Assembly: GCA_944389235.1 (NCBI GenBank)
Contig: CALXLO010000005.1
Span: 1 to 59,080 of the forward strand
Length of the DNA stretch: 59,080 nucleotides
Direction: 5' to 3'
Source: an uncultured Alphaproteobacteria bacterium
GTDB taxonomy: Bacteria > Pseudomonadota > Alphaproteobacteria > Rs-D84
Both the position numbers and the translations under genes were made by a program. Each line of letters opens with the position of its first letter. Position 1 is the first letter of the stretch. The notes beneath the pieces are model-generated. The model made no database searches. It was not told the DNA's origin and saw only the letters and a list, made by a program, of their open reading frames with translations. This document shows positions 1-59,080 of the stretch, piece after piece.

Positions 1-317
1 AACCACCTGTGTTTTTCTGGTGGTTTTTGTTTATATTTTTATGGGGGTTAACATGGCAAAATCAAAAACCAAAGCAGGATTATTTGACGAATTGCTAAAC
101 GCATATTGTACATTGTTTACTTTGCTGGAACGCATAAAGCCAATCGTAATGGCGGAACTGGAATCACAACGGCGCGCATATTCATCCCCAAAATTCAAAC
201 ATTCAAGATTAAAATAAATTTTGTAATAAAAAACAACTATACTAAGTTGAACTATTATCAAACGCCCCTGCGCTGCGGGATGCATCCCCATGCACAAAAT
301 AAAATCGCCCGTTGGGC
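1..317 (+). repeat. Cassette copy 1 (end of C4-like RNA, terminator, 54-aa ORF, 3' flank); inverted near-identical copy at 26518-26834
   Basis: 1-317 matches the reverse complement of 26518-26834 with few differences; 1-217 also matches 589-805. Confidence 0.9.
53..217 (+). CDS. 54-aa orphan protein, copy 1 (MAKSKTKAGLFDELL...)
   Basis: GGGGG RBS-like run before ATG53; reading frame kept in three copies with amino-acid variation. Confidence 0.7.
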   Translation: MAKSKTKAGLFDELLNAYCTLFTLLERIKPIVMAELESQRRAYSSPKFKHSRLK

Positions 318-407
318 AAAAAAAACAGCCACACTTCGCGCCAGGCTTCATGGGGTACTAAAATTTTTTAATCTTACCGGGCAAATTGAATATAAATTGA
401 TTTACAT

Positions 408-436
408 TTTACTTTTATAAAATCTAATGGTATGAT
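408..436 (+). promoter_or_regulatory. Putative sigma70 promoter of C4-like module 2
   Basis: TTTACT-17 nt-TATGAT with upstream TG, ending ~7 nt before the first leader hairpin. Confidence 0.5.
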
Positions 437-444
437 TTTGATTG

Positions 445-525
445 GCAAGGGCGTATTGCTCTTGCTGGGGCTTTTCAACCCTGCGTATAGCGTCAGAGTA
501 TGACGATACAATACTCCAACTTTTT
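445..525 (+). promoter_or_regulatory. Structured leader with a1/b1 target sites of C4-like RNA
   Basis: Hairpin 445-465; hairpin 467-482 with loop TTTTCAA (a1, 472-478); CGTATAG (b1, 484-490); alternative strand ACTCCAAC 513-520. Confidence 0.7.
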
Positions 526-595
526 GGTTGGAGTGCGGTGAATATATCGAATAAACCGCGCAATTCTATACGATTGTTGAAAAACTCCAACCACC
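526..595 (+). ncRNA. C4-like antisense RNA (three-way junction)
   Basis: P1 526-534/584-592, P2 535-539/555-559, P3 560-564/573-577 with loop CTATACG (b'), bulge TTGAAAA (a'); ends CCACC; covaries with the copy at 26828-26900. Confidence 0.75.
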
Positions 596-620
596 TGCAT
601 TTTTCTGGTGGTTTTTGTTT
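589..620 (+). terminator. Intrinsic terminator overlapping the 3' strand of the C4-like RNA
   Basis: AACCACC...GGTGGTT followed by T-run; same element at 1-30 and in the 26.8 kb copy. Confidence 0.65.
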
Positions 621-640
621 ATATTTTTATGGGGGTTAAC

Positions 641-805
641 ATGGCAAAATCAAAAACCAAAGCAGAACTATTTGACGAATTGCTAAACGCATATTGTACA
701 TTGTTTACTTTGCTGGAACGCATAAAGCCAATCGTAATGGCGGAACTGGAATCAAAACAGCGCGCATATTCATCAAAAAATTTCCAAAATTCAAGATTAA
801 AATGA
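641..805 (+). CDS. 54-aa orphan protein, copy 2
   Basis: Near-identical to 53-217, same RBS. Confidence 0.7.
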   Translation: MAKSKTKAELFDELLNAYCTLFTLLERIKPIVMAELESKQRAYSSKNFQNSRLK

Positions 806-818
806 TGCTAAAAAAAGA

Positions 819-832
819 CCGGCATTTGCCGG
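819..832. terminator. CCGGC-N4-GCCGG bidirectional terminator family (also 2918, 7550, 9462, 13196, 18168, 33741, 34841, 39511, 52328)
   Basis: Near-identical palindrome flanked by A- and T-runs at gene 3' ends. Confidence 0.85.
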
Positions 833-837
833 CCTTT

Positions 838-2055
838 TTATTCATATCGCAGACTGTCAATTGGATTCAGTTTTGCCGCTTTCATTGCCGGCATAACCCC
901 AGATGCCAATCCGACCACAATCGCGACACTGACCGATACCACAACCGGCCATGCACTGAATGGTACTTCATACCCCATTATAAATCGTCCAATACCCTGG
1001 GACAGACCGACACCAAACAATAATCCAACCATAGAGCCAATAAAAGAAATTAAAATTGCTTCGGATAAAAATTGAATAATGATATGGCGTTCACGGGCAC
1101 CAATTGCTTTGCGTATGCCGATTTCGCGTGTGCGTTCTGCAACCGATACCAACATCATATTCATAATACCAATAGAACCAACTAATAACGATACAGCTGC
1201 AATTGCAACCAACAGCATGGTCATATATCCTGTTACGGTATCCATTGCCTCCATAACCTGCTTCATATCCATAATTTGAAAATCGTCGGCTTCGTCATCT
1301 GCCAGTTTATGTCGGTCGCGCAACAATGCTGTTATTTGTTCAATTGCCAGTGCATTATCTGCCCCGTCTTTTAGTTTTAATGTAATCATGCTTACAGAAT
1401 TTGGGAATCGACTGCCTTGCAGACGCTTTTTTAGTGTAGTAATTGGTATAATAACCATATCATCTTGGCTGCCCATTGCGGAATCACCGCGTTCTTTGGT
1501 AACACCGATGATTGTAAAAGGCATATTTTGAACACGGATAACTTCGCCAACTGGGTTTTCTGGCATATTTAATTCTTCGGCTGTTTGGGGTCCAATAACT
1601 GCGTATGTTGAACCATTGCGCACGGCCGCCTGGTTAAAAAATGTGCCGTATTTCATTTCCAGATTTTGTACCTGTTCATATCCTGGGTACACGCCAACCA
1701 TTGATGATGCCCAGTTTTGATTACCGTATATAATCTGGGCTGCGCTGTTTTGTACTGGGCTGAATGCGGCAACATCAGGTAATTGTCCGATAAATTCACC
1801 ATCTTGCATAGTCAAAGTTTGGCGATTGCCAGTACGCACACCCGCGCTTTGCGCCGCGCCCGCGCGAATCATAATCGTTCCTGTCCCCAGTGATGAAAAT
1901 TGGTCGCTGATTTGTTTTGACACTGTTTCACCAACTGCGACCATTATAACCACCGCCATAACGCCAATGATAATACCCAGTACTGTCAGGAAAGAACGGA
2001 TTTTATTTCCACTGATAGACAGCCATGATTCTTTGAATATATCGTTAAATGTCAT
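838..2055 (-). CDS. MacB/FtsX-family ABC transporter permease
   Basis: RSFLTVLGIIIGV, GIMNMMLVSVAERTREIGIRKAIGA, C-terminal LNPIDSLRYE. Confidence 0.95.
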   Translation of the reverse strand: MTFNDIFKESWLSISGNKIRSFLTVLGIIIGVMAVVIMVAVGETVSKQISDQFSSLGTGTIMIRAGAAQSAGVRTGNRQTLTMQDGEFIGQLPDVAAFSPVQNSAAQIIYGNQNWASSMVGVYPGYEQVQNLEMKYGTFFNQAAVRNGSTYAVIGPQTAEELNMPENPVGEVIRVQNMPFTIIGVTKERGDSAMGSQDDMVIIPITTLKKRLQGSRFPNSVSMITLKLKDGADNALAIEQITALLRDRHKLADDEADDFQIMDMKQVMEAMDTVTGYMTMLLVAIAAVSLLVGSIGIMNMMLVSVAERTREIGIRKAIGARERHIIIQFLSEAILISFIGSMVGLLFGVGLSQGIGRFIMGYEVPFSAWPVVVSVSVAIVVGLASGVMPAMKAAKLNPIDSLRYE

Positions 2056-2084
2056 TATACAAATCCATTTTTATTATTATGTTA

Positions 2085-2849
2085 TTATTGATGTTGTTGC
2101 AACACGCGTTCATCACGCGGTACGCGCCCGTCGTATGTTATGCGCCCGTCATAGATATGAATCAGACGCTGGGAATATTGGGCAATTTCAAATTCATGGG
2201 TTATCATGACAATTGTAATGCCCATTTCTTGATTTAATTTCTTAAAAAATGTCAGAATATCATTACCCATTTTACTGTCCAGCGCACCTGTTGGTTCGTC
2301 TGCCAAAATTAATTTTGGATTCCCCGCCAATGCGCGTGCGATTGCAACGCGTTGCTTCATTCCGCCCGACAGTTGTGTTGGCAAATAAGATTCAAAATTT
2401 TCCAGCCCCACCCGATGCAACATTTCGCGCGCGCGGCGTATGCGTTCATCCATCGGTAATCCGCGATACATCAGTGGCAACATTACATTATCCAACACAC
2501 TGCGTTTTGCCAACAAATTAAATTGCTGAAACACAAACCCGATGTATTCATTGCGAACGACGGCCAATTCGTCTGTGGTCAGATTGGTAACATCTTTGCC
2601 ATACAGTTTGTATGTGCCACTGGTTGGGGTATCCAGCGCACCGATAATATTCATACATGTTGACTTACCACTGCCTGATGGCCCCATGATAGATACAAAT
2701 TCACCCTGGTTAACATCAAAGGTTATATCAAATAGAACTTGCTGTTCGCCACCCATTTCAACCGGAAAACTTTTACATATTTTGTTTAATGAAATTATAT
2801 TTACCGGTGCGGATTTGGTGGATTTATCCGATTTTGTTTTCATAGACAT
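2085..2849 (-). CDS. ABC transporter ATP-binding protein (MacB/LolD-like)
   Basis: GPSGSGKST, LSGGMKQRVAIARAL, ADEPTGALD. Confidence 0.95.
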   Translation of the reverse strand: MSMKTKSDKSTKSAPVNIISLNKICKSFPVEMGGEQQVLFDITFDVNQGEFVSIMGPSGSGKSTCMNIIGALDTPTSGTYKLYGKDVTNLTTDELAVVRNEYIGFVFQQFNLLAKRSVLDNVMLPLMYRGLPMDERIRRAREMLHRVGLENFESYLPTQLSGGMKQRVAIARALAGNPKLILADEPTGALDSKMGNDILTFFKKLNQEMGITIVMITHEFEIAQYSQRLIHIYDGRITYDGRVPRDERVLQQHQ

Positions 2850-2949
2850 TCTCTTGCTCTGTTCAATTATTTATCACAAATTATATCACGCATAACAAAA
2901 AAATTCATGTAAAAAAACCGGCATTTGCCGGTTTTTTTGCTTATTTTTA

Positions 2950-4131
2950 TTATCTGGGTGGTCCCATACGAACACTGGACGAACCAGACGATGATAACCC
3001 ATACCGACCAAATATTATGCGGTCGCCATCTTGGATTTCATCAGATATAATTTCTGTTTCGGTTGCGGTTACCAATCCTTTTTCATACGGTATTAACAGC
3101 ACTGTTGATTTACCATCAACAATGCGTTGAATTGCCAGATGTGTTGACGGTGTTGCATCGCCTGGGTTATCAACAATACCATCAAAACTGCGCAGGATTA
3201 ATGCAGAATTTTGCACTTTCCATACATCTGTTTTTTCAGAAATTAAAATGGTAACAAACGCTGTCATTCCTGGTTTCAGGCGCAAATCGCTGTTATCAAC
3301 ATCAATTACCACGGTGTATACCACAACATTTGATGTAATTGTCGGCGACAAGCGGACTTGACGCACATTACCAACAAATGTTTGTGTTGGATAGGCATCA
3401 ACAGTAAATGTTACTTCTTGTCCTTCTTGAATCATGCCGATATCAGCCTCGGACACGGCGGTTTCAATTTGCATTTTTGATAAATCTTCGGCAATTTCAA
3501 ACAAGTCTGGTGTTTGAAAAGATGCCGCAACAGTTTGACCCACATCAACCTGGCGCGAAATAACAGTGCCGTCAACCGGTGATGTAATTGTGGCATAGCC
3601 CAAATTGGTTACCGCACGGTCATATTGTGATTGCATGCGTTTAACAGACTGTTCTGCCTGTTCATATGTGGTCAAAGATTGTTCTAATTCGGCACGCGCA
3701 ATAATATCGTCTTCGTATAATATTTTATTGCGTTCGTATTCACTTTTTGCATAGTTGCGTTGTGATTCTGCACTGACCAGTGATGCTTTGGCTTCATCAA
3801 CCGATGCTTGTAATACAGACGGTTCTATTTCCAGCAATACATCGCCCTTTTTTACCTTGGAATTATAGTCAACATAAATTGCGGCAATTGTACCACTGAC
3901 CTGGGAACCGACATTAATTGTATTTAATGGTTGAATTTCACCAGTTGCGGTTACCACTTGGCGTAAATCGCCGCGATAAATTGTCGCAGTTGCAAATCCC
4001 GCAGATTGATTGCCAGAATTTCCACCCATGAAATATGCCAACGCGCCTGCGACGACAATAAATAATAAAATCCACAATTTGCGGCGTTTAATCCACGCCC
4101 ATACGCCAGACTTTTTGGGTTCTTTATTCAT
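2950..4131 (-). CDS. MacA-like efflux periplasmic adaptor subunit
   Basis: N-terminal TM helix, VGSQVSGTI and ITSPVDGTVI lipoyl motifs, GQTVAASFQTP. Confidence 0.93.
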   Translation of the reverse strand: MNKEPKKSGVWAWIKRRKLWILLFIVVAGALAYFMGGNSGNQSAGFATATIYRGDLRQVVTATGEIQPLNTINVGSQVSGTIAAIYVDYNSKVKKGDVLLEIEPSVLQASVDEAKASLVSAESQRNYAKSEYERNKILYEDDIIARAELEQSLTTYEQAEQSVKRMQSQYDRAVTNLGYATITSPVDGTVISRQVDVGQTVAASFQTPDLFEIAEDLSKMQIETAVSEADIGMIQEGQEVTFTVDAYPTQTFVGNVRQVRLSPTITSNVVVYTVVIDVDNSDLRLKPGMTAFVTILISEKTDVWKVQNSALILRSFDGIVDNPGDATPSTHLAIQRIVDGKSTVLLIPYEKGLVTATETEIISDEIQDGDRIIFGRYGLSSSGSSSVRMGPPR

Positions 4132-5452
4132 TTATAATGCCCTCCTCTATTAAACCATCTTTGATATCGCCGATTGCCAGCGCCAATGCAGCCCGTTTGG
4201 TAAACAAGTCATATTTTGCCGCATTATTTTGTTTATGTGCGTCTGCCAAGTCTGCCAACGCCTGTTGCCAATCCAGCATAGTTGCCTTGCCAACCTTGTA
4301 CATACCGGCGGTAACATTTTCAGATTCACGCGCAGATGCCAACAGTGCTGCGGTCTGGGTCAACACAGTTTGTGCAGTTTTGTAATTTTGATACGCGGTA
4401 AAAACATCCAGCACCGCATTATCTGTTGTTTGTCGTTCTTGTTCTTGGGCGCGTTCATAGTTCGCCTGGGCAGCGCGACTGCTGTAATAATTTGAAAAGC
4501 CGGTAAATATCGGCATAGATGCACGAATACCAATACTGCCACTGATTTGGTCTTGACCCGCGTTGAACACATCAGACGGTGTGTTGTTCCAAGACAAACT
4601 GCCGCTGGCTGATATTGTTGGCAAATTAGATAAAAATGTGCTGTTTCTGCGATGCCATGCTGCATCTTTGTTGGCCGACGCACGCAATAAATCTGGTCGT
4701 TTTTGTCGCGCGATTTCAATTAATTCATCTATATTTTTATTTTCCGATTCAGAACCAAATTCAGCCGGCATATCGGCAATTGCTATATCTTGGTCAGCCG
4801 GGAAAGACAATTTTGCCAATAAATTACCCTTGGCAATTTCACGATTATTTTTTGCGCGTTCCAGTTCTAGTTCACTGCTGGCCAATGTAACATCAGCCTT
4901 TAACACATCAGCCTTGGCAACGACACCGGCCTTGTATTTAGTATCTGCCATTTCTTTGGCGGTTTTTGATACCTGTTGTACAGCAGATGCTGTTATAACA
5001 TCTGCGTCGGCATTTAACAGTGCATAATATGCACCAATTATGCTGTATACATAGTTTTGTACCGATTCGCTGTAATCAAAGCCTGTTGCGCGCCAAGTGG
5101 CAATTAATTGGTTTACATCAGATAAACGCTTGCCAAAATCGAATATTAAATAAGACGCAGATATTGATGCGCCATACGACCAATTATCCCATTCACGGTT
5201 TCGGTATGGCAAGCTGGCAGATGCAGATGCACTGACCGATGGCAAGTATTGTGAATATCCGGCGTTTTTATTAAATCGCGCGGATTCCAGTGATAGATAT
5301 GCCGCCGCTGTTTCAGGATTGCGACACAGCCCCAGTTCAATAACTTGTTGCAGTGTTAACTCGCCATCTGGCACAGATGTCATTGTGCGACAATTTTCAG
5401 CCGCAAAAACCGGCACCGGCAACATGCATAATGCGATTAATAACTTTTTCAT
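4124..5452 (-). CDS. TolC-family outer membrane efflux protein
   Basis: Signal peptide MKKLLIAL; repeated YKAG/YKVG helical motifs; first gene of the exporter operon. Confidence 0.9.
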   Translation of the reverse strand: MKKLLIALCMLPVPVFAAENCRTMTSVPDGELTLQQVIELGLCRNPETAAAYLSLESARFNKNAGYSQYLPSVSASASASLPYRNREWDNWSYGASISASYLIFDFGKRLSDVNQLIATWRATGFDYSESVQNYVYSIIGAYYALLNADADVITASAVQQVSKTAKEMADTKYKAGVVAKADVLKADVTLASSELELERAKNNREIAKGNLLAKLSFPADQDIAIADMPAEFGSESENKNIDELIEIARQKRPDLLRASANKDAAWHRRNSTFLSNLPTISASGSLSWNNTPSDVFNAGQDQISGSIGIRASMPIFTGFSNYYSSRAAQANYERAQEQERQTTDNAVLDVFTAYQNYKTAQTVLTQTAALLASARESENVTAGMYKVGKATMLDWQQALADLADAHKQNNAAKYDLFTKRAALALAIGDIKDGLIEEGIINE

Positions 5453-5554
5453 TGATAAAAATCTCTCGTTATCCCCGTAATAATATATGTAATAATACAA
5501 TTTTTCTGTTGAATTACAAATTTTTTTTGCTTAGTATGATTGCACACAGTTGTT

Positions 5555-5628
5555 GGCCTGGTGGCAGAGTGGTTATGCAGAGGACTGCAAATCCTTGTAT
5601 GCCGGTTCGATTCCGACCCAGGCCTCCA
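5555..5628 (+). tRNA. tRNA-Cys(GCA)
   Basis: GGCCTGG/CCAGGCC acceptor, GCA anticodon, TTCGATT T-loop, CCA end. Confidence 0.95.
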
Positions 5629-5942
5629 AAAATCAAACATCCTGCAAGGGGTGTTTTATTTTTGGAAAATTGGAGCCATCGAACCGGCACGGTTCGCATA
5701 AGAGCAGGATTTTGCCAGCGCAAAATGTTTGCGCGCCGAAAAATCCGTGCGAATGGTGAGTCAAGTTGCGTTTAGCAACGGTTCCCGTATGCGCAGCGAT
5801 ACGGGAATGCGAACTTTCCGACCCAGGCCTCCAAAAATTAAACATCCCGCAAGGGGTGTTTTATTTTTGGAAAATTGGGGCCATCGAACCGGCGCGGTTC
5901 GCATAAGAGCAGGATTTTGCCAGCGCAAAATGTTTGCGCGCC
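5611..5942 (+). repeat. tRNA-Cys 3'-linked direct repeat (127 bp x2, period 205)
   Basis: 5611-5737 ~ 5816-5942; each begins with the last 18 nt of the tRNA plus a terminator hairpin. Confidence 0.9.
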
Positions 5943-5987
5943 TGATGTTTTCTTGTATTTTGCATTTTTGCGGTGTATTATCGGGCT

Positions 5988-7079
5988 ATGATAAAAACAC
6001 TGACTTTGACGAATTTTCGCAATCATACAATGTGCCGACTGTATACTAATAATCGGCATAATATAATTATAACCGGTCCAAATGGTGCGGGTAAAACCGC
6101 TGTACTAGAAGCGGTATCAATGCTGTCTGGCGACCGCGGAATGCGTGGTGCCCCGATGACTGATATTGCGCGCTTTGGCGGTGATGGCGGTTTTTCTGTT
6201 TTTGCAGAATTAAACGATGAAACGGAAATATCTGTATCTTATGCATCCGGCGACACAAATCGGCGGGCGCGTATTGATGGCGATGTGGCAACCATTGGCG
6301 ATTTAGCCGCGCGCTTGCGCATGGTGTGGTTAACCCCACGCGAAGACAGAATTTTTATTGATGCTGCGGCTGGGCGACGCGCGTTTTTTGACCGTATGGT
6401 TGCCAGTTTTGATGCCGCGCATGCTGGGCGTGTGGCGCGATTGACAAAGTTATTGGGGGAACGCGCATTTGCATTAAAGTGTGGACGCGATTCGCGTTGG
6501 TTGGACGCGCTGGATGTGCAAATTGCGGCAACAGCTGTTTCTGTTGCTGTGGCCCGCGTGCAATATGCAGGTCAGTTAAATTATTTCTTGACCCGGTGCG
6601 CGGTATCTGTATCTGGTATGGTTGAACAGATGTTAATTAATGGCGGTGCTGCGGGGGCTGTGGAACGCGATTATATGGAATATTTGATACATAATCGTGA
6701 ATTGGCGGGCGATAAAATGATTCTTGATGGACCGCATAAGTTTGATTTCAGTGTGTTTAATATCGCGCTGAACTTACCTGCCCCGTTAACCAGCACCGGT
6801 CAGCAAAAGGCTGTCTTGCTGGATTTAATATTGGCACATGCGCGACTGATACATACAAAAACAAATAACCGTCCGTTGATTTTATTGGATGAAGCCGCCG
6901 CCCATTTAGACGAAAATGCGCGGGCGCAATTGTTTGCAGACTTGGGTGCGGCTGATGCACAAGTATGGGCAACCGGTCTGGACGAAAATATTTTTGCAAA
7001 TGTCCCAGATGCAACATTTGTTGCTTGCATGAACGGTGAAATAAATAATATACTGGTTCCGGGATGTACAAATGAGTAA
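5988..7079 (+). CDS. recF: DNA replication/repair protein RecF
   Basis: LTNFRNH, GPNGAGKT, STGQQK, LLDEAAAHLD. Confidence 0.9.
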   Translation: MIKTLTLTNFRNHTMCRLYTNNRHNIIITGPNGAGKTAVLEAVSMLSGDRGMRGAPMTDIARFGGDGGFSVFAELNDETEISVSYASGDTNRRARIDGDVATIGDLAARLRMVWLTPREDRIFIDAAAGRRAFFDRMVASFDAAHAGRVARLTKLLGERAFALKCGRDSRWLDALDVQIAATAVSVAVARVQYAGQLNYFLTRCAVSVSGMVEQMLINGGAAGAVERDYMEYLIHNRELAGDKMILDGPHKFDFSVFNIALNLPAPLTSTGQQKAVLLDLILAHARLIHTKTNNRPLILLDEAAAHLDENARAQLFADLGAADAQVWATGLDENIFANVPDATFVACMNGEINNILVPGCTNE

Positions 7080-7542
7080 TATTGATTATCAAACATTATT
7101 AGATAACGCATTAAAGTCTGTGGTCAAAGACGCATTGATTCATGCACAATTTAACGGCTTGGGCGACGGGGCACACTTTTATATAACATTCAAAACGCGT
7201 GCACCGGGGGTTGTTTTGCCGGATTTCTTGCGTATACGCTATCCTGATATAATGACAATTGTATTGCAATATTCGTATAATAATTTGCATGTATCGGACA
7301 AAGAATTTGGTGTCCAGTTAACTTTTGATGGTCGACCATTTTTTATTCGCGTGCCATTTTCTGCGCTGGTTGAATTCAAAGACCCATCTGTTGATTTTAT
7401 GCTGTCTTTCCAGCCCAAGACCGCGACCGCATCGGCGGATAATGATATGGAATTACCGCTGGATGAAAAAACAGAATCGGTACCAGATAATGGTCGCATT
7501 GTGTCATTGGATGAATTTAGAAAAAACAGAAATAAACACTAA
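7072..7542 (+). CDS. sspB: ClpXP adaptor SspB (alphaproteobacterial type)
   Basis: HFYITFKTRAPGV, YPDIMTIVLQY, C-terminal IVSLDEFRK. Confidence 0.88.
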   Translation: MSNIDYQTLLDNALKSVVKDALIHAQFNGLGDGAHFYITFKTRAPGVVLPDFLRIRYPDIMTIVLQYSYNNLHVSDKEFGVQLTFDGRPFFIRVPFSALVEFKDPSVDFMLSFQPKTATASADNDMELPLDEKTESVPDNGRIVSLDEFRKNRNKH

Positions 7543-7570
7543 AAAAATACCGGCATTTGCCGGTCTTTTT

Positions 7571-8122
7571 TTATTGTTTTACAGGTGAAATAATAATTGA
7601 TTTTGTTCGTTCGTCGGGTTTAGATTTTGATTCCAGTGTACCGCGTTCACCAACAATTTCCATTATATGTGCAAACAATTCTGGCACTGCATCTTTGCCG
7701 CGCGCTAAAACTTTTTTTGAACCGCGGGTCATAACAGCGACTTTAACCTTGTTGCCTTCGTCTAAAAATTCAAAGACCTTTTTCATTTTTATATTCAGGT
7801 CATTTTCTTCTATGAAAGGTTTTACCCAAACTTCTTTCATGCCAACTGTTTTTTGGTTGCGTTTTGCCTCAGCCGCGCGTTTTTTTTGCTCATATTTATA
7901 TTTACCAAAATCCATGATTTTAGTAATTGGCACTGCGCCATTTGAACTGATTTCAACCAAATCCAATCCTGTATCAGATGCCAACTGCAATGCTTGGGGT
8001 GTTGGCATTACCCCCAGATTTTCGCCATTATTACTGATTACCTGGACTGTTTTTGCAAATATACGATTGTTTACGCGTGGGCCGTTATCCCGGCGACTAT
8101 CACGATTTAATGTCGGTTTAAT
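7571..8122 (-). CDS. infC: Translation initiation factor IF-3 (ATT start)
   Basis: AAGGAG RBS then in-frame ATT at 8122; PRVNNRI, DLVEIS, KIMDFGKYKYE motifs. Confidence 0.93.
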   Translation of the reverse strand: MKPTLNRDSRRDNGPRVNNRIFAKTVQVISNNGENLGVMPTPQALQLASDTGLDLVEISSNGAVPITKIMDFGKYKYEQKKRAAEAKRNQKTVGMKEVWVKPFIEENDLNIKMKKVFEFLDEGNKVKVAVMTRGSKKVLARGKDAVPELFAHIMEIVGERGTLESKSKPDERTKSIIISPVKQ

Positions 8123-8170
8123 GGTATGCTCCTTTTGTTTTAATTTTTTATATCATATTGAAATTATTAT

Positions 8171-8941
8171 CTATTCATCTGCGTTTTTCAACAAATTTTG
8201 CGCAGATTGCAATGCGTTCCAAACATCGCGCTTTGCCGCAGGTTTTAATATCAAATAATTCGGGTGAAAAATCGGAATCAAATGCGCCCCAGATGTATGT
8301 GTAATTGCAACCCCGTGCCCATGTGGCAAAGAAATATTGCCGATTTCAGATGCTGCCACTGCGCCCAATGTTAAAATCAGTTGCGGATTCAAAAATTCTA
8401 AAATTCTGTTAACAAATGGGCGTGCTAAATCCAGTTCATCACGCGTTGGTGTGCGCCCCCCGGGGGTACGCCAAAACACTAATGGTACCAGTGATACATT
8501 TTCACGCGACATACCAATTGCGTTCAGCATTTTATCCAGTAATTCACCCGTGGCACCAGACAATATTCGTCCAGATGCGTCGTCATCAGCGCCGGGAACA
8601 TCTGTTATTATAACCATCCCGTTTGGTTCTGGTGCAATATGTGCCAAAACAACATTTGTTGCCCCAGAACGCAAAGGATGACAAAATTCCGCAATCATGC
8701 GTTGCAGTGAATTAATGTCTGTGGGTCGCGCCGCCATTGCCGCGGCGGTATCTGGCGACATTTGGTGTGTTGGCGCAATTGGTGGTACAATTGATGTCTG
8801 GGTGCGCGATAATTGTGGTGCGTTGGGCTGGGCATCTGGTGTACTGGTAATATTTTCAGCATTGCGTAAAACCATTGGCGTATCATCCAGTTCCCACAAA
8901 ACCCCAGCCATTTGCAAATCTTGCAATTCAGAATTATTCAT
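8171..8941 (-). CDS. Uracil-DNA glycosylase family protein (family-4-like)
   Basis: GELLDKMLNAIG, WRTPGGRTP, PIFHPNYL. Confidence 0.85.
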   Translation of the reverse strand: MNNSELQDLQMAGVLWELDDTPMVLRNAENITSTPDAQPNAPQLSRTQTSIVPPIAPTHQMSPDTAAAMAARPTDINSLQRMIAEFCHPLRSGATNVVLAHIAPEPNGMVIITDVPGADDDASGRILSGATGELLDKMLNAIGMSRENVSLVPLVFWRTPGGRTPTRDELDLARPFVNRILEFLNPQLILTLGAVAASEIGNISLPHGHGVAITHTSGAHLIPIFHPNYLILKPAAKRDVWNALQSAQNLLKNADE

Positions 8942-9019
8942 TTTTTGAATTTCCTTGATTTTTTTACCATTTTAATATAGACTAAAACACGAGCAACAGA
9001 AACTCAAGGGAGTATTTTC

Positions 9020-9436
9020 ATGAAAATAAAAAACTTTGCTATGTTGGCCGGTGTTGCCGGTTTGTTGGCGGCATGCGGTGGTTCAACAATTGTTGAACCG
9101 GCGGACTTGAATGACCAACGCGTATATTTTGCGTTTGATTCTTCGGAAATTTCTGATGAAGCACGCGATAACCTGTTGGGTCAGTCGCTGTATATGAAGA
9201 ATCATGGTGATGTCAAGATTCAAATTGCTGGTAATTGCGACGAACGCGGTTCCACAGAATATAACTTGGCATTGGGTGCGCGTCGTGCAAACGCAGCCAA
9301 AGAAGTTTTGGTTAACGACGGTATTGACCCGGCCCGTATTTCTACAATTTCTTATGGTAAAGAACGCCCATTGGTCCAGGGTACTGGCGAAGAAGTTTGG
9401 AAATGGAATCGTAATGCCACAACAACAGTTAAATAA
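9020..9436 (+). CDS. pal: Peptidoglycan-associated lipoprotein (OmpA family)
   Basis: Lipobox LAAC; CDERGSTEYNLALGARRA, ISYGKERP. Confidence 0.92.
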   Translation: MKIKNFAMLAGVAGLLAACGGSTIVEPADLNDQRVYFAFDSSEISDEARDNLLGQSLYMKNHGDVKIQIAGNCDERGSTEYNLALGARRANAAKEVLVNDGIDPARISTISYGKERPLVQGTGEEVWKWNRNATTTVK

Positions 9437-9497
9437 TTATTGTTTAATTGTAAAGAAAACACCGGCATTTGCCGGTGTTTTTTATATATTTTTTAAT

Positions 9498-10904
9498 TTA
9501 TTTTTTTGTTTTTGATTGACCAGAACTTTTTTTCTGTTTTGTTCCGGCTTTTTTGTTATTTTCGCTGGTTAAAAAAGATTCCAGCCAATGATTGTCAAAG
9601 TTCAATGTTTTTACATCACGATTCCGCAACAGTTTTTGCTGCAACGGTATAGTGGTTTTAACACCTTCTATGACAAACTCGTCCAATGCACGGTCTGCAC
9701 GCATGATACATGCCGGTCGTGATTGTGCATGAACAATTAACTTTGCAATCATAGAATCATATGTCGGCGGGATTGTGTACCCAGTGTAAACTGCACTGTC
9801 TACGCGCACCCCCAGTCCCCCAGATGGTGCATATAAAGTAATTTTTCCCGGATTGGGGGTAAAGTTTTCTGGGTCTTCGGCATTGATACGAAATTCAATC
9901 GCATGTCCATGTGGAACAACATTTGATTGGGTATACCCCAACTTTTCCCCCGCAGCGATTCGGATTTGTTCACGCACCAAGTCCACGCCATAAACCATTT
10001 CTGTAACTGGGTGTTCAACCTGTAACCGTGTATTCATTTCCAAGAAATAGAATTTACCGTCTTCAAACATAAATTCAAATGTTCCAGCATTTACATAACC
10101 CATTTTCTTGGCAGCGTTTTTGCATACCTCTATCATATCATCGCGTTGCTTTTGCGTCAGGATGGCGGCGGGGCATTCTTCCATAACCTTTTGATTTTTG
10201 CGTTGCAACGAACAATCGCGTTCGCCAAAAATTACGACATTGCCATGCGAATCGCCCAAGACCTGAAATTCGATATGACGCGGATGTAATAACAGTTTTT
10301 CCATATACAGTGTGTCATCGCCGAAACCAGATTTTGCCTCATTTTTTGTCATCTGGAACGCTTCGGCCATATCATCTGCACTCATTACCGGACGGATACC
10401 GCGTCCACCGCCACCTGCGGCAGCCTTTAACATTACAGGGTATCCGATGTTTTCCGCCCACGCGTATGCGTCATCTAATGTTTCAACAGCGCCATCAGAA
10501 CCGGGTACCACGGGCAATCCGCATTTTATTGCAGTTTGTTTGGCGTTAACCTTGTCGCCCATTTTTTCAATCATTGCCGCAGACGGTCCAATCCAGATTA
10601 AACCATGCTGTTCAACCTTTTGCGCAAAGTCAGCGCGTTCGGATAAAAAACCATACCCTGGGTGAATTGCGTCGGCATTTGTTAACAGCGCAGCTGTTAA
10701 AATCGCAGATTCGTTCAAATAAGAATCTTTGGATGGTGCCGGTCCAATACATACAGATTCGTCAGCCAGTTGAACATGCATCGCATTTTTATCCGCAGTT
10801 GAATAAACTGCGACCGTGCGTATGCCCATATCGCGGCACGCGCGAATAATACGCAATGCAATTTCACCGCGATTAGCAATTAAAACTTTTTTTATCTGAG
10901 ACAT
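9498..10904 (-). CDS. accC: Acetyl-CoA carboxylase biotin carboxylase
   Basis: [31 protein letters not shown]. Confidence 0.97.
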
Positions 10905-10906
10905 TT

Positions 10907-11359
10907 TTATTCAATAACAATTATTGGTTGATCAAATTCTACTGCTTGGCCATCGGAAACCAGAATTTCTTTGACAACGCCGTCTTTATCAGATTTAATC
11001 GGATTAAATGTTTTCATGGCTTCTATCAATGCGACGGTATCGCCGGCCTTGATATGTGCCCCAACCGATGTAAACGGCTTAGCGCCAGGTTCTGGTGCCA
11101 GATATGCGACCCCAACCATTGGTGATTTCAGTGCGTATCCACTAATTTTATCATCGCCCCCCGCAGGTTCGCTGTTTGTATTTTTGGATTCAGATGATAC
11201 CGGAAAGTTCGGCATAGCGACCGCGGCGGTCTGTTGTTTGGACAAATGAATATGCTTGCGATAAACACCGAACAAAAACTGGCGTTCCAAGTCTAATTCT
11301 GTAATTCCCATTTCATCCATAATTTTTGACATGGATTCTACGGTTGCACGAAATGACAT
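10907..11359 (-). CDS. accB: Biotin carboxyl carrier protein
   Basis: SPMVG, EAMK biotinylation motif. Confidence 0.95.
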   Translation of the reverse strand: MSFRATVESMSKIMDEMGITELDLERQFLFGVYRKHIHLSKQQTAAVAMPNFPVSSESKNTNSEPAGGDDKISGYALKSPMVGVAYLAPEPGAKPFTSVGAHIKAGDTVALIEAMKTFNPIKSDKDGVVKEILVSDGQAVEFDQPIIVIE

Positions 11360-11434
11360 TTTATATCCTTTATTATATTAACCTTGCATCAATTTTTTCA
11401 TGTGCCTGAAATTTTACCACAATCGTTGCGTATG

Positions 11435-11686
11435 TCAAGGGACTGGGTCATATCCAAATCCACCGCCCGGTCGACAGCGTAATATTCGTCGCAAGCCCAT
11501 TATCGTACCACGCAATACACCGTATTTTTCAATGGCGCATGCGGTATATTCGCTGCACGATGGGACAAACCGACATGCAGCCCGTCCGCCGATAAATGGC
11601 GATATGCACGACTGATACATTCGCACCAAAGATATCGCGGCGCGGCGCGATACAGATATATGATTTTTATTGCTGGTGTTCGGCAT
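11435..11686 (-). CDS. yidD: Membrane protein insertion efficiency factor YidD
   Basis: YQ..ISP, CRFVPSCSEY, RILRC.P, GYDPVP; start approximate. Confidence 0.92.
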   Translation of the reverse strand: MPNTSNKNHISVSRRAAISLVRMYQSCISPFIGGRAACRFVPSCSEYTACAIEKYGVLRGTIMGLRRILRCRPGGGFGYDPVP

Positions 11687-12017
11687 TGTGTGTTTTCTTG
11701 ATATAGTGCAGCGCTTTGCGCATGGCGACACGACCATCTGTTCGTTTGGCAATCAGTATCGGATGTCGTGCGATAAATATATAGTCCATATCATCACACA
11801 TTCGCCATTCGTTAAATCTAATCCAATCGCGCAACAGGCGCTTTGCACGGTTTCTGTCCACGGCATGACGAAATGTTCGTTTGGTTGCAACGATACCGTA
11901 TTTTGGGTTATCTGGATGCTTAACAGGCTTGGCGCGCACAAAAAAATATACGCTGCGCGCATTCAGGTCTTGGTCTGTTATTGCAAAATCAATATGTTTT
12001 TTTATTGTGTCTCGCAT
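11667..12017 (-). CDS. rnpA: Ribonuclease P protein component
   Basis: GIVATKRTFRHAVDRNRAKRLLR RNR motif; adjacent to yidD. Confidence 0.92.
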   Translation of the reverse strand: MRDTIKKHIDFAITDQDLNARSVYFFVRAKPVKHPDNPKYGIVATKRTFRHAVDRNRAKRLLRDWIRFNEWRMCDDMDYIFIARHPILIAKRTDGRVAMRKALHYIKKTHNAEHQQ

Positions 12018-12108
12018 AGGGTATATATTATCATAATATTTATATAAGCAAATAAAAAAGCATTTTTGTATTATGGCGGCTTGATTTTTTCATCAAGTGG
12101 CTTTATAG

Positions 12109-13188
<1,080 letters not shown>

Positions 13189-13220
13189 AAAAACACCGGC
13201 AAATGCCGGTATTTTTTTAT

Positions 13221-14087
13221 TTATTTTAATCTCATCTTTTGTTGCATTTCAATTAATACAGGTGTTTCTATATTCAAATTTTTTGCGCGTTGAATTAATC
13301 CAGATAACGCAAATATACCTTCGACTGTACCAACCGGGGCATTTCCATGCGCGATTGCCATGCCACCTGCGAAATTACGACTGGTTTCAGATGTCGCAGA
13401 TAAAAACAAGTCCCCTATTCCGCATAAATCCAAGAAAGTACGCATTTGCGCGCCAGATGCCATACCGATTTCAACAACTTCGTTCCATGCGCGTGTAAAT
13501 ATCATTGCGCGTTCATTTTCACCCGCCGCTGCCACAGAATTATAACCACATATTAACGCAACTGCATTTTTCCCAACACCACATATTTCTGCACCAATAA
13601 CATCACTGCTGGGGTTTATATACAGCATACTTAATATCTGGGTTCCAATTTCAACAACAGATTGTGGACCGGCCAGTGTGCTGCCTGTGGGGATGTTGTG
13701 TGCAACCTCGGCCGCGAACTGAGGACCAGATAACACACCAAAATTTGTCGCACCTGGCATTTCAGTGCGGATTATTTCTGACATAAAATCACCTGTTGCC
13801 AGTTCTGCACCCTTGGTACAAATAATAATCGGCTGATTTTTATAGTACTGACATGCACTGCGTATTGTTTCGCGAAAGAATGCCCCTGGGGTTACAATTA
13901 GCCACGCATCACACGCACTTAATTTCGCCATGTCGCGCGATATTTGTATATTTTCTGGTAATTCTATGCCATCAAATTGCTTATATTCACCATCGTATGA
14001 CCATAAAATAACATCTGACCCGCCGCGTGCAGCACAAATTGCTAATGCTGTCCCCCACGCGCCGGCACCAATTACACCGACATTCAT
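13221..14087 (-). CDS. gpsA: NAD(P)H-dependent glycerol-3-phosphate dehydrogenase
   Basis: GAGAWGTALA, LSGPQFAAE, GIGDL..TSRN. Confidence 0.92.
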   Translation of the reverse strand: MNVGVIGAGAWGTALAICAARGGSDVILWSYDGEYKQFDGIELPENIQISRDMAKLSACDAWLIVTPGAFFRETIRSACQYYKNQPIIICTKGAELATGDFMSEIIRTEMPGATNFGVLSGPQFAAEVAHNIPTGSTLAGPQSVVEIGTQILSMLYINPSSDVIGAEICGVGKNAVALICGYNSVAAAGENERAMIFTRAWNEVVEIGMASGAQMRTFLDLCGIGDLFLSATSETSRNFAGGMAIAHGNAPVGTVEGIFALSGLIQRAKNLNIETPVLIEMQQKMRLK

Positions 14088-15700
14088 TTCAATTTCCTTA
14101 ATTTCTTTTCCAGATTTGGCACAACAACCAATCCATCATCAGATAATTCAATGGCGCGCATATACGCATCGCGTGCCAGTTTTTCATCATCCAGTGCGAC
14201 ATATAAATCGCCCAGGTGTTCAAACAGCGACGAACAAGACGCAGCAATTTCCCCAACCCGTTCCAGTATTTCCAGTGCCGCAACCGGTCCTTCGCGAACA
14301 ACAACAACACTGCCCAGTGTATCCCACGCCATGATATTTGTTGGGTCTTGCTTTACCAACATCATTGCGTAATCATACGCGTTTTCTATTTCGCGCCCCT
14401 GGGCCGCCCAAATTTTTGCCTGTAATGCTAGTATCTCTGCATCCAGTGGCAAAACCGCCGACGCATCATACAAATCAGATTGTGCTGCGTCTAAATCGCC
14501 GAAAGTATAATATATTTGTGCCCTGCTTTTGGTAAAAAATGCACGCCCTATTTCATTCAGATTTTCATCTGCCAGTGCCGCATCTATTACACGCAGTGCC
14601 GCACGCCGATTTCCGTTTTGAACATTATGTGCAACCAGTTTACTAACCGCCGGCACAAACAGCGGATTTTCACGCGTTGCGCGTTCCAGTGCGTCTATAT
14701 CACCCTTTTTATCAGCGGTACGCAAGACAGCGAATAAATAAAACGGGCTGGTTGGTGATATCTTATTAAAATATGTTTCATAATCACCAACATTATTATA
14801 AAAAAATTGCCCCAGATAGTAATTAACTGCATCACTGTGCTGGCCAAAATCTGGGCCTGTTAATTGCGCGAAACGCAATAACAGCATTGCTAAATCCGAA
14901 TACATCATTATCTGGGTATGCGACACAGTTTGAACCAAACTGAACGCCAGTTGGTTTGCATAGCCGTCAAACATAGACCATTCGGGAACATCATCATAAT
15001 CCAGCATAAATAAACCGCCTGGGCGTGATGTAAATTCATCATGCAGTGTACGCGCTGCATCGTCCATATTATTATGTTCATAGAACGACATTACATACAT
15101 ATAATCGTTCATATTCATAAAATCTGTGCTGACACTTGCAAATTCGTCTGCGGCATGTTTAATATCGCCATTTTGTGCATAAATTTGACCGCTGATAAAA
15201 TGTTGCCAAGATTCGTTTGTGGGTAATAATTTTATAAACTTTAATGCCGATTTTGTTCGGTCTGTTGCAACAGATGACCACACACGCAGCGGTGCTGCCA
15301 ACGCAGATTCGTCTTTCTTGTGGCGTTCGTATAATTTCGCCCAATCACCCTGTTGCACTAAATGGGCATCATAAATTAATCGTGATGCAGTGGTCTTTTC
15401 ATCAGCCAATATTTCTACACCATCTGGCATATATCCGCTTAAAAAATCAGCCAAGAATTTTGTCGATTGAACTGTGGCATATTCTATTTCATTTAATTGA
15501 CCGGCAAATTTTGCAGCATTTGCAAAATCGTTTACATATATTGCATGTTGCGCCGCCAAGAATGCGCCATATTGTGTTGTCGGATATTCGTGATGCGCAT
15601 TGTTATTATGACCCGATACATAATACCATATTGCGCCACCTGCCACAGCGACAGCAGCCAATAACACAGCACCAATAAATAAAGTTTCTGTTTTTCTCAT
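14084..15700 (-). CDS. Membrane-anchored TPR-repeat protein
   Basis: N-terminal TM helix; C-terminal TPR motifs (WDTLG, EHLGDLY). Confidence 0.75.
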   Translation of the reverse strand: MRKTETLFIGAVLLAAVAVAGGAIWYYVSGHNNNAHHEYPTTQYGAFLAAQHAIYVNDFANAAKFAGQLNEIEYATVQSTKFLADFLSGYMPDGVEILADEKTTASRLIYDAHLVQQGDWAKLYERHKKDESALAAPLRVWSSVATDRTKSALKFIKLLPTNESWQHFISGQIYAQNGDIKHAADEFASVSTDFMNMNDYMYVMSFYEHNNMDDAARTLHDEFTSRPGGLFMLDYDDVPEWSMFDGYANQLAFSLVQTVSHTQIMMYSDLAMLLLRFAQLTGPDFGQHSDAVNYYLGQFFYNNVGDYETYFNKISPTSPFYLFAVLRTADKKGDIDALERATRENPLFVPAVSKLVAHNVQNGNRRAALRVIDAALADENLNEIGRAFFTKSRAQIYYTFGDLDAAQSDLYDASAVLPLDAEILALQAKIWAAQGREIENAYDYAMMLVKQDPTNIMAWDTLGSVVVVREGPVAALEILERVGEIAASCSSLFEHLGDLYVALDDEKLARDAYMRAIELSDDGLVVVPNLEKKLRKLK

Positions 15701-15726
15701 GTGAAAGTTATGCTACAATAAACTTT

Positions 15727-16287
15727 ATGAATAATAAAGAAAAATTTGACCGATACGAATCATTATTGCGACAATGGTCGAAACGCATGAATCTGGTTGC
15801 CCCCAGTACACTGGATGATATAAAAACGCGCCACTTTGCCGATTCTGCGCAACTGGCAGATGTTTTGCCAAAAAATGCGCACATCGTTGATTTGGGCAGT
15901 GGCGCTGGCTTTCCTGGGGTTGTATTGGCAATAATGGGGTGGCGTGTTACATGTATTGAATCAATTAATAAAAAGGTTTTATTTTTATCTGATGTCAAAG
16001 AAAAACTGGGGTTAGATAATTTGACAATATATCACGGTCGTGTGGAAAACTTTGTCGCCACCCTGCCCCACGAAAATAAAAATATAGTTTTTACTGCACG
16101 CGCATTTGCGCCATTGGTTAAAATCTTGGATTATGTTGCAAAAACAAAGCGGCCAATTTTCTTGCTAAAAGGCCGGCAAATACCGGCAGAAATTGATGTC
16201 GCAAAACAATATTACAAGTTTGATTATGAATTGATACCATCTAAAACCGGCGACGGATACATTGTTATTATCAAAAATTGCCGGTAA
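15727..16287 (+). CDS. rsmG: 16S rRNA m7G527 methyltransferase RsmG
   Basis: RHFADS, DLGSGAGFPG, TARAFAPL; precedes parAB. Confidence 0.95.
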   Translation: MNNKEKFDRYESLLRQWSKRMNLVAPSTLDDIKTRHFADSAQLADVLPKNAHIVDLGSGAGFPGVVLAIMGWRVTCIESINKKVLFLSDVKEKLGLDNLTIYHGRVENFVATLPHENKNIVFTARAFAPLVKILDYVAKTKRPIFLLKGRQIPAEIDVAKQYYKFDYELIPSKTGDGYIVIIKNCR

Positions 16288-16383
16288 TTTCACATGAAAT
16301 AAACTATAATATTTTGATTTTACTTACTTTTTATATTTAGGATAAAACTTGTTTCTTGTGTGAGTTTTATTTCATATGAAATA
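16287..16383. promoter_or_regulatory. Two parS-like palindromes
   Basis: ATTTCACATGAAAT (16287-16300) and TATTTCATATGAAATA (16368-16383) resemble TGTTTCACGTGAAACA, directly upstream of parA. Confidence 0.6.
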
Positions 16384-16495
16384 TGTTATAATATATTGAA
16401 AACAGTTGATTTTTGTGTATGAAAATATATTGTCTTGACCGAATCGTTGACGATATTGTATTCTGAATTTGTTAACAAAAGGGGAATTTATATCT

Positions 16496-17269
16496 ATGGC
16501 GTATATTATTGCATTTGCAAATCAAAAGGGCGGGGTGGGCAAAACCACAACGGCTGTAAACCTGGGGGCTTCGTTGGCGGGAATAAAAAAACGCGTATTG
16601 TTAATTGACCTGGATTCCCAGGGAAATGCCGGTACAGGTCTGGGGTTTGTCCGCAGTGCGCACCCACAAAGTGTTTATGGGGTTATTACAGGTTCTGCAC
16701 CAGCATCTGATAATGTGTTGTCTACCGCGGTGCCGGGGTTGCATATTATGCCGGCATCACCGAAATTGGCAGCAGTGGAAAATTATTTGTTGGATGACGA
16801 AGGGGGAATATACAGTCTGCGTGACGCGTTGCGTCCATTACAGAACCATTATGATTATATATTAATTGATTGTCCGCCGGCAATGGGTGCATTAACAATG
16901 AATGCATTGGCCGCAGCAAACAGTGTTATTATACCATTACAGCCGGAATTTTATGCACTGGAAGGAATTACGCATTTGATTAACAATATTAATGGTATTC
17001 GTAATAAATGGAACCCGGAACTGGGGATTTTGGGAATATTGTTGACCATGTATGATAAACGATACGGTCAAACCAGTGCTGTCGAAGACCAAGTTCGCAA
17101 GACATTTGGTGATATTGTTTTCAAAACAGTTATTCCGCGTAATGTCCGTGTGTCTGAGGCACCCAGTCATGGTCAACCAGCATTGTTTTATGCATTTAAT
17201 TCACCCGGTGCACAGGCATACTTGCGTGTCGCGACCGAGGTTGTTCAACGCTTAGAAAAAGAGGAATAA
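16496..17269 (+). CDS. parA: Chromosome partitioning ATPase ParA/Soj
   Basis: NQKGGVGKTTT, IDCPP, PRNVRVSEAPSHG. Confidence 0.96.
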   Translation: MAYIIAFANQKGGVGKTTTAVNLGASLAGIKKRVLLIDLDSQGNAGTGLGFVRSAHPQSVYGVITGSAPASDNVLSTAVPGLHIMPASPKLAAVENYLLDDEGGIYSLRDALRPLQNHYDYILIDCPPAMGALTMNALAAANSVIIPLQPEFYALEGITHLINNINGIRNKWNPELGILGILLTMYDKRYGQTSAVEDQVRKTFGDIVFKTVIPRNVRVSEAPSHGQPALFYAFNSPGAQAYLRVATEVVQRLEKEE

Positions 17270-17272
17270 GAT

Positions 17273-18151
17273 ATGGCATCAAAATTTGGACTGGGACGCG
17301 GTCTGGCAGATTTGCAACAAGAAATGGAAAATATACCAGATATATCGGTGCTGGCGGCCGGTGGGCGTGTTGTTGTAAAGCAAATTCCACTGATTCAAAT
17401 TGGGGCAAATCCAGACCAGCCGCGCAAAACATTTTCAGATGCAGAATTGGCAGAATTGGCGGCATCAATCAAAGAAAAAGGGGTTTTACAACCGATTTTA
17501 TTGCGTGCGGTTGATGGGCGGCCATATATGTATGAAATTGTCGCAGGCGAACGCCGCTATCGTGCCAGTAAAATGGCGGGGTTGACAGAAATTCCGGCAT
17601 TGGTAAAAAGTATTACCCCAGAAAACGCGATGGAAATCGCGCTGATTGAAAATGTCCAGCGTGAAAATTTGAACCCAATAGAAGAAGCCGCCGCGTATAA
17701 AAATATAATGGACAAGTGCGGGTATGAGCTGGCTGATGTTGCGCGATTAATTGGCAAGTCAGACAGTTATATCAGAAATATTATGCGTTTGGATAGTTTA
17801 CCGGCTGATGTAAAAAAAATGGTTGCAGATGGCGAATTATCTGCATCGCATGCGCGCACAATTGCGGTCGCAGAAAATCCAACAGAATTGGCGCATCGGA
17901 TTATAAATAAAAAAATGTCTGTGGCAGATACAGAAAAAATGGTGAAAGTTGCCACGCGGCGCGCATCTGGTCGTGCGTATTCGTCAAAAACAATAGACGA
18001 TGCAACCGTGCGTGATATTGAATCGCGCCTGTCATCTGCGTTGGGGGTGTCTGTTACGCTGCGTGAAAAACGCGGTGGGGCAGGGCAAATTATTTTATCA
18101 TTTGCGACCCGAACACAAATGCAAGATTTGGTAGATAAATTAACCAGATAA
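17273..18151 (+). CDS. parB: Chromosome partitioning protein ParB
   Basis: GLGRGL, QPRKTF, AGERRYRA, IENVQRENL. Confidence 0.96.
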   Translation: MASKFGLGRGLADLQQEMENIPDISVLAAGGRVVVKQIPLIQIGANPDQPRKTFSDAELAELAASIKEKGVLQPILLRAVDGRPYMYEIVAGERRYRASKMAGLTEIPALVKSITPENAMEIALIENVQRENLNPIEEAAAYKNIMDKCGYELADVARLIGKSDSYIRNIMRLDSLPADVKKMVADGELSASHARTIAVAENPTELAHRIINKKMSVADTEKMVKVATRRASGRAYSSKTIDDATVRDIESRLSSALGVSVTLREKRGGAGQIILSFATRTQMQDLVDKLTR

Positions 18152-18295
18152 ATCATAATAAAAAAAGCCGGCATTTACCGGCTTTTTTGATACTTTTTAT
18201 TTAGTGTTGCAATATAAGTATATTTTCAGTTTATTTTATTTGCCTTTTTAGGATTCTTTTTGTATGTTTTTTGTGTAAAAACGCAGGGGACGATT

Positions 18296-18499
18296 ATGGA
18301 CGAAAAAAAATTATCGTTTGAAGACGCTTATAAACAACTGGCTGATTTAGTAAAAAAGATGGAATCTGGTGAATTACCGTTGGCGGATTCTGTGGCTGCA
18401 TACGAACAAGGAATTAAATTAAAAGCATATTGTGAACAGTTGTTAAAAGAAGCAGAATTAAAAATAGAAACTTTGAAAGTTGGTCCAGAACAAGCATAA
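18296..18499 (+). CDS. xseB: Exodeoxyribonuclease VII small subunit
   Basis: SFEDA..L..LVKKMESGELPL..YEQG. Confidence 0.92.
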   Translation: MDEKKLSFEDAYKQLADLVKKMESGELPLADSVAAYEQGIKLKAYCEQLLKEAELKIETLKVGPEQA

Positions 18500-18511
18500 A
18501 TGGATTAAATC

Positions 18512-21055
18512 GTGGCAGATAAAAGCAAATTAACCCCAGTTATGCAGCAATATATGGATATGAAAGCTGAAAATCCAGATGCGCTGCTGATGTTTCGTTT
18601 GGGTGATTTTTACGAGGCTTTTTTTGATGATGCCAAGGTTATCAGCAGCAGTTTGGGTCTGGTGCTGACCCAGCGCGGCACAGATGGCGATGGGGAAAAC
18701 ATACCAATGTGTGGGATTCCGTGGCATGCGGCAGATAATTATTTCGGTCGTTTGGTTCGCGCAGGTTTTTGTGTCGCATTGGTTGAACAAATGGAAACCC
18801 CAGCCGAAGCCAAAGCCCGTGGTCATAAGTTCATAGAACGACGCGTTGTGCGTGTATTAACGCCTGGGACATTGACCGATGAAAACTTGTTGGCACCCAA
18901 AAGTTCTAATTTTTTAATTGCTGTTGTGGCTGTATCTGACGGGTTGTTTGATATTGCGGGGTGCGATATTTCCACCGGCGAATTTTTTATTGGCAAAACA
19001 TCTGATGTTATTGATGATTTGGTTCGCATAAACCCAGCCGAAGTTATTTACCCAGAATCTGTGGCCGAAGATGCGACTTTTTTACGCATACGCAATATGT
19101 TCAAAACGACACCTGTGTATGAAAAACTGTATCATCGGGCAGATATTGACCAGATTGTATCGCGTGTATTCGGTGGCGCGGTATCATCAGACAATGCGAC
19201 AACAAATTGTGATGGTGCAATTTCGCTGTTGGCGGGCTATTTATTTAATACCCAGCGCGGTGCGGCGATAACATTTCGTGCGCCGTATGAATATAAATCT
19301 GGGCGACAATTATTGATTGATTCTGCAACATGGAAAAGTTTAGAAATAGATGCACCAATTAATGATGGTGGCGCATGTTTAATTGATGTGCTGGACAATA
19401 CCAAGACAGCTGCGGGTGCACGAAAATTGCGGTCTTATTTACGAACGCTGTCCGCAGATGTTAATGAAATTCACCGTCGTCAAGAACATATTGGGCATTT
19501 ATTATTAAACCCAGATGTTATGGGCATGGTGGCATCGGCGTTGGATAATGTGCCAGATGTTGGGCGCAGTCTGGCGCGATTAATGGCGGGGCGGGGTACA
19601 CCGCGTGATATGCGTCATATTGCGAATTTTTTAACGGAATTACCAAATGCAGTAATGCTGGGCGCACGATTAGATTCTGATTTTTCTGCGCGATTTTCTG
19701 CGATTCGCACAAATGATGAATTGGCGCTGGAATTAAATCGTGCGTTGTGCGATGAATTACCGACATTTTTCCGTGATGGCGGTGTTATTCGTGATGGTTT
19801 TGATATATCGCTGGATAACATGCGGTCATTGTCGCATGGTGCGCGGGAAACGATTGCAGGAATGCAGGCAGAATATGCCGCCGCAACTGGTGTGCATAAT
19901 TTGAAAATAAAATACAACAATATGCTGGGGTATTTTATAGAGGTTCCGTCCAATCGTGCTGATGCGTTAATGGCACCAGAATCTGGATTTATCCATCGTC
20001 AGACTATGGCGGGTAATATGCGTTTTACAACTGCGCGATTAATTGATTTAGATAATGATGTGCGCAGTGCAGCAGAAAAATCTGCCGCGATAGAGGCGGA
20101 TATTATAAACCGCTTGATTGAAAAAATACGGGCGATATCAGATGATTTATTGGCGGCGGCTGATTTATTAGCGGATTTAGATACATGGTATTCATTAGCC
20201 GTTGCGGCAGACAAGTATTCATGGGTTCGCCCAGAAATTACCGACGATGTGGCATTTGATGTCGTTGGTGGGCGGCATCCGGTCATAGAATATGTTTTGC
20301 GCAGTCGTGGCGATAATTTTGTTAAAAATGATTGCAATTTGAATGCAAAGTCTGTTGCACTATTAACTGGTCCAAATATGGCGGGTAAATCAACATATTT
20401 GCGTCAGAATGCATTATTAGTTGTAATGACTCAGATGGGGTCTTTTGTTCCGGCAACGCGTGCGACAATTGGAATTTGCGACCAATTATTCAGTCGTGTT
20501 GGCGCGTCTGATAATTTAGCCGCCGGTCAGTCTACATTTATGGTTGAAATGTGTGAAACAGCCAACATACTGCGTCGTGCGACGAAAAATTCATTTATAA
20601 TATTTGATGAAATAGGGCGGGGTACCGCAACATACGACGGTATGGCAATTGCCCAAGCAGTATTAGAATATATGAACGATTTGCATGCCAGAACATTGTT
20701 CGCGACGCATTATCATGAATTAACATCACTGGTGGGTGATGATAATGGGCTGTTGGGCAATGTATCGTGTTTAACAATTGATGTGCGTGAACATGATAAC
20801 CAGATTATATTTATGCACAAAATTGTTGCAGGCGTTGCAAATCGGTCGTATGGTATCCAGGTTGCAAAAATGGCGGGTATGCCAGAATCTGTGGTTGCCC
20901 GGGCAGAATGTGTGCTGGACGCGCTGGAATCACGCGATGCACAGCATCATATATGTGATGCGCCATGTTTACGGGCGGAATCTGATGCAACGCGCCAGAC
21001 GCATGGGTGTGTGGCACAACCAGGGGTAAAGGAACAATTAAAACTGTTTGGGTAA
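18512..21055 (+). CDS. mutS: DNA mismatch repair protein MutS
   Basis: TPVMQQY, GDFYEAF, TGPNMAGKST, DEIGRGT, THYHEL. Confidence 0.97.
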   Translation: MADKSKLTPVMQQYMDMKAENPDALLMFRLGDFYEAFFDDAKVISSSLGLVLTQRGTDGDGENIPMCGIPWHAADNYFGRLVRAGFCVALVEQMETPAEAKARGHKFIERRVVRVLTPGTLTDENLLAPKSSNFLIAVVAVSDGLFDIAGCDISTGEFFIGKTSDVIDDLVRINPAEVIYPESVAEDATFLRIRNMFKTTPVYEKLYHRADIDQIVSRVFGGAVSSDNATTNCDGAISLLAGYLFNTQRGAAITFRAPYEYKSGRQLLIDSATWKSLEIDAPINDGGACLIDVLDNTKTAAGARKLRSYLRTLSADVNEIHRRQEHIGHLLLNPDVMGMVASALDNVPDVGRSLARLMAGRGTPRDMRHIANFLTELPNAVMLGARLDSDFSARFSAIRTNDELALELNRALCDELPTFFRDGGVIRDGFDISLDNMRSLSHGARETIAGMQAEYAAATGVHNLKIKYNNMLGYFIEVPSNRADALMAPESGFIHRQTMAGNMRFTTARLIDLDNDVRSAAEKSAAIEADIINRLIEKIRAISDDLLAAADLLADLDTWYSLAVAADKYSWVRPEITDDVAFDVVGGRHPVIEYVLRSRGDNFVKNDCNLNAKSVALLTGPNMAGKSTYLRQNALLVVMTQMGSFVPATRATIGICDQLFSRVGASDNLAAGQSTFMVEMCETANILRRATKNSFIIFDEIGRGTATYDGMAIAQAVLEYMNDLHARTLFATHYHELTSLVGDDNGLLGNVSCLTIDVREHDNQIIFMHKIVAGVANRSYGIQVAKMAGMPESVVARAECVLDALESRDAQHHICDAPCLRAESDATRQTHGCVAQPGVKEQLKLFG

Positions 21056-21060
21056 ATGTT

Positions 21061-21555
21061 ATGTCAGGAATAAGAAAAATACTGGAACCAGCATTTGTGG
21101 TAAGATATCCGATTTCGTCAGTTGGATTTTATGAATTTGGCAATATTGATGCACTAAAAAAATTCTTGCAAGAATTTGATTTTGTTCGCGGATGTGAACA
21201 TCTGGGGTTTTGTATCCCGTCGTTTCAGTTGGGAACAAAGATGTCTTTTAATTTAGACGGCTATTCACATAATGCACTGCGATGGGGACCGCGTTTTATA
21301 TTAACAGACGGTTCTGATTTTGCCGTCGATAACGGCAAAATGTCAATAACAATACCGAATATATCGCAAACGCGTTATCCAAATTTCTTTGTAAAGCAGT
21401 ATTCTCAGGTGTCTTTGCCGCTGGATTATGCAGATGCAGTATTGGATTTACAAAATATGTCTCAGTTATGGCCAATATGCTGTGGTAATCGCACAAAATT
21501 GCAGACTTTTCTGGGGCGCGCAGCGCGGGAACGCTATCAAATAACCAGGTTATAA
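21061..21555 (+). CDS. Hypothetical protein (paralog of downstream gene)
   Basis: Shares F.LGT..FNLD.Y, WGPRFI, ADAV.DL.NM.QLWP with 21565-22068. Confidence 0.75.
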   Translation: MSGIRKILEPAFVVRYPISSVGFYEFGNIDALKKFLQEFDFVRGCEHLGFCIPSFQLGTKMSFNLDGYSHNALRWGPRFILTDGSDFAVDNGKMSITIPNISQTRYPNFFVKQYSQVSLPLDYADAVLDLQNMSQLWPICCGNRTKLQTFLGRAARERYQITRL

Positions 21556-21564
21556 AAACACAGG

Positions 21565-22068
21565 GTGGCACCAATGTATGTAAAACCGCTGATTATATTT
21601 GAAACAAAGTTAAACGGGACATTGGTGGACAGTTTTCGGGTTTTTCGTACGCCGCACACATTAAAAACATTTTTAGAATCTTGGAATTATATGCAGCCAT
21701 CGCCATCTGGTGAAATGTCCGAAGTTTTACCAGAATTTCGTCTGGGTACGCGGCTGCGTTTTAATTTGGATGATTATTTATGTCGGTCGGATATTTTGTG
21801 GGGACCGCGTTTTATCATAGGGCGTGCTATGCGCATGGATGGCAAGCGTTTATTTGTTGATGCCCCAATGACCAAGATTGGTGCATTTGGGTTGGCAAAT
21901 TCACCGCGTGAATGGCGCGAGATTCCTTTCCATCATGGTATGGCAGATGCGGTAATTGATTTAACAAATATGCGCCAATTGTGGCCAAAATGTGAATTTA
22001 GTCGTTCTGAACTGGCGCGATTTATGACACGCGTTGCCCGACAAAGATATATTATACGGGGGCGTTAA
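21565..22068 (+). CDS. Hypothetical protein (paralog of upstream gene)
   Basis: Same motifs; fills the gap to truB. Confidence 0.75.
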   Translation: MAPMYVKPLIIFETKLNGTLVDSFRVFRTPHTLKTFLESWNYMQPSPSGEMSEVLPEFRLGTRLRFNLDDYLCRSDILWGPRFIIGRAMRMDGKRLFVDAPMTKIGAFGLANSPREWREIPFHHGMADAVIDLTNMRQLWPKCEFSRSELARFMTRVARQRYIIRGR

Positions 22069-22070
22069 TC

Positions 22071-22946
22071 GTGGCAGACGGGTGGATTATCTTGGACAAG
22101 CCATCTGGCATAACCAGTCGTGCGGCCGGCACGCGCGTGGCACGCATGTTTGGGGCGCGAACATTTGGTCATGTTGGCACACTGGACCCCATGGCATCGG
22201 GGGTATTGCCCATCGCAATTGGTGCAGCAACACGAATGATACCGTTTGTTGAAGACGCACGCCCGTCAATCAAAGAATATTTATTTTCTGTTCAATTTGG
22301 CACAGAAACAGATACATTAGATATAACCGGCGCGCAAACTGTGCGTACAGATATTATACCAACAACAGATGCGGTTATTAATGCGCTGGGGCAATTTATT
22401 GGCGATACAGAACAAACGCCACCGATGTACAGCGCGGTGCATATTGATGGTCGTCGTGCATACGAACTGGCGCGGCGGGGCATGGCGGCGCAAATGCCGG
22501 CGCGGCGCGTGCACATTGATGCGTTAAAGTTAATATCGTGTAATGATAATTTATGGACATTTTGTGTACGATGTGGACGCGGGACATATATACGCGCATT
22601 GGCGCGTGATATTGCCGCTGCATGCGGCACTGTTGCAACGGTTAGCATGATACGCCGCACAGAAACAATCGGATATGATGTAAAAAACGCTGTAAAACTT
22701 GATTTTTTAGAAAATCTGGTTAATAATGGTGCGGATTTCAGTAAATATCTGGAACCAACAGATTTTGGACTGGGGGACATTCCGGTTTTGAATCTGGACG
22801 ATAAATCGGCAAAATTATACAAAAACGGCGGGTTTGTCGCGACAAATGGGGCAAATGGATTACAACGCGTTTATTCTGATAGTAAGTTTATTGGTATTGG
22901 AATAATTTGCGATAATGTATTGCGTCCAAAACGAACAATAAAATAA
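22071..22946 (+). CDS. truB: tRNA pseudouridine(55) synthase
   Basis: LDKPSGITS, GHVGTLDPMASGVL, PPMYSA, GTYIRAL. Confidence 0.96.
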   Translation: MADGWIILDKPSGITSRAAGTRVARMFGARTFGHVGTLDPMASGVLPIAIGAATRMIPFVEDARPSIKEYLFSVQFGTETDTLDITGAQTVRTDIIPTTDAVINALGQFIGDTEQTPPMYSAVHIDGRRAYELARRGMAAQMPARRVHIDALKLISCNDNLWTFCVRCGRGTYIRALARDIAAACGTVATVSMIRRTETIGYDVKNAVKLDFLENLVNNGADFSKYLEPTDFGLGDIPVLNLDDKSAKLYKNGGFVATNGANGLQRVYSDSKFIGIGIICDNVLRPKRTIK

Positions 22947-22962
22947 AACAAAGGAAAAATAA

Positions 22963-23235
22963 ATGTCCGTTACAAAAGAAAAAAAACGCGAATTGATACA
23001 GCAATTCAAAACAACAGATACAGATAATGGTGGTTCTGCGGCATCCCAGGTTGCTGTTTTAACTGAACGGATACGCAATCTGACCGTGCACATGAAGAAT
23101 AATCACAAAGATTTACATTCCAGACATGGTCTGACCAAGATGGTTAATCGCCGTAAAAAATTGTTGGCGTACATCAAGAAAAACAGTACCACAGAATACG
23201 AAGATTTGATTAAAAAATTGGGTCTGCGTAAATAA
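22963..23235 (+). CDS. rpsO: 30S ribosomal protein S15
   Basis: QVAVLTERI, KDLHSRHGL, LGLRK. Confidence 0.97.
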   Translation: MSVTKEKKRELIQQFKTTDTDNGGSAASQVAVLTERIRNLTVHMKNNHKDLHSRHGLTKMVNRRKKLLAYIKKNSTTEYEDLIKKLGLRK

Positions 23236-23266
23236 AAAACCGGGATTTTCCCGGTTTTTTATTATA

Positions 23267-23623
23267 TTACATTCCCATACAGTAAGCGCAATCACCGCCT
23301 GATATGCCGGACGGTAAAGATGCGTGTATTGTACAACATTCTGTGCGTTTTGATGTTGCGTTGCACCCGCTATAACTCTGCACATAGGTGCCGGTGCTGT
23401 CGCTAAGCGTTCTATCTGCGCGACTGCAATATGTCCCAGATAAACTCCAGCCTGATGGACAAGAATAAGATGTCTGATATGCCCCATTTGGACAGCAATA
23501 TTTACCCCTGGTTGTTGAATTGCAAAAATTTTGCTCAGTATATGTGCATTGCAAACTGCCCAAAGCATAGACATTGCAAACAGACAACGCAAATACGAAT
23601 ACACTAAATAAGTATTTTTTCAT
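23267..23623 (-). CDS. Secreted cysteine-rich protein
   Basis: Signal peptide MKKYLF..VYA; 11 Cys in the mature part. Confidence 0.75.
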   Translation of the reverse strand: MKKYLFSVFVFALSVCNVYALGSLQCTYTEQNFCNSTTRGKYCCPNGAYQTSYSCPSGWSLSGTYCSRADRTLSDSTGTYVQSYSGCNATSKRTECCTIHASLPSGISGGDCAYCMGM

Positions 23624-23731
23624 TTGAAATATTCCCACTCTATATTTTTTACAAGTACATTATATCTTGCACAAAGATACATATCAATTAAATTATTTGC
23701 AATGGCGTAAATATGGTTTATAATCGGCACT

Positions 23732-23800
23732 GCGCGGGGGATAAATTGTTCATTCTTGCATTTTATTCGGAATGCAAAAACGAATGATTTTTCTTCGCGC
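23732..23800 (+). promoter_or_regulatory. Long imperfect hairpin in pnp 5' leader
   Basis: GCGCGGGGGA...TTCTTCGCGC outer stem with TTGCATT/AATGCAA inner stem, after TTGCAA-16-TATAAT promoter (23697-23724). Confidence 0.65.
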
Positions 23801-23825
23801 TTAATTAAAGTTATAACAATATTAG

Positions 23826-26006
23826 ATGGAGAAAAATATGTTATTCGGTTTATTTAACAAAGATGAAAAAAAACAATTAAATAATCCTATTGCGGTTGAA
23901 ATTCCATACGGCAATACAACATTGCGCCTGGAAACCGGCCGCATGGCAAAGCAGGCAAATGGTTCTGTTTTGGCAACAATGGGCGGGACAATGGTCTTGG
24001 CAACCGTATGTGCAGAAAAAACAGCGGTCGAAGGGCAAGATTTCTTTCCGTTAACCGTTGATTACCAAGAAAAATTTGCATCTGCTGGTCGCATTCCTGG
24101 TTCACGCGACAGACGCGAAGGCAAACCATCAACCACAGAAACACTGATTGCGCGTTTGATTGACCGTCCAATTCGGCCGCTGTTTCCAGAAACTTTCAAA
24201 AACAAAGTGCAAATTGTTGCCCAGGTGTTTTCATACGACAGACAAAATCAGCCAGATATTTTGGCAATGATTGCTGCGTCTGCGGCGTTGGCGTTATCTG
24301 GTGTGCCGTTTGCAGGTCCGATTGGTGCGGCACGCGTCGGGTATTCAGATGGTAAATACATCTTGAATCCGTCCAAGTCTGAAACCGAAGATTCTGAAAT
24401 GGATTTGGTTGTTGCTGCGACCAAAGATGGCGTTTTAATGGTTGAATCTGAAATCGGCGAATTAGACGAAGCAACAACATTGGGTGCGGTTAAATTTGGA
24501 TTTGACGCACAACAAGATGTTATTCGTGCAATCAATGAATTGGCAGATAAAGCCGGCAAAGAACATTGGGCTGTGCCCGAACATTCAGATGAATATATCG
24601 CAATGCAGACAGATTTTGAATCTTTTGCGGGCGATATTGAAAATGCACTGCAAATAAAAGAAAAATTGGTGCGTCTGGATACATTGGCACAAATTCATAC
24701 TGCGGCCAAGGCGCGTATTCCAGAAATGTTCCCAGAAACCACAACGGCGACATCGACACTGGAATCGTGGGCAGATGAAATAATTGAAAATATCACTGCA
24801 CGCATTATGCGCAGTAATATCTTGGCGGGCAAGCCGCGTATCGATGGGCGCGATAATAAAACCGTTCGTCCGATTGAAATTGAATTGGGTGTGTTGCCGC
24901 GCGCACATGGTTCTGCGCTGTTTACACGCGGTGAAACCCAGGCGTTGGTATCATTAACCTTGGGCGGTGGCAAAGATGCACTGCCGATGGAGGGGTTAGA
25001 TGGTGCCGAAGAACGCGACTTTATATTAAACTATAATTTCCCGGGTTATTCTGTCGGCGAATGCAAGGGCTTGAAATCACCTGGTCGTCGCGAAATCGGT
25101 CATGGAAACCTGGCATGGCGTGCGTTGCACCCAATGGTGCCATCGCGCGAAAAATTTGACTATGTTATTCGCGTTGTGTCAGATATTTTGGAATCAAATG
25201 GTTCGTCATCAATGGCGACAACATGTGGTGCCACATTGGCAATGATGGATGGCGGTGTACCACTGACCCGTCCAGTTGCCGGTATTGCAATGGGCTTAAT
25301 CAAAGAAGGTGATGATTACGCTATCTTGACCGATATTTTGGGCGACGAAGACCACTTGGGCGACATGGATTTCAAGGTAACAGGTACTGACCGTGGTATT
25401 ACGGCATTACAGATGGATATTAAAATTACATCTATTACTTTTGAAATCATGGAACGCGCATTGGCCCAGGCCAAAGACGGTCGTATGCACATTTTGGGCA
25501 AAATTGAAAAGGCTATCAAGGCACCACGCGACCATGTGTCTGAATTTGCGCCACAAATGTATACTATGAAAATCAATCCGGACAAGGTTCGTGATGTTAT
25601 CGGCAAGGGCGGGGTGGTTATCCAGGCCTTGACGCGTGAAACGAACACTCAAATCGACCTAGAAGATGATGGTACCGTTAAAATTATGGCGGTATCCAAA
25701 GACGATGCTGATGCAGCAATGGAACGCATCAAAGGCATTATTGCAGAACCCGAAGTCGGTATGATTTATCCAGGTGTTGTATCTGGGGTCAAAGATTTTG
25801 GACTGTTTGTGAAAATTCTGAACGGATTTGAAGCAATGGTTCATATTTCTGAAATAACCGGTGAACGCATCGCCAAGATAGAAGACACCAAGATAAAAGA
25901 AGGCGATAAAGTATTTGTTCGCTATCTGGGTGCTGATAAACGCGGTAAAACGCGTATGTCTATGGTCGGTATTGACCAGAAAACAGGTGCGGAAATAGAA
26001 AAATAA
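23826..26006 (+). CDS. pnp: Polyribonucleotide nucleotidyltransferase
   Basis: FFPLTVDY, RLIDRPIRPLF, RREIGHG, DHLGDMDFKV, KH+S1; start may be 23838. Confidence 0.97.
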   Translation: MEKNMLFGLFNKDEKKQLNNPIAVEIPYGNTTLRLETGRMAKQANGSVLATMGGTMVLATVCAEKTAVEGQDFFPLTVDYQEKFASAGRIPGSRDRREGKPSTTETLIARLIDRPIRPLFPETFKNKVQIVAQVFSYDRQNQPDILAMIAASAALALSGVPFAGPIGAARVGYSDGKYILNPSKSETEDSEMDLVVAATKDGVLMVESEIGELDEATTLGAVKFGFDAQQDVIRAINELADKAGKEHWAVPEHSDEYIAMQTDFESFAGDIENALQIKEKLVRLDTLAQIHTAAKARIPEMFPETTTATSTLESWADEIIENITARIMRSNILAGKPRIDGRDNKTVRPIEIELGVLPRAHGSALFTRGETQALVSLTLGGGKDALPMEGLDGAEERDFILNYNFPGYSVGECKGLKSPGRREIGHGNLAWRALHPMVPSREKFDYVIRVVSDILESNGSSSMATTCGATLAMMDGGVPLTRPVAGIAMGLIKEGDDYAILTDILGDEDHLGDMDFKVTGTDRGITALQMDIKITSITFEIMERALAQAKDGRMHILGKIEKAIKAPRDHVSEFAPQMYTMKINPDKVRDVIGKGGVVIQALTRETNTQIDLEDDGTVKIMAVSKDDADAAMERIKGIIAEPEVGMIYPGVVSGVKDFGLFVKILNGFEAMVHISEITGERIAKIEDTKIKEGDKVFVRYLGADKRGKTRMSMVGIDQKTGAEIEK

Positions 26007-26078
26007 TCGCAACGATAACCGCGCCTGCCAATGTTCTTTGGGTGGCGCGGTTATTATAATTAACCAATGGTGTAAATT

Positions 26079-26378
26079 ATGGATATGGAATCTTTGATGG
26101 CCCAGGCCAGCGCACTGCAAGATAAGGTCGCCGCGGCGCAAAATAAATTGGCGGCAACACATGTCAAAGGTATTGCCGACGGTGGCGCATGTGTTATTGA
26201 TATGACCGGCAAGTATGACTTGGCAGATATAACAATTCGCGACGATGTGCTGACCCGTGGCGCAGATGCCGTTGCACAAATTGTTGCAATTGCCTATAAC
26301 GATGCCAAGGCCAAGGCAGACGCATTGATTGAACGCGTAATGGGCGAAGCAACCGCCGGCGTTCCGATGCCAGAATAA
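26079..26378 (+). CDS. ybaB: YbaB/EbfC nucleoid-associated protein
   Basis: LMAQA..LQ, G.ADGG, AYNDAK pattern. Confidence 0.85.
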   Translation: MDMESLMAQASALQDKVAAAQNKLAATHVKGIADGGACVIDMTGKYDLADITIRDDVLTRGADAVAQIVAIAYNDAKAKADALIERVMGEATAGVPMPE

Positions 26379-26428
26379 AAAAAGGCTAGACAACGCGATA
26401 AAAAAGCCTTATTATTTGCCAGCGATAT

Positions 26429-26505
26429 GGATGTTTAGCTCAGTTGATTAGAGCGTCTCGTTTACACCGAGAAGGTCGGGGGTTTGAGTCCCTCAACATC
26501 CACCA
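26429..26505 (+). tRNA. tRNA-Val(TAC)
   Basis: GGATGTT/AACATCC acceptor, TCTCG-TTTACAC-CGAGA arm, CCA end. Confidence 0.93.
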
Positions 26506-26616
26506 CAAAATATAATCGCCCAACGGGCGATTTTATTTTGTGCATGGGGATGCATCCCGCAGCGCAGGGGCGTTTGATAATAGTTCAACTTAGTATAGCT
26601 GTTTTTTTTACAAAAT

Positions 26617-26781
26617 TTATTTTAATCTTGAATGTTTGAATTTTGGGGATGAATATGCGCGTTGTTTTGATTCCAGTTCTGCCATTACGATTGGCTTTAT
26701 GCGTTCCAGCAAAGTAAACAATGTACAATATGCGTTTAGCAATTCGTCAAATAGTTCTGCTTTGGTTTTTGATTTTGCCAT
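26617..26781 (-). CDS. 54-aa orphan protein, copy 3
   Basis: Near-identical to 53-217 and 641-805. Confidence 0.7.
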   Translation of the reverse strand: MAKSKTKAELFDELLNAYCTLFTLLERIKPIVMAELESKQRAYSSPKFKHSRLK

Positions 26782-26827
26782 GTTAACCCCCATAAAATAT
26801 AAACAAAAACCACCAGATAAAAACACA

Positions 26828-26900
26828 GGTGGTTGGAGGCTTCTAACAATTAGCAAGAATTGCGACTTTTATTCAATATATTCAAAGTCCCTCCAACCAC
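26828..26900 (-). ncRNA. C4-like antisense RNA
   Basis: P1 GTGGTTGGAGG/CCTCCAACCAC, P2 GACTTT/AAAGTC, P3 GCAATT/AATTGT; b' CTTGCTA and a' TTAGAAG complementary to upstream b1 (26936-26942) and a1 (26948-26954). Confidence 0.75.
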
Positions 26901-26986
26901 GAATTGGGTTGGAGTTTTTATCGTCCCTGCGGACGCTTGCTATTGGATTAGAAGTATCCAGCGACAGAACACCCGTCGCAAAAATT

Positions 26987-27037
26987 ATTATAGTCAGCAT
27001 AATTTAATATTGCAATCTGAAAATTGTTTGGTATAAT
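26987..27037. promoter_or_regulatory. Divergent promoters sharing a palindromic TTGCAA -35
   Basis: TATAAT on - (26987-26992) and on + (27032-27037), 17 and 16 nt from TTGCAA at 27010-27015. Confidence 0.55.
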
Positions 27038-27051
27038 CGCCAAGTTAAAAT

Positions 27052-27299
27052 AGTTTTGGTGGTTAGTTCAGTGTAAATATTGTCGATTTCATGGACAAAT
27101 CACCGGAACAAAGGCAGTTTTGGGTGGTTAGTTCAGTTGGTCAGCCGCGTGCGTTGACATCGTAAAGGTTGTCGGTTTCATGGACAAATCACCGGAACAA
27201 AGGCAGTTTTGGGTGGTTAGTTCAGTTGGTCAGCCGCGTGCGTTGACATCGTAAAGGTTGTCGGTTTCATGGACAAATCACCGGAACAAAGGCAGTTTT
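27052..27299 (+). repeat. Tandem 89-bp repeats = degenerate tRNA-Val(GAC) copies (2 full + 1 partial)
   Basis: 27122-27210 identical to 27211-27299; align to the downstream tRNA; no CCA. Confidence 0.9.
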
Positions 27300-27376
27300 G
27301 GGTGGTTAGCTCAGTTGGTTAGAGCGTTACGTTGACATCGTAAAGGTCGTTGGTTCGAGTCCAATACCACCCACCA
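27300..27376 (+). tRNA. tRNA-Val(GAC)
   Basis: GGGTGGT/ACCACCC acceptor, TTACG-TTGACAT-CGTAA, TTCGAGT, CCA. Confidence 0.96.
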
Positions 27377-27521
27377 TCTTTTGCCAAGGCTTCTGGCATG
27401 ATAGTAAAAATAATGTTATAAAGAAAAATGCGAATGTATAAATAATCTTAAATTAAAATTCTGACGGGTTTTATGGGCACCCCGTTGGGTGCCCATATTA
27501 TTTGAAACACAGGGGTAAACC

Positions 27522-29534
27522 ATGACAACCAATAACAAAAAACAAAAATATTTAATTACATCTGCATTGCCGTATGTAAATGGTGATTTACACCTGGGGC
27601 ATTTGGTGGGATGTTGGCTGCCATCGGATATATATGCGCGTTTTTGCCGCGCGCGCGGACGCGATGTATTATACATCTGTGGCGCAGATGAACATGGCAC
27701 ACCCGCCATCGTTGGTGCAAAAAAAGAAGGATTGCCCGTATTAGAATACAATAATAAATATTATGAAAAGCATCTGCGGGCTGTCCATGATTTTGAATTG
27801 TCTTTTGACCTGTATGGTCGCACGCACACGCAATTACAAGAAAAACTGATTCACGAATTATTTAACAGATTAGATGCACTGGGATTAATAGAAGAACGCG
27901 AAACCATGCAGCCTTTTTCCGTTGATGACAATATGTTTCTGGCCGACAGGCAATTGGTTGGGACATGTCCAAAATGTGGATATGAAAACGCCAGTGGCGA
28001 CCAATGCGACAGATGCAGCGCAACATACGACGCATCTGAATTAATCAATCCACGCAGTACAATTTCTGGCAGTACAAATATTGAAATACGCCCAACAAAA
28101 AATTTATTCTTTTTGGCTTCGCGCGTCCAAGATGTATGGCGTAAATGGCTGGGGACACACGCACCAAAATGGTCGCGTACAGCGGCGGCAATTGCTGCGG
28201 GTTGGGCAAACGACGAACTGCGCGACACATCAATAACGCGTGATTTACCATGGGGAATACCTGTAAACAAGCCTGGATATGAAAACAAAGTTTTCTATGT
28301 CTGGTTTGATGCACCATGGGGGTATGTTTCTATATCCCAGGCCGCAACTGATGATTGGGCATCATGGTGGAAAAACGACGATACATATTATGCGCAATTT
28401 ATGGGCAAAGATAATGTTAAATTCCATGCTGTATTCTTTCCAGAACAACAACTGGCGATAAATGATGGATGGAAAACTGTTGATATGCTGAAATCTATGA
28501 ACTTTTTGAACTTTGAAGGTGGCAAATTTTCAAAATCGCAACATCGTGGGGTGTTTTTAGAAGACGCTATTTCAATTGCACCGGCCGATGCATGGCGGTA
28601 TGCACTGGCGGCATCTGCGCCGGAAACAGATGATACTGATTTTACTTTTTCGCGCTTTGCAGATATTGTCAATAAGGACCTGAATGGGATGCTGGGGAAT
28701 TTTGTGTCCCGCGTTTGTAAATTAACCGCCAAACACTTTGGCGACACTGTACCGGCGGCCAGTACGCATGATGCAGAACTGGAAAAACAAATAAACGAAA
28801 AATTGCGCGAATTAACAGATGCGCTGGACGCGTGCGAATTTCGTGCAGCTGTCTTTGCACTGCGTGGGCTGTACGCGATTGGTAATGAATATATGACACT
28901 GCAAGAACCATGGACACTGGTAAAAAATGGCAATCTGGGGGCAGGGGGCGCAGTATTAAATCAATGTATGCAATTAATTGATTTATATGCACGCGTGTCG
29001 GCACCGTTTATACCAAATGCCGCAGAAAAAATGCGCCAAATATTTAATGCAGATTTAGACTTGTCTTGGCCGATTCGATACGAACAACGCATTGCAAACG
29101 GGGTAAAATTTACTGTTCCGGAAAATCTATTTACACGAATCGATGACGAAACGGTCGCAAAATTAACTGATAAATATGCACCAAAATCAGACAACGCACC
29201 CAAACCTGTTACGGCAAAAATTATTGATGTAAAAGACCACCCAAGCCGTGAAAATCTGCATATTCTGACCGTTGATGATGGAACCAATCACCAATTACAA
29301 ATCGTATGCGGCGCACCAAATGTTCGCCCTGGAATGATTGGCGTATTGGCACCAGTTGGAACAAAACTTGTTTGTACAAAAAAACCTATTGTCAAAAAAA
29401 CAGTTGCAAACATAGAATCTTTTGGTATGATGTGCAGCGCGAAAGAGTTGGGCGTGGGCGACGATGGTGAAAACTTATTGGAATTGGATTCTGATACACC
29501 CGTCGGTCAAGTATACGAAAATATTAAAAAATAA
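27522..29534 (+). CDS. metG: Methionine--tRNA ligase with C-terminal tRNA-binding OB domain
   Basis: ITSALPYVNG..HLGH, DEHG, CPKC/CDRC knuckles, YVWFDA, KFSKS. Confidence 0.96.
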   Translation: MTTNNKKQKYLITSALPYVNGDLHLGHLVGCWLPSDIYARFCRARGRDVLYICGADEHGTPAIVGAKKEGLPVLEYNNKYYEKHLRAVHDFELSFDLYGRTHTQLQEKLIHELFNRLDALGLIEERETMQPFSVDDNMFLADRQLVGTCPKCGYENASGDQCDRCSATYDASELINPRSTISGSTNIEIRPTKNLFFLASRVQDVWRKWLGTHAPKWSRTAAAIAAGWANDELRDTSITRDLPWGIPVNKPGYENKVFYVWFDAPWGYVSISQAATDDWASWWKNDDTYYAQFMGKDNVKFHAVFFPEQQLAINDGWKTVDMLKSMNFLNFEGGKFSKSQHRGVFLEDAISIAPADAWRYALAASAPETDDTDFTFSRFADIVNKDLNGMLGNFVSRVCKLTAKHFGDTVPAASTHDAELEKQINEKLRELTDALDACEFRAAVFALRGLYAIGNEYMTLQEPWTLVKNGNLGAGGAVLNQCMQLIDLYARVSAPFIPNAAEKMRQIFNADLDLSWPIRYEQRIANGVKFTVPENLFTRIDDETVAKLTDKYAPKSDNAPKPVTAKIIDVKDHPSRENLHILTVDDGTNHQLQIVCGAPNVRPGMIGVLAPVGTKLVCTKKPIVKKTVANIESFGMMCSAKELGVGDDGENLLELDSDTPVGQVYENIKK

Positions 29535-29543
29535 AGGTTAATT

Positions 29544-29813
29544 ATGTACAGCAACAGACAAGTTGATTTATCTATTAATGATGAAACGATACGCATTATA
29601 TGCAATCAGTGCAAGGCAAATGAAAAATGTATGTCTGGGATGCAGTGCCAAGTTTTGCAATATATTACTGAACGCGTGCCAAATGTGACATGGCGTTATA
29701 GTGATGTAAACCCTAAAATTGGTATTGTTGCCGATTCCCAAGACGCACTGGACAAGGTACGCGTTATTGTAAACCGTGCAATCAGAATGCGTACAATGGA
29801 TAAATCGCGATAA
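29544..29813 (+). CDS. Hypothetical protein with Cys cluster
   Basis: 89-aa ORF filling the metG-queH gap, CxxC...C...C. Confidence 0.65.
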   Translation: MYSNRQVDLSINDETIRIICNQCKANEKCMSGMQCQVLQYITERVPNVTWRYSDVNPKIGIVADSQDALDKVRVIVNRAIRMRTMDKSR

Positions 29814-29821
29814 TATAAAAT

Positions 29822-30409
29822 ATGACTGATGCCCGAAATGTTCGCCTGGTTTTAATGTCTTGTTGCGCACCATGCAGCGCGGGCGCAATAAAACAACTGG
29901 CCGATGGCGAAATTCCGGGTATCAGCGATTTTATTGTTTTATTTTTTAATCCTAATATTTTTCCCGCAGATGAATACGACCGGCGTTTAGCTGAACAGAT
30001 AAAATATTGTAATTCGCTGGGGGTAAAATACGCAATCGGCGAATATGACCACAACGCATGGCGGTGCGCAGTACGCGGTATGGAATCAGAACCAGAACGC
30101 GGCGCGCGTTGCAGTGCATGTTTTCAATTTCGTTTTGATTATGCGCGACGATGGGCCGCAGAACACGGATATGACGCAGTGGCATCTGTATTCGGGGTGT
30201 CGCGACACAAAGACCAATCACAAGTTGACATGGCCGGAATTACCGCACTGGGTGATAAATATATGCCAATAAAATGGGACGAAAAATTGCGTCAGAAAAT
30301 TGGGCACGAATCAAATTTCTATCGGCAAAATTATTGTGGATGCGAATTTTCTATGCGACCACAACAGAAAAATGACAACACTATGATAAAAATTATTCCC
30401 ATCAGATAA
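29822..30409 (+). CDS. queH: Epoxyqueuosine reductase QueH
   Basis: CCAPCS, NPNI, EPERGARC..CF, YRQNYCGC. Confidence 0.93.
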   Translation: MTDARNVRLVLMSCCAPCSAGAIKQLADGEIPGISDFIVLFFNPNIFPADEYDRRLAEQIKYCNSLGVKYAIGEYDHNAWRCAVRGMESEPERGARCSACFQFRFDYARRWAAEHGYDAVASVFGVSRHKDQSQVDMAGITALGDKYMPIKWDEKLRQKIGHESNFYRQNYCGCEFSMRPQQKNDNTMIKIIPIR

Positions 30410-30464
30410 TATTTGCGCACGACATATTTCAATTCTATAATCCCAAAATGTAAAAGGAGTTTAT

Positions 30465-31340
30465 ATGTCATCTATACTTGTTTTCCCCGGCCAGGGTTCC
30501 CAGGCTGTCGGTATGGGGCGCGAATTATACGATAATAATCCAGACGCACGCGCCGTCTTTGCAGAGGTTGACGACGCATTAAATCAAAAATTATCAGATA
30601 TTATCTTTAACGGCCCAATGGACGAATTGACATTAACAACAAATGTTCAACCGGCAATTATGGCTGTATCTATTGCTATGCTGCGCGCATCGGGCGTACC
30701 GCTGACAGAATATGTCGCAGGGCATTCACTGGGTGAATATACGGCGTTATGTGCCGCCGGCGCGTTGTCTGTTGGTGATACAGCACGACTGCTGCGTCTG
30801 CGTGGGGATGCAATGCAACGCGCAGTGCCGGTGGGTGCAGGACTGACCGCAGTCATTTTGGGGCTGGATATTGATAAAGTACGCGAAATATGCGCCCAAA
30901 CAGATTGCGATGTCGCAAATGATAATTGCCCAGGGCAAGTCGTTGTATCGGGTGCGCGTGATATTGTCGAAAAAACACTGGAACTGGCGAAATCTGCGGG
31001 CGCAAAACGCGCAATGCCGTTGGCACTGTCTGTGCCGGTACATTGTCGGATTCAGGCACCTGCCGCAGATGAAATGCGTGCAGCACTGGAAAAAATAGAA
31101 ATAAAAACACCACGCGCAATCTTGATTTCAAATAAAACAGCGGCACCTATGTCAGACCCAACAGAAATAAAAGATGCGTTGGTATATCAAATTACACACG
31201 GCGTACGGTGGCGCGAATCAGTACTAAAAATGCACGAACTGGGGATAAACGAAACAATAGAAGTTGGACCAGGGGCAGTGCTGACAGGACTGACCAGCCG
31301 TATTTGTCCAGAATTAACCGCAAAGAAATTGGAGATATAA
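30465..31340 (+). CDS. fabD: Malonyl CoA-ACP transacylase
   Basis: FPGQGSQ, AGHSLGEY. Confidence 0.96.
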   Translation: MSSILVFPGQGSQAVGMGRELYDNNPDARAVFAEVDDALNQKLSDIIFNGPMDELTLTTNVQPAIMAVSIAMLRASGVPLTEYVAGHSLGEYTALCAAGALSVGDTARLLRLRGDAMQRAVPVGAGLTAVILGLDIDKVREICAQTDCDVANDNCPGQVVVSGARDIVEKTLELAKSAGAKRAMPLALSVPVHCRIQAPAADEMRAALEKIEIKTPRAILISNKTAAPMSDPTEIKDALVYQITHGVRWRESVLKMHELGINETIEVGPGAVLTGLTSRICPELTAKKLEI

Positions 31341-31341
31341 A

Positions 31342-32070
31342 ATGTTTGAATTAACAGGCAAAGTTGCTTTAATAACCGGCGCAACCGGTGGAATCGGTGG
31401 CGCAATCGCACACAGAATGAAAGAAGCCGGCGCAACAGTTGTTGTGTCTGGGCGCAATATAGATAAACTGAACGCACAATTTGATGATGGGTATATAAAA
31501 ATTCCTGTTGATTTGGCATCTGACGGCGGCGCAATTGATTTAGTTGCCTCAACCGTTGATACCGCTGGAAAAATAGACATCGTCGTTAACAACGCAGGTA
31601 TCACAAAAGATACCTTATTAATGCGTATGACAGATGACCAGTTTGACGATGTTATAAATACAAACCTGCGTTCGTGTTTCAAGATGTGTCGTGCGGTTAT
31701 TATGCCTATGATGAAAAATCGTTTTGGTCGGATTATAAACATGGCATCAATTATTGGTGCAATCGGCGGACCGGGTCAGGCAAATTATGCTGCATCCAAG
31801 GGGGGAATGATTGCCATGACAAAATCTATTGCCGCAGAAGTTGGCTCACGCGGGATTACCGCAAACTGTATCGCCCCAGGATTTATCAAAACACCAATGA
31901 CAGATGTTTTGTCTGATGAACTGAAAAAATCTTATTTGGCGCAAATCCCGGCGGGCCGCTTTGGCGAACCAGACGATATTGCCGCCGCATGTGTGTTCTT
32001 GGCATCTGATGCGGCATCGTATATAAATGGCCAGGTTTTACATGTAAATGGTGGCATGGGTCGATTTTAA
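31342..32070 (+). CDS. fabG: 3-oxoacyl-ACP reductase
   Basis: TGATGGIG, NNAGIT, GQANYAASK. Confidence 0.96.
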   Translation: MFELTGKVALITGATGGIGGAIAHRMKEAGATVVVSGRNIDKLNAQFDDGYIKIPVDLASDGGAIDLVASTVDTAGKIDIVVNNAGITKDTLLMRMTDDQFDDVINTNLRSCFKMCRAVIMPMMKNRFGRIINMASIIGAIGGPGQANYAASKGGMIAMTKSIAAEVGSRGITANCIAPGFIKTPMTDVLSDELKKSYLAQIPAGRFGEPDDIAAACVFLASDAASYINGQVLHVNGGMGRF

Positions 32071-32075
32071 GTAAA

Positions 32076-33725
32076 ATGACAAGTTATGATGTAATCATTA
32101 TCGGTGGTGGACATGCCGGGGTCGAAGCCGCCACCGCATCTGCCCGACGGGGTGCAAAAACATTGCTGATAACCCAAAACGAATATGATTTGGGCGCAAT
32201 GTCGTGCAACCCCAGTATCGGTGGACCAGGCAAATCCCAAATGGTCGCAGAAATTGACGCAATGGGCGGCATAATGGGACGCGCCGCCGATGCTGCGGGT
32301 ATTCAATTTCGTATGCTGAACGCATCACATGGCGCAGCAACCCAGGCATTGCGTGCACAAATTGACCGCGTGTTATATCATAATGAAATTGTAAAAATAC
32401 TGAAAAACTATCCTAATTTAACTGTGCAAATTGAAACTGTAAAATCGCTGGACATCGCGAAAATGTGTATCAACAGCGAATATACTGCACGGGCAATCGT
32501 ACTGACAACTGGCACATTTTTACATGGTCTGGTTACACGCGGAAATGAAAAAATATCATCTGGGCGTATTACTGATGACGGTCAATACCAAGCAGCAGAT
32601 ACAAATATATCAAACATTTTATCTGATTCTGGGTTTCGTATAATGCGTCTGAAAACAGGGACCCCCGCACGCATAGAACGCGCGTCTGTTGATTTTTCTG
32701 TATGTGAAATCCAGCCGGCCGACAACCCACACGATTGGTTTTCAGAACCAAATCCTGATAATAATTTCAGTGCAGTATGCTATATAACACACACCACCCA
32801 AAAAACACACGATATAATTCGCGAAAATATCGCATCCGCCCCAATGTATAACGGCGATATTCATGGCACAGGTCCGCGCTATTGTCCCAGTCTGGAAGAT
32901 AAAGTTATGCGATTTCCGGAACATAAATCGCACCATGTTTTCTTGGAACCCGAAGGACTGACCAGCAACCTGATTTACCCAAATGGAATTTCGACCAGTT
33001 TTGGTACAGATATCCAAGATAAATGGATTCGTACTATACCAGGACTGGAAAATGCGCACATTGTACGATATGGATATGCCATTGAATACGATGCGATTGA
33101 CGCACGCGCACTGCGTGATACACTGGCATCCAAAGATATTCCCGGTTTATTCTTTGCCGGTCAAATTAATGGCACATCAGGATATGAAGAAGCCGCCGCC
33201 CAAGGCATCGTCGCCGGCAGTAATGCTGCTGCATACGCATTGGGGTTGGCACCTTTATTGCTGGACCGAACAAACGCGATGATTGGTGTTATGATTGACG
33301 ATATAACCACAATCGGTGTTGATGAACCGTATCGCATGTTTACATCACGCGCAGAATATAGGTTAAATCTGCGGGCAGATAATGCAATTGTGCGATTGGG
33401 TGATATGGCAGTAAATCTGGGATTAATAGATTCAAAATCGCGCGATAAAAAATACACATATCGCGCTGATAAAATTGCCGAAAATGATAAAATTTATGCC
33501 GGATATATCCAGCGCAACGAACGCGAAATTGCGGCGTACCGGCGTGATGCAGAATTAAAAATTCCAGCACATTTTGAATACAAAAATTTACCGGGATTAA
33601 CCAACGAATTGGTTGAAAAATTAACCGCCACACGGCCAGAAAATATCGCAGACTTGTCGCGTATACCCGGCATGACCCCCGCCGGAATAATGGTTGTTAT
33701 GCGTAAAATAAAATGTGGTAATTAA
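32076..33725 (+). CDS. mnmG: tRNA U34 carboxymethylaminomethyl modification enzyme MnmG (compact)
   Basis: GGGHAGVEA, MSCNPSIGG, GPRYCPS, AGQINGTSGYEEA, YRMFTSRAEYR. Confidence 0.96.
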   Translation: MTSYDVIIIGGGHAGVEAATASARRGAKTLLITQNEYDLGAMSCNPSIGGPGKSQMVAEIDAMGGIMGRAADAAGIQFRMLNASHGAATQALRAQIDRVLYHNEIVKILKNYPNLTVQIETVKSLDIAKMCINSEYTARAIVLTTGTFLHGLVTRGNEKISSGRITDDGQYQAADTNISNILSDSGFRIMRLKTGTPARIERASVDFSVCEIQPADNPHDWFSEPNPDNNFSAVCYITHTTQKTHDIIRENIASAPMYNGDIHGTGPRYCPSLEDKVMRFPEHKSHHVFLEPEGLTSNLIYPNGISTSFGTDIQDKWIRTIPGLENAHIVRYGYAIEYDAIDARALRDTLASKDIPGLFFAGQINGTSGYEEAAAQGIVAGSNAAAYALGLAPLLLDRTNAMIGVMIDDITTIGVDEPYRMFTSRAEYRLNLRADNAIVRLGDMAVNLGLIDSKSRDKKYTYRADKIAENDKIYAGYIQRNEREIAAYRRDAELKIPAHFEYKNLPGLTNELVEKLTATRPENIADLSRIPGMTPAGIMVVMRKIKCGN

Positions 33726-33766
33726 AAATATTAAAAAAAGCCGGCTTTTGCCGGTCTTTTTTAATA

Positions 33767-34351
33767 TTAAAATCTGTATCCCAGACCGGTTGTCAAACCG
33801 AATCCAGATATGTCCATATCTGCGTCATATCCATATACATCGACACTGAATGATGCACCGGCATATTCCAGACCAACCTTGACATACATATTGTCATTAA
33901 ATGTGTACTTTACACCGGCACCAATGCCATAGCCAAAACCAATTTCATTATCAACATCTAATGAATCAATACTGATAAATCCGATACCAGCAGATAATGA
34001 AATATATGGTTGTAATTTAGTGTCCATAAACGGAATATCCAATTTTAATCCCAAATCAAAAATAGATGTGTCTTCTTGATCTGAATAAGATGGGGTAAAG
34101 GCCAGTTGAATCCCATCAAAATCAGCACCAACAGACAGCGATGTACCCGCATTGATTGATGTTGTATCAATGTCTGACAGTGTTTGACTGTCCAATTTTG
34201 TTTTTGTCCCGGCACTGGAAAATATCGATGCGCCATATTCCATAAAGAATCTGGTGTTATCAAATATATTGGTTGTGCTGGCTGGCGTTTCTGTGGCAAA
34301 GACACTTGCAGGCAATAATGCACATAGTGCAACAGGAATTATTTTTTTCAT
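33767..34351 (-). CDS. Small outer membrane beta-barrel protein
   Basis: Signal peptide, alternating beta strands, QPYI, C-terminal GLGYRF. Confidence 0.88.
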   Translation of the reverse strand: MKKIIPVALCALLPASVFATETPASTTNIFDNTRFFMEYGASIFSSAGTKTKLDSQTLSDIDTTSINAGTSLSVGADFDGIQLAFTPSYSDQEDTSIFDLGLKLDIPFMDTKLQPYISLSAGIGFISIDSLDVDNEIGFGYGIGAGVKYTFNDNMYVKVGLEYAGASFSVDVYGYDADMDISGFGLTTGLGYRF

Positions 34352-34366
34352 ATTTTTTCCTTTTAT

Positions 34367-34590
34367 AAAAAAAGTTAAACCGCCACAGTATTGGCGGTCG
34401 GGGAGTTGATAAATCATATCTGTTAGATGATTCCGCTGTCTTTGGTAAAACCTGTTGTATACCAGCTGCCCCCGACCCAATGTCGGGGATATAACGGTGC
34501 AAAAACACCATTACACCAGATAACGATGCTTTCGCACCGAACAGATATGGACTTATCACAGTCCGAACGCCACATTAATGTGGGTTCTGG
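34367..34590 (-). ncRNA. C4-like RNA module (a1/b1 leader, C4-like RNA ~34393-34477, terminator) in the OMP leader
   Basis: a1 TGATAA/a' TTATCA; b1 CATATCTGTT/b' AACAGATATG; P1 GGTCGGGGG/TCCCCGACC overlapping terminator ACCGCCA/TGGCGGT; promoter TTGTAT-17-CATAAT upstream. Confidence 0.65.
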
Positions 34591-34744
34591 GTTCATTATG
34601 CGGGAAAAAATCCACAAATACAAGTAGTTGTATATCTATATATTACATCTATACGCATATATAAGTTATATATCAACAAGATTGAAATCACATCAATTTA
34701 TTACTGGAAATCTGGGAAAACATATATTAATATAAAACGGCATT

Positions 34745-34820
34745 GCCGGTTTAGCTCAGCTGGTAGAGCATCTCATTCGTAATGAGGGGGTCGTAGGTTC
34801 AAGTCCTATAACCGGCACCA
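34745..34820 (+). tRNA. tRNA-Thr(CGT)
   Basis: GCCGGTT/AACCGGC acceptor, TTCGTAA loop, CCA. Confidence 0.96.
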
Positions 34821-34871
34821 AAAAAATGTAATAAAAAAAGCCGGCTTTTGCCGGTCTTTTTTTGATGTTTT

Positions 34872-35213
34872 TTACTTTGATTTTTGACCCATTTCGACCA
34901 TAATTTGTTCCAATATGTCCTGTAATTTTTTTGAATTTGGGTTTACAGAAAACAAAAATTCGCGTGCATCATTCGACAATTGGTCTATTTCTGAAAGCAT
35001 TATTTTTAATACATGATATGGATGCAGACTGGATTTATATTTTTTCATCGGAACACCGTATTTAGCAAATGTATATTGACATACATCTGTAAATTTTTTA
35101 TCCGATGGTACATAATAAACTGCGCGTTTACCCGTCCTATCTATCACAGCAGATACTTCCTTGCTTAAACGCGCCAATAATTCAGAATCCAGTTTTCTGG
35201 TCGCGTTTTTCAT
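34872..35213 (-). CDS. Hypothetical protein
   Basis: ~113-aa ORF ending at a bidirectional terminator; start uncertain. Confidence 0.6.
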   Translation of the reverse strand: MKNATRKLDSELLARLSKEVSAVIDRTGKRAVYYVPSDKKFTDVCQYTFAKYGVPMKKYKSSLHPYHVLKIMLSEIDQLSNDAREFLFSVNPNSKKLQDILEQIMVEMGQKSK

Positions 35214-35291
35214 GTCGTTTGTTTTTATACAACGCATATACAAAAGTATTTGTTGATTTTTGGCAAAATACCGTGTATAAATATCCCCGTA

Positions 35292-35372
35292 ATGAACACA
35301 GCAATAATTATTATAAAATAAACTGGCACTGCGCTTTGGCGGTGGCTGGGGCGCATAAGCGCCCGTTTTTTA
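35292..35372 (+). promoter_or_regulatory. ileS leader peptide MNTAIIIIK (35292-35321) and attenuator
   Basis: Four consecutive Ile codons; GGGCGC-ATAA-GCGCCC-GTTTTTT terminator; competing TGCGCTTTGGC/GCTGGGGCGCA stem. Confidence 0.8.
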
Positions 35373-35392
35373 TAATGGCAAGGAGTATAAAA

Positions 35393-38300
35393 ATGGCATA
35401 TCCAAAAACAGAACCCAAGGCAGACTTTCCCGCGCTGGAACATGAAATCTTGGCGTTCTGGCGCAAAGATGATACTTTTCACAAATCATTGAATCAAACT
35501 AAATTAGGACATCCGTTTTCGTTCTATGATGGGCCACCATTTGCAAACAACTTGCCACACTTGGGACATTTGGGTGTGTCTGCGGTCAAAGATATGGTCG
35601 GACGATATCAAACAATGCGCGGTCGGCATGTTGTGCGCGAACTGGGGTGGGATTGCCACGGTTTGCCCGCTGAAAATTCTGTTGAAAAACGCCAAGGTCG
35701 CCAAGCCAAAGACATTGTTGCAACAGATGGTATTGACGCATTCTGTGAAATGTGTCGGTCTGATGTTTTAACTTATTCTGGCGAATGGATGAAGTTCATA
35801 GAACGCATAGGTCGATGGGTCGATGGTGGTAATGAACATGGATATCGCACAATGGATAAAAATTACATGGAATCCGTTATGTGGGCCATCAAAGAACTGT
35901 ATAATCGCGGCTTGTTATACAAAGATTATCGTGTTAATCCATACGATTGGAAACTGGGGACTGTGTTATCTAATTCCGAAGCGTCGTCTGAATATATGGA
36001 TGTTATGGACGATGCAATCACTGTTTGGTTTGAATTGGAAACAGGTGAACGCGTGTTGGCATGGACAACAACCCCATGGACACTGCCTGCGAACAGTGCG
36101 CTGGCGGTAAATCCAAATATGAAATATCTGCGTATGCGCGACAAAGGCGGCGCAATATATATCATCGCAGAATCCAGATTATCTGCATACGCAAAACAAT
36201 TTGAAAATGCCGAAAAAGTCGGTGAAATAATGGGTACTGATTTGGTCGGAAAATCTTATACACCACTGTTTGATTACTATGCAAACACATCTGATTTGTT
36301 GTACCAAGTTATACCCGCAGATTATGTATCAGATGCAGACGGTACCGGAATTGTGCATATAGCCCCTGCATTCGGCGAAGACGATTTCTGGGCAGCAAAA
36401 AATATTGATGCAAATTTTCCTGTTATTTTGAATGTTGATGATTATGGAAATTTTGACGCAACTGTACGCGATTGGGTCGGTGAAAATATATTTACTGCAA
36501 ACCCAAAAATTATTCAATATCTGCGTGAAAATGGGCACTTGGTCAAAAAAGAGCAATACAAGCATTCATACCCGTTTGGTCCACGCAGCAAAGAAAAATT
36601 AATTTATCGTGCAACTGATTCTTGGTATATTGATGTGCCAAAATTGCGTGAAAAATTAATCGCAAATAATGAAAAAGTACATTGGACATCCGCAGGCGAA
36701 AGATTCCGCACATGGATTTCTGGGGCGCGACCATGGTCTATTTCGCGCAACCGTTTTTGGGGAACGCCTTTGCCAATTTGGCAACGCGATGGCGAATACA
36801 AAATATTCGGTTCCATTGCAGAAATAGAAGAATTTTTTGATACGAAAATTAATGACCTGCATCGACCAACATTGGACAAACTGACCAAAGACGGTTGGAC
36901 GCGCATACCTGATGTTCTGGATTGTTGGGTTGAATCAGGTTCTATGCCGTTTGCGTCGTTGCACTATCCGTTTGAAAACGCGGACAAGTTTAATGCGACT
37001 TTCCCAGCCGATTATATTATCGAAGGACAAGACCAAACACGCGGATGGTTTTATTCTTTGATGGTGCTGGCAACCGCACTGTTTGACAGCCCTGCATTCA
37101 AGACAGTTTCTGTTAACGGGATAGTAGTAGATGATAATAAAAAGAAATTATCAAAATCACTGGGGAATTATATAAATCCGTCTGAACAAATTGAAAAATA
37201 CGGCGCAGACGCAATTCGCCTGTTTATGCTGGGGTCTAATTTTATGAAAGCGGAACCCGTCAGTATTGATATGGCAGGTCGCGTATTTAACGACGCAATA
37301 AAAACTATTTTAACACCGCTGTGGAATGCGTATCATTTCTTTACATTGTATGCAAATGCTGGAAATATTACCGCGCACGACAATGTAAATTCTGATAACA
37401 CGCTGGATAAGTATATAATTGCGGAATTAAACGAATTAATTTCAGTCGTCAGATATGCACTGGATGAATATAAACCAGATATCGCAATCAAAGAATTTGT
37501 TAGATTCTTGGATATATTAAACAACTGGTACATCCGTCGCGGACGCGTCAGATTCTGGGACGAAGACCAAAGCGCATTTGATACATTGTATCATATACTG
37601 ATAAATTTATGTCGCGCATTGGCACCGTTTGCACCGTTTATATCTGATTATATTTATAAAAATCTGACCGGTGCAGACAGTGTACATCTGCAAAGTTTTC
37701 CTGATGCGACAACATACGACAAAAAAATTGTAGAAAACATGCGCCGTGTACAATCTGTGGTTTCCGTGGGAAAACAATTGCGTGAACAATATAAATTACG
37801 CAATCGGTTACCATTGGCAAAAATGACCGTCGCAGGTACAGATTTATCAGAATATACTGATATCATCAGTGATGAAATGAATGTTAAATCTGTGGAATTT
37901 ACAGACAAAATATCTGATGTAGCAGATGCGTTTATATATCTAATCACACCAAAAATTGGGGCGCGACTGGGGGGCGCATTGCGTGAAATTATACCAGCGG
38001 TAAAACGCGGTGAATATAAAATTGCAGACAATAAACTGGTCGTTGGCAAATATGAATTAAATGCCGATGAATATGAAAATCGTTTAACTGTGCGTGATGG
38101 CGTATCAGGCGCAGCATTGCCAGATAATACCGCCGTTGTTGTATTGGATACAGCAGTAAACACAGACCTGGTTGCCGAAGGGTTGGCAAATGATGCACTG
38201 CGTTTTATCCAAGATACACGCAAGACAATTGGTCTGGATGTTTCTGACCGTATCAATATGGTTTACTGTGCTGATGCAGAATTGTCAAACGCCATTGAAC

Positions 38301-38419
38301 AACATCGCAGCAGAATTATGCGCGACGCATTGATAAAAAATATGTCGCAATCTGATAATTGTATGTATAATACAGAAATAGAAGGTCATAAATTAGCAAT
38401 ATCTATTGATAAAGCATAA
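35393..38419 (+). CDS. ileS: Isoleucine--tRNA ligase (IleRS2 type)
   Basis: YDGPPFAN..HLGH, GWDCHGLP, WTTTPWTLP, ISRNRFWGTP, KLSKS; AAGGAG RBS before ATG35393. Confidence 0.96.
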   Translation: MAYPKTEPKADFPALEHEILAFWRKDDTFHKSLNQTKLGHPFSFYDGPPFANNLPHLGHLGVSAVKDMVGRYQTMRGRHVVRELGWDCHGLPAENSVEKRQGRQAKDIVATDGIDAFCEMCRSDVLTYSGEWMKFIERIGRWVDGGNEHGYRTMDKNYMESVMWAIKELYNRGLLYKDYRVNPYDWKLGTVLSNSEASSEYMDVMDDAITVWFELETGERVLAWTTTPWTLPANSALAVNPNMKYLRMRDKGGAIYIIAESRLSAYAKQFENAEKVGEIMGTDLVGKSYTPLFDYYANTSDLLYQVIPADYVSDADGTGIVHIAPAFGEDDFWAAKNIDANFPVILNVDDYGNFDATVRDWVGENIFTANPKIIQYLRENGHLVKKEQYKHSYPFGPRSKEKLIYRATDSWYIDVPKLREKLIANNEKVHWTSAGERFRTWISGARPWSISRNRFWGTPLPIWQRDGEYKIFGSIAEIEEFFDTKINDLHRPTLDKLTKDGWTRIPDVLDCWVESGSMPFASLHYPFENADKFNATFPADYIIEGQDQTRGWFYSLMVLATALFDSPAFKTVSVNGIVVDDNKKKLSKSLGNYINPSEQIEKYGADAIRLFMLGSNFMKAEPVSIDMAGRVFNDAIKTILTPLWNAYHFFTLYANAGNITAHDNVNSDNTLDKYIIAELNELISVVRYALDEYKPDIAIKEFVRFLDILNNWYIRRGRVRFWDEDQSAFDTLYHILINLCRALAPFAPFISDYIYKNLTGADSVHLQSFPDATTYDKKIVENMRRVQSVVSVGKQLREQYKLRNRLPLAKMTVAGTDLSEYTDIISDEMNVKSVEFTDKISDVADAFIYLITPKIGARLGGALREIIPAVKRGEYKIADNKLVVGKYELNADEYENRLTVRDGVSGAALPDNTAVVVLDTAVNTDLVAEGLANDALRFIQDTRKTIGLDVSDRINMVYCADAELSNAIEQHRSRIMRDALIKNMSQSDNCMYNTEIEGHKLAISIDKA

Positions 38420-38432
38420 AAAGGAGAAAATC

Positions 38433-38828
38433 ATGCACATACATAAATTTTGGCATTGGATATTAAATTTTATCGCAATATTGTTAATCTTTGCGGCGGG
38501 GTTCGTTATTGGATTGTGGGATAATGCCAACGCAAGCAAAATAACAATTACTTCGCAATGCACAGGTATCGGTGTTTCAAAAAGTTTTTCTTCTAATTAT
38601 GAAAGCATAAATGGTCGCGTTATCAAAGATGAACAAACAAAATCAGAAACATATACAACCCGCTGTTTGTGCTTTGCATCAGACAGAACACATAAAAATA
38701 TCTGGGTTGATTCGGTGGAAATTTCTGGCAAATCCGCAGATGATGTACGCACGCAATGTGATAACACATGTCAAACATTGTGCGAAGAACATTTGGCTGA
38801 ATTTAGTTTTGATAATTATACCAAATGA
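38433..38828 (+). CDS. Hypothetical membrane-anchored Cys-containing protein
   Basis: AAGGAG RBS, N-terminal TM helix, CxxxCxxxC. Confidence 0.7.
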   Translation: MHIHKFWHWILNFIAILLIFAAGFVIGLWDNANASKITITSQCTGIGVSKSFSSNYESINGRVIKDEQTKSETYTTRCLCFASDRTHKNIWVDSVEISGKSADDVRTQCDNTCQTLCEEHLAEFSFDNYTK

Positions 38829-39493
38829 AAAACGCCTTAACACCAGAAATTTATTTCAAACATGTTCCGACCGTTATAAATATGAATATTCGGTCGGAAT
38901 TATATTCCGTAAACGAATTTACATTTGCAGTTGCGGTTATTTTATCTGCCCAGGCAACAGATAAAAAAGTTAATGAAATAACCCCTGTGTTGTTTCAAAT
39001 TGCCCCATCACCGGCAAAAATGTTGGCTTTGGGTTTGGATGGGTTAAAACAACATATACGCGTTTTGTCTTTCTTTAATAACAAGGCAAAAAGTATAATC
39101 GGGTTATCAATGGCACTGATAAACGATGTCGGCGGCAATGATGATGATTATAAATTTCCACAAAAATATCACAATCGTGATGCACTGATGAAATTGCCGG
39201 GCGTTGGACAAAAAACCGCTAATGTTATAATGAATGTATTATGGAATGCACCAAATATCGGTGTTGATACACATGTTTTTCGAAACGCGCATCGCTATGG
39301 ATGGGTTGGACCAGATGTAAACACACCAGAAAAAACAGAAGAACAATTATTAAAAATAATTCCGAAAAAATATCATCCGATTGTAAATCATGTAATGGTA
39401 TTACATGGTCGTTATATTTGTCGCGCGCTGCGCCCAAAATGTGGTGAATGCCCAGTTGCAAAATGGTGCAACGCACCAGATAAAATAATATAA
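38825..39493 (+). CDS. nth: Endonuclease III
   Basis: LSAQATD, LPGVGQKTANV, VDTHVFR, C-x6-C-x2-C-x5-C. Confidence 0.96.
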   Translation: MKNALTPEIYFKHVPTVINMNIRSELYSVNEFTFAVAVILSAQATDKKVNEITPVLFQIAPSPAKMLALGLDGLKQHIRVLSFFNNKAKSIIGLSMALINDVGGNDDDYKFPQKYHNRDALMKLPGVGQKTANVIMNVLWNAPNIGVDTHVFRNAHRYGWVGPDVNTPEKTEEQLLKIIPKKYHPIVNHVMVLHGRYICRALRPKCGECPVAKWCNAPDKII

Positions 39494-39534
39494 AAAAAGT
39501 ATAAAAAACACCGGCAAATGCCGGTATTTTTTAT

Positions 39535-39618
39535 TCATAATGCAATCATGTATCCGCATGCCAATATTGCAATAACCATGACCACAAAAACTATTTTTTG
39601 TTTTGTTGAAAATTTCAT
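39535..39618 (-). CDS. 27-aa single-TM small protein (MKFSTKQKIVFVVMVIAILACGYMIAL)
   Basis: AGGGG RBS, fills the gap between the pilin-like gene and the terminator. Confidence 0.55.
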   Translation of the reverse strand: MKFSTKQKIVFVVMVIAILACGYMIAL

Positions 39619-39632
39619 CTTATTTTCCCCCT

Positions 39633-40034
39633 TTACCATCCGGTTGTTAAATTCGGACAACCAAAGTTTTCGCCATTGCTTAAAAATGTCAGTAATATAC
39701 CAATAGAGAATAACAACGCGACACCAATTATCATCGGAACACCAATTGCCTTTAACCCTTCGGCAACATTATCTTTACCGCCAATTTTACCGCTGGTTAT
39801 GGCTTCCCATCCATATTTAGCCAATATAAATCCGGCACCAACAAATGCCAAAGTACGCAATAATTTGAAAACATCTTGGAATCGTGCAATTAATTGGCAT
39901 AAACCAGCATTTGACGCAGGTGCCGCCATTGCCGGCGCAGCAATTAACACGATTGCCAATGCAATTAATGCCGAATCTAAACCACCGTTTGTAATGGCGG
40001 TTTTTATTTTTCCAAAAATCCCAGATTTCTGCAT
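39633..40034 (-). CDS. VirB2/TrbC-like pilin candidate
   Basis: Long signal region ending PAMA, then two hydrophobic helices separated by a short loop. Confidence 0.55.
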   Translation of the reverse strand: MQKSGIFGKIKTAITNGGLDSALIALAIVLIAAPAMAAPASNAGLCQLIARFQDVFKLLRTLAFVGAGFILAKYGWEAITSGKIGGKDNVAEGLKAIGVPMIIGVALLFSIGILLTFLSNGENFGCPNLTTGW

Positions 40035-40087
40035 TTTTTTTATCCCTTGTTTGTACCGAATCTAAACGGTGGTTTAGATTCGGCATT
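39967..40087. repeat. Perfect 24-bp inverted repeat around the pilin RBS/start
   Basis: AATGCCGAATCTAAACCACCGTTT (39967-39990) is the reverse complement of 40064-40087. Confidence 0.9.
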
Positions 40088-40172
40088 GTTTTTTATACTT
40101 TACACCCATATATTATGCCACTTTTCCGGGGATTTATCAAGAAAATAAAACCCCGCAATATGCGGGGATTTT

Positions 40173-42476
40173 TTATTTATCACGAATTTGGGCATTACAT
40201 TTCTTTTCAACCCCAGAAATAACAGATTCTTGCATTTTCTGTAAATCTGAATCAGACATATTTTCTGTTGGTGTAATTGTGATAGTAAACGCAACAGACT
40301 TTTTACCATCACCCATATCAAACGCATCAAACACAATAACATTTGTTATATGTGAATCTGACTGGATGGCGGCGTTAACCAGTTTTTCTGCTGGCATATC
40401 TGAATCAACAATAAAGGCAAAATCGCGCGTAATTGGCTGAAAATCGTCCAATTTAGGTTCGCGCCCATGACGCGTCCCCGGCAGATTATCCACATCGTCA
40501 ATAACCGCAATATTTACACGCGTTTTTATTTTCAGCGCATGTGCTGCAATTGGTGATAATTCGCCAAATTCCGCGATTTTCTTTTTACCTTGGAATATTG
40601 CGCCATATCTGAACGGATGCGCCCAACGCGGTGGATTATCAGACGACACTGTAAAATTCTGACCATGCATCAATGCGATTAAATCTGCCTTGACATCGTA
40701 AATATCGTATGGTCGATTGCGATGCGCCCAATGACGCGGCGATGTATTACCGGTGCGCACAATACATATTTGTGTTCTTTGCTGGCCCGGCATATCACCA
40801 GAAAATACAGTACCTAATTCAAACATACTTAAATCAGGATATCCGCGTTTTTCATTTTCAGAAACAAAATTCAGCATTGTACCCAACAAAGAATTCCGGG
40901 CTGTATCCATATCTGCCACAATCGGATTCACAATTCGCACACTGGGTGCATCAGACAATATTTGTTCTGTCTTGGAATTACCAAAACCGTATGCCTTGAC
41001 TTCATTTAATCCACGCGCAGCCAGTTCACACTTGGTTTTCGTGTAAAAATCACTGTGTTTGGCCGGCGCAGATAATTTGTGTGTTGCTGTTTTTTCTAAA
41101 CTGTCGTATCCATAAATTCTGATTAATTCAGAAACTATATTTTCAGCAATTTCAACATCAACACGCGCCGAATACGGTGTTATAATCCATTTATCGCCCT
41201 GTATATCAATTCCGAATCCCAGTTTGGTTAATATTTCACGCTGGGTATCAGGCAACATATCAATTCCCGTCTTGCGCATGAATAAATCCGGCGTATAGAC
41301 GATTTTTCTGTTATCGGTTGGGATTGCCCCACCAATACCAGTACCAACAATTTTACCACCACATGCATCCATTATAATACGCGCAGCATTTGCCAATGCT
41401 GTGCCACTGATAGTTGGGTCTATGCCGCGTTCATAACGATATGATGAATCTGTTGATATACCCAAGCGCTTGGATGTTTTGCGTACGCACACAGGATTAA
41501 AATATGCACTTTCCAAAATAATATTTTTTGTTGCGTCTGTTGTCATACCGCGCGCACCACCGATAACACCCGCCAGTGCCAAAATACCTTTGTCATCAGC
41601 AATAACCATATCTGATTCGCATAAAGTATGTGTATTACCAAACAAGTCTGTAAATTGTTCCCCTGGTACTGCCATACGCACAGTTATATCACCACAAATT
41701 TCATCTGCGTCAAAGCAGTGCATTGGTTGCCCCATGTCATAACAGATATAGTTTGTCGCATCAATTGGTGCATTCTTTGGGTTTATACCAATTGCTGTTA
41801 ATCTGTGTGCAATCTTTGTTGAACTGGGGGCAACAGAAATATTATGAATTTCACAAAATTGATATACTGGACAATTTTCTGTTTTAATATTTACCCCGCG
41901 GTCAGATTTTACTGGTGCCAAAACATCGTCTGTTGGCGCAATAAATTTACCCATGCCACATGCAGCTAAATCACGCGCAATACCACGCACAGCCAAATAA
42001 TCTGGTCGGTTTGGGGTAATACCTGCATCAAACACTGTTGCCATATCCAGCACCGGCGTGCCGATAACAGTATCATCTGGTAATTCAATAATACCGTCAT
42101 GGTCATTATTAATACCCAGTTCACGACCACTGCACATCATACCGTCAGATAAATATCCGCGGATTTTACCACTTTTGATTTCATGTCCTTGGATAACACA
42201 TCCAGGCCGTGCCAACGCAGAAATCAACCCAACGCGCACATTGGGCGCACCACAAACAACTTGACGCAATTCAGTATCACCATCATCAACCATCAATATA
42301 TGCAAATGGTCGCTGCCATCCATTGGGCGAACTTGTACAATCTTGGCTGCAATCGGAATAATTGGTGTGATTAATTCTTCTACTTCCAATCCTGTACGCG
42401 TCAGAGTATCCGCAATTTTTTGTGCAGATGCGTCTGTATCTAAATATTCCATTAACCAATCGTATGTCCATTTCAT
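40173..42476 (-). CDS. pheT: Phenylalanine--tRNA ligase beta subunit
   Basis: VCGAPNV, ITPNRPD, GQPMHCFD, YRYERGID, RDFAFIVD. Confidence 0.96.
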   Translation of the reverse strand: MKWTYDWLMEYLDTDASAQKIADTLTRTGLEVEELITPIIPIAAKIVQVRPMDGSDHLHILMVDDGDTELRQVVCGAPNVRVGLISALARPGCVIQGHEIKSGKIRGYLSDGMMCSGRELGINNDHDGIIELPDDTVIGTPVLDMATVFDAGITPNRPDYLAVRGIARDLAACGMGKFIAPTDDVLAPVKSDRGVNIKTENCPVYQFCEIHNISVAPSSTKIAHRLTAIGINPKNAPIDATNYICYDMGQPMHCFDADEICGDITVRMAVPGEQFTDLFGNTHTLCESDMVIADDKGILALAGVIGGARGMTTDATKNIILESAYFNPVCVRKTSKRLGISTDSSYRYERGIDPTISGTALANAARIIMDACGGKIVGTGIGGAIPTDNRKIVYTPDLFMRKTGIDMLPDTQREILTKLGFGIDIQGDKWIITPYSARVDVEIAENIVSELIRIYGYDSLEKTATHKLSAPAKHSDFYTKTKCELAARGLNEVKAYGFGNSKTEQILSDAPSVRIVNPIVADMDTARNSLLGTMLNFVSENEKRGYPDLSMFELGTVFSGDMPGQQRTQICIVRTGNTSPRHWAHRNRPYDIYDVKADLIALMHGQNFTVSSDNPPRWAHPFRYGAIFQGKKKIAEFGELSPIAAHALKIKTRVNIAVIDDVDNLPGTRHGREPKLDDFQPITRDFAFIVDSDMPAEKLVNAAIQSDSHITNVIVFDAFDMGDGKKSVAFTITITPTENMSDSDLQKMQESVISGVEKKCNAQIRDK

Positions 42477-42492
42477 TGTGCATACCCCATTG

Positions 42493-43440
42493 TTAAAAAC
42501 TTGCTTTCTTTACCCAGCGAATATCGCCGTCGTATAATTTTCTTAAATCGTTTAAGCCGTATTTCAGCATTGCCAAGCGGTCCCAACCAAAACCAAATGC
42601 AAATCCTTGGTATTCATCAGGATTTATATTGCAATTACGCAAAACATTTGGATGCACCATACCAGCCCCCATAATTTCCAACCACTTTTTACCTTGCCAT
42701 TTCATGTCAATTTCAATGCTGGGTTCAGTAAATGGAAAATAAGACGGACGAATACGCAATTCTAAATCATCCATTTCAAAAAAGCGTTTCAAAAATTCTT
42801 TGACATCACCGATCAAGTCAGACAATGTTATGTTTTTATCTATATACAAACCTTCTATTTGATGAAACATTGGACCGTGTGTTGCGTCCATTTCACGACG
42901 ATATGTTGCACCAATACCAAACATTTTTATTGGCGCACCGCGCGATTCCATACTGCGAATTTGTATCGCAGATGTCTGGGTGCGCATAACATTACCATTT
43001 TCTAAAAAGAAACTATCTTGCATATCGCGGGCAGGGTGATATACCGGGGTATTTAATGCAGTAAAGTTATGCCAATCATCTTCAATCTCTGGTCCGGTCC
43101 ACATTTCATAACCAAATGATTCCAGTATCGCAGCAATATCTGCCAGCGCATGTGTTATCGGATGCAATGTTCCCGGGTTTTCCGGCTGAGGATTTAATGA
43201 CACATCCAGACGCTGGCGCTGCATATCAGCCAACATAGCGGCATTTTCCAGTTCATTTTGACGCAACTTGAATAATTCACGCAATTCAGCATTTTCACGA
43301 TTTAACGCAGCACGCGCGTCATTATCAAGATTTTTCATTTCTTTTAATCGCGCCGTCATTGTACCGTTTTTACCGAATGTTGCGGTATATAACGCCTGTA
43401 ATTCATCCAACGATTGTATATTTTTAATTTGTTCTTGCAT
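42493..43440 (-). CDS. pheS: Phenylalanine--tRNA ligase alpha subunit
   Basis: HPARDMQD, FHQIEGL, YFPFTEPS, GFAFG. Confidence 0.97.
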   Translation of the reverse strand: MQEQIKNIQSLDELQALYTATFGKNGTMTARLKEMKNLDNDARAALNRENAELRELFKLRQNELENAAMLADMQRQRLDVSLNPQPENPGTLHPITHALADIAAILESFGYEMWTGPEIEDDWHNFTALNTPVYHPARDMQDSFFLENGNVMRTQTSAIQIRSMESRGAPIKMFGIGATYRREMDATHGPMFHQIEGLYIDKNITLSDLIGDVKEFLKRFFEMDDLELRIRPSYFPFTEPSIEIDMKWQGKKWLEIMGAGMVHPNVLRNCNINPDEYQGFAFGFGWDRLAMLKYGLNDLRKLYDGDIRWVKKASF

Positions 43441-43519
43441 AACATTTACCCTTTTGAAACAAAAAAGCCGTCATACGACGGCCTTTATAATACAAAATAT
43501 ATACCCCACCGCCAAGGCT

Positions 43520-43888
43520 TTATTTAGCATCTGGGGAAATAAATCGTTTTGCAGTATCAACCAATTTTGCAAAGTTTGCATCGCCGGCATACGCCATCTG
43601 GGCCAGAACTTTTCTGTCCAGCGCGACACCTGCTTTTTTCAAACCATTCATAAATTGGCTGTATGTCATGCCATTTGCGCGTGCAGCGGCATTTATACGA
43701 ACAATCCACAAACCACGAAATTCGCGTTTTTTCACACGACGATCGCGATATGCGTATTGTCCTGCTTTTTCAGTTTTTTCGCGTGCAGCACGATAAGTTG
43801 TACTGTGGCGACCCAAATATCCCTTGGCCCGCGCTAATATCTTGTTATGTTTTTGTCTGACGGTTGTTCCGCGTTTTACCCTTGCCAT
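43520..43888 (-). CDS. rplT: 50S ribosomal protein L20
   Basis: [22 protein letters not shown]. Confidence 0.98.
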
Positions 43889-43906
43889 AAATCTACCCCC
43901 TAAATA

Positions 43907-44110
43907 TTATTTCAAACCATACGGGGCCAAGATTTTCGCCTGTCCCTTCATGTTATCATTCAGATACTGCGGTTTTGAACCAGCGTTATTTGCACGCTTT
44001 GACTTACTGCGCAGCAGTTTTTTGTGGGCGTTTCTGGCAACACGAATTTTACCGGTTGCAGTCATAGACGCACGCTTTTTCAAGTACGATTTTGTCTTTA
44101 ATTTTGGCAT
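43907..44110 (-). CDS. rpmI: 50S ribosomal protein L35
   Basis: MPKLKTK, TATGK; upstream of rplT. Confidence 0.95.
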   Translation of the reverse strand: MPKLKTKSYLKKRASMTATGKIRVARNAHKKLLRSKSKRANNAGSKPQYLNDNMKGQAKILAPYGLK

Positions 44111-44250
44111 TTTAACCTCTTTTTTTAACTTATCCTGGTGGCAATGCCGTTGCCACTTTGGACACTTACACGGGCAATATTGTGGCATAATAAAACGAAA
44201 AATCAAGTTTTTATTGAATATATGTCTTTTAGTGGTTAAACTTATGCCCG

Positions 44251-45072
44251 ATGAATCAAAATAAATTGTCCGCCAGATTAAAGTCTATTATAAAATCCGC
44301 CGCTGCGGCCGCGGTGTTGCCGGTATTGTTTATATATATTATGATTGCAAAACCAGATTATAAACTGATGGACGGATTGGCGCATGTTGTATTACCTGTG
44401 GCAAATTGGGTTGGTGATGTAATAACTTGGCCTGTGCGTGCAATTGGCGCAGCAGTTGATAATGTACGCGAATTATCCACTTTGCGTACAGAAAACGCAG
44501 AATTACGCGCGGCATTGGACAATGCGCTGCGCGATAAAAACGCATGCGATATTGCAATGGCTGAAAATCAACGCTTGGTACGCGATTTAGATATAATCCA
44601 GGCACAAGCGCATGATGCCGTTATCGCAGACATTACATACGATAACAGCGTGTTTCATCATGGAAACTTTTTTATAAACAAAGGTGTTCGCCATGGACTG
44701 GAAAATGGCATGGTTGTTATTTCACCAGACGGTATGTTGGTTGGAATTATAACTGATACCGCACCTGGTTTTTCACGCGTGCGAACATTAAATGATACAG
44801 ATTCTAATATCGCAGTGCGCGTTGCTGGGTCTGATGTATACGGTTTTTTACGCGGTAATGGTTCTGAAATGCCGACTATTGGATTTTTCAGCGACCCTGA
44901 ATTTGTACCAACACCTGGATTAACATTGATTACCAGTAATATCAGCGGAATGTTGCCAAATGGTATCATGGTCGGTAAAATGCAAAACGAAACAGATGTA
45001 CAGATTTCCGCACCAGATAAATTATCACGCGTTATTGTATTACAGTTTGACGCACAAAATGAATATAAATAA
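44251..45072 (+). CDS. mreC: Rod shape-determining protein MreC
   Basis: TM + coiled coil, INKG..G, GMLVGII. Confidence 0.9.
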   Translation: MNQNKLSARLKSIIKSAAAAAVLPVLFIYIMIAKPDYKLMDGLAHVVLPVANWVGDVITWPVRAIGAAVDNVRELSTLRTENAELRAALDNALRDKNACDIAMAENQRLVRDLDIIQAQAHDAVIADITYDNSVFHHGNFFINKGVRHGLENGMVVISPDGMLVGIITDTAPGFSRVRTLNDTDSNIAVRVAGSDVYGFLRGNGSEMPTIGFFSDPEFVPTPGLTLITSNISGMLPNGIMVGKMQNETDVQISAPDKLSRVIVLQFDAQNEYK

Positions 45073-45530
45073 TGAAACAGAAAATTATTAATTTTTTACG
45101 CGCTGCGTTGCCTTTTATCGCCGTGCTGGTGCTGTGGCGGTTATCTGTGCCATTTTGGAATCCGGTTGGTATTTTAGCAATAATACCGATATTTTATTGT
45201 TCTTTTGTACGACCAGTGCCTTGGTTTACGCCATTTGCCGCAATATTTTGTTTTTTGATAGATTATCGTGGTGATACATTAGTTTTTTGGACAACAGCAT
45301 ATTGTTTGTTCTATGCAATTAATGGATTTCAAAGTTATATTGATTTAACACGAATAGATAAAAATGCACTGAATGTGTTTATGATATTTTTTGGATTGTC
45401 TATATTTATTTTACTGATGGTAAATCCGACTGTTGAAAATATTATGCACAGCGCATGGTTGTTTGCATGGACATCTACTTTATATATACCAATAACTGCA
45501 ATAATCAAAAGGGTGTGTGATGATAGATAA
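45072..45530 (+). CDS. mreD: MreD-like membrane protein
   Basis: Polytopic hydrophobic ORF between mreC and pbp2. Confidence 0.7.
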   Translation: MKQKIINFLRAALPFIAVLVLWRLSVPFWNPVGILAIIPIFYCSFVRPVPWFTPFAAIFCFLIDYRGDTLVFWTTAYCLFYAINGFQSYIDLTRIDKNALNVFMIFFGLSIFILLMVNPTVENIMHSAWLFAWTSTLYIPITAIIKRVCDDR

Positions 45531-47298
45531 AGAAGTCGCGCGTACTTTTGACCGACGCAGTGCATTATTTTTAACTGGTGGTGCAATATTAACATCGCTG
45601 TTGGTAATGCGTATGCTGCACATGCAGTTATTTAACTATCGTGAATATACGCGCAAAAGCCAAAATAATTCTTTTCGTATTCAAATAAATATGCCAGAAC
45701 GGGGTAAAATATTATCTGGTAAAAACACACCAATATCACGCGATGCACCAACATACAGAATTTATGTAATCCCCGAAGAAACAGATGACCTGGATTATGT
45801 AATAAAAACTGCGGCGGCTGATTTAGGACTGAACAAAAAACGCACAGACAGAATATATGCACGAATAAAAAAACAACGCGCGTTTCAACCTGTGTTAATC
45901 AGTGAAAATTCAAATTGGTCCCAACTGGCAAAATTACAGGCACGCAATATACCTGGTCTGCATGTACGCAGCGGATTCAGACGCGTATACGAAATGGGTC
46001 CGGCCGGCGCACAGATATTTGGATATGTCGGCGCACCAGATAATCCGGTGGAAAATGCGCCTTTCTTTACCACTGGTATCACAGGTCTGGAAAAAAGATA
46101 CGATGATTTATTGGCTGGAACCCCTGGTCAAACTGTTATGATTACAAATGCTGTTGGTCGTGTCACAGGCGAAGATAAATCACAATTTATACCGGCAATT
46201 ACCGGTAAAAATCTGCGAACAACAATTGATGAACAGGCGCAACGAACATTATACGATTCATTGATGTTGCATCGGGCTGGATGTGGTGTTGCGCTGGATA
46301 TAGATACCGGCGATATATTGGCAATGGTTTCTGCGCCCAGTTTTGACCCAAATATGTTTGATTCTGATGATGCAGACGAATATATGCAAACACTGCGTAA
46401 TGATTATATGAAGCCGTTTATGAATAAACCCATAGAAGGTTTATATCCCCCCGGTTCAACATTCAAAATTGTTGTTGCATTGGCCGCATTAGAAGCGGGT
46501 GCAATAACCCCAAATGAAAAAATATTTTGTCCAGGACATTGGGATTACGGCGACCGACGATATCATTGCTGGGAATCACAGGGGCATGGTTGGGTTGATT
46601 TAGCAGGTGCGTTAAAACATTCTTGCGACATATATTTTTATCAACTGGCACTGCGGATTGGTATCGATTCTATCAAAGAAATGGCATTAAAACTGGGGCT
46701 GGGACAAAAATTTATGGATGGGGTGTTATCACGCGAAATGACGGGAATTATCCCAGACAGATACTGGAAAGAAGAACAAATTGGTTATCATTGGGTGCAT
46801 GGCGATACGATTATTTCTGGTATCGGTCAAGGTTTTATATTAACAAATTGCTTGCAACTGGCGGTTATGATGGCACGCGCGGCATCTAATCGTGTTGTTA
46901 TACCGCGATTAATCGCATCTGATACGCCGGTTAAATTTGACAATTTGGGATTGCAGAAAAAAAATGTTAATGCGGTATTGCGCGGCCTGGAACAAGTAAC
47001 ACGCAAAGGCGGCACCGCCGCCAGCGCCGCAATTAATGTTAATGGTGCGCGTATGGGCGGTAAAACAGGGACATCACAAGTACGCAGTATTTCACGCGCA
47101 GAACGCGAAAGTGGCGTGCTTAGCAATGAAGAACTGAAATGGAATATGCGCAACCATGGTTTATTCGTTGGATATGCCCCAATAAACAAGCCTAAATATG
47201 CCGTATGTGTTATAACTGAACATTCCGGTGGTTCCAGTTATGCAACACGCGCTGTTGGTAATGTAATGCAAAAATTACTGGGCGGAGAAAATAAATAA
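45517..47298 (+). CDS. mrdA: Penicillin-binding protein 2
   Basis: YPPGSTFK (SxxK), SCD, KTGT. Confidence 0.94.
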   Translation: MMIDKEVARTFDRRSALFLTGGAILTSLLVMRMLHMQLFNYREYTRKSQNNSFRIQINMPERGKILSGKNTPISRDAPTYRIYVIPEETDDLDYVIKTAAADLGLNKKRTDRIYARIKKQRAFQPVLISENSNWSQLAKLQARNIPGLHVRSGFRRVYEMGPAGAQIFGYVGAPDNPVENAPFFTTGITGLEKRYDDLLAGTPGQTVMITNAVGRVTGEDKSQFIPAITGKNLRTTIDEQAQRTLYDSLMLHRAGCGVALDIDTGDILAMVSAPSFDPNMFDSDDADEYMQTLRNDYMKPFMNKPIEGLYPPGSTFKIVVALAALEAGAITPNEKIFCPGHWDYGDRRYHCWESQGHGWVDLAGALKHSCDIYFYQLALRIGIDSIKEMALKLGLGQKFMDGVLSREMTGIIPDRYWKEEQIGYHWVHGDTIISGIGQGFILTNCLQLAVMMARAASNRVVIPRLIASDTPVKFDNLGLQKKNVNAVLRGLEQVTRKGGTAASAAINVNGARMGGKTGTSQVRSISRAERESGVLSNEELKWNMRNHGLFVGYAPINKPKYAVCVITEHSGGSSYATRAVGNVMQKLLGGENK

Positions 47299-48443
47299 TG
47301 GCAAAACAAACACGCGTTTCTAATGCCAATATGATGAGTTTTTCAGAAAAACTTAGCCGTTTTTCATGGTCTATGTTTATTCCGATGTGTTTAATATTGG
47401 CAATATCAATTGTTGTGTTATATTCCGCCGGTGGTGGTGCATGGCGACCATTTGCATTATCACAATTGATTAAAATAGGTCTGGGGTTTGCAGTATTCTT
47501 TGTCGCGGCTTTTTCAAATATAAAAACATGGATTAAATCAGCATACATTATTTACGCAATTGCATTAATTATGATTGTGCTGGTTACATTTGTCGGGCAT
47601 ACCGGTATGGGTGCACAAAGATGGTTGAATCTGGGATTTTTTCATGTACAACCATCTGAACTGATAAAAATTGCATTGGTGTTAGCACTGGCGCGATACT
47701 TTGCATGGATGAATTCTGTTGAATTATCACAAATAAAAAATTATGCGTTGCCAATGGCAATGTTATTAGTGCCTTTTTTGTTAATTGTGGCGCAACCTGA
47801 TTTAGGAACTGCATTATCACTGGGGATGATTACAGTTGGAATTTTTTATATCGTTGGTGCGCAAAAAAAATGGTTTATTATCGCAGCTGTACTGGGGTTA
47901 ATGGCGGCACCTGTTATATGGTTCGGTGGTCTGCATGATTATCAGCGCGACAGAATTATAACTTTTATAAATCCTGACCATGATGCCCAGGGTGCGGGAT
48001 ATCAAATTAACCAAGCAAAAATTGCATTTGGTTCCGGCGGAATGCTGGGCAAAGGATATATGGCCGGTACACAATCACAACAATCATTCTTGCCAGAAAA
48101 ACAAACTGATTTTATATTTACCATGTTGGGTGAAGAATTTGGTTTTATCGGCGCATTTATATTGTTAATGCTGTATACTTTTATTGTTGGTGTGTTGTTC
48201 AGATGCGCAAAAACATGCCGCAACCGATTTGGTCAATTGGTGTGTTTTGGATTTATGTTGAACTTTTTTATTTATTATTTTATAAATATTTCTATGGTTC
48301 TGGGGTTAATGCCAACAGTGGGTGTACCTTTGCCGTTAATGTCTTTTGGCGGCAGCAGTCTGTTATCACTGATGTTTGGATTTGGACTGTGCCAGAACGC
48401 ACATATTCATAAAGACCAACAATTATCTGCCAAAGGAAGTTAA
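47298..48443 (+). CDS. rodA: Rod shape-determining protein RodA
   Basis: GAQRW, QPSE..K, QPDLGT, LPEKQTDFIF, GGSS. Confidence 0.95.
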   Translation: MAKQTRVSNANMMSFSEKLSRFSWSMFIPMCLILAISIVVLYSAGGGAWRPFALSQLIKIGLGFAVFFVAAFSNIKTWIKSAYIIYAIALIMIVLVTFVGHTGMGAQRWLNLGFFHVQPSELIKIALVLALARYFAWMNSVELSQIKNYALPMAMLLVPFLLIVAQPDLGTALSLGMITVGIFYIVGAQKKWFIIAAVLGLMAAPVIWFGGLHDYQRDRIITFINPDHDAQGAGYQINQAKIAFGSGGMLGKGYMAGTQSQQSFLPEKQTDFIFTMLGEEFGFIGAFILLMLYTFIVGVLFRCAKTCRNRFGQLVCFGFMLNFFIYYFINISMVLGLMPTVGVPLPLMSFGGSSLLSLMFGFGLCQNAHIHKDQQLSAKGS

Positions 48444-48447
48444 TATT

Positions 48448-50706
48448 ATGAATTTGCTTATCGTTGAATCACCATCAAAAGCAAAAACGATTGAAAAATA
48501 TCTGGGGGCGGGGTGGCGTGTTATTGCGTCTGTTGGGCATGTGCGTGATTTGGTCCCAGAAAACGGCAGTGTTGATACAGCGCATGATTTTGCAATGCGT
48601 TGGCAAATTATGCCAGGTAAAGAAAAACAAATAAAACAAATTACAGATGAACTGAAAAACGCAGACGCAGTGTATCTGGCATCGGACCCGGACCGCGAAG
48701 GAGAGGCAATCGCATGGCATATATTGGATATATTACGCGATAAAAAAGCATTGTCTGGGAAAAAAGTATATCGTGTGGCTTTTCATGAAATTACTAAAAA
48801 GGCGGTATTAGATGCAATTGCGCATCCGCGTGAAATTGACCAGAATTTAGTTGATGCATATATGGTACGACGCGCGCTGGATTACCTGATTGGATTTAGT
48901 ATATCACCATTGTTGTGGCGGCGAAATCTGGGGCGCAGCGCAGGTCGTGTGCAATCTGTGGCGGTAAAACTGGTTGTTGACCGCGAACGCGAAATAGAAG
49001 CTTTTAAGCCAACAGAATATTGGTCTTTGACGGCAAAATGTAATTCGCAAAATTCTGAATTTAATGCGATGTTATCAGGGGTAAATGGTAAAAAAATTGA
49101 AAAAATGACCATTGCCGGTCGCGCCCAGATGAATGAAATATTAAACAAAATTGGTGAACCTGTGATTGATGCGCATGTTATCGCAATTGATAAAAAGAAA
49201 ACATCGCGCCGCGCCGCAGCACCTTTTACCACCAGTACACTGCAACAAGAAGCATCACGAAAATTATATTTCTCATCGCGGCGAACAATGTCTGCGGCAC
49301 AAAAGTTATATGAACAAGGTTTAATTACATATATGCGAACAGACGCAACAAATTTGTCTGGGGACGCAGTAAATGAAATTCGCGAATATATACAAAAAAA
49401 TTATGGCTACGCGTTTGTACCTAAATCACCAAATATATATATAACTAAATCAAAAAACGCCCAAGAAGCACACGAGGCTATTCGTCCAACACATTTTGAC
49501 GGGGCGCAACCTGCACTGTCTGGGGATGAAGAAAAGTTATATGATTTAATATGGAAACGCACAATTGCATGCCAAATGACAAATGCCGAATTTGACAGCG
49601 TCAGCGCAGACATAGAAACAGACGCACATAACGCGATATTCCATGCTGTTGGTACCACGCGTACATTTGATGGCTTTATGCGTATATATACCGAAGATAA
49701 AGATGACGGCGATGATAATTCTGAATCAAAACTGCCGGTATTAAATGTTGGTGATATTATAAAAATATCACAACTGACCCCAGAACAACATTTTACACAA
49801 CCACCCGCCAGATATACCGAAGCATCATTGGTAAAAAAACTAGAAGAACTGGGGATAGGGCGACCGTCTACATACGCGACAATTATGTCAACAATTGTTG
49901 ATAGAAATTATGTTGAACAAGACAAACAGCGCCGTTTTCATCCGACACCAGGTGGCTGGGTAATTTCTGCATATTTATCAAAATATTTTAATGATTTGGT
50001 TGATGTTAATTTTACCGCAAAAACAGAAGATACATTGGACGATGTTTCAAACGGAAAACAACAAAAACTGGATGCTTTGCGTGATTTCTGGAACCCAACA
50101 TCTGTAATGATTGATGATGCACGCGGTATAAAAACATCTGAAATAATTAACGCAATAAATGAAAATATGCACGCGCACTTGTTCCCAGATAATAATGATA
50201 AATGTCCAAAGTGTGGCGGAAAATTGGGAATAAAATTATCAAAATATGGCGCATTTATCGGTTGTGAAAATTATCCAACATGTGATTATACACAAAAATT
50301 GACAGATTTTGGCAACGCACCAGATAAAGATGCCACACCCCAATCAAAAAACGAACCTGTTGATTTAGGCGATGGAATATATTTTCGTATTGGAAAATTT
50401 GGTCCGTATGTAACGGACGGCAAAAAAAATGTTGCTGCAAAAAAATATACCGCAGATACAATAACATTGGATGCTGCACGCGAATTATTATCGGGTGAAA
50501 TAAAAAAATCTGAACCTGTTGTAATTGGTGAAAATCCAGCAACCGGAAAAACAATATATTTTTATCCGACTGGCAAATATGGCGCATATATATCTTCGAA
50601 TCGTGTTAATGTTTCTGTATCTAAGCAGCCTGATTTAGATACTGCGATTGAATTAATAAATAATAAAAAACCAACAAAAAGATTTACAAAAAAATCTAAA
50701 AAATAA
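48448..50706 (+). CDS. topA: DNA topoisomerase I
   Basis: IVESPSKAK, DPDREGEAI, SAGRVQS, ITYMRTD, AHEAIRP. Confidence 0.97.
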   Translation: MNLLIVESPSKAKTIEKYLGAGWRVIASVGHVRDLVPENGSVDTAHDFAMRWQIMPGKEKQIKQITDELKNADAVYLASDPDREGEAIAWHILDILRDKKALSGKKVYRVAFHEITKKAVLDAIAHPREIDQNLVDAYMVRRALDYLIGFSISPLLWRRNLGRSAGRVQSVAVKLVVDREREIEAFKPTEYWSLTAKCNSQNSEFNAMLSGVNGKKIEKMTIAGRAQMNEILNKIGEPVIDAHVIAIDKKKTSRRAAAPFTTSTLQQEASRKLYFSSRRTMSAAQKLYEQGLITYMRTDATNLSGDAVNEIREYIQKNYGYAFVPKSPNIYITKSKNAQEAHEAIRPTHFDGAQPALSGDEEKLYDLIWKRTIACQMTNAEFDSVSADIETDAHNAIFHAVGTTRTFDGFMRIYTEDKDDGDDNSESKLPVLNVGDIIKISQLTPEQHFTQPPARYTEASLVKKLEELGIGRPSTYATIMSTIVDRNYVEQDKQRRFHPTPGGWVISAYLSKYFNDLVDVNFTAKTEDTLDDVSNGKQQKLDALRDFWNPTSVMIDDARGIKTSEIINAINENMHAHLFPDNNDKCPKCGGKLGIKLSKYGAFIGCENYPTCDYTQKLTDFGNAPDKDATPQSKNEPVDLGDGIYFRIGKFGPYVTDGKKNVAAKKYTADTITLDAARELLSGEIKKSEPVVIGENPATGKTIYFYPTGKYGAYISSNRVNVSVSKQPDLDTAIELINNKKPTKRFTKKSKK

Positions 50707-52322
50707 TGGCAGGATTTGACAGAAATTTTACTGATGAATTACGGGCGCGATTATCATTGGTGGATGTTATATCGCGACGCGTACCATTGGTAAAAAAAGG
50801 TCAAAATTATTGGGGATGCTGCCCGTTTCATAATGAAAAAACCCCCAGTTTTTCTGTTAATGAAGACAAAGGTTTTTATCATTGTTTTGGTTGTGGCGAA
50901 CATGGCGATATTATATCTTTTGTCATGAAATCTGAAAATGTTGATTTTCGCACCGCAATAACAGAACTAGCCGCCCAGGCTGGATTAAAACTGCCAGATT
51001 ACAAACCAAAATCACACGAACAAATTGCACGCGAAGAATCTTATTTTGAAATAATGGAAAATGCGGCATCAATATATCAAAAAAGATTATTTGACCCAGA
51101 TGGTGAAATCGCACTGGCTTATATTCGTGGGCGCGGATTTAATAATGATATGATAAAAAAGTATCGCATCGGATACGCACCTAAAAATAATATAATCGCA
51201 AACAAATTTGTAAATATTAAACAAGATAATTTGCTGGCAACTGGATTATGTCGTCGCGGTGATTATGGTATGTATGACTTTTTTCGTGATAAATTAATGT
51301 TTCCAATTTTCAATGCGCATGGAAAAATTGTCGCTTTTTCAGGCCGCAGTTTAGATGGCAGCGAACCCAAATATATAAACACATCAGATACAGAATTATT
51401 CCATAAACGCAAAACTATATTTGGATTTAATTTTGCACGCGATGCAATTCACCGCGCAAATCGCAGCATTGTTGTCGAAGGTCAAATTGATGCAATTCAA
51501 ATGCAATGTAATGGTTTTCCTGAAACAGTTGCACCACTGGGGACTGCATTGACCGAAGACCATATATCTATGTTATGCAAGGCAAATCGCAATATAACAT
51601 TTTGTTTTGACGGTGATGTCGCCGGACAAAAAGCCGCCGCACGCGCATGTGATATTGTTATGCCATTTTTGCGTGATGCGTCTGATGTAAAATTTGCATT
51701 TGTATCTGGGGGCAAAGACCCAGATGAAGTATTAAAAACCGGTGGTCAGCCAGCAATGCAAAAAATTATTAATGATGCAACACCACTGGTTGATTTTTTA
51801 TGGAACTTGGCAAACGCCGGATTTACTGTATCCACACCAAATGGGCGAACCCAAGCAGAAAAATTTATTAAACAAAAAATTGAAAAAATATCTGATGCGA
51901 CTTTGCGCGGCGAATACGAACATGAATACAATTCACGCATGTTTAATCAATGGCATAAATGGACAAAGAATAAAAATAATTTACAAAAAATTGAATTGCC
52001 AGAAATTGATGCCATCACAAAAAACACACTGATATTTATAACAAATAAATATCCAGAAATTGCCGAACGATATGTTGATTTTCTGTCGTCATTAAATATT
52101 TCACTGGATGGCAACGCACCAGAATTACCAATGAATGAACGCGATGCAGAAAAATATATTGTATCATTAAAACTGCAAAAATGGCTGGAAACACTGCATA
52201 TACAGCGCAAAGAATTAACTGCACAAATGTTATCAGGTGTTGATGTTAATGAACAAATATCTGAAATAGATAAAAAAATACATGACGCAAACGAAAAATT
52301 AGAACAATTAATTTCTATATAA
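50706..52322 (+). CDS. dnaG: DNA primase
   Basis: CPFHNEKTPSF, CFGCG, PKYIN, VEG..D, FDGD.AG. Confidence 0.97.
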   Translation: MAGFDRNFTDELRARLSLVDVISRRVPLVKKGQNYWGCCPFHNEKTPSFSVNEDKGFYHCFGCGEHGDIISFVMKSENVDFRTAITELAAQAGLKLPDYKPKSHEQIAREESYFEIMENAASIYQKRLFDPDGEIALAYIRGRGFNNDMIKKYRIGYAPKNNIIANKFVNIKQDNLLATGLCRRGDYGMYDFFRDKLMFPIFNAHGKIVAFSGRSLDGSEPKYINTSDTELFHKRKTIFGFNFARDAIHRANRSIVVEGQIDAIQMQCNGFPETVAPLGTALTEDHISMLCKANRNITFCFDGDVAGQKAAARACDIVMPFLRDASDVKFAFVSGGKDPDEVLKTGGQPAMQKIINDATPLVDFLWNLANAGFTVSTPNGRTQAEKFIKQKIEKISDATLRGEYEHEYNSRMFNQWHKWTKNKNNLQKIELPEIDAITKNTLIFITNKYPEIAERYVDFLSSLNISLDGNAPELPMNERDAEKYIVSLKLQKWLETLHIQRKELTAQMLSGVDVNEQISEIDKKIHDANEKLEQLISI

Positions 52323-52354
52323 AAATACCGGCAAATGCCGGTATTTTTTGTACT

Positions 52355-53440
52355 TTAATTATTAAATAAAAAATGACAAATATCGCCGTCTTGCATAATA
52401 TATTCTTTACCAACAAGACGCATTTTGCCCGCATCGCGCGCAGCAACTTCGCCGCCACAGGTAATAAAATCGTCTGGTGATATAATTTCAGCACGAATAA
52501 ACCCGCGTTCAAAATCAGTATGAATTTTTCCGGCAGCCTGGGGGGCGGTCATGCCGCGTGTTATTGTCCATGCATGCGCTTCTTTGGGACCAATAGTATA
52601 AAAAGTTTGCAATCCCAGTGTTGCATACCCAGTACGAATAATTTGATCCAACCCAGATTCAGATAAACCTAAATCTTCCAGAAACATTTTGCGTTCAGAC
52701 AAATCGACAATCTGGGCAATTTCCATTTCTATTTTTGATGATATAACCAATACTGGTGCAATTGCGCCATATTTATCACGCACTGCATCTGAAAATTTAT
52801 TCCCAGATGCCGCTGATGCTTCATCAACATTGCATACATAAATTACTGGTTTTGCAGTTAACAAATTAAATGGATGTGCATCAATACCAGATTCACGCGC
52901 CGGCGTGCCACGCGCCAATCCATCACGAATTGCGTTTGCATCTGATAATAACTTGATTGCGTTTTTATCCAGACCATGCGCCTTTTTTTCCAGATTTTTT
53001 ATCTGTTTGTCCAGACTTTCTATATCTGCCAACATTAATTCTGTTTCAATAGTATCAATATCTGCCAATGGATCTATTTTTCCATTAACATGCACAATAT
53101 CGTCATTTTCAAAACATCTGACAACATGAATTATCGCATCTGTTGATAAAATATTGCCCAAGAATTTATTTCCTAATCCTTCACCAGTTGATGCGCCACG
53201 AACCAAGCCTGCGATATCAACAATTTCTAGCTGGGTTGGTATAATTTTTTCAGATTTTGCAACATCTGCCAATTTATGTAATGTCGCATCAGGAACAACA
53301 ACACGACCGGTATTAGGCTCAATCGTACAAAATGGATAATTTTGTGCATCAGCCGCCGCACTTTGCGTCAACGCATTAAATAATGTAGATTTACCGACAT
53401 TTGGCAATCCGACAATTCCACAATTGAATCCCATTTTCAA
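52355..53440 (-). CDS. ychF: Redox-regulated ATPase YchF
   Basis: GLPNVGKST, NYPFCTIEPN, DIAGLV, IHTDFERGFIRAE. Confidence 0.97.
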   Translation of the reverse strand: MKMGFNCGIVGLPNVGKSTLFNALTQSAAADAQNYPFCTIEPNTGRVVVPDATLHKLADVAKSEKIIPTQLEIVDIAGLVRGASTGEGLGNKFLGNILSTDAIIHVVRCFENDDIVHVNGKIDPLADIDTIETELMLADIESLDKQIKNLEKKAHGLDKNAIKLLSDANAIRDGLARGTPARESGIDAHPFNLLTAKPVIYVCNVDEASAASGNKFSDAVRDKYGAIAPVLVISSKIEMEIAQIVDLSERKMFLEDLGLSESGLDQIIRTGYATLGLQTFYTIGPKEAHAWTITRGMTAPQAAGKIHTDFERGFIRAEIISPDDFITCGGEVAARDAGKMRLVGKEYIMQDGDICHFLFNN

Positions 53441-53461
53441 ATCCTTTATAATGCAGATAAT

Positions 53462-54142
53462 ATGTCATACCTATGGAACAAATTCAATATAAAAACCTTT
53501 GCAGCGGAAACTGTTGTTTTTCGTGATGGTGTATTTTGCCCAGATTTATCAACATTAAAAAATACAGATATTGACAAGAAATACGATTTGCCTGTTCATG
53601 TTATATATGTTGGCGAAATTGCCGGTAAATGCCGGCTGGAAATTAATATCGGCGCAGAAAATCAGCCAGTATTTTTGTCTGTAAATATAAAAAATAAAAT
53701 GCCGGCTTTTTTGAATATTTTTATCAAAAATGCCGGGAAAAATTCTGAATGTCGCGGTCATGTTTTTATTGAAAATATGTCCACAATAAATTATGAATGT
53801 TTGGCACATCATTATGTGTCCGATACTGGAATTTTAATAAACACAAAATTATTGGCACACAGAAATACAAAATCTAAATTATCTGGTACCGCAATCATAG
53901 AACCAAATTGTGAACACACTGTATCGGATATTGGATTTTCTGCAATGGCAGATGATGGCGCAAGAATTGAATTTTTACCATGCCAAAAAATTGCATCTGT
54001 TCCAGATTCTGCCCAACATAGTGCCACAATATATCACGCAACAGAACCGCAAATAGAATACTTGCGACAAGCTGGTTTATCTGGTGCCGAAGTTGATGCC
54101 GCTATGCGTGAAGCATTTATGAATGATTTTTCGCTGTTTTAA
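53462..54142 (+). CDS. SufB/SufD-family beta-helix protein (short, orphan)
   Basis: C-terminal HSATI..EPQIEYLRQAGLS resembles the SufB/D C-terminus. Confidence 0.6.
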   Translation: MSYLWNKFNIKTFAAETVVFRDGVFCPDLSTLKNTDIDKKYDLPVHVIYVGEIAGKCRLEINIGAENQPVFLSVNIKNKMPAFLNIFIKNAGKNSECRGHVFIENMSTINYECLAHHYVSDTGILINTKLLAHRNTKSKLSGTAIIEPNCEHTVSDIGFSAMADDGARIEFLPCQKIASVPDSAQHSATIYHATEPQIEYLRQAGLSGAEVDAAMREAFMNDFSLF

Positions 54143-54189
54143 TAAAAATCCCGGTAAAAACCGGGATAAAATAATACGCAAATATGCAA

Positions 54190-54324
54190 TTATTTTTTTC
54201 TAAACCCCTGCTTTGCCTTTAATTTAGGATTTGCTGGGTCAATTAAAATAACCTGTTTACCACGACGAATTTGTTTAACATTGCCGCGTTTTTTCCAAGC
54301 CTTTAATGAACTTAAAAACTTCAT
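54190..54324 (-). CDS. rpmJ: 50S ribosomal protein L36 (type B, Cys-free)
   Basis: MKFLSSLKAWKKRGNVKQIRRGKQVILIDPANPKLKAKQG; below the ORF-track length cutoff. Confidence 0.88.
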   Translation of the reverse strand: MKFLSSLKAWKKRGNVKQIRRGKQVILIDPANPKLKAKQGFRKK

Positions 54325-54339
54325 GTTCGTATCCTTTGT

Positions 54340-54610
54340 TGTGTGGTCATTATAAACAGTTTTTATAAAAAATCAAATATTATATTAATTATTTGTTGTT
54401 TTTATTGGGCCTGTTAGTTTTGTTGAAAATTGTTTTTAGTTTTTTATTAACAAGTTTTCAACAATTTTTTGCCAGATTTCTGGCGATTTTTGTTATGTTG
54501 TTGAAAACATCGGTTTAATAATTAACTGTTAAAAACATGATTAGTTATCAACAATTTTAACAAAATTTTTATGTTGTTTTTTATACTTGTTGAAAACTGT
54601 TGAAATTGTT
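54340..54610. other. Candidate replication origin: AT-rich spacer with clustered DnaA-box-like TTWTCAACA motifs
   Basis: Motifs at 54421, 54455, 54499, 54545, 54588 plus near matches at 54444, 54527, 54598, in both orientations. Confidence 0.55.
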
Positions 54611-54643
54611 ATAATTTTAGCATCAGGGGGGATTTTATCCAAA

Positions 54644-54940
54644 ATGCGACAGCAAGTACTGAAAGCATTAGCAAATCCGGCGCGTATATTTTATGTGCCT
54701 TATACATTGGCTGTGATTAATTTCGCAGTTCAATTTATTGTATTTATAATAGTGTTTATTGCTGGATTAATTGCGTATGGGGCTGAATCTTGGGTAAATC
54801 CGCTGTATTTTCTGATATCTGTTTGCCTGGTGCATATAATATTGGCGGCGTTTTCAAAGCGTGAACCACAACTGGGGCAGATTATTTCAGCAAAATTACA
54901 GTTGTTTAAGAAAAAAATACCAGGACGGTTGGCGGCATAG
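54644..54940 (+). CDS. VirB3-like type IV secretion membrane protein
   Basis: VLKALANPARIFYVP motif, two TM helices, directly upstream of the VirB4-like gene. Confidence 0.75.
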   Translation: MRQQVLKALANPARIFYVPYTLAVINFAVQFIVFIIVFIAGLIAYGAESWVNPLYFLISVCLVHIILAAFSKREPQLGQIISAKLQLFKKKIPGRLAA

Positions 54941-54943
54941 AAT

Positions 54944-57358
54944 ATGAATGAATTTTTTGACAGTTTCGCAGGCGGTGTATTTCCTATTACAGCCACAATT
55001 TTGATTATGGCTGTGGTGTTTGTGTTTATTATACTGTTAATCTACATCCCGGCATTAACGCGCAAGATTTTCCCGAAATTTGGATATACACGCTATTCTG
55101 CATATCTGCCGTTCAAGACAGTGTATAATGATAATTCGTTGACATTGACAAATGGTGCTATATTGCGTGTATACCGTGTCGCAGGTGTTCAAACCAGTAT
55201 GCAAGATGCGCAAACGCGTGAAAAATTCTTGGGCCTGCGCGCCCAGTTATTTAATCAGATTCGCGACCCAAATGTCGTACTGCGTTTTTATATGATTCGC
55301 GATGCAGTTGATGAAAATACAGACTATGAATTTGATCAACCTGTATTGCAAAAAATATATAATAAATGGAAATCCCAAGGATTGCGGATTTTTACAAATA
55401 ATTATTATATTGCGCTGTCTGTTGGCGGGACAAACGCACGCGAAAAATTAAACCAATACAGCAGTTATATAGAATCTGTCTTGGCGGCATATAAACCAAC
55501 AGTTTTGCGTAATGATTCACCAGATAATATGGCGCGATTCTTTGGTCGTATATTATCGCCAATTACAAAACCATCGCCAATTGTGTGTGATAATCGTATT
55601 GGTGATATTGCAACTGTTGATGATGTTGATTTTTTGCCAGATGGCACTGTGCGTTATGTTGGGGCAGGGCGGCAAACTTTTGCGGCAATGGTGTCATTCA
55701 AAACATCGCCAGATTATCTGGATGAAGATTTCTTTAATTCTATATCAACCATACAAACAGAAATGATTTGTATGAACGGTTTTAGTATAATGGATGCGTC
55801 CGGCATAGAAAGTGTTTTACGGCAACGACGCGCCACAGCCGATGAAAAAAACAAGTCTTCGACAGAACAAATTTCTGCGGCAGAATCTGCGATGGATGAA
55901 AATATTTCCGGAAATCAGAATCTGGTTGGATATTATCCGTTGTTTATAATATTTGGTGCAACACCTGATGCATTGAAAAAATACATAGATGATTTTAACA
56001 AGATTGCTGCATCGTTTGGGGTTTCACCAATTACAGAAAGTTTTGCAGCCAAGGTTTCTTGGTTTGCACAAATTCCGGGTTTTGATACATTTCCACGCAG
56101 TTTCAAAATGTTGTCAAAAACTGCTGCAATCAGTGTGCCTATGTCCAGTACTTCGCGTGGTGTTTCAAACAGTGATTGGGGACCTGGACCATTGGTTGTA
56201 TTTCCAACTGCCCAGGGGACACCGTATCAATTCCAATTCCATGTATCTGACCAACCGGCGGCTGTGGCACATACTTTGACAATTGGACCAACAGGTGGTG
56301 GTAAAACAACATTGTTTAGTTTCTTGATTTCGCAATCATTGCGACACCCGAAATTAAAAGCTTTCTTTTTTGACCGTAATAAAGGCGCGGAAATCTTTAC
56401 ATTGGCGGTCGGTGGAAAATATGTTGTTATGCAAGGCAAAGAAAAAGATGAATCTGCTTTGACATTTCAAACACACTTAAATCCGTTAAAAATGCCAGAT
56501 ACTGCATCTAATCGGGCGTTTTTACGGCGTTGGTTTGCAATGATTACAGGACAATCTGACCCGTTATCAAGTGATGAAATTGCGCGTGCGGTTTCTGTTA
56601 ACTTTGATTACTTGCAGGAAAATGACAGATTGTTGAAAAATTTATGGGAAAGTTGTTTTTCATCATCTGGTAATATGCGGCCGGCATTGAAAAAATGGGT
56701 AGACCCATTGCAATATGGTGATATATTTAATGAAGATTCTGATACATTGGATTTGAACGCCAGGTTAACAACTTTTGATTTTACCGAAATTTTACAAGAT
56801 GAAGTTTTGGCACCGGCGGTTATATCATATATATTACACAGAATAAATAATATAACTGTATCTGGTGGAAACCCGTCTTTAATCATGATTGATGAAACTG
56901 CGCCGATGCTGGAAAATAAAATGTTTCGTGAAAACTTTATTACCGGACTGCAAGAAGGGCGCAAAAATCGCCAGGCATATATGGTCGCGTTCCAGCGCGC
57001 AAATGTTCTGGATAAATTGGGAATTGGTGATGTTGTTCGGGGGCAAGCACAAACTGTGCTGTTTTTCCGTAATCCAGCCGCCGATGCGTCTGATTATGCG
57101 TATTGGAATTTGAATCCATTGGAAATGGCATTTATCCAAGGCAAAGCATATCCAAATTTGAAACGCGCTGTATTGCTGTCGCGGCCGGTTACAGGCGAAT
57201 CTGTTATATTAAATACAGAACTTGGCGGATTGGGTAATTTATTGCGATTGTTTGAATCTGGGCGGTCGTCTGTTTTATTGGCCGAAGAATTATATAAACA
57301 ATTTGGAAATAATTTTGTTGCAGAATACCTGAAAAAACAGGGCGCAGGTGATGTGTAA
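54944..57358 (+). CDS. virB4: VirB4-family type IV secretion ATPase
   Basis: HTLTIGPTGGGKT, FFFDRNKG, LNPL, IMIDE, GRK.; ~800 aa. Confidence 0.88.
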   Translation: MNEFFDSFAGGVFPITATILIMAVVFVFIILLIYIPALTRKIFPKFGYTRYSAYLPFKTVYNDNSLTLTNGAILRVYRVAGVQTSMQDAQTREKFLGLRAQLFNQIRDPNVVLRFYMIRDAVDENTDYEFDQPVLQKIYNKWKSQGLRIFTNNYYIALSVGGTNAREKLNQYSSYIESVLAAYKPTVLRNDSPDNMARFFGRILSPITKPSPIVCDNRIGDIATVDDVDFLPDGTVRYVGAGRQTFAAMVSFKTSPDYLDEDFFNSISTIQTEMICMNGFSIMDASGIESVLRQRRATADEKNKSSTEQISAAESAMDENISGNQNLVGYYPLFIIFGATPDALKKYIDDFNKIAASFGVSPITESFAAKVSWFAQIPGFDTFPRSFKMLSKTAAISVPMSSTSRGVSNSDWGPGPLVVFPTAQGTPYQFQFHVSDQPAAVAHTLTIGPTGGGKTTLFSFLISQSLRHPKLKAFFFDRNKGAEIFTLAVGGKYVVMQGKEKDESALTFQTHLNPLKMPDTASNRAFLRRWFAMITGQSDPLSSDEIARAVSVNFDYLQENDRLLKNLWESCFSSSGNMRPALKKWVDPLQYGDIFNEDSDTLDLNARLTTFDFTEILQDEVLAPAVISYILHRINNITVSGGNPSLIMIDETAPMLENKMFRENFITGLQEGRKNRQAYMVAFQRANVLDKLGIGDVVRGQAQTVLFFRNPAADASDYAYWNLNPLEMAFIQGKAYPNLKRAVLLSRPVTGESVILNTELGGLGNLLRLFESGRSSVLLAEELYKQFGNNFVAEYLKKQGAGDV

Positions 57359-57372
57359 AAATAATATATAAA

Positions 57373-57990
57373 ATGCGTATAGGGCAACTGGCTATAATAT
57401 TTGGAATGTTTTTTTCTGCTGCTGCGATGGCAGATGATTGTTTGTCGTATAAAATTACCCCAAATGTTGATTTAACTGTACCGCAATGGACAAAACAAGT
57501 TGTGCAACCATTACAAGAAATGGATTTTTTACATGGTAATGTTGTTGCAACAATGGTTGATAATTATGATATTGTTGCAGATATTACAAATATAGAAGAT
57601 GGATATTGTGTTGCACTGAAATCTGTTAATGCGATGGTTGGATACAGTGATTTCTTGGTCCAGATTGATATTCGCCATGCGCCGGATACATGTTCATACA
57701 ACGCGATTTTGGCACACGAGGACGAGCATATACGCGCATATCTGTCGGTGATGGATGATAACCGTAAAAATTTGCAAAGTGCGATATATAATGCTGCAAA
57801 TTCAATTACACCAATTTTTGTTTATAATCAATCTGATATAGATGCCGCAATTAATGAATTAAATGCTGAATTACAGGCGCATCCAGATTTAATTTTAGCA
57901 AAACAAAAAATCAAAGCTGCCGAAGAAATCCGTAATAAACGCGTTGACCAACATGATACAGGCGAAAGTTTACGCAAATGCTTTGAATAA
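57373..57990 (+). CDS. Secreted protein with HExxH motif (possible zinc metalloprotease)
   Basis: Signal peptide ..AAAMA; ILAHEDEH. Confidence 0.65.
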   Translation: MRIGQLAIIFGMFFSAAAMADDCLSYKITPNVDLTVPQWTKQVVQPLQEMDFLHGNVVATMVDNYDIVADITNIEDGYCVALKSVNAMVGYSDFLVQIDIRHAPDTCSYNAILAHEDEHIRAYLSVMDDNRKNLQSAIYNAANSITPIFVYNQSDIDAAINELNAELQAHPDLILAKQKIKAAEEIRNKRVDQHDTGESLRKCFE

Positions 57991-57996
57991 AATTAT

Positions 57997-58329
57997 TTAT
58001 TCACGCGTATATGTAAATGTTATGTCGCCGTCGCGCAAAACTAATGTATTTGATGTTAATTGTTCAATTTCATATACATCGGTAAATTCAATTATTTGAC
58101 CGTTACCAATACTGCGCCCAGTCATAATTAAATTATCACCATCGCGCCGCCAAGTATCATACGCCAATGTTGCCATGTTTACAGATGATGCTGTGCCGTC
58201 GGTGTTTAATACAAAACCCTGGGTCATATTTTCCATGCCAGGCACCGGCTGAACCCAAGTACCATATATGGTCGCATCACCGCACGCCGCTAAAAATAAA
58301 ATACAAAATAATGAAAATATCTTTTTCAT
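57997..58329 (-). CDS. Lipocalin-like lipoprotein
   Basis: Lipobox LAAC; GTWVQPVPG, DGTASSVNMATL.Y..W. Confidence 0.8.
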   Translation of the reverse strand: MKKIFSLFCILFLAACGDATIYGTWVQPVPGMENMTQGFVLNTDGTASSVNMATLAYDTWRRDGDNLIMTGRSIGNGQIIEFTDVYEIEQLTSNTLVLRDGDITFTYTRE

Positions 58330-58482
58330 GCCTTATATTATATCAATAATTTTAATATTGTTAAATCATTATTTATATTTTTTTGCAAATACATTAAAAT
58401 GCGTATAAATCATCTTTTGATAATTAATTTTTTATAATGTATTAATTTAATTAAAAAAAGCCCAGAAATCTGTGCGGAATTT

Positions 58483-58634
58483 TGGTTGCCGGGTATGGAT
58501 TTACTTCGCTGCACTGAAACATTTGCTTGTGCAAACGGGCGTACTGCTGTCCGCCTGGTTTCTGCGGTTCAAATCCAATACAATACGCATAAAATAAAAA
58601 AACATACCACAAAGGGTATGTTTTTCATTTTAAC
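58483..58634 (-). repeat. tRNA-fMet 3'-linked structured repeat unit
   Basis: Terminator hairpin, inverted T-arm copy (58561-58577), hairpins, then a degenerate second tRNA 3' end (58483-58502). Confidence 0.7.
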
Positions 58635-58674
58635 TGGTTGCGGAGTGTGGATTTGAACCACAGACCTTCAGTTA
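58635..58674 (-). pseudogene. 3' fragment of initiator tRNA-Met (att site)
   Basis: ..AAGGTCTGTGGTTCAAATCCACACTCCGCAACCA; T-arm and acceptor 3' strand present, 5' half absent. Confidence 0.75.
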
Positions 58675-59080
58675 ACGGGTCAAGTGTTTAATAGTGTTTA
58701 ATATTGTTTAATTTTTCTTGATTTTCTGCGTGCTGTGTCACATAATAACTTTAACAAGATTTAATAAAAATTGGTAGCAAAATGTGAAAATTTGTGATAT
58801 CAGTAGCAAATAGGTAGCAAAACAAAAAAGATAACGGGTCAAATTTACAGGGGTAAAAAATGACAGATACGACACTGAAACTGTTCCAAGATACGAATAT
58901 CAGAACCCAATGGGATGCGGATGCTGAAAAGTGGTATTTTTCCATTGTTGATGTTATTGCGGCATTAACCGGCACAGACAACCCAAGACGTTATTGGTCT
59001 GATTTAAAACGCAAGTTAACTCAGGAAGGTAGTGAGTTGTACGAAAAAATCGTACAACTGAAATTACAATCGTCCGATGG
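58675..59080. mobile_element. Edge of tRNA-integrated element (continues beyond window)
   Basis: Abuts the tRNA fragment; RGTAGCAAA x3 (58773, 58802, 58813) resemble integrase arm sites; Bro-N gene follows. Confidence 0.55.
58860..59080 (+). CDS. Bro-N domain protein (truncated by window end)
   Basis: LFQDTNIRTQWD..EKWYFSIVDVIAALT..PRRYWSDLKRKL..QLKL.SSDG. Confidence 0.85.
   Translation, partial: MTDTTLKLFQDTNIRTQWDADAEKWYFSIVDVIAALTGTDNPRRYWSDLKRKLTQEGSELYEKIVQLKLQSSD

What the first reader, a model, noticed from the sequence alone, without database searches (positions are those of the whole stretch)
1..805. Tandem chromosomal cassettes: C4-like antisense RNA switch + terminator + conserved 54-aa orphan ORF
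Seen: promoter, then a hairpin, a second hairpin with loop TTTTCAA (a1), and CGTATAG (b1). A three-way-junction RNA follows (526-595) whose P3 loop CTATACG and bulge TTGAAAA are exact complements of b1 and a1. Its P1 3' strand overlaps a terminator placed before the ORF. An upstream ACTCCAAC can capture the P1 5' strand instead, giving two mutually exclusive folds (terminate vs read through). Another cassette ends at 1-217, so the array may extend left of the window. Known: this layout matches phage P1/P7 C4 and related P4 CI / N15 CA immunity RNAs, which gate small toxic ORFs (icd, kil). Here no phage genes are nearby. Inference: a domesticated, multi-specificity RNA-immunity system, either supplying decoy immunity RNAs against phages with matching codes or releasing a small effector when the RNA is titrated.
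Basis: partly seen in the sequence, partly recalled or inferred. Interest (0 to 1): 0.88.

Follow-up and report, generated by a model that had tools for sequence, protein, structure and literature searches.

The report
Self-coded C4-like leader RNA family
Each of two tandem small genes here is preceded by a folded leader RNA of the phage C4 / sRNA-Xcc1 type whose two short "code" segments match its own upstream sequence, and the same device sits before about twenty other genes in this tiny gut bacterium and across its relatives.

Summary
All the listed elements are at or within 1-2 nt of the stated places: a1/b1 (472-479, 484-490), a three-way-junction RNA (526-595) with b' in the P3 loop and a' in the P3-P1 linker, an alternative partner for the P1 5' strand (513-521), an overlapping terminator (589-616), and the 54-aa ORF repeated 588 nt apart.

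It is not a local oddity. The genome is 0.82 Mb, an alphaproteobacterium of the Candidatus Enterousia group by the titles of related records. It holds 23 copies. All 36 sampled genomes of the genus have matches (1-55 each).

The codes are copy-specific. In 107 of 139 copies both a' and b' have exact complements in their own leader, against 0.3% for foreign leaders. No copy has a second, downstream target.

Copies precede small XRE regulators, secreted or outer-membrane proteins and small orphans. Neither flank is phage.

Rfam C4, c4-2 and c4-a1b1 do not match. The layout nevertheless equals the annotated phage P1 a1-b1-C4 region. Divergent copies give sub-threshold to threshold hits to Rfam sRNA-Xcc1.

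Best reading: a default-off transcription attenuator locked by pairing with its own leader. I class it as a new variant of a known kind. The decoy-immunity and toxin-release idea is not supported.

The parts
1..28 (+). Terminator hairpin and T run of the preceding leader RNA. The body of that leader lies on another contig (C9), whose end is identical to window 1-77.
   Evidence: AACCACC 1-7 / GGTGGTT 19-25; C9:77-1 = window 1-77, 100%
53..217 (+). 54-aa ORF, copy 1 (stop included).
   Evidence: 87% aa identity to copy 2
408..436 (+). Promoter-like site: TTTACT, 17 nt, TG-TATGAT. It would start the leader at about 443.
   Evidence: This is a consensus match only; 2 sites were found and 3.4 are expected by chance.
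444..466 (+). Hairpin H0, the first leader hairpin.
467..482 (+). Hairpin Ha. Its loop carries a1 (TTTTCAAC 472-479). In the full-length fold a1 and the GGGG arm pair instead with a' and CUCC.
   Evidence: a1 lies in a hairpin loop in 103 of 107 copies.
484..490 (+). b1 (CGTATAG), single-stranded between Ha and Hb. It is complementary to b'.
491..505 (+). Hairpin Hb (CGTCA/TGACG).
513..521 (+). Alternative partner (ACTCCAACT) of the P1 5' strand. It forms the 'P1alt' hairpin with 526-534.
526..595 (+). Three-way-junction RNA. P1 is 526-533 with 585-592. P2 is 535-559 with the conserved 15-nt loop. P3 is 561-576 with b' CTATACG (566-572) in its loop. a' is TTGAAAA (577-583). The tail is CCACC (591-595).
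   Evidence: (115.1 bits)
589..616 (+). Intrinsic terminator (AACCACC, 11-nt loop, GGTGGTT, then TTTTT). It shares AACC with the P1 3' strand.
   Evidence: (helix 4)
631..635 (+). Ribosome-binding site GGGGG, 5 nt before the ATG.
641..805 (+). 54-aa ORF, copy 2 (stop included).
   Evidence: no Pfam match; no PHROG match
819..832 (.). G+C-rich hairpin with T runs on both sides. It lies between ORF copy 2 and the convergent macB-like gene.
26617..27000 (-). Third cassette: a leader RNA (core 26797-26925) with a different code (a1 CTTCTAA, b1 TAGCAAG), followed by 54-aa ORF copy 3 (26620-26781).
34367..34499 (-). A further copy of the family, of the sRNA-Xcc1-like subtype, ahead of an outer-membrane beta-barrel gene (33770-34351).

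Best explanation
**What it is.** Window 444-616 is one copy of a lineage-wide family of structured leader RNAs. The family is related in layout to the phage P1 a1-b1-C4 region. Through intermediate copies it is also related to Rfam sRNA-Xcc1.

**How I think it works.**
1. A promoter starts a leader of about 175 nt.
2. Hairpin Ha shows a1 in its loop, and b1 follows as a single strand.
3. A local hairpin (P1alt) first captures the P1 5' strand.
4. When b' and a' are transcribed they pair with b1 and a1 of the same molecule. The helix extends from the GGGG arm of Ha into the CUCC of the P1 3' strand.
5. This leaves AACCACC free to form the terminator, so the default outcome is termination before the ORF.
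6. If a1/b1 are not available, the P1 three-way junction and the P1alt fold have about the same energy. P1 takes AACC away from the terminator, which allows read-through.

The two-part code therefore ties each leader to its own RNA. The most likely natural competitor for a1/b1 is the locus's own processed three-way-junction RNA, which would give locus-specific autoregulation.

**Shown.** The sequence features, family size and distribution, covariation of P1, P1alt, P2, P3 and the terminator, cognate a/b specificity, absence of a second target, and the gene context.

**Inferred.** Termination as the default, the effect of blocking a1/b1, processing of the RNA, and any action in trans.
For: **Family and distribution**
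- nhmmer finds 18 copies.
- The covariance model R1 finds the same 18 at E up to 1.8e-13, plus 5 divergent copies with the same layout.
- 36 of 36 genomes of the genus match. Other families of the order: 4/4, 13/14, 0/1, 1/2, 1/3.
- 14 of 149 genomes labelled 'same class' (outside genus and order) match.
- All titled hits listed are Candidatus Enterousia, uncultured (Alpha)proteobacteria, 'Rickettsiales bacterium' or unnamed-bacterium MAGs.

**Structure**
- On 103 copies, 97.5% of cells pair and 19 of 20 pairs show changes on both sides. Slid controls pair at 31-47%.
- The P1alt strand has at least 7 nt of exact complement in 80 of 140 copies and at least 5 nt in 130 of 140. It changes together with P1 in non-consensus copies.

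**Code**
- The cognate leader is the best duplex partner in 15 of 18 copies, mean -16.7 versus -9.8 kcal/mol.
- 30 of 37 copies and 107 of 139 copies have both targets upstream, against about 1% and 0.3% for foreign leaders.
- 126 distinct b' loops occur among 140 copies.
- Both targets occur downstream in 0 of 37 copies.
- For codes of 7+7 nt or more, the only a+b site in the genome is the own leader, apart from one extra site for C4_20417 at a 53-nt spacing.

**Energetics**
- The full-leader MFE is H0 + a1:a' + b1:b' + P1alt + P2 + terminator, at -70.3 kcal/mol.
- The forced P1 fold scores -53.0. At nt 596 the two folds score -60.7 and -51.0.
- Without a1/b1, the MFE of 505-597 is the P1 junction (-24.9). 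The MFE of 505-622 is P1alt + terminator (-34.9).

**Kinship**
- P1 record and Rfam alignments.
- The sRNA-Xcc1 model gives 44.5 bits on a copy in this genome and 57.8 bits, over the cut-off, on a congener. 24 of 61 genomes match and 0 of 14 controls.
- RNase P RNA is present.
Against: - There is no direct RNA evidence. The four RNA-library runs are contigs of low depth. They cover 578-937 and leave 338-577 uncovered, so ends, processing and termination are untested.
- All energies are nearest-neighbour predictions without pseudoknots.
- A purely intramolecular role explains the a/b covariation equally well.
- Even with a1/b1 blocked, the full-length MFE still contains the terminator. Read-through would then need kinetics or a factor.
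- Four copies before small XRE genes have no a1/b1, so the code is not obligatory.
- The highly conserved P2 loop points to a shared factor that this model does not explain.
- Rfam's C4-clan models do not score on any of the 18 copies tested, and R1 does not score on P1 C4. Kinship to C4 therefore rests on layout, not on a model score.
- The alignments used for pair counts were fitted to my model.
Confidence: 0.55

Rival explanations
1. The leader acts purely in cis and responds to a shared factor. a1:a' and b1:b' are ordinary long-range helices of one folded 5' UTR. Their sequences differ between copies only because helices drift through compensatory change. The regulatory input is a common protein or RNA that binds the conserved P1/P2-loop core. 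Nothing acts in trans between leader and product.
For: - The MFE of the whole leader contains both helices as nested intramolecular pairs.
- The P2 loop GAATATATTGAATAA and the P1 sequence are nearly constant while other helices covary. The one search count is biased by the search pattern.
- Orthologous copies in different genomes keep their codes.
- The only target of each code is in cis.
Against: - a1 is presented in a conserved hairpin loop (103 of 107 copies) and b' in the P3 loop. P3 itself covaries. This is the arrangement of fast-pairing antisense RNAs and is not needed for plain helices.
- Same-genome copies with similar downstream genes carry different codes. Examples are L002/L004 at 99% and L088/L085 at 88% downstream identity.
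- The closest known relatives (C4, sRNA-Xcc1) are discrete RNAs reported to act in trans.
- No candidate factor was identified. No RNA complementary to the P2 loop was found in the genome, and Hfq was not found.
Confidence: 0.3
2. Classical C4 / P4-CI-type negative control. The processed three-way-junction RNA binds a1/b1 of nascent transcripts from its own promoter. This causes premature termination, so the gene is held off by its own leader product, as in phage immunity.
For: - The order of parts equals that of the P1 region.
- RNase P, which matures C4 and P4 CI RNA (passage read in PMC5499578), has its RNA gene here.
- A terminator follows the RNA directly.
Against: - Predicted folding already terminates without any trans RNA.
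- No antiterminator involving a1/b1 exists that a trans RNA could disrupt.
- The downstream a2/b2 or seqC-type target, on which the phage systems act, is absent.
Confidence: 0.12
3. One reading: a domesticated multi-specificity immunity array. It would either supply decoy immunity RNAs against phages that carry matching codes, or release the 54-aa protein as an effector when the RNA is titrated.
For: - Relatives of the RNA occur in phages and mobile cassettes ahead of toxic or regulatory genes: P1 icd/ant and Xanthomonas symE cassettes (passage read).
- 4 IMG/VR contigs carry the element. One copy lies 250 nt beyond a block of P2-like tail genes.
- The codes are very diverse.
Against: - The device precedes about 23 unrelated chromosomal genes. 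They include outer-membrane and secreted proteins and XRE regulators.
- Each code matches its own leader and no other site in the genome.
- The 54-aa ORF occurs in only 4 of 151 genomes of the order and matches no Pfam or PHROG family.
- Both flanks are housekeeping genes.
- No search of phages for matching codes was made.
Confidence: 0.04
4. It is not a functional RNA. It is a repeated DNA element, such as a miniature mobile element or a cassette boundary site, that happens to fold.
For: - Copy number is high in small genomes.
- Contigs break at the element.
- The relative sRNA-Xcc1 lies in integron cassettes.
Against: - Orientation and distance to a downstream ORF with a ribosome-binding site are constant: 15 of 20 own copies and 95 of 122 in relatives.
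- A promoter-like -10 precedes copies and a terminator follows them.
- Changes on both sides occur in four helices and in the a/b pairs, in the sense-strand register only.
Confidence: 0.03

Closest known systems
Phage P1/P7 C4 antisense RNA with its upstream a1/b1 sites (Rfam C4 RF01695 and c4-a1b1 RF03163, clan CL00128)
   Same: - Same order of parts: promoter, a first hairpin, a second hairpin with a1 in its loop, single-stranded b1, a spacer, then a three-way-junction RNA of about 70-77 nt.
- That RNA has b' in the P3 loop and a' in the P3-P1 linker, and a CCACC follows P1.
- The codes differ between relatives. That P1 and P7 differ in code is recalled from Citron and Schuster 1990, which I did not see.
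   Different: - No Rfam C4-clan model scores here at E up to 10, and my model does not score on P1.
- P1 is 8-9 bp rather than about 17 bp. P2 has a conserved 15-nt loop rather than a tetraloop.
- The functional downstream a2/b2 sites at the ribosome-binding site are absent.
- An intrinsic terminator overlaps P1, and an extra strand competes for P1.
- The setting is chromosomal, non-phage and multi-copy. Downstream genes are not icd/ant.
sRNA-Xcc1 (Rfam RF02221): an 88-nt sRNA of Xanthomonas campestris, also found in Xylella islands, integron cassettes and APSE phages
   Same: - It is the closest Rfam model by score. It gives 44.5 bits on a divergent copy in this genome, 57.8 bits (over the cut-off of 53) on a congener, and matches in 24 of 61 genomes against 0 of 14 controls.
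- It has the same three-way junction, a P1 rich in GG/CC, A/U-rich GAAUAA-type motifs in P2, and a CaCC tail.
- It lies upstream of and co-oriented with a gene: symE in Xanthomonas cassettes.
- It is multi-copy, with five copies about 380 nt apart in Xylella.
   Different: - The window's own copy is not hit by this model at E up to 10. The link is transitive, through the divergent subtype that both models detect.
- Whether Xanthomonas or Xylella copies have cognate a1/b1, a P1alt strand or an overlapping terminator was not examined here. It is not stated in the passages I read.
- Copy number per megabase is far higher here.
P4 CI RNA and N15 CA RNA. These are processed leader RNAs that cause premature termination of their own operon. 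The details are recalled, not from a call; only RNase P processing of CI was read.
   Same: - The regulatory RNA is encoded in the untranslated leader of the operon it would control.
- A complementary site lies upstream in the same transcript.
- The outcome is transcription termination.
   Different: - P4 also uses a downstream site (seqC, recalled). Here only the upstream site exists.
- Here termination is predicted to be the default even without a trans RNA.
IsrK of Salmonella (Rfam RF01394)
   Same: Its model overlaps the a1/b1 hairpin region of P1 (35.1 bits). This shows that the 5' module of such leaders can be an RNA in its own right.
   Different: - There is no match here.
- The third hairpin Hb is not followed by a T run, so no separate short RNA is expected.
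Terminator / antiterminator / anti-antiterminator leaders, such as amino-acid operon attenuators and riboswitch expression platforms (general knowledge)
   Same: Three overlapping strands decide between a terminator and a competing helix.
   Different: The input is neither ribosome stalling nor a ligand pocket. It is a copy-specific two-segment RNA-RNA pairing.

Membership tests
Rfam C4 (RF01695) | The covariance model scores at or above the gathering score of 45 bits. | tested here: not met
   - No C4 match at E up to 10 in window 1-900, in any of 18 copies, or in the whole genome.
- Positive control: phage P1 scores 68.8 bits.
Rfam C4 (RF01695) | Three-way junction with one target-complement in the P3 loop and the other in the P3-P1 linker, followed by CCaCC. 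| tested here: met
   The consensus and P1 alignment compared with window 526-595. The helices are supported by covariation. CC[A/G]CC is nearly invariant (helix 4).
Rfam c4-a1b1 (RF03163) | The covariance model scores at or above 46.7 bits. | tested here: not met
   No match at E up to 10. Phage P1 scores 51.0 bits.
C4-type system (P1 immI) | Upstream a1 in a hairpin loop and b1 just 3' of it, both complementary to the RNA. | tested here: met
   107 of 139 copies against 0.31%; 103 of 107 copies. P1 annotation.
C4-type system (P1 immI) | Downstream a2/b2 target overlapping the ribosome-binding site of the next gene. | tested here: not met
   Both targets occur downstream in 0 of 37 copies. 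No second a+b site exists in the genome for codes of 7+7 nt or more, apart from one extra site at 53-nt spacing for C4_20417.
C4-type system (P1 immI) | Phage immunity context (icd, ant, kil). | tested here: not met
   - Flanks are RlmN, LptD, LptF/G, NusA and IF2 on one side, and MacB, an ABC ATPase, HlyD and an OEP (TolC-type) protein on the other.
- Downstream genes are listed.
C4 / P4 CI | The 5' end of the mature RNA is made by RNase P. | not testable with these tools
   Only the presence of RNase P RNA is shown (188.8 bits). The RNA contigs cannot show ends.
Rfam sRNA-Xcc1 (RF02221) | The covariance model scores at or above 53 bits. | tested here: not met
   - Window copy: no match at E up to 10.
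- Same genome, divergent copy C1:23032-23127: 44.5 bits.
- One congener copy: 57.8 bits, over the cut-off.
- Other copies: 27-51 bits. Copies from other families: 31.6-39.1 bits.
Rfam sRNA-Xcc1 (RF02221) | Continuity of sequence between the window's subtype and copies that the Rfam model detects. | tested here: met
   Model R1, built from the window's subtype, detects C1:23005-23148 at E 2.5e-8. RF02221 detects the same place at E 4e-7.
Intrinsic-terminator attenuator | A terminator, a mutually exclusive competing helix, and a third strand that competes for that helix. | tested here: met
   Folds. Covariation of P1 and the terminator. Covariation of P1alt. These are computational only; termination itself was not observed.

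The most novel reading that the evidence does not exclude
Each copy is an RNA-only, self-addressed bistable switch.
- The leader terminates by default because it pairs with itself.
- Once enough processed three-way-junction RNA from that locus accumulates, it titrates a1/b1 on new transcripts and opens read-through. This is positive feedback private to that locus, because the codes are orthogonal.
- With 20-50 such loci per genome, placed before surface proteins and small regulators, a bacterium with a very small genome would get independent, heritable on/off variation of its surface without DNA rearrangement.
- It would also assign a function to the a1/b1 sites that the P1 record still calls 'putative'.
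Probability: 0.15. Interest if true: 0.9.

Novelty: new variant of a known kind. Interest (0 to 1): 0.7.

Why it matters
- C4-type RNAs are known as single-copy phage immunity devices. sRNA-Xcc1 is known as an sRNA of mobile cassettes whose mechanism is unknown.
- Here the same design has been multiplied to about one copy per 35 kb of a 0.8-Mb chromosome (23 copies; relatives give up to 55 model matches).
- Each copy carries a private two-segment code that matches only its own leader. The copies precede ordinary genes, namely surface proteins and small regulators.
- If the codes act in trans, this is a natural set of dozens of orthogonal riboregulators in one cell.
- It would also be a main layer of gene control in a lineage with a very small genome.
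- If the codes act only in cis, the family is still a large, well-covarying attenuator class that the Rfam searches here did not detect as its own family. It also links C4 and sRNA-Xcc1 by layout.
- Either way it gives about 700 natural sequence variants for testing what the a1/b1 sites of C4-type systems do.

Tried and rejected
**Leads that went nowhere**
- **RNA evidence.** Only Logan contigs of four RNA-library runs could be laid. Depth is 1-17. Contigs cover 578-937 and parts of 218-337 and 978-1377, and nothing at 338-577. Such contigs show no ends, strand or level, so this says nothing for or against a processed RNA or termination. One contig joins a C9-type b'/a' segment to window 582-711. 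It may be a strain variant or a chimera, so I did not use it.
- **Partner for the P2 loop.** Matches with up to 2 mismatches were the elements themselves or coding sequence. There is no candidate.
- **Loose search for second targets.** With 6+6 nt it returned tens of sites per code, about what chance predicts. It was uninformative and was replaced by exact codes.
- **Test for diversifying selection.** The three 54-aa cassettes are almost identical from the P2 loop onward, except in b', a' and the P2 stem. Their upstream halves are only about 50-60% alike. Old leaders combined with gene conversion of the ORF would explain this as well, so I draw no conclusion on selection.
- **First motif scan.** With 3 mismatches it gave 197 mostly random hits.
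- **Rfam weak matches.** Hits to leader peptides, STnc sRNAs, SgrS and similar all lie on terminator hairpins and were disregarded.
- **Viral contigs.** 4 contigs hold the element. Only L207 was examined. It has P2-like tail genes upstream, but whether the element lies inside the prophage is not settled.
- **The 54-aa protein.** I made no structure prediction, complex prediction or large protein search for it.

**Tools and papers not available**
- The Hartmann 1995 and Chen 2011 papers are not held.
- Supplements are closed. Additional file 1 of PMC2864571, which describes c4-a1b1, was not seen and may bear on what is known about a1/b1.

**Literature coverage**
- For a printed description of this family in Enterousia or Rs-D84, my only search was (25 papers listed). 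I read passages of one of them, PMC12306168. It has no occurrence of sRNA, noncoding, riboswitch, repeat or phage.
- P4 CI, N15 CA and IsrK mechanisms, and the P1/P7 code difference, are recalled and not read.

**Rows dropped**
- The last two rows of A2, which are reverse-strand echoes, were dropped.
- 1 of 140 copies with under 100 nt upstream was dropped.
- In one search the 18 short own loci were skipped. Of the remaining 122 copies, 20 had no ORF by my rule and 7 were too near a locus end.
- The 80 loci were selected by a pattern that fixes P1 and most of the P2 loop. Counts of those two features are biased by this. The a/b counts are not conditioned on a/b.
Full report
**1. The observation**

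- A promoter-like site lies at 408-436 (a consensus match only).
- Hairpin H0 is at 444-466.
- Hairpin Ha is at 467-482, with a1 (TTTTCAAC, 472-479) in its loop.
- b1 (CGTATAG) is at 484-490.
- Hairpin Hb is at 491-505.
- ACTCCAACT is at 513-521.
- GGTTGGAG is at 526-533.
- P2 is at 535-559, with the loop GAATATATCGAATAA.
- P3 is at 561-576, with b' (CTATACG, 566-572) in its loop.
- a' (TTGAAAA) is at 577-583.
- CTCCAACC is at 585-592.
- The terminator is AACCACC (589-595) and GGTGGTT (607-613), followed by TTTTT.
- GGGGG lies at 631-635, and the 54-codon ORF runs from 641 to 805.
- Positions 1-215 repeat at 589-803 with 94% identity.

The RNA 524-597 alone folds as the three-way junction at -24.9 kcal/mol, z -4.5. 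The leader 432-622 folds at -70.3 kcal/mol, z -6.56.

**2. It is one copy of a large family**

- The window is the first 59 kb of contig C5 of an 823-kb, 22-contig assembly that is 97.9% complete.
- blastn and nhmmer find the core RNA 18 times in that genome.
- A covariance model built from these copies (R1) finds the same 18 at E up to 1.8e-13.
- It also finds five divergent copies between E 2.5e-8 and 2.8e-5. On reading, these have the same parts. The total is 23.
- Three full copies lie in the window: 503-624 (+), 26797-26925 (-) and 34367-34499 (-).
- The terminator at window 1-28 belongs to a leader on contig C9. The end of C9 is 100% identical to window 1-77.

R1 also matches relatives.
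- All 36 sampled genomes of the genus match, with 1-55 matches each. Matches are not exact copy numbers.
- Other families of the order match in 4/4, 13/14, 0/1, 1/2 and 1/3 genomes.
- 14 of 149 genomes labelled 'same class', outside the genus and order, match.
The rows listed are all titled Candidatus Enterousia, uncultured (Alpha)proteobacteria, 'Rickettsiales bacterium' or simply 'bacterium' MAGs from animal guts.
- DNA runs that hold the window are mostly labelled chicken gut.
- A paper on these bacteria describes genomes under 1 Mb (passages read in PMC12306168). It has no occurrence of sRNA, noncoding, riboswitch, repeat or phage.

**3. Structure**

- On 103 further copies aligned to R1, P1, P2, P3 and the terminator pair in 97.5% of cells.
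- 19 of 20 pairs show changes on both sides. None of 500 shuffles reach the observed values, and slid controls pair at 31-47%.
- The alignment was fitted to the model, which favours it.
- The strand upstream of P1 is also complementary to the P1 5' strand. The exact complement is at least 7 nt in 80 of 140 copies and at least 5 nt in 130 of 140.
- Where P1 departs from the consensus, this strand changes with it, for example CTCCTGA, CTCCTGC, CCAGCCTG and CCCGACC.
- Both alternative pairings of the P1 5' strand are therefore conserved. The terminator shares 3-4 nt with the P1 3' strand in all subtypes.

**4. The code**

- Across copies, a' and especially b' differ: 126 distinct b' loops occur among 140 copies. 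The upstream a1/b1 differ in step with them.
- In the own genome the cognate leader is the best duplex partner for 15 of 18 copies, mean -16.7 against -9.8 kcal/mol.
- 13 of 18 copies have exact a1 and b1 in the expected order, and one more does with a G-U pair.
- Four copies before small XRE genes have neither.
- In 37 copies, both complements of at least 6 nt lie upstream in 30. The figure for foreign leaders is 1.1%.
- In 139 copies, 107 have both complements in the right order within 20 nt. The figure for 4135 foreign pairs is 0.31%.
- a1 sits in the loop of a hairpin of at least 3 bp in 103 of 107 copies. With shuffled flanks the number is 60 of 107.
- Downstream of the RNA, both complements occur in 0 of 37 copies.
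- In the whole genome, each code of 7+7 nt or more occurs only in its own leader. The exception is one extra site for C4_20417 at a 53-nt spacing.

**5. What the copies precede**

In the own genome, 15 of 20 copies examined have an ORF with a ribosome-binding site 8-70 nt after the terminator. These ORFs are:
- the 54-aa ORF (twice among those 20);
- a 56-aa membrane-like ORF;
- four XRE-type helix-turn-helix proteins;
- Cys-rich secreted proteins with Ephrin_rec_like matches;
- a YadA-anchor protein;
- two outer-membrane beta-barrel proteins;
- large proteins with signal-peptide-like N-termini and no family.

In relatives, 95 ORFs were found behind 122 copies.
- Pfam finds XRE-type HTH domains in at least 12 of the 95 and little else.
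- A crude rule gives 16 small HTH-like proteins, 39 with signal or membrane N-termini and 40 others.
- By eye, about 14 of the 'others' show the same small-HTH pattern and about 10 look signal-like.

The 54-aa ORF itself is rare.
- It has 3 copies here and homologues in 3 of 150 other genomes of the order.
- It matches no Pfam or PHROG family.

**6. Surroundings**

- To the right of the cassettes lie convergent genes for MacB-like, ABC ATPase, HlyD and outer-membrane efflux proteins.
- On C9, before the leader, lie RlmN, LptD, LptF/G, NusA and IF2.
- Neither flank is a prophage.
- Four IMG/VR contigs carry the element. In one, the element follows a block with P2-like sheath, tape-measure and tail genes. 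Whether it lies inside that prophage is open.

**7. Comparison with known families**

- Rfam at gathering thresholds finds only tRNAs in the window.
- At E up to 10, no C4-clan family matches the window copy, any of the 18 copies, or the genome.
- As a positive control, the phage P1 immI region scores 68.8 bits for C4 and 51.0 bits for c4-a1b1.
- R1 does not score on the P1 region.

The annotated P1 record and the Rfam consensus structures nevertheless show the same plan:
- two hairpins, with a1 in the second loop;
- b1 just 3' of them;
- then a P1-P2-P3 junction with one complement in the P3 loop and the other in the linker;
- then CCaCC.

The differences here are:
- a short P1;
- a large conserved P2 loop;
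- the extra P1alt strand;
- the overlapping terminator;
- the lack of a2/b2.

The best-scoring Rfam model is sRNA-Xcc1.
- Copies from sister families give 31.6-39.1 bits.
- A divergent copy in this genome gives 44.5 bits, and one congener copy gives 57.8 bits, over the cut-off of 53.
- 24 of 61 genomes match, against 0 of 14 controls.
- That congener copy also shows a1 in a hairpin loop, b1, a P1alt strand and a hairpin after P1, by my reading.

From passages read:
- sRNA-Xcc1 is an 88-nt RNA seen on Northern blots (PMC2996969).
- It lies upstream of symE in Xanthomonas integron cassettes (bioRxiv 10.1101/2025.06.18.660453).
- It occurs seven times in one Xylella genome, five of them about 380 nt apart. 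In another strain it lies next to C4 and isrK (PMC12189769).
- It is found in APSE phages.

I therefore file the element as a divergent subtype of the sRNA-Xcc1 / C4 kind, not as a member of any Rfam family by score.

**8. Mechanism (inferred)**

Predicted folding of growing transcripts proceeds in this order:
1. Ha and the P1alt hairpin form first.
2. b1:b' forms once b' is out.
3. a1:a' follows, extended by GGGG:CUCC.
4. The terminator forms last.

The energies are as follows.
- At nt 596 the self-paired fold is about 10 kcal/mol better than the P1 junction (-60.7 against -51.0).
- At full length the difference is 17 kcal/mol (-70.3 against -53.0).
- Without the a1/b1 segment, the MFE of 505-597 is the P1 junction (-24.9).
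- Adding the terminator arm (505-622) gives P1alt plus terminator (-34.9).

My reading is that self-pairing through the code locks the terminating fold. Anything that occupies a1/b1 would make the choice between P1 and P1alt open again.

The obvious candidate is the locus's own three-way-junction RNA, once it is freed from its leader.
- RNase P matures C4 and P4 CI RNA (passage read in PMC5499578).
- RNase P RNA is present here.
- Hfq was not found.

Which sign such feedback has, and whether it exists at all, is untested. A purely intramolecular role with a shared factor on the conserved P1/P2 core is the main rival.

**9. Verdict**

- The resemblance to C4 is supported in layout, though not by model score.
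- The immunity, decoy or effector reading is not supported.
- The finding is a new, highly expanded, self-addressed variant of a known RNA kind.
- It is of clear interest to RNA biology, and the next step is end-mapped RNA data and termination assays.

Noticed in passing
window 5611-5737 and 5816-5942: A 127-nt direct repeat, 97% identical. The first copy starts inside the 3' end of the tRNA gene at 5555-5625. It could be the remnant of an integration at that tRNA.
   Followed up: partly
window 566-572 and 484-490; C9 leader (L005): The b' loop of the window copy (CTATACG) is identical to b1 of the neighbouring C9 leader, and the reverse also holds. The b' loops of the two adjacent cassettes are therefore complementary to each other. 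This may be chance or an inverted code.
   Followed up: no
window 26429-27373: The third 54-aa cassette (26518-27000, minus strand) lies between two tRNA genes, at 26429-26502 and 27300-27373.
   Followed up: no
G000 contigs C18:554-674, C9:35151-35266, C2:28657-28771, C6:12254-12379: Four copies before paralogous small XRE genes keep P1, P1alt, P2, P3 and the terminator, but have no a1/b1 in their short leaders. For two of them (C2, C6) my ORF rule found no intact gene; they may be decaying.
   Followed up: partly
L207 (IMG/VR contig), 12078-12201: A full copy with its own a1/b1 lies 250 nt after a methyltransferase/PLD gene pair. That pair follows P2-like tail genes. The copy precedes a 316-aa membrane-like ORF with no family.
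   Followed up: partly
window 582-711 (run X17, record 4): A contig from an RNA library joins a b'/a' segment of the C9 type to the terminator and ORF of the window's second copy, without a mismatch. This could be a strain with a swapped code module or a chimeric contig.
   Followed up: no
window 305-319 (minus strand): A terminator-like hairpin on the minus strand lies in the spacer between the two cassettes. This spacer (218-317) is also conserved after the third cassette.
   Followed up: no

Follow-up and report, generated by a model that had tools for sequence, protein, structure and literature searches.

The minus strand of positions 26518-27015 probably carries a self-contained unit with a predicted promoter, leader of ~175 nt, intrinsic terminator, ribosome-binding site and 54-aa ORF. 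The window is the whole stretch of DNA that was analysed, 59,080 nucleotides from an uncultured alphaproteobacterium. In our judgement the leader is likely to be a member of a large family, as yet uncatalogued, of terminator/antiterminator leaders that act in cis in small-genome gut Alphaproteobacteria, and the differing a and b sequences of the three cassette copies are most readily taken as ordinary compensatory variation between old paralogous leaders. Our confidence is a joint one for the whole explanation, that of a Brt-like terminator/antiterminator leader, with the family membership and the compensatory variation included. As the earlier note had described, two tRNA-Val genes flank the cassette, tRNA-Val(TAC) at 26429-26505 and tRNA-Val(GAC) at 27300-27376.

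All elements of this cassette (copy 3) are read on the minus strand. The promoter-like site TTGCAA-17-TATAAT (26987-27015) has 10/12 matches, and its sequence is identical in the orthologous locus of genome G079, from a sister species. The TTGCAA palindrome also belongs to a divergent plus-strand site at 27010-27037, which faces the tRNA-Val array. The 5' hairpin H0, GCGAC-gggtgttct-GTCGC (26961-26979), varies in sequence among copies, with 7/8 pairs still paired despite two-sided changes in a 10-copy alignment. The leader core (26804-26959) was matched by our covariance model R1 with 139.4 bits (E 2.3e-31) and has the order GGAU, a, b, H1, P1, P2, b', a', pre-terminator segment and terminator; the minimum-energy fold of 26805-26979 (-66.4 kcal/mol) shows this architecture. 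The outer closing helix is formed by a1 CTTCTAA (26948-26954) and a' TTAGAAG (26840-26846). The second closing helix has as its 5' strand b1 TAGCAAG (26936-26942), which is identical in the orthologous leaders of G079 and G013. The H1 hairpin CGTCC-gcag-GGACG (26922-26935; CGTCC 26935-26931, GGACG 26926-26922) is optional and is missing from copy C2:62910. It is followed by the P1 hairpin CTCCAACC-caattcgt-GGTTGGAG (26891-26914, 95.5% paired), whose 3' arm is the putative switching strand, and by the P2 hairpin GACTTT/AAAGTC (26864-26889; GACTTT 26889-26884, AAAGTC 26869-26864) with the conserved loop GAATATATTGAATA. All 5/5 P2 pairs have double changes in the alignment of 45 leaders. In the stretch GCAATT-b'(CTTGCTA)-ATTG (26847-26863), b' (26857-26851) pairs with b1; alternatively, the flanking linkers pair together as P3 (90.4% paired) and leave b' in the loop.

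The pre-terminator segment CCTCCAACCACC (26828-26839) contains AACCACC, the terminator 5' arm, and its CTCCAACC duplicates the P1 5' arm and is able to pair with the P1 3' arm as an antiterminator. The intrinsic terminator, AACCACC-13 nt loop-GGTGGTT followed by TTTTT (26804-26834), is 96.5% paired. It was not listed by a simple terminator scan because its 13-nt loop exceeds the 8-nt limit of the scan; P1 read on the opposite strand was listed. The terminator ends 13 nt upstream of the ribosome-binding site GGGGG (26791-26787), which together with the 54-aa ORF occupies 26617-26794 (ATG at 26781, stop included). A leader peptide was considered and rejected: copy 2 has an ATG within H1 and copy 3 has none.

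Two further copies of the cassette were found on the plus strand. Copy 2 (444-805) has H0, a leader core at 467-617 (154.3 bits) and an ORF at 641-805. Copy 1 (1-317) has its terminator, ORF (53-217) and 3' flank in the window; its leader lies outside the window at the end of contig C9 (C9:49-215), the last 77 bases of which equal window positions 1-77. The three ORF copies are 93-94% identical, and when the cassettes were aligned by repeat search the ORF part was 96% and the leader part 70% identical. The description of the copy 3 ORF as a mosaic, 5' as copy 2 and 3' as copy 1, was borne out: the 5' GCAGAACTA is common to copy 2, and the 3' end plus ~100 nt of flank is common to copy 1. This 3' flank (26514-26616, minus strand), shared also with C9:348-441, closes with a two-way terminator hairpin, AATCGCCCGTTGGGCGATT, that is used jointly with tRNA-Val(TAC). 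Near-identical ORFs behind dissimilar leaders fit a recent duplication or gene conversion with its breakpoint at the conserved terminator region.

The earlier note proposed that paired elements of copy 3 change relative to the 445-620 module of copy 2 and stay complementary. The copy 2 pairs are TTTTCAA/TTGAAAA, CGTATAG/CTATACG, GCGGT/ACCGC, CGTCA/TGACG and GGCAAG/CTTGC. All the complementary pairs listed for copy 3 are present on its minus strand, and the first hairpin indeed differs (GCGAC...GTCGC, 26979-26961). The reading of these compensated changes as real covariation in a folded RNA was upheld, since 13/42 modelled pairs changed on both sides across the three copies. In an alignment of the three copies guided by the covariance model, 98.4% of 125 cells were paired, a level matched by 0/500 shuffles, and only 35-48% were paired after partners were slid by 1-3 columns. 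The P1 core CTCCAACC/GGTTGGAG, the stretch GAATATAT(C/T)GAATAAA and the ORF are kept between copies as claimed, and so are the linkers GCAATTC and ATTG and the terminator.

The same structure (structure A) was recovered in 45 aligned leaders, with 93.5% of 1850 cells paired and double changes in 40/42 pairs, counts that are biased towards structure A by an alignment made by the model itself. Double changes occur in 8/8 a-pairs and 7/7 b-pairs. The covariation score of structure A was 0.62, compared to 0.19 after shuffling (0/500 reach 0.62) and at most 0.084 with slid partners. On the sense strand, 113 cells are G-U or U-G and 28 are A-C or C-A, an excess that fits RNA folding of the sense strand.

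Two mutually exclusive folds are predicted. In the minimum-energy fold of 8/10 copies, a junction is closed by the two helices a:a' and b:b'; RNAalifold on the 10-copy alignment chose the alternative (antiterminator/P3) fold. The antiterminator helix is 95.0% paired with 4/8 pairs double-changed; at its pair 151:316, 29 sequences have UA and 10 have CG. The P3 pair 276:298 is UA in 20 sequences and AU in 17. Changes in the P1 3' arm are matched by changes in the pre-terminator segment, as in GGTTGGAG/CTCCAACC, GGCAGGAG/CTCCTGCC, GTCAGGAG/CTCCTGAC, GGCTGGGG/CCTCCAGCC and GTTGGGGG/CCCCAACC. We propose that in the stable fold a:a' and b:b' would close a junction holding the hairpins H1, P1 and P2, and that with P1 formed the downstream AACCACC/GGTGGTT-U5 terminator may form and stop transcription before the ORF. 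The alternative would have the P1 3' arm GGUUGGAG(G) paired with the repeat (C)CUCCAACC immediately 5' to the terminator, at the cost of part of the terminator stem; P3 would close between the linkers that flank b', leaving a and b unpaired. The helices a:a', b:b' and P1 may thus act jointly as an anti-antiterminator clamp.

For copy 3, the predicted energies are -66.4 kcal/mol for the terminating and -53.9 kcal/mol for the alternative fold, or -57.5 vs. -53.6 kcal/mol for a transcript that still lacks the terminator 3' arm. The terminating fold is favoured over the alternative by 12-26 kcal/mol. Thus, termination is expected on these modelled energies to be the default, to be relieved by a factor or ligand that opens the clamp or prevents its formation, and real switching would need such an additional factor. 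By analogy with Brt1 of Bartonella, we infer that the leader RNA controls read-through into the ORF and that its terminator, a predicted and covarying hairpin with U5, acts as an attenuator of the downstream gene. The leader could alternatively be a plain constitutive terminator or a stable small RNA. Metatranscriptome contigs from 4 runs of 3 studies cover the ORF and 3' flank, and one joins a copy-1-type ORF to the C9 leader; we did not count them as expression evidence because ends, strand and level are invisible in them and DNA carry-over is possible.

The covariance model identified 17 leader copies at E<=0.001 in the 823-kb genome. It matched 31/41 genomes, including 23/24 of the same genus, with up to 44 matches in one genome, and 5 further genera had a match among 150 sampled across the class. 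An ORF lies on the same strand within 120 nt downstream of 18/20 own-genome matches. The genes behind the leaders are unrelated to one another and include cysteine-rich secreted proteins, an outer-membrane beta-barrel protein, XRE regulators and orphans. By eye, 5/18 own-genome ORFs behind a leader are XRE-like, the others encoding secreted, outer-membrane or unknown proteins; among the 13 of these ORFs searched against Pfam, 2 scored above the HTH_3 cut-off and one just below. In a search for an orthologue of the copy 2 leader with the ORF behind it, the best match was 79% identical over 120 nt, and the four loci inspected carry other genes. Rfam at gathering thresholds reported four tRNAs only in the window, and at E<=10 over 26400-27400 all non-tRNA matches were far under their gathering scores. 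Among the papers listed for 'Enterousia', judged by titles and abstract openings, none deals with RNA.

The 54-aa product is an orphan. It has no Pfam family, a search of 5.8 billion proteins gave nothing beyond its own copies (one 54-aa protein, 93% identical and window-encoded), and a protein-atlas search gave no usable match. Its model is a single long helix (pLDDT 87.7). The earlier note had treated this protein as a constant effector; an orphan with no Pfam family, found in 4/120 sister genomes, does not fit that description.

The leader shares features with known attenuators. The PyrR-controlled pyr leaders of Bacillus are three-tier attenuators with an anti-antiterminator, an antiterminator and a terminator. 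Likewise, a 5' structure here would sequester one antiterminator strand, the antiterminator overlaps the terminator, and the three are mutually exclusive. Unlike in pyr leaders, two long-range helices close the clamp as a five-way junction, no PyrR-like site or regulator was identified, and a genome has dozens of the leaders, placed ahead of genes for surface proteins and regulators. Transcriptional OFF riboswitches are similar in their covarying multi-helix sensor-like domain (here a conserved structured domain backed by the 40/42 pairs and 93.5% pairing), conserved junction and loop nucleotides, and a terminator in competition with an alternative pairing, which together with the antiterminator makes up a predicted expression platform. 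This leader differs from them in having no Rfam match and in its switching strand, which is the P1 3' arm within the domain rather than a part of the closing helix. The genes downstream form neither a metabolic pathway nor any coherent set that points to a ligand. Neither GGDEF nor RelA/SpoT genes were found in the genome; c-di-GMP and ppGpp are therefore unlikely ligands and were rejected.

The closest likeness is to the Brt RNAs of Bartonella. In the parts cited here of Tu et al. 2016 (PMC5387305) and of a review (PMC8070961), Brt1-9 are regulatory transcripts with trp (XRE) genes downstream, and the Brt RNAs are described as Bartonella-specific and as always preceding XRE genes. Deletion of the Brt1 3' stem-loop is reported to raise trp1 transcription, and Brt1 is reported to respond to falling heme (both in the cited part of PMC8070961). 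In both groups, multi-copy structured RNAs of ~150-200 nt lie directly upstream of a small gene, and in Brt the 3' stem-loop is described as blocking read-through. The present leaders are likewise multi-copy, intergenic and structured (17 copies, a promoter-like site and a leader of ~175 nt, with transcription predicted). In the Bartonella loci that we retrieved, the elements follow the order of this family: a 5' hairpin, GGG-a(...AAC)-CC, b, H1, P1, P2, linker-b'-linker, a'(GTT...) and a repeat of the P1 5' arm, with a G-rich ribosome-binding site coming next in both. The Brt a/a' end in AAC/GTT and b/b' are variable, paralogues again differ in a and b, the linkers around b' can form P3 (GCUGA-b'-UCAGU), and the P1 3' arm is complementary to a downstream CUCCCGGAA. 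The minimum-energy fold has a:a', b:b', H1, P1 and P2 in 10/12 Brt loci (L077 and L081 fold otherwise), and RNAalifold on 33 Brt sequences gave P1-3'/pre-terminator pairing with P2 and P3, the same alternative fold as in this family. Compared by inspection, the predicted secondary-structure architecture is the same in the two groups.

Brt RNAs differ in the sequences of P1, P2 and the 3' stem, having CCCGGAAUUCCGGGAG, a long P2 that contains an inner hairpin, and GCGAG-ggcg-CUCGC lacking a U-tract. Unlike in Brt, an XRE-type HTH (trp) gene does not immediately follow each RNA here, and the copy 3 cassette carries the 54-aa helical orphan. Model R1 scores Brt only weakly: a search of 42 Brt loci with default filters and E<=10 produced two matches (E 1 and 1.6), both of them off the Brt RNA. 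With filters off, right-strand matches fell on the Brt RNA in 8/10 loci with E 0.037-6.7 (best 13.3 bits), these loci being non-independent paralogues or orthologues.

The Brt literature also bears on whether the terminated leader might mainly be a stable trans-acting small RNA, or have a dual role as proposed for Brt1, with the ORF reached by incidental read-through. According to the cited parts of PMC5387305 and PMC8070961, Brt RNAs rank with the most abundant transcripts and show little trp read-through; an effect in trans on badA is proposed. The promoter-like site of its own, the strong predicted terminator, the fold of -66 kcal/mol and the many copies would suit such an RNA, and the conserved P2 loop and CUCC/GGAG motifs could act as seeds. 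We consider this unlikely: a covarying antiterminator pairing with a segment set exactly at the terminator is not easily explained unless control is in cis, the leader is constantly placed directly upstream of a ribosome-binding site and ORF, and among the genome matches listed (up to 3 mismatches) the P2 loop had no complementary partner elsewhere.

A cis-acting leader also accounts better for the variation of a and b than the specificity code under diversifying selection that the earlier note had put forward. Under such a code, a and b would be a variable recognition sequence acting in trans on a matching leader or target, with the ORF as constant effector. ORFs 93-94% identical or more are indeed joined to ~70%-identical leaders with compensated differences in their stems, every leader of the genome carries an a/b pair of its own, and a trans-acting role is proposed for Brt1 (in the cited part of PMC5387305). 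However, a/a' and b/b' pair in cis within one transcript, ~100 nt apart; they lie between one promoter-like site and one terminator, an arrangement other than that of a two-molecule antisense pair, and both halves of each 'code' are mutually paired in the minimum-energy fold. Each family member has its own a and b though the leaders precede unrelated genes, and the same variation was seen before unrelated genes in 45/45 members examined.

The orthologues speak against diversification of the code between strains or species. Besides the promoter, the G079 locus shares the neighbouring tRNA-Val(GAC) and MetRS. It has the same b (TAGCAAG/CTTGCTA), and a compensated 1-nt insertion sets its a apart from that of copy 3, at only 57% identity of the ORF product, which argues against a diversifying code. 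The G013 orthologue also retains b, with a protein 37% identical over the matched stretch. Among paralogues there was no signal of selection for orthogonal a/b: cross-pairing runs of at least 6 were found for 7.5% of a within the genome vs. 5.0% between genomes, and for 2.5% vs. 2.0% of b, so that cross-complementarity is not depleted within the genome. With an orphan as the supposed effector, we regard the code as very improbable.

A mobile DNA element would account for the different cargo genes behind similar leaders and for the mosaic ORF. Integron attC sites have the core sites RYYYAAC / GTTRRRY, fold from the bottom strand and lie 3' of cassettes near intI. The leader's conserved AAC/GTT at the end of the a helix, taken as such core sites, and the bubble between a and b are reminiscent of a recombination site of attC-like or MITE-like type by which small gene cassettes would be moved; some copies are in tandem at a spacing of ~200-500 bp (e.g., G003:C2:180525 and 180727), and the model confirmed 3/4 IMG/VR contigs carrying the motif. 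This origin is hardly credible in view of the four-to-one excess of G-U over A-C on the sense strand, the fixed order of promoter-like site, U-tract terminator and ribosome-binding site in each of the dispersed copies, a three-way covariation of P1 with the pre-terminator segment that recombination does not need, inner a positions that are not confined to RYYY/RRRY (only AAC/GTT being conserved), three Phage_integrase-family (tyrosine-recombinase) frames of 308, 324 and 440 aa in the genome, none beside a leader, and the synteny of the G079 locus, from which it follows that copy 3 is not a recent insertion.

If the proposed terminator/antiterminator switch is real, these bacteria, with genomes below 1 Mb, would control much of their surface and secreted repertoire by one RNA device present in 17-44 copies per genome. 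The poorly defined Bartonella Brt 'riboswitch' would gain a covariation-backed model that names the competing strands and gives a role to the a and b helices, and the comparison suggests that the Brt type is not confined to Bartonella. The signal that opens Brt-like attenuators is now directly testable with matched mutants. More speculatively, this family and the Brt RNAs might belong to a single class, widespread and uncatalogued, of attenuators that sense a ligand or factor in host-associated Alphaproteobacteria. Dozens of surface-protein and regulator genes per genome would then answer to one shared cue through a three-state switch (clamp, antiterminator, terminator), in place of protein regulators absent from these tiny genomes. 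We put this forward as a tentative proposal that is rather doubtful at present.

A small additional hairpin, Pa, can be drawn between GGGG and the CCC that follows a, and only 64% of its cells pair in one fixed register. In single sequences, Pa pairing was seen as GGAU/AUCC, GAGG/CCUC and UAGG/CCUA.

The third cassette copy (26518-27015) reads on the minus strand and, as an earlier note had described, is situated between two tRNA-Val genes, tRNA-Val(TAC) on one side and tRNA-Val(GAC) on the other. We consider it quite likely that this feature is one copy of an abundant, uncatalogued leader that resembles the Bartonella regulatory transcripts (Brt) and is predicted to act as a terminator switch. 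A promoter scan placed a promoter-like site, TTGCAA-17-TATAAT, at 27015-26987, which is followed by the 5' hairpin H0 (26979-26961). On the 3' side of H0 lie GGAU and then the segments a1 (CTTCTAA) and b1 (TAGCAAG), after which come hairpins H1 (CGTCC/GGACG), P1 (CTCCAACC/GGTTGGAG) and P2 (GACTTT/AAAGTC, loop GAATATATTGAATA). P2 is succeeded, in order, by GCAATT, b' (CTTGCTA), ATTG and a' (TTAGAAG). The predicted terminator after a' consists of the pre-terminator segment CCTCCAACCACC, a 13-nt loop, GGTGGTT and TTTTT. The U-run is separated by 13 nt from GGGGG (ribosome-binding site), downstream of which is a 54-aa ORF (26781-26617); all of these elements are on the minus strand. The two helices that close the modelled fold are formed by the a and b segments.

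A plus-strand promoter-like site (27010-27037) has the palindromic TTGCAA in common with the leader promoter. At 27073-27355 (+), an 89-bp unit is repeated 3.2 times with 94% matches and runs into tRNA-Val(GAC) (27300-27376); the unit is a degraded tRNA-Val-like piece plus spacer, and the final unit merges into the intact tRNA gene. A repeat of about 100 nt lies 3' of the ORF in copies 1 and 3 (212-317, plus strand; 26518-26623, minus strand) and also downstream of an unrelated gene on contig C9 (C9:348-441). It contains the palindrome GGGATGCATCCC and has a two-way terminator hairpin (26514-26532) at its end. Twelve sites in the window, among them 802-840, 2901-2939 and 33724-33762, carry a stereotyped terminator, AAAAA(A/C)CCGGCAnnTGCCGGTnTTTTT (repeat families D1 and D2), which is found behind many genes. 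Two 127-nt direct repeats (5611-5737 and 5816-5942; 97% identical) begin inside or beside tRNA-Cys (5555-5628).

The complementary pairs listed in the earlier note were all found, both in copy 3 and in the 445-620 module of copy 2, and that observation is correct and significant. When the three cassette leaders were aligned to the covariance model, 98.4% of 125 cells were paired and 13 of the 42 pairs showed double changes: b accounts for 6 (out of its 7 pairs), P2 for 3 (out of 5), the outer helix for 3 and H1 for 1. Compensated pairing in the three copies exceeds chance: none of 500 shuffles reached these pairing and double-change values, and paired cells dropped to 35-48% when partners were slid. 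The ORF is conserved while the leader varies, as had been claimed (96% identity in the ORF part and about 70% in the leader part in a repeat comparison of the copies). The leader of copy 1 forms the end of contig C9, whose final 77 bases are identical to window 1-77. Its b helix, CTATACG/CGTATAG (locus L024), is the strand-swapped b helix of copy 2, CGTATAG/CTATACG (485-491 and 566-572), and both are pieces of the near-palindrome CGTATACG.

A P1-hairpin pattern search of the 823-kb genome yielded nine loci, and a tenth copy came from a BLAST match on contig C4. The common architecture was the minimum-free-energy fold in eight of the ten, and these eight were used to build the covariance model R1. 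R1 matched this genome 17 times at E<=0.001, and three weaker matches looked genuine by eye. Matches were present in 31 of 41 related genomes, this one counted in (23 of 24 in the same genus), with a maximum of 44 in a genome of about 1 Mb. The 41 include 16 genomes of five further families in the order, and 7 of these, representing four families, had a match. Across the class (one genome per genus, 150 genera), there were five matching genera outside this genus, all with genomes of 1.1-2.5 Mb. No Rfam family matches the leader. In the alignment of 45 leaders, 93.5% of the 1850 cells were paired and double changes occurred in 40 of 42 pairs; as the sequences had been fitted to R1, these counts are biased towards the modelled structure. 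The covariation score was 0.62, compared with 0.19 in shuffles and at most 0.084 with slid partners. G-U/U-G cells (113) exceeded A-C/C-A cells (28), which points to sense-strand folding. Among IMG/VR predicted viral contigs with the P1-P2 motif, three of four carry a full leader (L127, L128 and L129; 80.9-98.1 bits), and in L127 a signal-peptide ORF lies behind it.

RNAalifold on the ten copies did not choose P1 and paired its 3' arm with CUCCAACC, directly 5' of the terminator. Within this alternative pairing lie P2 and a further small hairpin (P3), in which the linkers flanking b' (GCAAUU and AAUUG) pair with each other. Across the 45 leaders, pairing amounts to 95.0% in the antiterminator helix and 90.4% in P3. 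Double changes affect 4 of 8 antiterminator pairs, and pair 151:316 occurs as UA in 29 sequences and as CG in 10. In P3, pair 276:298 occurs as UA in 20 and as AU in 17. The pre-terminator variants CTCCAACC, CTCCTGCC, CTCCTGAC, CCAGCC and CCCCAACC each occur with a matching P1 3' arm; we see no explanation other than pairing with that arm for the way the segment tracks P1. Since only 0-2 nt separate b' from the 3' strand of P3, we judge from pseudoknot geometry that P3 and b:b' are mutually exclusive. The terminating fold is more stable by 12.5 to 26.5 kcal/mol in five canonical copies (-66.4 vs. -53.9 kcal/mol in copy 3; -57.5 vs. -53.6 kcal/mol before the terminator 3' arm is made), so termination should be the default, and for read-through the clamp would have to be opened or prevented by something. 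Two leaders before 78-79-aa XRE genes (C18:561-713 and C9:35157-35305, minus strand) are without 5' a/b partners, and constrained folding of the C18 copy gave the antiterminator form as the minimum-energy fold. By this modelling, the XRE-type leaders look like a subtype with a different default logic. Degraded leader copies are located at C2:28636 and, likewise, at C6:12261. No GGDEF or RelA/SpoT gene was found in the genome.

Published work describes nine Brt RNAs, 194-203 nt long, that each precede an XRE gene and show little read-through (PMC5387305); for Brt1, deletion of the 3' stem-loop is reported to increase the transcription of trp1, no effect of temperature or pH was seen, and falling heme gave more read-through (PMC8070961). 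In 43 Bartonella loci obtained with the published BrtF primer, the order of elements is common to both systems: a 5' hairpin, GGG-a(...AAC)-CC, b, H1, P1 (CCCGGAAUUCCGGGAG), P2, GCUGA-b'-UCAGU, a'(GUU...) and then CUCCCGGAA, complementary to the Brt P1 3' arm. The a and b segments differ between Brt paralogues too, and RNAalifold on 33 Brt loci gave the same alternative fold. With default filters, R1 gave two matches at E<=10 in 42 Brt loci, neither on the Brt RNA; with filters off, 8 of 10 loci gave a match placed exactly on the Brt RNA, though a weak one (best 13.3 bits, E 0.037). By analogy, the leader is Brt-like in build and probably in mode of action, a likeness short of demonstrated membership in the Brt family. 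In the RNAalifold consensus for Brt, AACCGGnGGGG, which immediately precedes the trp start codon, is the pairing partner of CCC after a and of CCGG in the P1 5' arm (L076-L118; alignment A6 columns 14-16, 62-65 and 182-189). This region appears to hold the Brt ribosome-binding site, which would possibly add a translational layer.

Besides its predicted role in cis, the leader may also act as a trans-acting small RNA. The reading of a and b as a diversifying specificity code with a constant effector is not supported. The two strands of each helix are part of a single transcript and pair in cis, and each member of the family carries an a and a b of its own. Between species the opposite was seen, the stems being more stable than the protein. 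Copy 3 sits at an old locus: the G079 sister genome has a syntenic one in which the promoter is the same, tRNA-Val(GAC) and MetRS are again neighbours, the leader scores 90.4 bits and the ORF is homologous. There b is identical, a is CTTTCTAA/TTAGAAAG with a compensated 1-nt insertion, H0 and H1 differ, and protein identity across the matched part is 57%; in G013 the same b is kept with 37% protein identity over the matched stretch. Cross-complementarity of paralogous a/b segments within this genome was not lower than between genomes. The mosaic structure claimed for the ORF was borne out by comparison of the copies, and leaders closest to copy 2 in other species (at most 79% identity) stand before different genes, which encode a cysteine-rich secreted protein, a signal-peptide protein, an XRE regulator and, in G096, what was read by eye as a small membrane protein. 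Both observations fit the ORF segment having recently been duplicated or gene-converted, with a putative junction in the conserved terminator region. We regard an attC-like DNA element as improbable, since the sense strand has a G-U excess, the leader carries its own promoter-like site as well as a terminator and a ribosome-binding site, and the locus is syntenic with that of G079.

A same-strand ORF follows within 120 nt in 18 of the 20 own-genome matches; of the two others, one is cut off where contig C9 ends and one, C6:12261, has no ORF of at least 30 aa downstream. The 54-aa ORF occupies this position three times. A Pfam scan of 13 other downstream products found cysteine-rich signal-peptide proteins (one with Ephrin_rec_like, 31.5 bits), an outer-membrane beta-barrel protein (46.6 bits), XRE regulators (HTH_3, 42.5 and 49.1 bits, with a third slightly below cut-off), small membrane proteins and several without a family. 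The 54-aa ORF itself has no Pfam family, and its sole match among 5.8 billion proteins was a 93%-identical 54-aa protein listed as window-encoded. Its predicted structure is one long helix (residues 7-44, mean pLDDT 87.7). At E<=0.01, a search of 120 sister genomes gave homologues in 4, a strong match only in G079, and a leader lies upstream of all four. T6, Y18, P30 and E35 are common to seven aligned sequences. The ORF resembles a rapidly evolving small protein and belongs to a family of 47-91 aa with the conserved core ...Y...(K/T/Q)P(I/L)...E, found in four sister species and invariably located directly behind a leader (L071:1468-1647, L072:1483-1626, L073:1483-1635 and L074:1378-1653, all on the minus strand).

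Follow-up and report, generated by a model that had tools for sequence, protein, structure and literature searches.

Directly upstream of an outer-membrane beta-barrel gene, in a stretch of alphaproteobacterial DNA of 59,080 nucleotides (the window), lies a leader which, judged by covariation and modelled folding, is a real folded RNA with a built-in transcription stop signal before the outer-membrane protein (OMP) gene. It is one member of a large leader family, so far unannotated, in gut Alphaproteobacteria with small genomes, and is a general leader of many accessory genes: OMPs, lipoproteins, glycosyltransferases and DNA methylases. Positions 34367-34623 probably comprise a promoter and a leader RNA of ~230 nt which would decide whether transcription reaches the OMP gene; the reading favoured here, and considered fairly likely, is a default-off terminator/antiterminator of the C4/CI design. 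To our knowledge, this control design has been described only in the immunity systems of phages and satellites (P1 C4, P4 CI); here it appears to serve accessory and surface genes throughout an order of reduced-genome gut bacteria as their standard leader.

Organization of the leader

All the motifs listed in the preliminary description were located by script on the - strand, and the order given there (promoter, hairpins, boxes, P1, P3, a', terminator and RBS) was confirmed at every element, including the overlapping terminator just 5' of the RBS (Table 1). The -35 hexamer (3/6 match) was too weak for a scan against the consensus, in which TTGTAT-17-CATAAT was unlisted, and the promoter was therefore called from family conservation: in 78 of 85 family copies, 6-7 nt separate the end of the best -10-like hexamer from hairpin H1, and a match to TATAAT at 5-6 of the 6 positions was found in 46/85. 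The transcript is predicted to start about 6-7 nt downstream of the promoter hexamer, at H1.

Table 1. Positions of the leader elements, the downstream gene, the flanking terminators and the other family copies in the window.
Feature	Position	Strand	Description	Basis
Promoter-like element	34595..34623	-	TTGTAT (34618-34623), 17-nt spacer, CATAAT (34595-34600)	Read and script-located
H1	34565..34594	-	5'-terminal hairpin, core CCCACAT/ATGTGG	Fold; family helix 1
H2	34549..34564	-	Hairpin GGAC/GTCC with box a (TGATAA, 34553-34558) in the loop	
Box b	34540..34549	-	CATATCTGTT, complementary to b'	
H3	34495..34539	-	Long hairpin of 20 bp, rich in G.U	MFE fold; family helices 4-6
seg1	34482..34488	-	CCCCGAC; pairs with seg2 to give hairpin H4 (putative anti-antiterminator)	
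seg2	34469..34477	-	GGTCGGGGG; 5' strand of closing stem P1, common to H4 and P1	
P2 arm	34434..34468	-	Conserved A/U-rich internal loop (TATACAAC ... AAAG here)	
P3	34411..34433	-	Hairpin GAATCA/TGATTT with box b' (AACAGATATG, 34415-34424) in the loop	
Box a'	34407..34412	-	TTATCA, between P3 and the 3' strand of P1	
seg3	34396..34405	-	CTCCCCGACC; 3' strand of P1	
Intrinsic terminator	34367..34399	-	Stem-loop 34378-34399, T-run 34367-34377	
Outer-membrane beta-barrel gene	33767..34363	-	194 aa; RBS 34358-34363, ATG 34351, stop ends 33767	
Bidirectional terminator, copy 1	33724..33762		First copy of a 39-nt direct repeat	
Bidirectional terminator, copy 2	34824..34862		92% identical over 39 nt, 16-nt core identical	
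Second family copy	433..639	+	Type II; closing stem GGTTGGAG/CTCCAACC	R1 36.8 bits, E 6e-8
Third family copy	~26810..26990	-	Type II; between two tRNA-Val genes	Sequence read

Fold strength and covariation

The minimum free energy (MFE) of the leader was -94.6 kcal/mol, against -60.6 +/- 4.7 kcal/mol in 200 shuffles (z -7.2), none of which was as low. Among 85 family copies, which were the best-scoring ones, came from related genomes and are not independent, 96.7% of the cells were paired and double changes occurred at 33 of the 56 pairs; none of 500 shuffles reached this level, and slid controls were paired in 33-48%. Double changes were found at 7 of the 8 pairs of H1 (97.9% of cells paired), 3 of the 5 of H2 and all 8 of P2 (family helices 8-9), where the loop columns had an entropy of 0.47 bits. 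Pairing was kept in 88.8-97.8% of the cells of H3, in 98.6% of those of P3 (helix 10) and in 96.6% of those of the terminator stem (double changes at 4/8 pairs). The last 4 nt of seg3 (GACC, 34396-34399) double as the base of this stem, and 79/85 copies have a U-tract (at least 5 T in 9) after it.

The GAAA previously described as a tetraloop is better taken as part of one strand of the long H3 helix: GAAAG is joined to a U-run by family pairs 90-214, 91-213, 102-209 and 103-208. H3 could also form two hairpins, but their “loops” are complementary to each other in the different copies, which speaks for one long helix.

Two pairings absent from the model used for aligning, a/a' and H4, were nevertheless paired in 98.4% and 98.1% of the cells respectively, with double changes at the core a/a' pairs in 50, 52 and 45 of the 85 copies and only 0-3 unpaired cells. 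Stem P1 was paired in 95.8% of the cells, with double changes at 4 of its 10 pairs (256-358, 261-353, 262-352 and 263-351), those at the three inner pairs occurring in 5, 12 and 5 of the 85 copies respectively; the formation of P1, which is absent from every unconstrained MFE fold, thus rests on the covariation of a few pairs. The seg1/seg2/seg3 triplets were C-G-C in 71, G-U-A in 2, U-A-U in 2 and G-C-G in 1 of the 85 copies, that is, triple covariation in 5/85, and in the type II copies all three switch strands were changed together with respect to type I. Covariation thus backs every helix, the a/a' and b/b' long-range pairs, and both rival partners of seg2.

The abundant G.U pairs (107-202, U.G in 73/85; 320-345, G.U in 68/85) fix the RNA strand as -, in agreement with the preliminary description.

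Copies of the leader and genes behind them

A covariance model of the leader family, R1, was built in this analysis. The leader at 34367-34623 matched it over the full length (205.3 bits, E 2.3e-56) and has the promoter, the boxes, all three switch strands and the terminator, a score obtained by construction, this copy being part of the seed alignment; 64 non-seed copies scored 90-243 bits. R1 gave 16 matches in the bacterium's own 823-kb genome, and 6 further copies were found by a motif scan (at least 20 in total, ~1 per 40 kb of genome). Matches were present in 98/101 genomes of the genus and 130/141 of the order, at least ~950 and ~1100 matches respectively from overlapping searches, and in 16/149 other alphaproteobacterial families. 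tRNA genes adjoin several of the copies.

Three copies lie in the window. The copy at 433-639 had been regarded as a C4-like element unrelated in sequence to the leader, an assessment that did not hold, the same R1 model detecting it (Table 1), and the third copy precedes the same small ORF as this second one. As judged from their sequences, the three elements are members of the same superfamily, with the whole architecture common to all; the 5' halves of 9 type II copies were poorly aligned by MAFFT. A generic scan for three strands plus a terminator gave 23 candidates, vs. 5 in the reversed-genome control, and is crude, since it misses several R1-known copies including the leader at 34367-34623.

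The first ORFs behind the leaders were surveyed, and the 83 ORFs showed no common metabolic theme. By Pfam, they comprised 10 genes for “DNA methylase/nuclease”, 8 “glycan-related”, 6 “outer-membrane”, 2 “ankyrin”, 2 “regulators”, 3 “other”, 3 with matches below the cut-off only and 49 without any family. The protein encoded behind the present leader matched Pfam OMP_b-brl (34.4 bits, E 3.1e-8). The gating of a surface protein put forward in the preliminary description is thus borne out as to the gene downstream, but the leader precedes many other accessory genes as well. OMPs, adhesin-like proteins, lipoproteins, glycosyltransferases and DNA methylases are phase-variable classes in other host-adapted bacteria, and the leader family could be the way in which these uncultured bacteria vary their surface and their methylome.

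At the gathering threshold, Rfam gave only tRNAs in the whole window, and no match was found on the type II copy (300-800, E<=10). Rfam holds no family for the leader RNA, so that these stretches are currently unannotated; the only likeness, below threshold, was to sRNA-Xcc1. The portions of the literature searched on C4 RNA, P4 CI RNA and sRNA-Xcc1 carry no description of the family.

The proposed switch

The core is a three-way junction of P1, P2 and P3, with the matching boxes a and b ~165 nt upstream; seg2 would pair either with seg1 (H4) or with seg3 (P1). H4 would leave seg3 free to complete the terminator, so that transcription ends 16 nt short of the ATG (off), whereas P1 would deprive the terminator of its base and let RNA polymerase read on (on). 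Through the a-b : b'-a' duplex, the RNA would lock itself off by default, much like P4 CI/seqA, and it would be tipped on by an RNA acting in trans, by a protein or by a ligand that binds the conserved P2 loop. Which way the switch works, that it is off by default and that it has an outside trigger are inferences.

On average, the fold with H4 and the terminator was 11.2 kcal/mol more stable than the P1 fold (lower in 84/85 copies), and the unconstrained MFE contained H4 in 77/85, the terminator in 71/85 and P1 in 0/85 copies. In the nested energy model, the a-b : b'-a' duplex takes the 3' strand of P3 and favours H4 plus the terminator by ~8 kcal/mol; such a model cannot score a pseudoknot of P1 with a/a' and b/b', and for this reason the direction of the “lock” could be wrong. 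With a' only 2 nt from seg3, stacking of the boxes may instead make the P1 (on) fold more stable.

When a..b were masked, the gap between the two folds shrank to 3.4 kcal/mol. This near balance once the boxes are set aside would also suit a riboswitch-like sensor, in which a small molecule, an ion or an RNA-binding protein at the junction or P2 loop stabilises P1 (ON), a reading we consider distinctly unlikely, as we do its corollary that a/a' and b/b' are merely structural pseudoknots pre-organising the pocket. A closing stem overlapping the terminator is the classical riboswitch platform, the junction is conserved together with the P2 internal loop (0.47 bits), and one distant member, L123, seems by eye to trade the terminator for a stem hiding the Shine-Dalgarno sequence, a platform change known from riboswitches. 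However, the Rfam check proposed in the preliminary description gave no match to any known metabolite riboswitch in the window, at 33600-35000 or in 20 other copies, and no metabolic theme joins the genes (methylases, glycosyltransferases, porin-like proteins, lipoproteins and regulators, with 49/83 lacking a Pfam family). In the bacterium's own genome (97.9% complete), a single NusG and no second one (RfaH/LoaP-type), 0 GGDEF genes and 0 RelA/SpoT genes were found, which disfavours c-di-GMP, ppGpp or an RfaH/LoaP-type partner.

A leader peptide was rejected: even at the best ATG column, no more than 44/85 copies have a frame of 8 codons or longer, and this column lies inside a structural motif.

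Classical attenuators of the trp type and ON riboswitches (adenine pbuE type) form exclusive helices 1:2, 2:3 and 3:4, 3:4 being the terminator. The default-off terminator/antiterminator proposed here would follow the same exclusive-helix scheme, and differs in having no conserved leader peptide, no known ligand class and an extra long-range box pairing.

Likeness to phage C4 and CI RNAs

The C4 RNA of phages P1 and P7 is processed by RNase P to a free trans-acting RNA of ~77 nt, in a prophage immunity context (icd/ant). Folding of the annotated C4 RNA of phage P1 gave a three-way junction whose third helix holds b' in its loop and in which a' is left single-stranded ahead of the 3' strand of the closing stem; the leader core has this topology. 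The order in immI of P1/P7 is also the same: promoter, box a, box b, a spacer with hairpins and the three-way-junction RNA. As here, the upstream boxes (a1/b1) of C4 are complementary to a'/b' (the c4-a1b1 motif); in C4 as in the leader family, they differ from one relative to the next, and their partners change to match.

The phage-type RNA logic claimed in the preliminary description therefore stood as regards the C4 layout and the upstream a/b pairing, but not as regards a2/b2 boxes, the output, which is a terminator, or an Rfam C4 score. In immI of P1/P7, a2/b2 boxes lie at the RBS of the regulated gene; over the RBS of the genes behind the leaders there were none (cognate -8.76 vs. non-cognate -8.36 kcal/mol, best-in-row 1/84; phage P1 control -24.4 kcal/mol), and the C4 mode, a translational block of the next gene, consequently does not carry over. 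The leader also differs from C4 in one additional strand directed against P1 (seg1), in the fusion of stem P1 to an intrinsic terminator (4 nt in common), in being chromosomal with at least 20 copies per genome, and in preceding OMP, glycosylation and methylase genes instead of icd/ant: it sits outside any prophage, before a surface-protein gene. Rfam C4-type models (RF01695) gave no score on 30 copies (E<=10 at 33600-35000 and 300-800, E<=1 for 20 copies, E<=0.1 for 8 distant copies), and the best match of R1 in immI of phage P1, with filters off, was of 5.5 bits, on an A/T run. In view of both results, the resemblance to C4/CI may be convergence.

In its output, a predicted intrinsic terminator, the leader is closer to P4 CI than to C4. 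In the CI literature (PMC4825925), P4 CI RNA is described as processed from its own leader, acting in trans and causing premature termination through pairing with seqA/seqC. In that account, as is proposed for the leader, an internal box pairs with an upstream box of the same transcript and the downstream genes are kept off; a downstream seqC and a processed trans-acting CI are particular to P4, the comparison being one of description, not of sequence. The leader has the boxes and a conserved terminator, which the modelled box pairing would favour. The genes concerned also differ: phage replication genes in P4, cellular accessory genes here.

Box pairing and box codes

In an alignment-free comparison, the a..b : b'..a' duplex averaged -15.1 kcal/mol for cognate and -4.2 kcal/mol for non-cognate combinations (cognate best-in-row in 75/85), and the b:b' duplex -7.1 vs. 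-1.1 kcal/mol (63/85). In the leader at 34367-34623, upstream a/b with b'/a' reached -19.6 kcal/mol (phage P1 a1b1 control, -24.2 kcal/mol). The core of box a had an entropy of 1.79 bits, near the maximum, vs. 0.3-0.45 bits for the switch strands, and 71 distinct box codes were present among the 85 copies. The codes read in the bacterium's own genome all differ, and orthologous leaders had changed boxes between identical flanks. Such a natural set of codes that do not pair with one another, carried by an otherwise constant RNA (71/85), is of interest for orthogonal RNA switches.

This diversity bears on a self-addressed feedback in trans (the true C4/CI mode), in which a released core would pair only with the nascent a/b boxes of its own locus. 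Such a mode is unlikely, though a contender; the same holds for its consequence, that this pairing sets termination and makes each locus, with its private code, autoregulated or bistable on its own. The layout is that of C4, which is cut from its own leader and acts in trans (phage P1 annotation and fold), CI likewise acts in trans (PMC4825925), and the near-maximal variability of the box cores, the 71 codes, the differing codes within one genome and the swapping of boxes between constant flanks would all be expected. On the other hand, boxes in one molecule should pair in cis, as the energy for this leader indicates; there is no a2/b2 site; neither a processing site nor a processed RNA appeared in assembled contigs, which are blind to RNA ends; and helices under no other constraint come to differ in sequence in any case, the apical loops of hairpins and the 5' flank being as variable as the boxes (1.51 bits). 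The strongest form of the idea, that each of the at least 20 leaders per cell is a private, self-addressed RNA feedback loop holding a heritable on/off state for its gene, is very doubtful. If true, the C4-like core would flip the terminator only on nascent transcripts bearing its own a/b code, and this would be phase variation by RNA, without DNA change, in bacteria almost without transcription factors.

A possible relative beyond phages

sRNA-Xcc1 (RF02221) was the only Rfam model scoring on leader copies, always on the P1-P2-P3 core: 31.1 bits here, 31.4-46.2 bits in 5/20 other copies and 32.6 bits in 1/8 distant ones; the best of the 29 copies tested (46.2 bits) remained below the gathering score of 53. 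Both RNAs have a three-way junction, a similar closing stem and a P2 loop of the AUACAA type, and sRNA-Xcc1, as described in bioRxiv 10.1101/2025.06.18.660453, lies upstream of a gene in the orientation of that gene, as the leader does. It comes from Xanthomonas integron cassettes, upstream of symE, and is described as a stand-alone trans-acting sRNA of ~87 nt; its model has nothing that corresponds to H1, H2, box a, box b, H3 and seg1, which make up the 5' half of the leader.

The locus and its surroundings

The bracketing of the block by identical terminators, reported in the preliminary description, proved real, with complete identity in the 16-nt core (33740-33755 and 34840-34855) and not over the whole 39-nt repeat; the core is unique to these two sites genome-wide (up to 1 mismatch). 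In another strain, 729 other letters stand in place of 33793-34675 (one contig, from a probably-DNA run). This swap, the direct repeat unique to the block and the tRNA genes beside several copies could point to a DNA-level element, in which recombination or inversion takes place at the inverted boxes a-b / b'-a'; that is most improbable, and equally so the alternative of leader and terminators serving mainly as homology arms for gene-cassette swaps. The G.U pairs of the helices would be A-C mismatches on the other strand, the box sequences are locus-specific, unlike the sites of a single recombinase, the promoter lies outside the boxes, and no strand-changing joint was reported, under thin cover.

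The contigs from the RNA runs are assembled, and therefore blind to ends, strand and level, and stretches they leave uncovered carry no weight. One metatranscriptome contig (X17) spans 34399-34621, that is, the leader without its terminator, and another (X18) spans 34113-34461, across the terminator; DNA is a possible origin of both. The tRNA-Thr gene of the block is on the + strand, divergent from the leader.

Structure of the leader and its conservation

The outer-membrane beta-barrel gene was preceded by a leader RNA in which promoter, hairpins, boxes, alternative strand, P1, P3, terminator and RBS followed one another on the minus strand, as the preliminary description had claimed. Boxes a and b can pair with the downstream boxes a' and b', and three switch strands (seg1, seg2, seg3) define hairpin H4 (seg1:seg2) and P1 (seg2:seg3), the closing stem of a three-way-junction core (P1-P2-P3). 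The 194-aa product matched Pfam OMP_b-brl (34.4 bits). The minimum free energy of the 256-nt leader was -94.6 kcal/mol, vs. -60.6 ± 4.7 for shuffled sequences (z -7.2; equalled by none of 200). The strands of H3 consist of internal repeats (CGGTGC...GCATCG / CGGTG...GCACCG) and therefore allow two forms, a single long helix and a pair of hairpins; the “loops” of the second form stay complementary in copies that alter them, which favours the long form, and the paired hairpins might represent an intermediate in folding.

Leader elements in the order read on the minus strand (34623 to 34351), and other features of the window
Feature	Position	Strand	Sequence or remark
Promoter-like element	first element within 34623-34351	-	TTGTAT-17-CATAAT; sequence reading
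Hairpin H1	directly after promoter	-	
Hairpin H2	after H1	-	loop TGATAA (box a)
Box b	after H2	-	CATATCTGTT
H3, long hairpin	34495-34539, between box b and seg1	-	
seg1, 5-nt loop, seg2	after H3	-	seg1 CCCCGAC; seg2 GGTCGGGGG
Arm P2	between seg2 and P3	-	
Hairpin P3	after P2	-	loop b' AACAGATATG
Box a'	after P3	-	TTATCA
seg3	after a'	-	CTCCCCGACC
Terminator hairpin, T-run	after seg3	-	hairpin starts within seg3
RBS and ATG	3' end, to 34351	-	194-aa protein
tRNA-Thr(CGT)	34745-34820	+	divergent from leader
Type II leader copy	433-639	+	precedes 54-58-aa ORF starting MAKSKTKAELFDELL
Type II leader copy	about 26810-26990	-	between the two tRNA-Val genes
tRNA-Val genes	26429-26505, 27300-27376		
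123-aa ORF	34872-35243	-	
Segment with 324-nt skip	34868-35193		X17 and X15 contigs

The structure is supported by evolution. Eighty-five distinct type I copies were aligned to R1, a covariance model of the leader family built from 21 aligned copies (250 positions, 56 pairs). Standard pairs occupied 96.7% of the cells and 33 of the 56 pairs had changed on both sides, although these copies were the best-scoring ones and came from related genomes, so that the counts are not independent events. None of 500 shuffles reached any observed covariation measure, and pairing fell to 33-48% in a control with partners slid. The alignment was fitted to R1, but that model contains neither a/a' nor H4, nor the four outermost pairs of P1: the a/a' core pairs were doubly changed in 50, 52 and 45 of the 85 copies (0-3 unpaired cells), and H4 was paired in 98.1% of cells. 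Alignment-free duplex energies also favoured cognate over non-cognate partners, for a..b with b'..a' (-15.1 vs. -4.2 kcal/mol; cognate best in its row in 75/85), a:a' alone (-4.4 vs. 0.0; 72/85) and b:b' alone (-7.1 vs. -1.1; 63/85). Within one ortholog group (6 leaders), the variable columns concentrated in a, b, b', a' and the apical loops, between identical flanks. The G.U pairs, already cited for the minus strand, were abundant and one-sided across the 85 copies, indicating an RNA read from that strand.

A conserved putative switch with a predicted default state

Both possible partners of seg2, seg1 (in H4) and seg3 (in P1), were conserved. At the shared column 261 the triplets were C-G-C (71 of 85 copies), G-U-A (2), U-A-U (2) and G-C-G (1), both partners following the change; all three strands differed together between type I and type II, the two sequence types of leader, and the inner pairs exclusive to P1 were doubly changed in 5, 12 and 5 copies. 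GACC was common to seg3 and the terminator stem, which was paired in 96.6% of cells and followed by a U-tract in 79/85. In a nested energy model, which cannot score the pseudoknot of P1 with the boxes, the fold with H4 and terminator lay below the forced P1 fold by a mean of 11.2 kcal/mol (84/85), a gap that dropped to 3.4 kcal/mol with boxes a..b masked; the unconstrained optimum held H4 in 77/85, the terminator in 71/85 and P1 in 0/85. From this model we infer that the leader would act as a default-off attenuator, locked with the help of box pairing. The best -10-like hexamer ended 6-7 nt 5' of H1 in 78/85 copies (5-6 of 6 positions matching in 46/85), a fixed distance indicating that promoter and leader travel as a unit. 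One distant member (L123:1501-1722, +) had no terminator, and its seg3 can pair, by eye, with the Shine-Dalgarno region, which suggests that in this member the switch would act on translation.

A large family resembling phage C4/CI elements

BLAST with the leader gave matches in all 36 congeners drawn; outside the genus just the last ~30 nt aligned. R1 matched 98 of 101 genomes of the genus at E<=1e-4 (75/76 of high quality; at least 949 matches), 130/141 genomes and 17/22 genera of the order, and 16/149 other families of the class, represented by one genome each (30-77 bits); the architecture was retained in distant copies. The 16 matches in the organism's own 823-kb genome (E<=0.01) comprised two sequence types with a single architecture, their closing stems being GGUCGGGG/CCCCGACC in type I, to which the leader described here belongs, and GGUUGGAG/CUCCAACC and variants in type II. 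A crude search requiring three matching strands and a terminator returned 23 candidates, vs. 5 in the reversed-genome control, and added 6 clear type II copies to 14 credible R1 matches, giving at least 20 copies, three of them in the window. The copy at 433-639 scored 36.8 bits with R1 and had no Rfam match at E<=10; the small ORFs after the two type II copies of the window were near-identical, and another leader with the start of the same ORF lay at the end of another contig (C9).

The Rfam check proposed for excluding a known riboswitch reached no family. The sole repeated sub-threshold match, always on the P1-P2-P3 core, was sRNA-Xcc1 (31.1 bits here, 31.4-46.2 in 5/20 other copies and 32.6 in 1/8 distant copies; gathering score 53), described in Xanthomonas integron cassettes upstream of symE (bioRxiv 10.1101/2025.06.18.660453). 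The proposed likeness to C4 held in part. The phage P1 record is annotated in the order a1, b1, C4, a2, b2, icd, and its C4 folds as a three-way junction whose third-helix loop contains b' and in which a' stays unpaired ahead of the closing stem's 3' strand; the leader shares this core topology and the upstream boxes, but lacks a2/b2 downstream, carries seg1 as an additional strand and has its terminator fused to P1. No match to R1 was found in phage P1 immI. By its published description, the nearer functional analogue is P4 CI, which causes premature termination by pairing with seqA upstream and seqC downstream (PMC4825925). The leader is a variant of the C4/CI kind and represents a large uncatalogued family of cis-regulatory RNAs; the preliminary observation is confirmed and its interpretation partly supported.

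Downstream genes and variation of the locus

The proposed survey of following genes found a first ORF within reach in 83/85 copies. Pfam families (E<=0.001) included DNA methylases/nucleases (10/83: EcoRI_methylase 4, N6_N4_Mtase 2, C-5 methylase, Eco57I, Mrr_cat and GIY-YIG 1 each), glycan enzymes (8: GT8 2, GT2 2, GT6 1, RgpF 2, Sulfatase 1), outer-membrane proteins (6: OMP_b-brl 4, Autotransporter 1, YadA_anchor 1), ankyrin (2), regulators (2) and others (3); 3 had below-cut-off matches only, and 49 were without a family at this threshold, many beginning, by eye, like signal peptides or lipoproteins. The own genome (97.9% complete) encoded one NusG only, and searches for GGDEF and RelA/SpoT domains found 0 of each; the organism apparently makes no c-di-GMP or (p)ppGpp.

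The identical terminators reported at both sides of the block were borne out, their 16-nt core occurring genome-wide at these two places only. The leader-OMP cassette varies between strains: a contig of sequencing run X15 (probably DNA) matched the flanks 33500-33793 and 34675-34790 and joined 33793 to 34675 via 729 other letters, so that most of the OMP gene and the whole leader were replaced in another strain. The 324-nt skip in contigs of runs X17 and X15 removed most of the 123-aa ORF and constitutes an insertion/deletion difference between strains. At least half of the sampled words of the stretch were present in 16 of the 24 runs listed, most labelled chicken gut metagenome; Candidatus Enterousia is described in PMC12306168 as an uncultured genus of farm-animal guts with genomes <1 Mbp. 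As here, a tRNA gene lay up to ~100 nt upstream of the leader at 3/20 other loci scanned (L012, L021, L024), and such tRNA-adjoining leaders are possibly island or cassette insertion sites.
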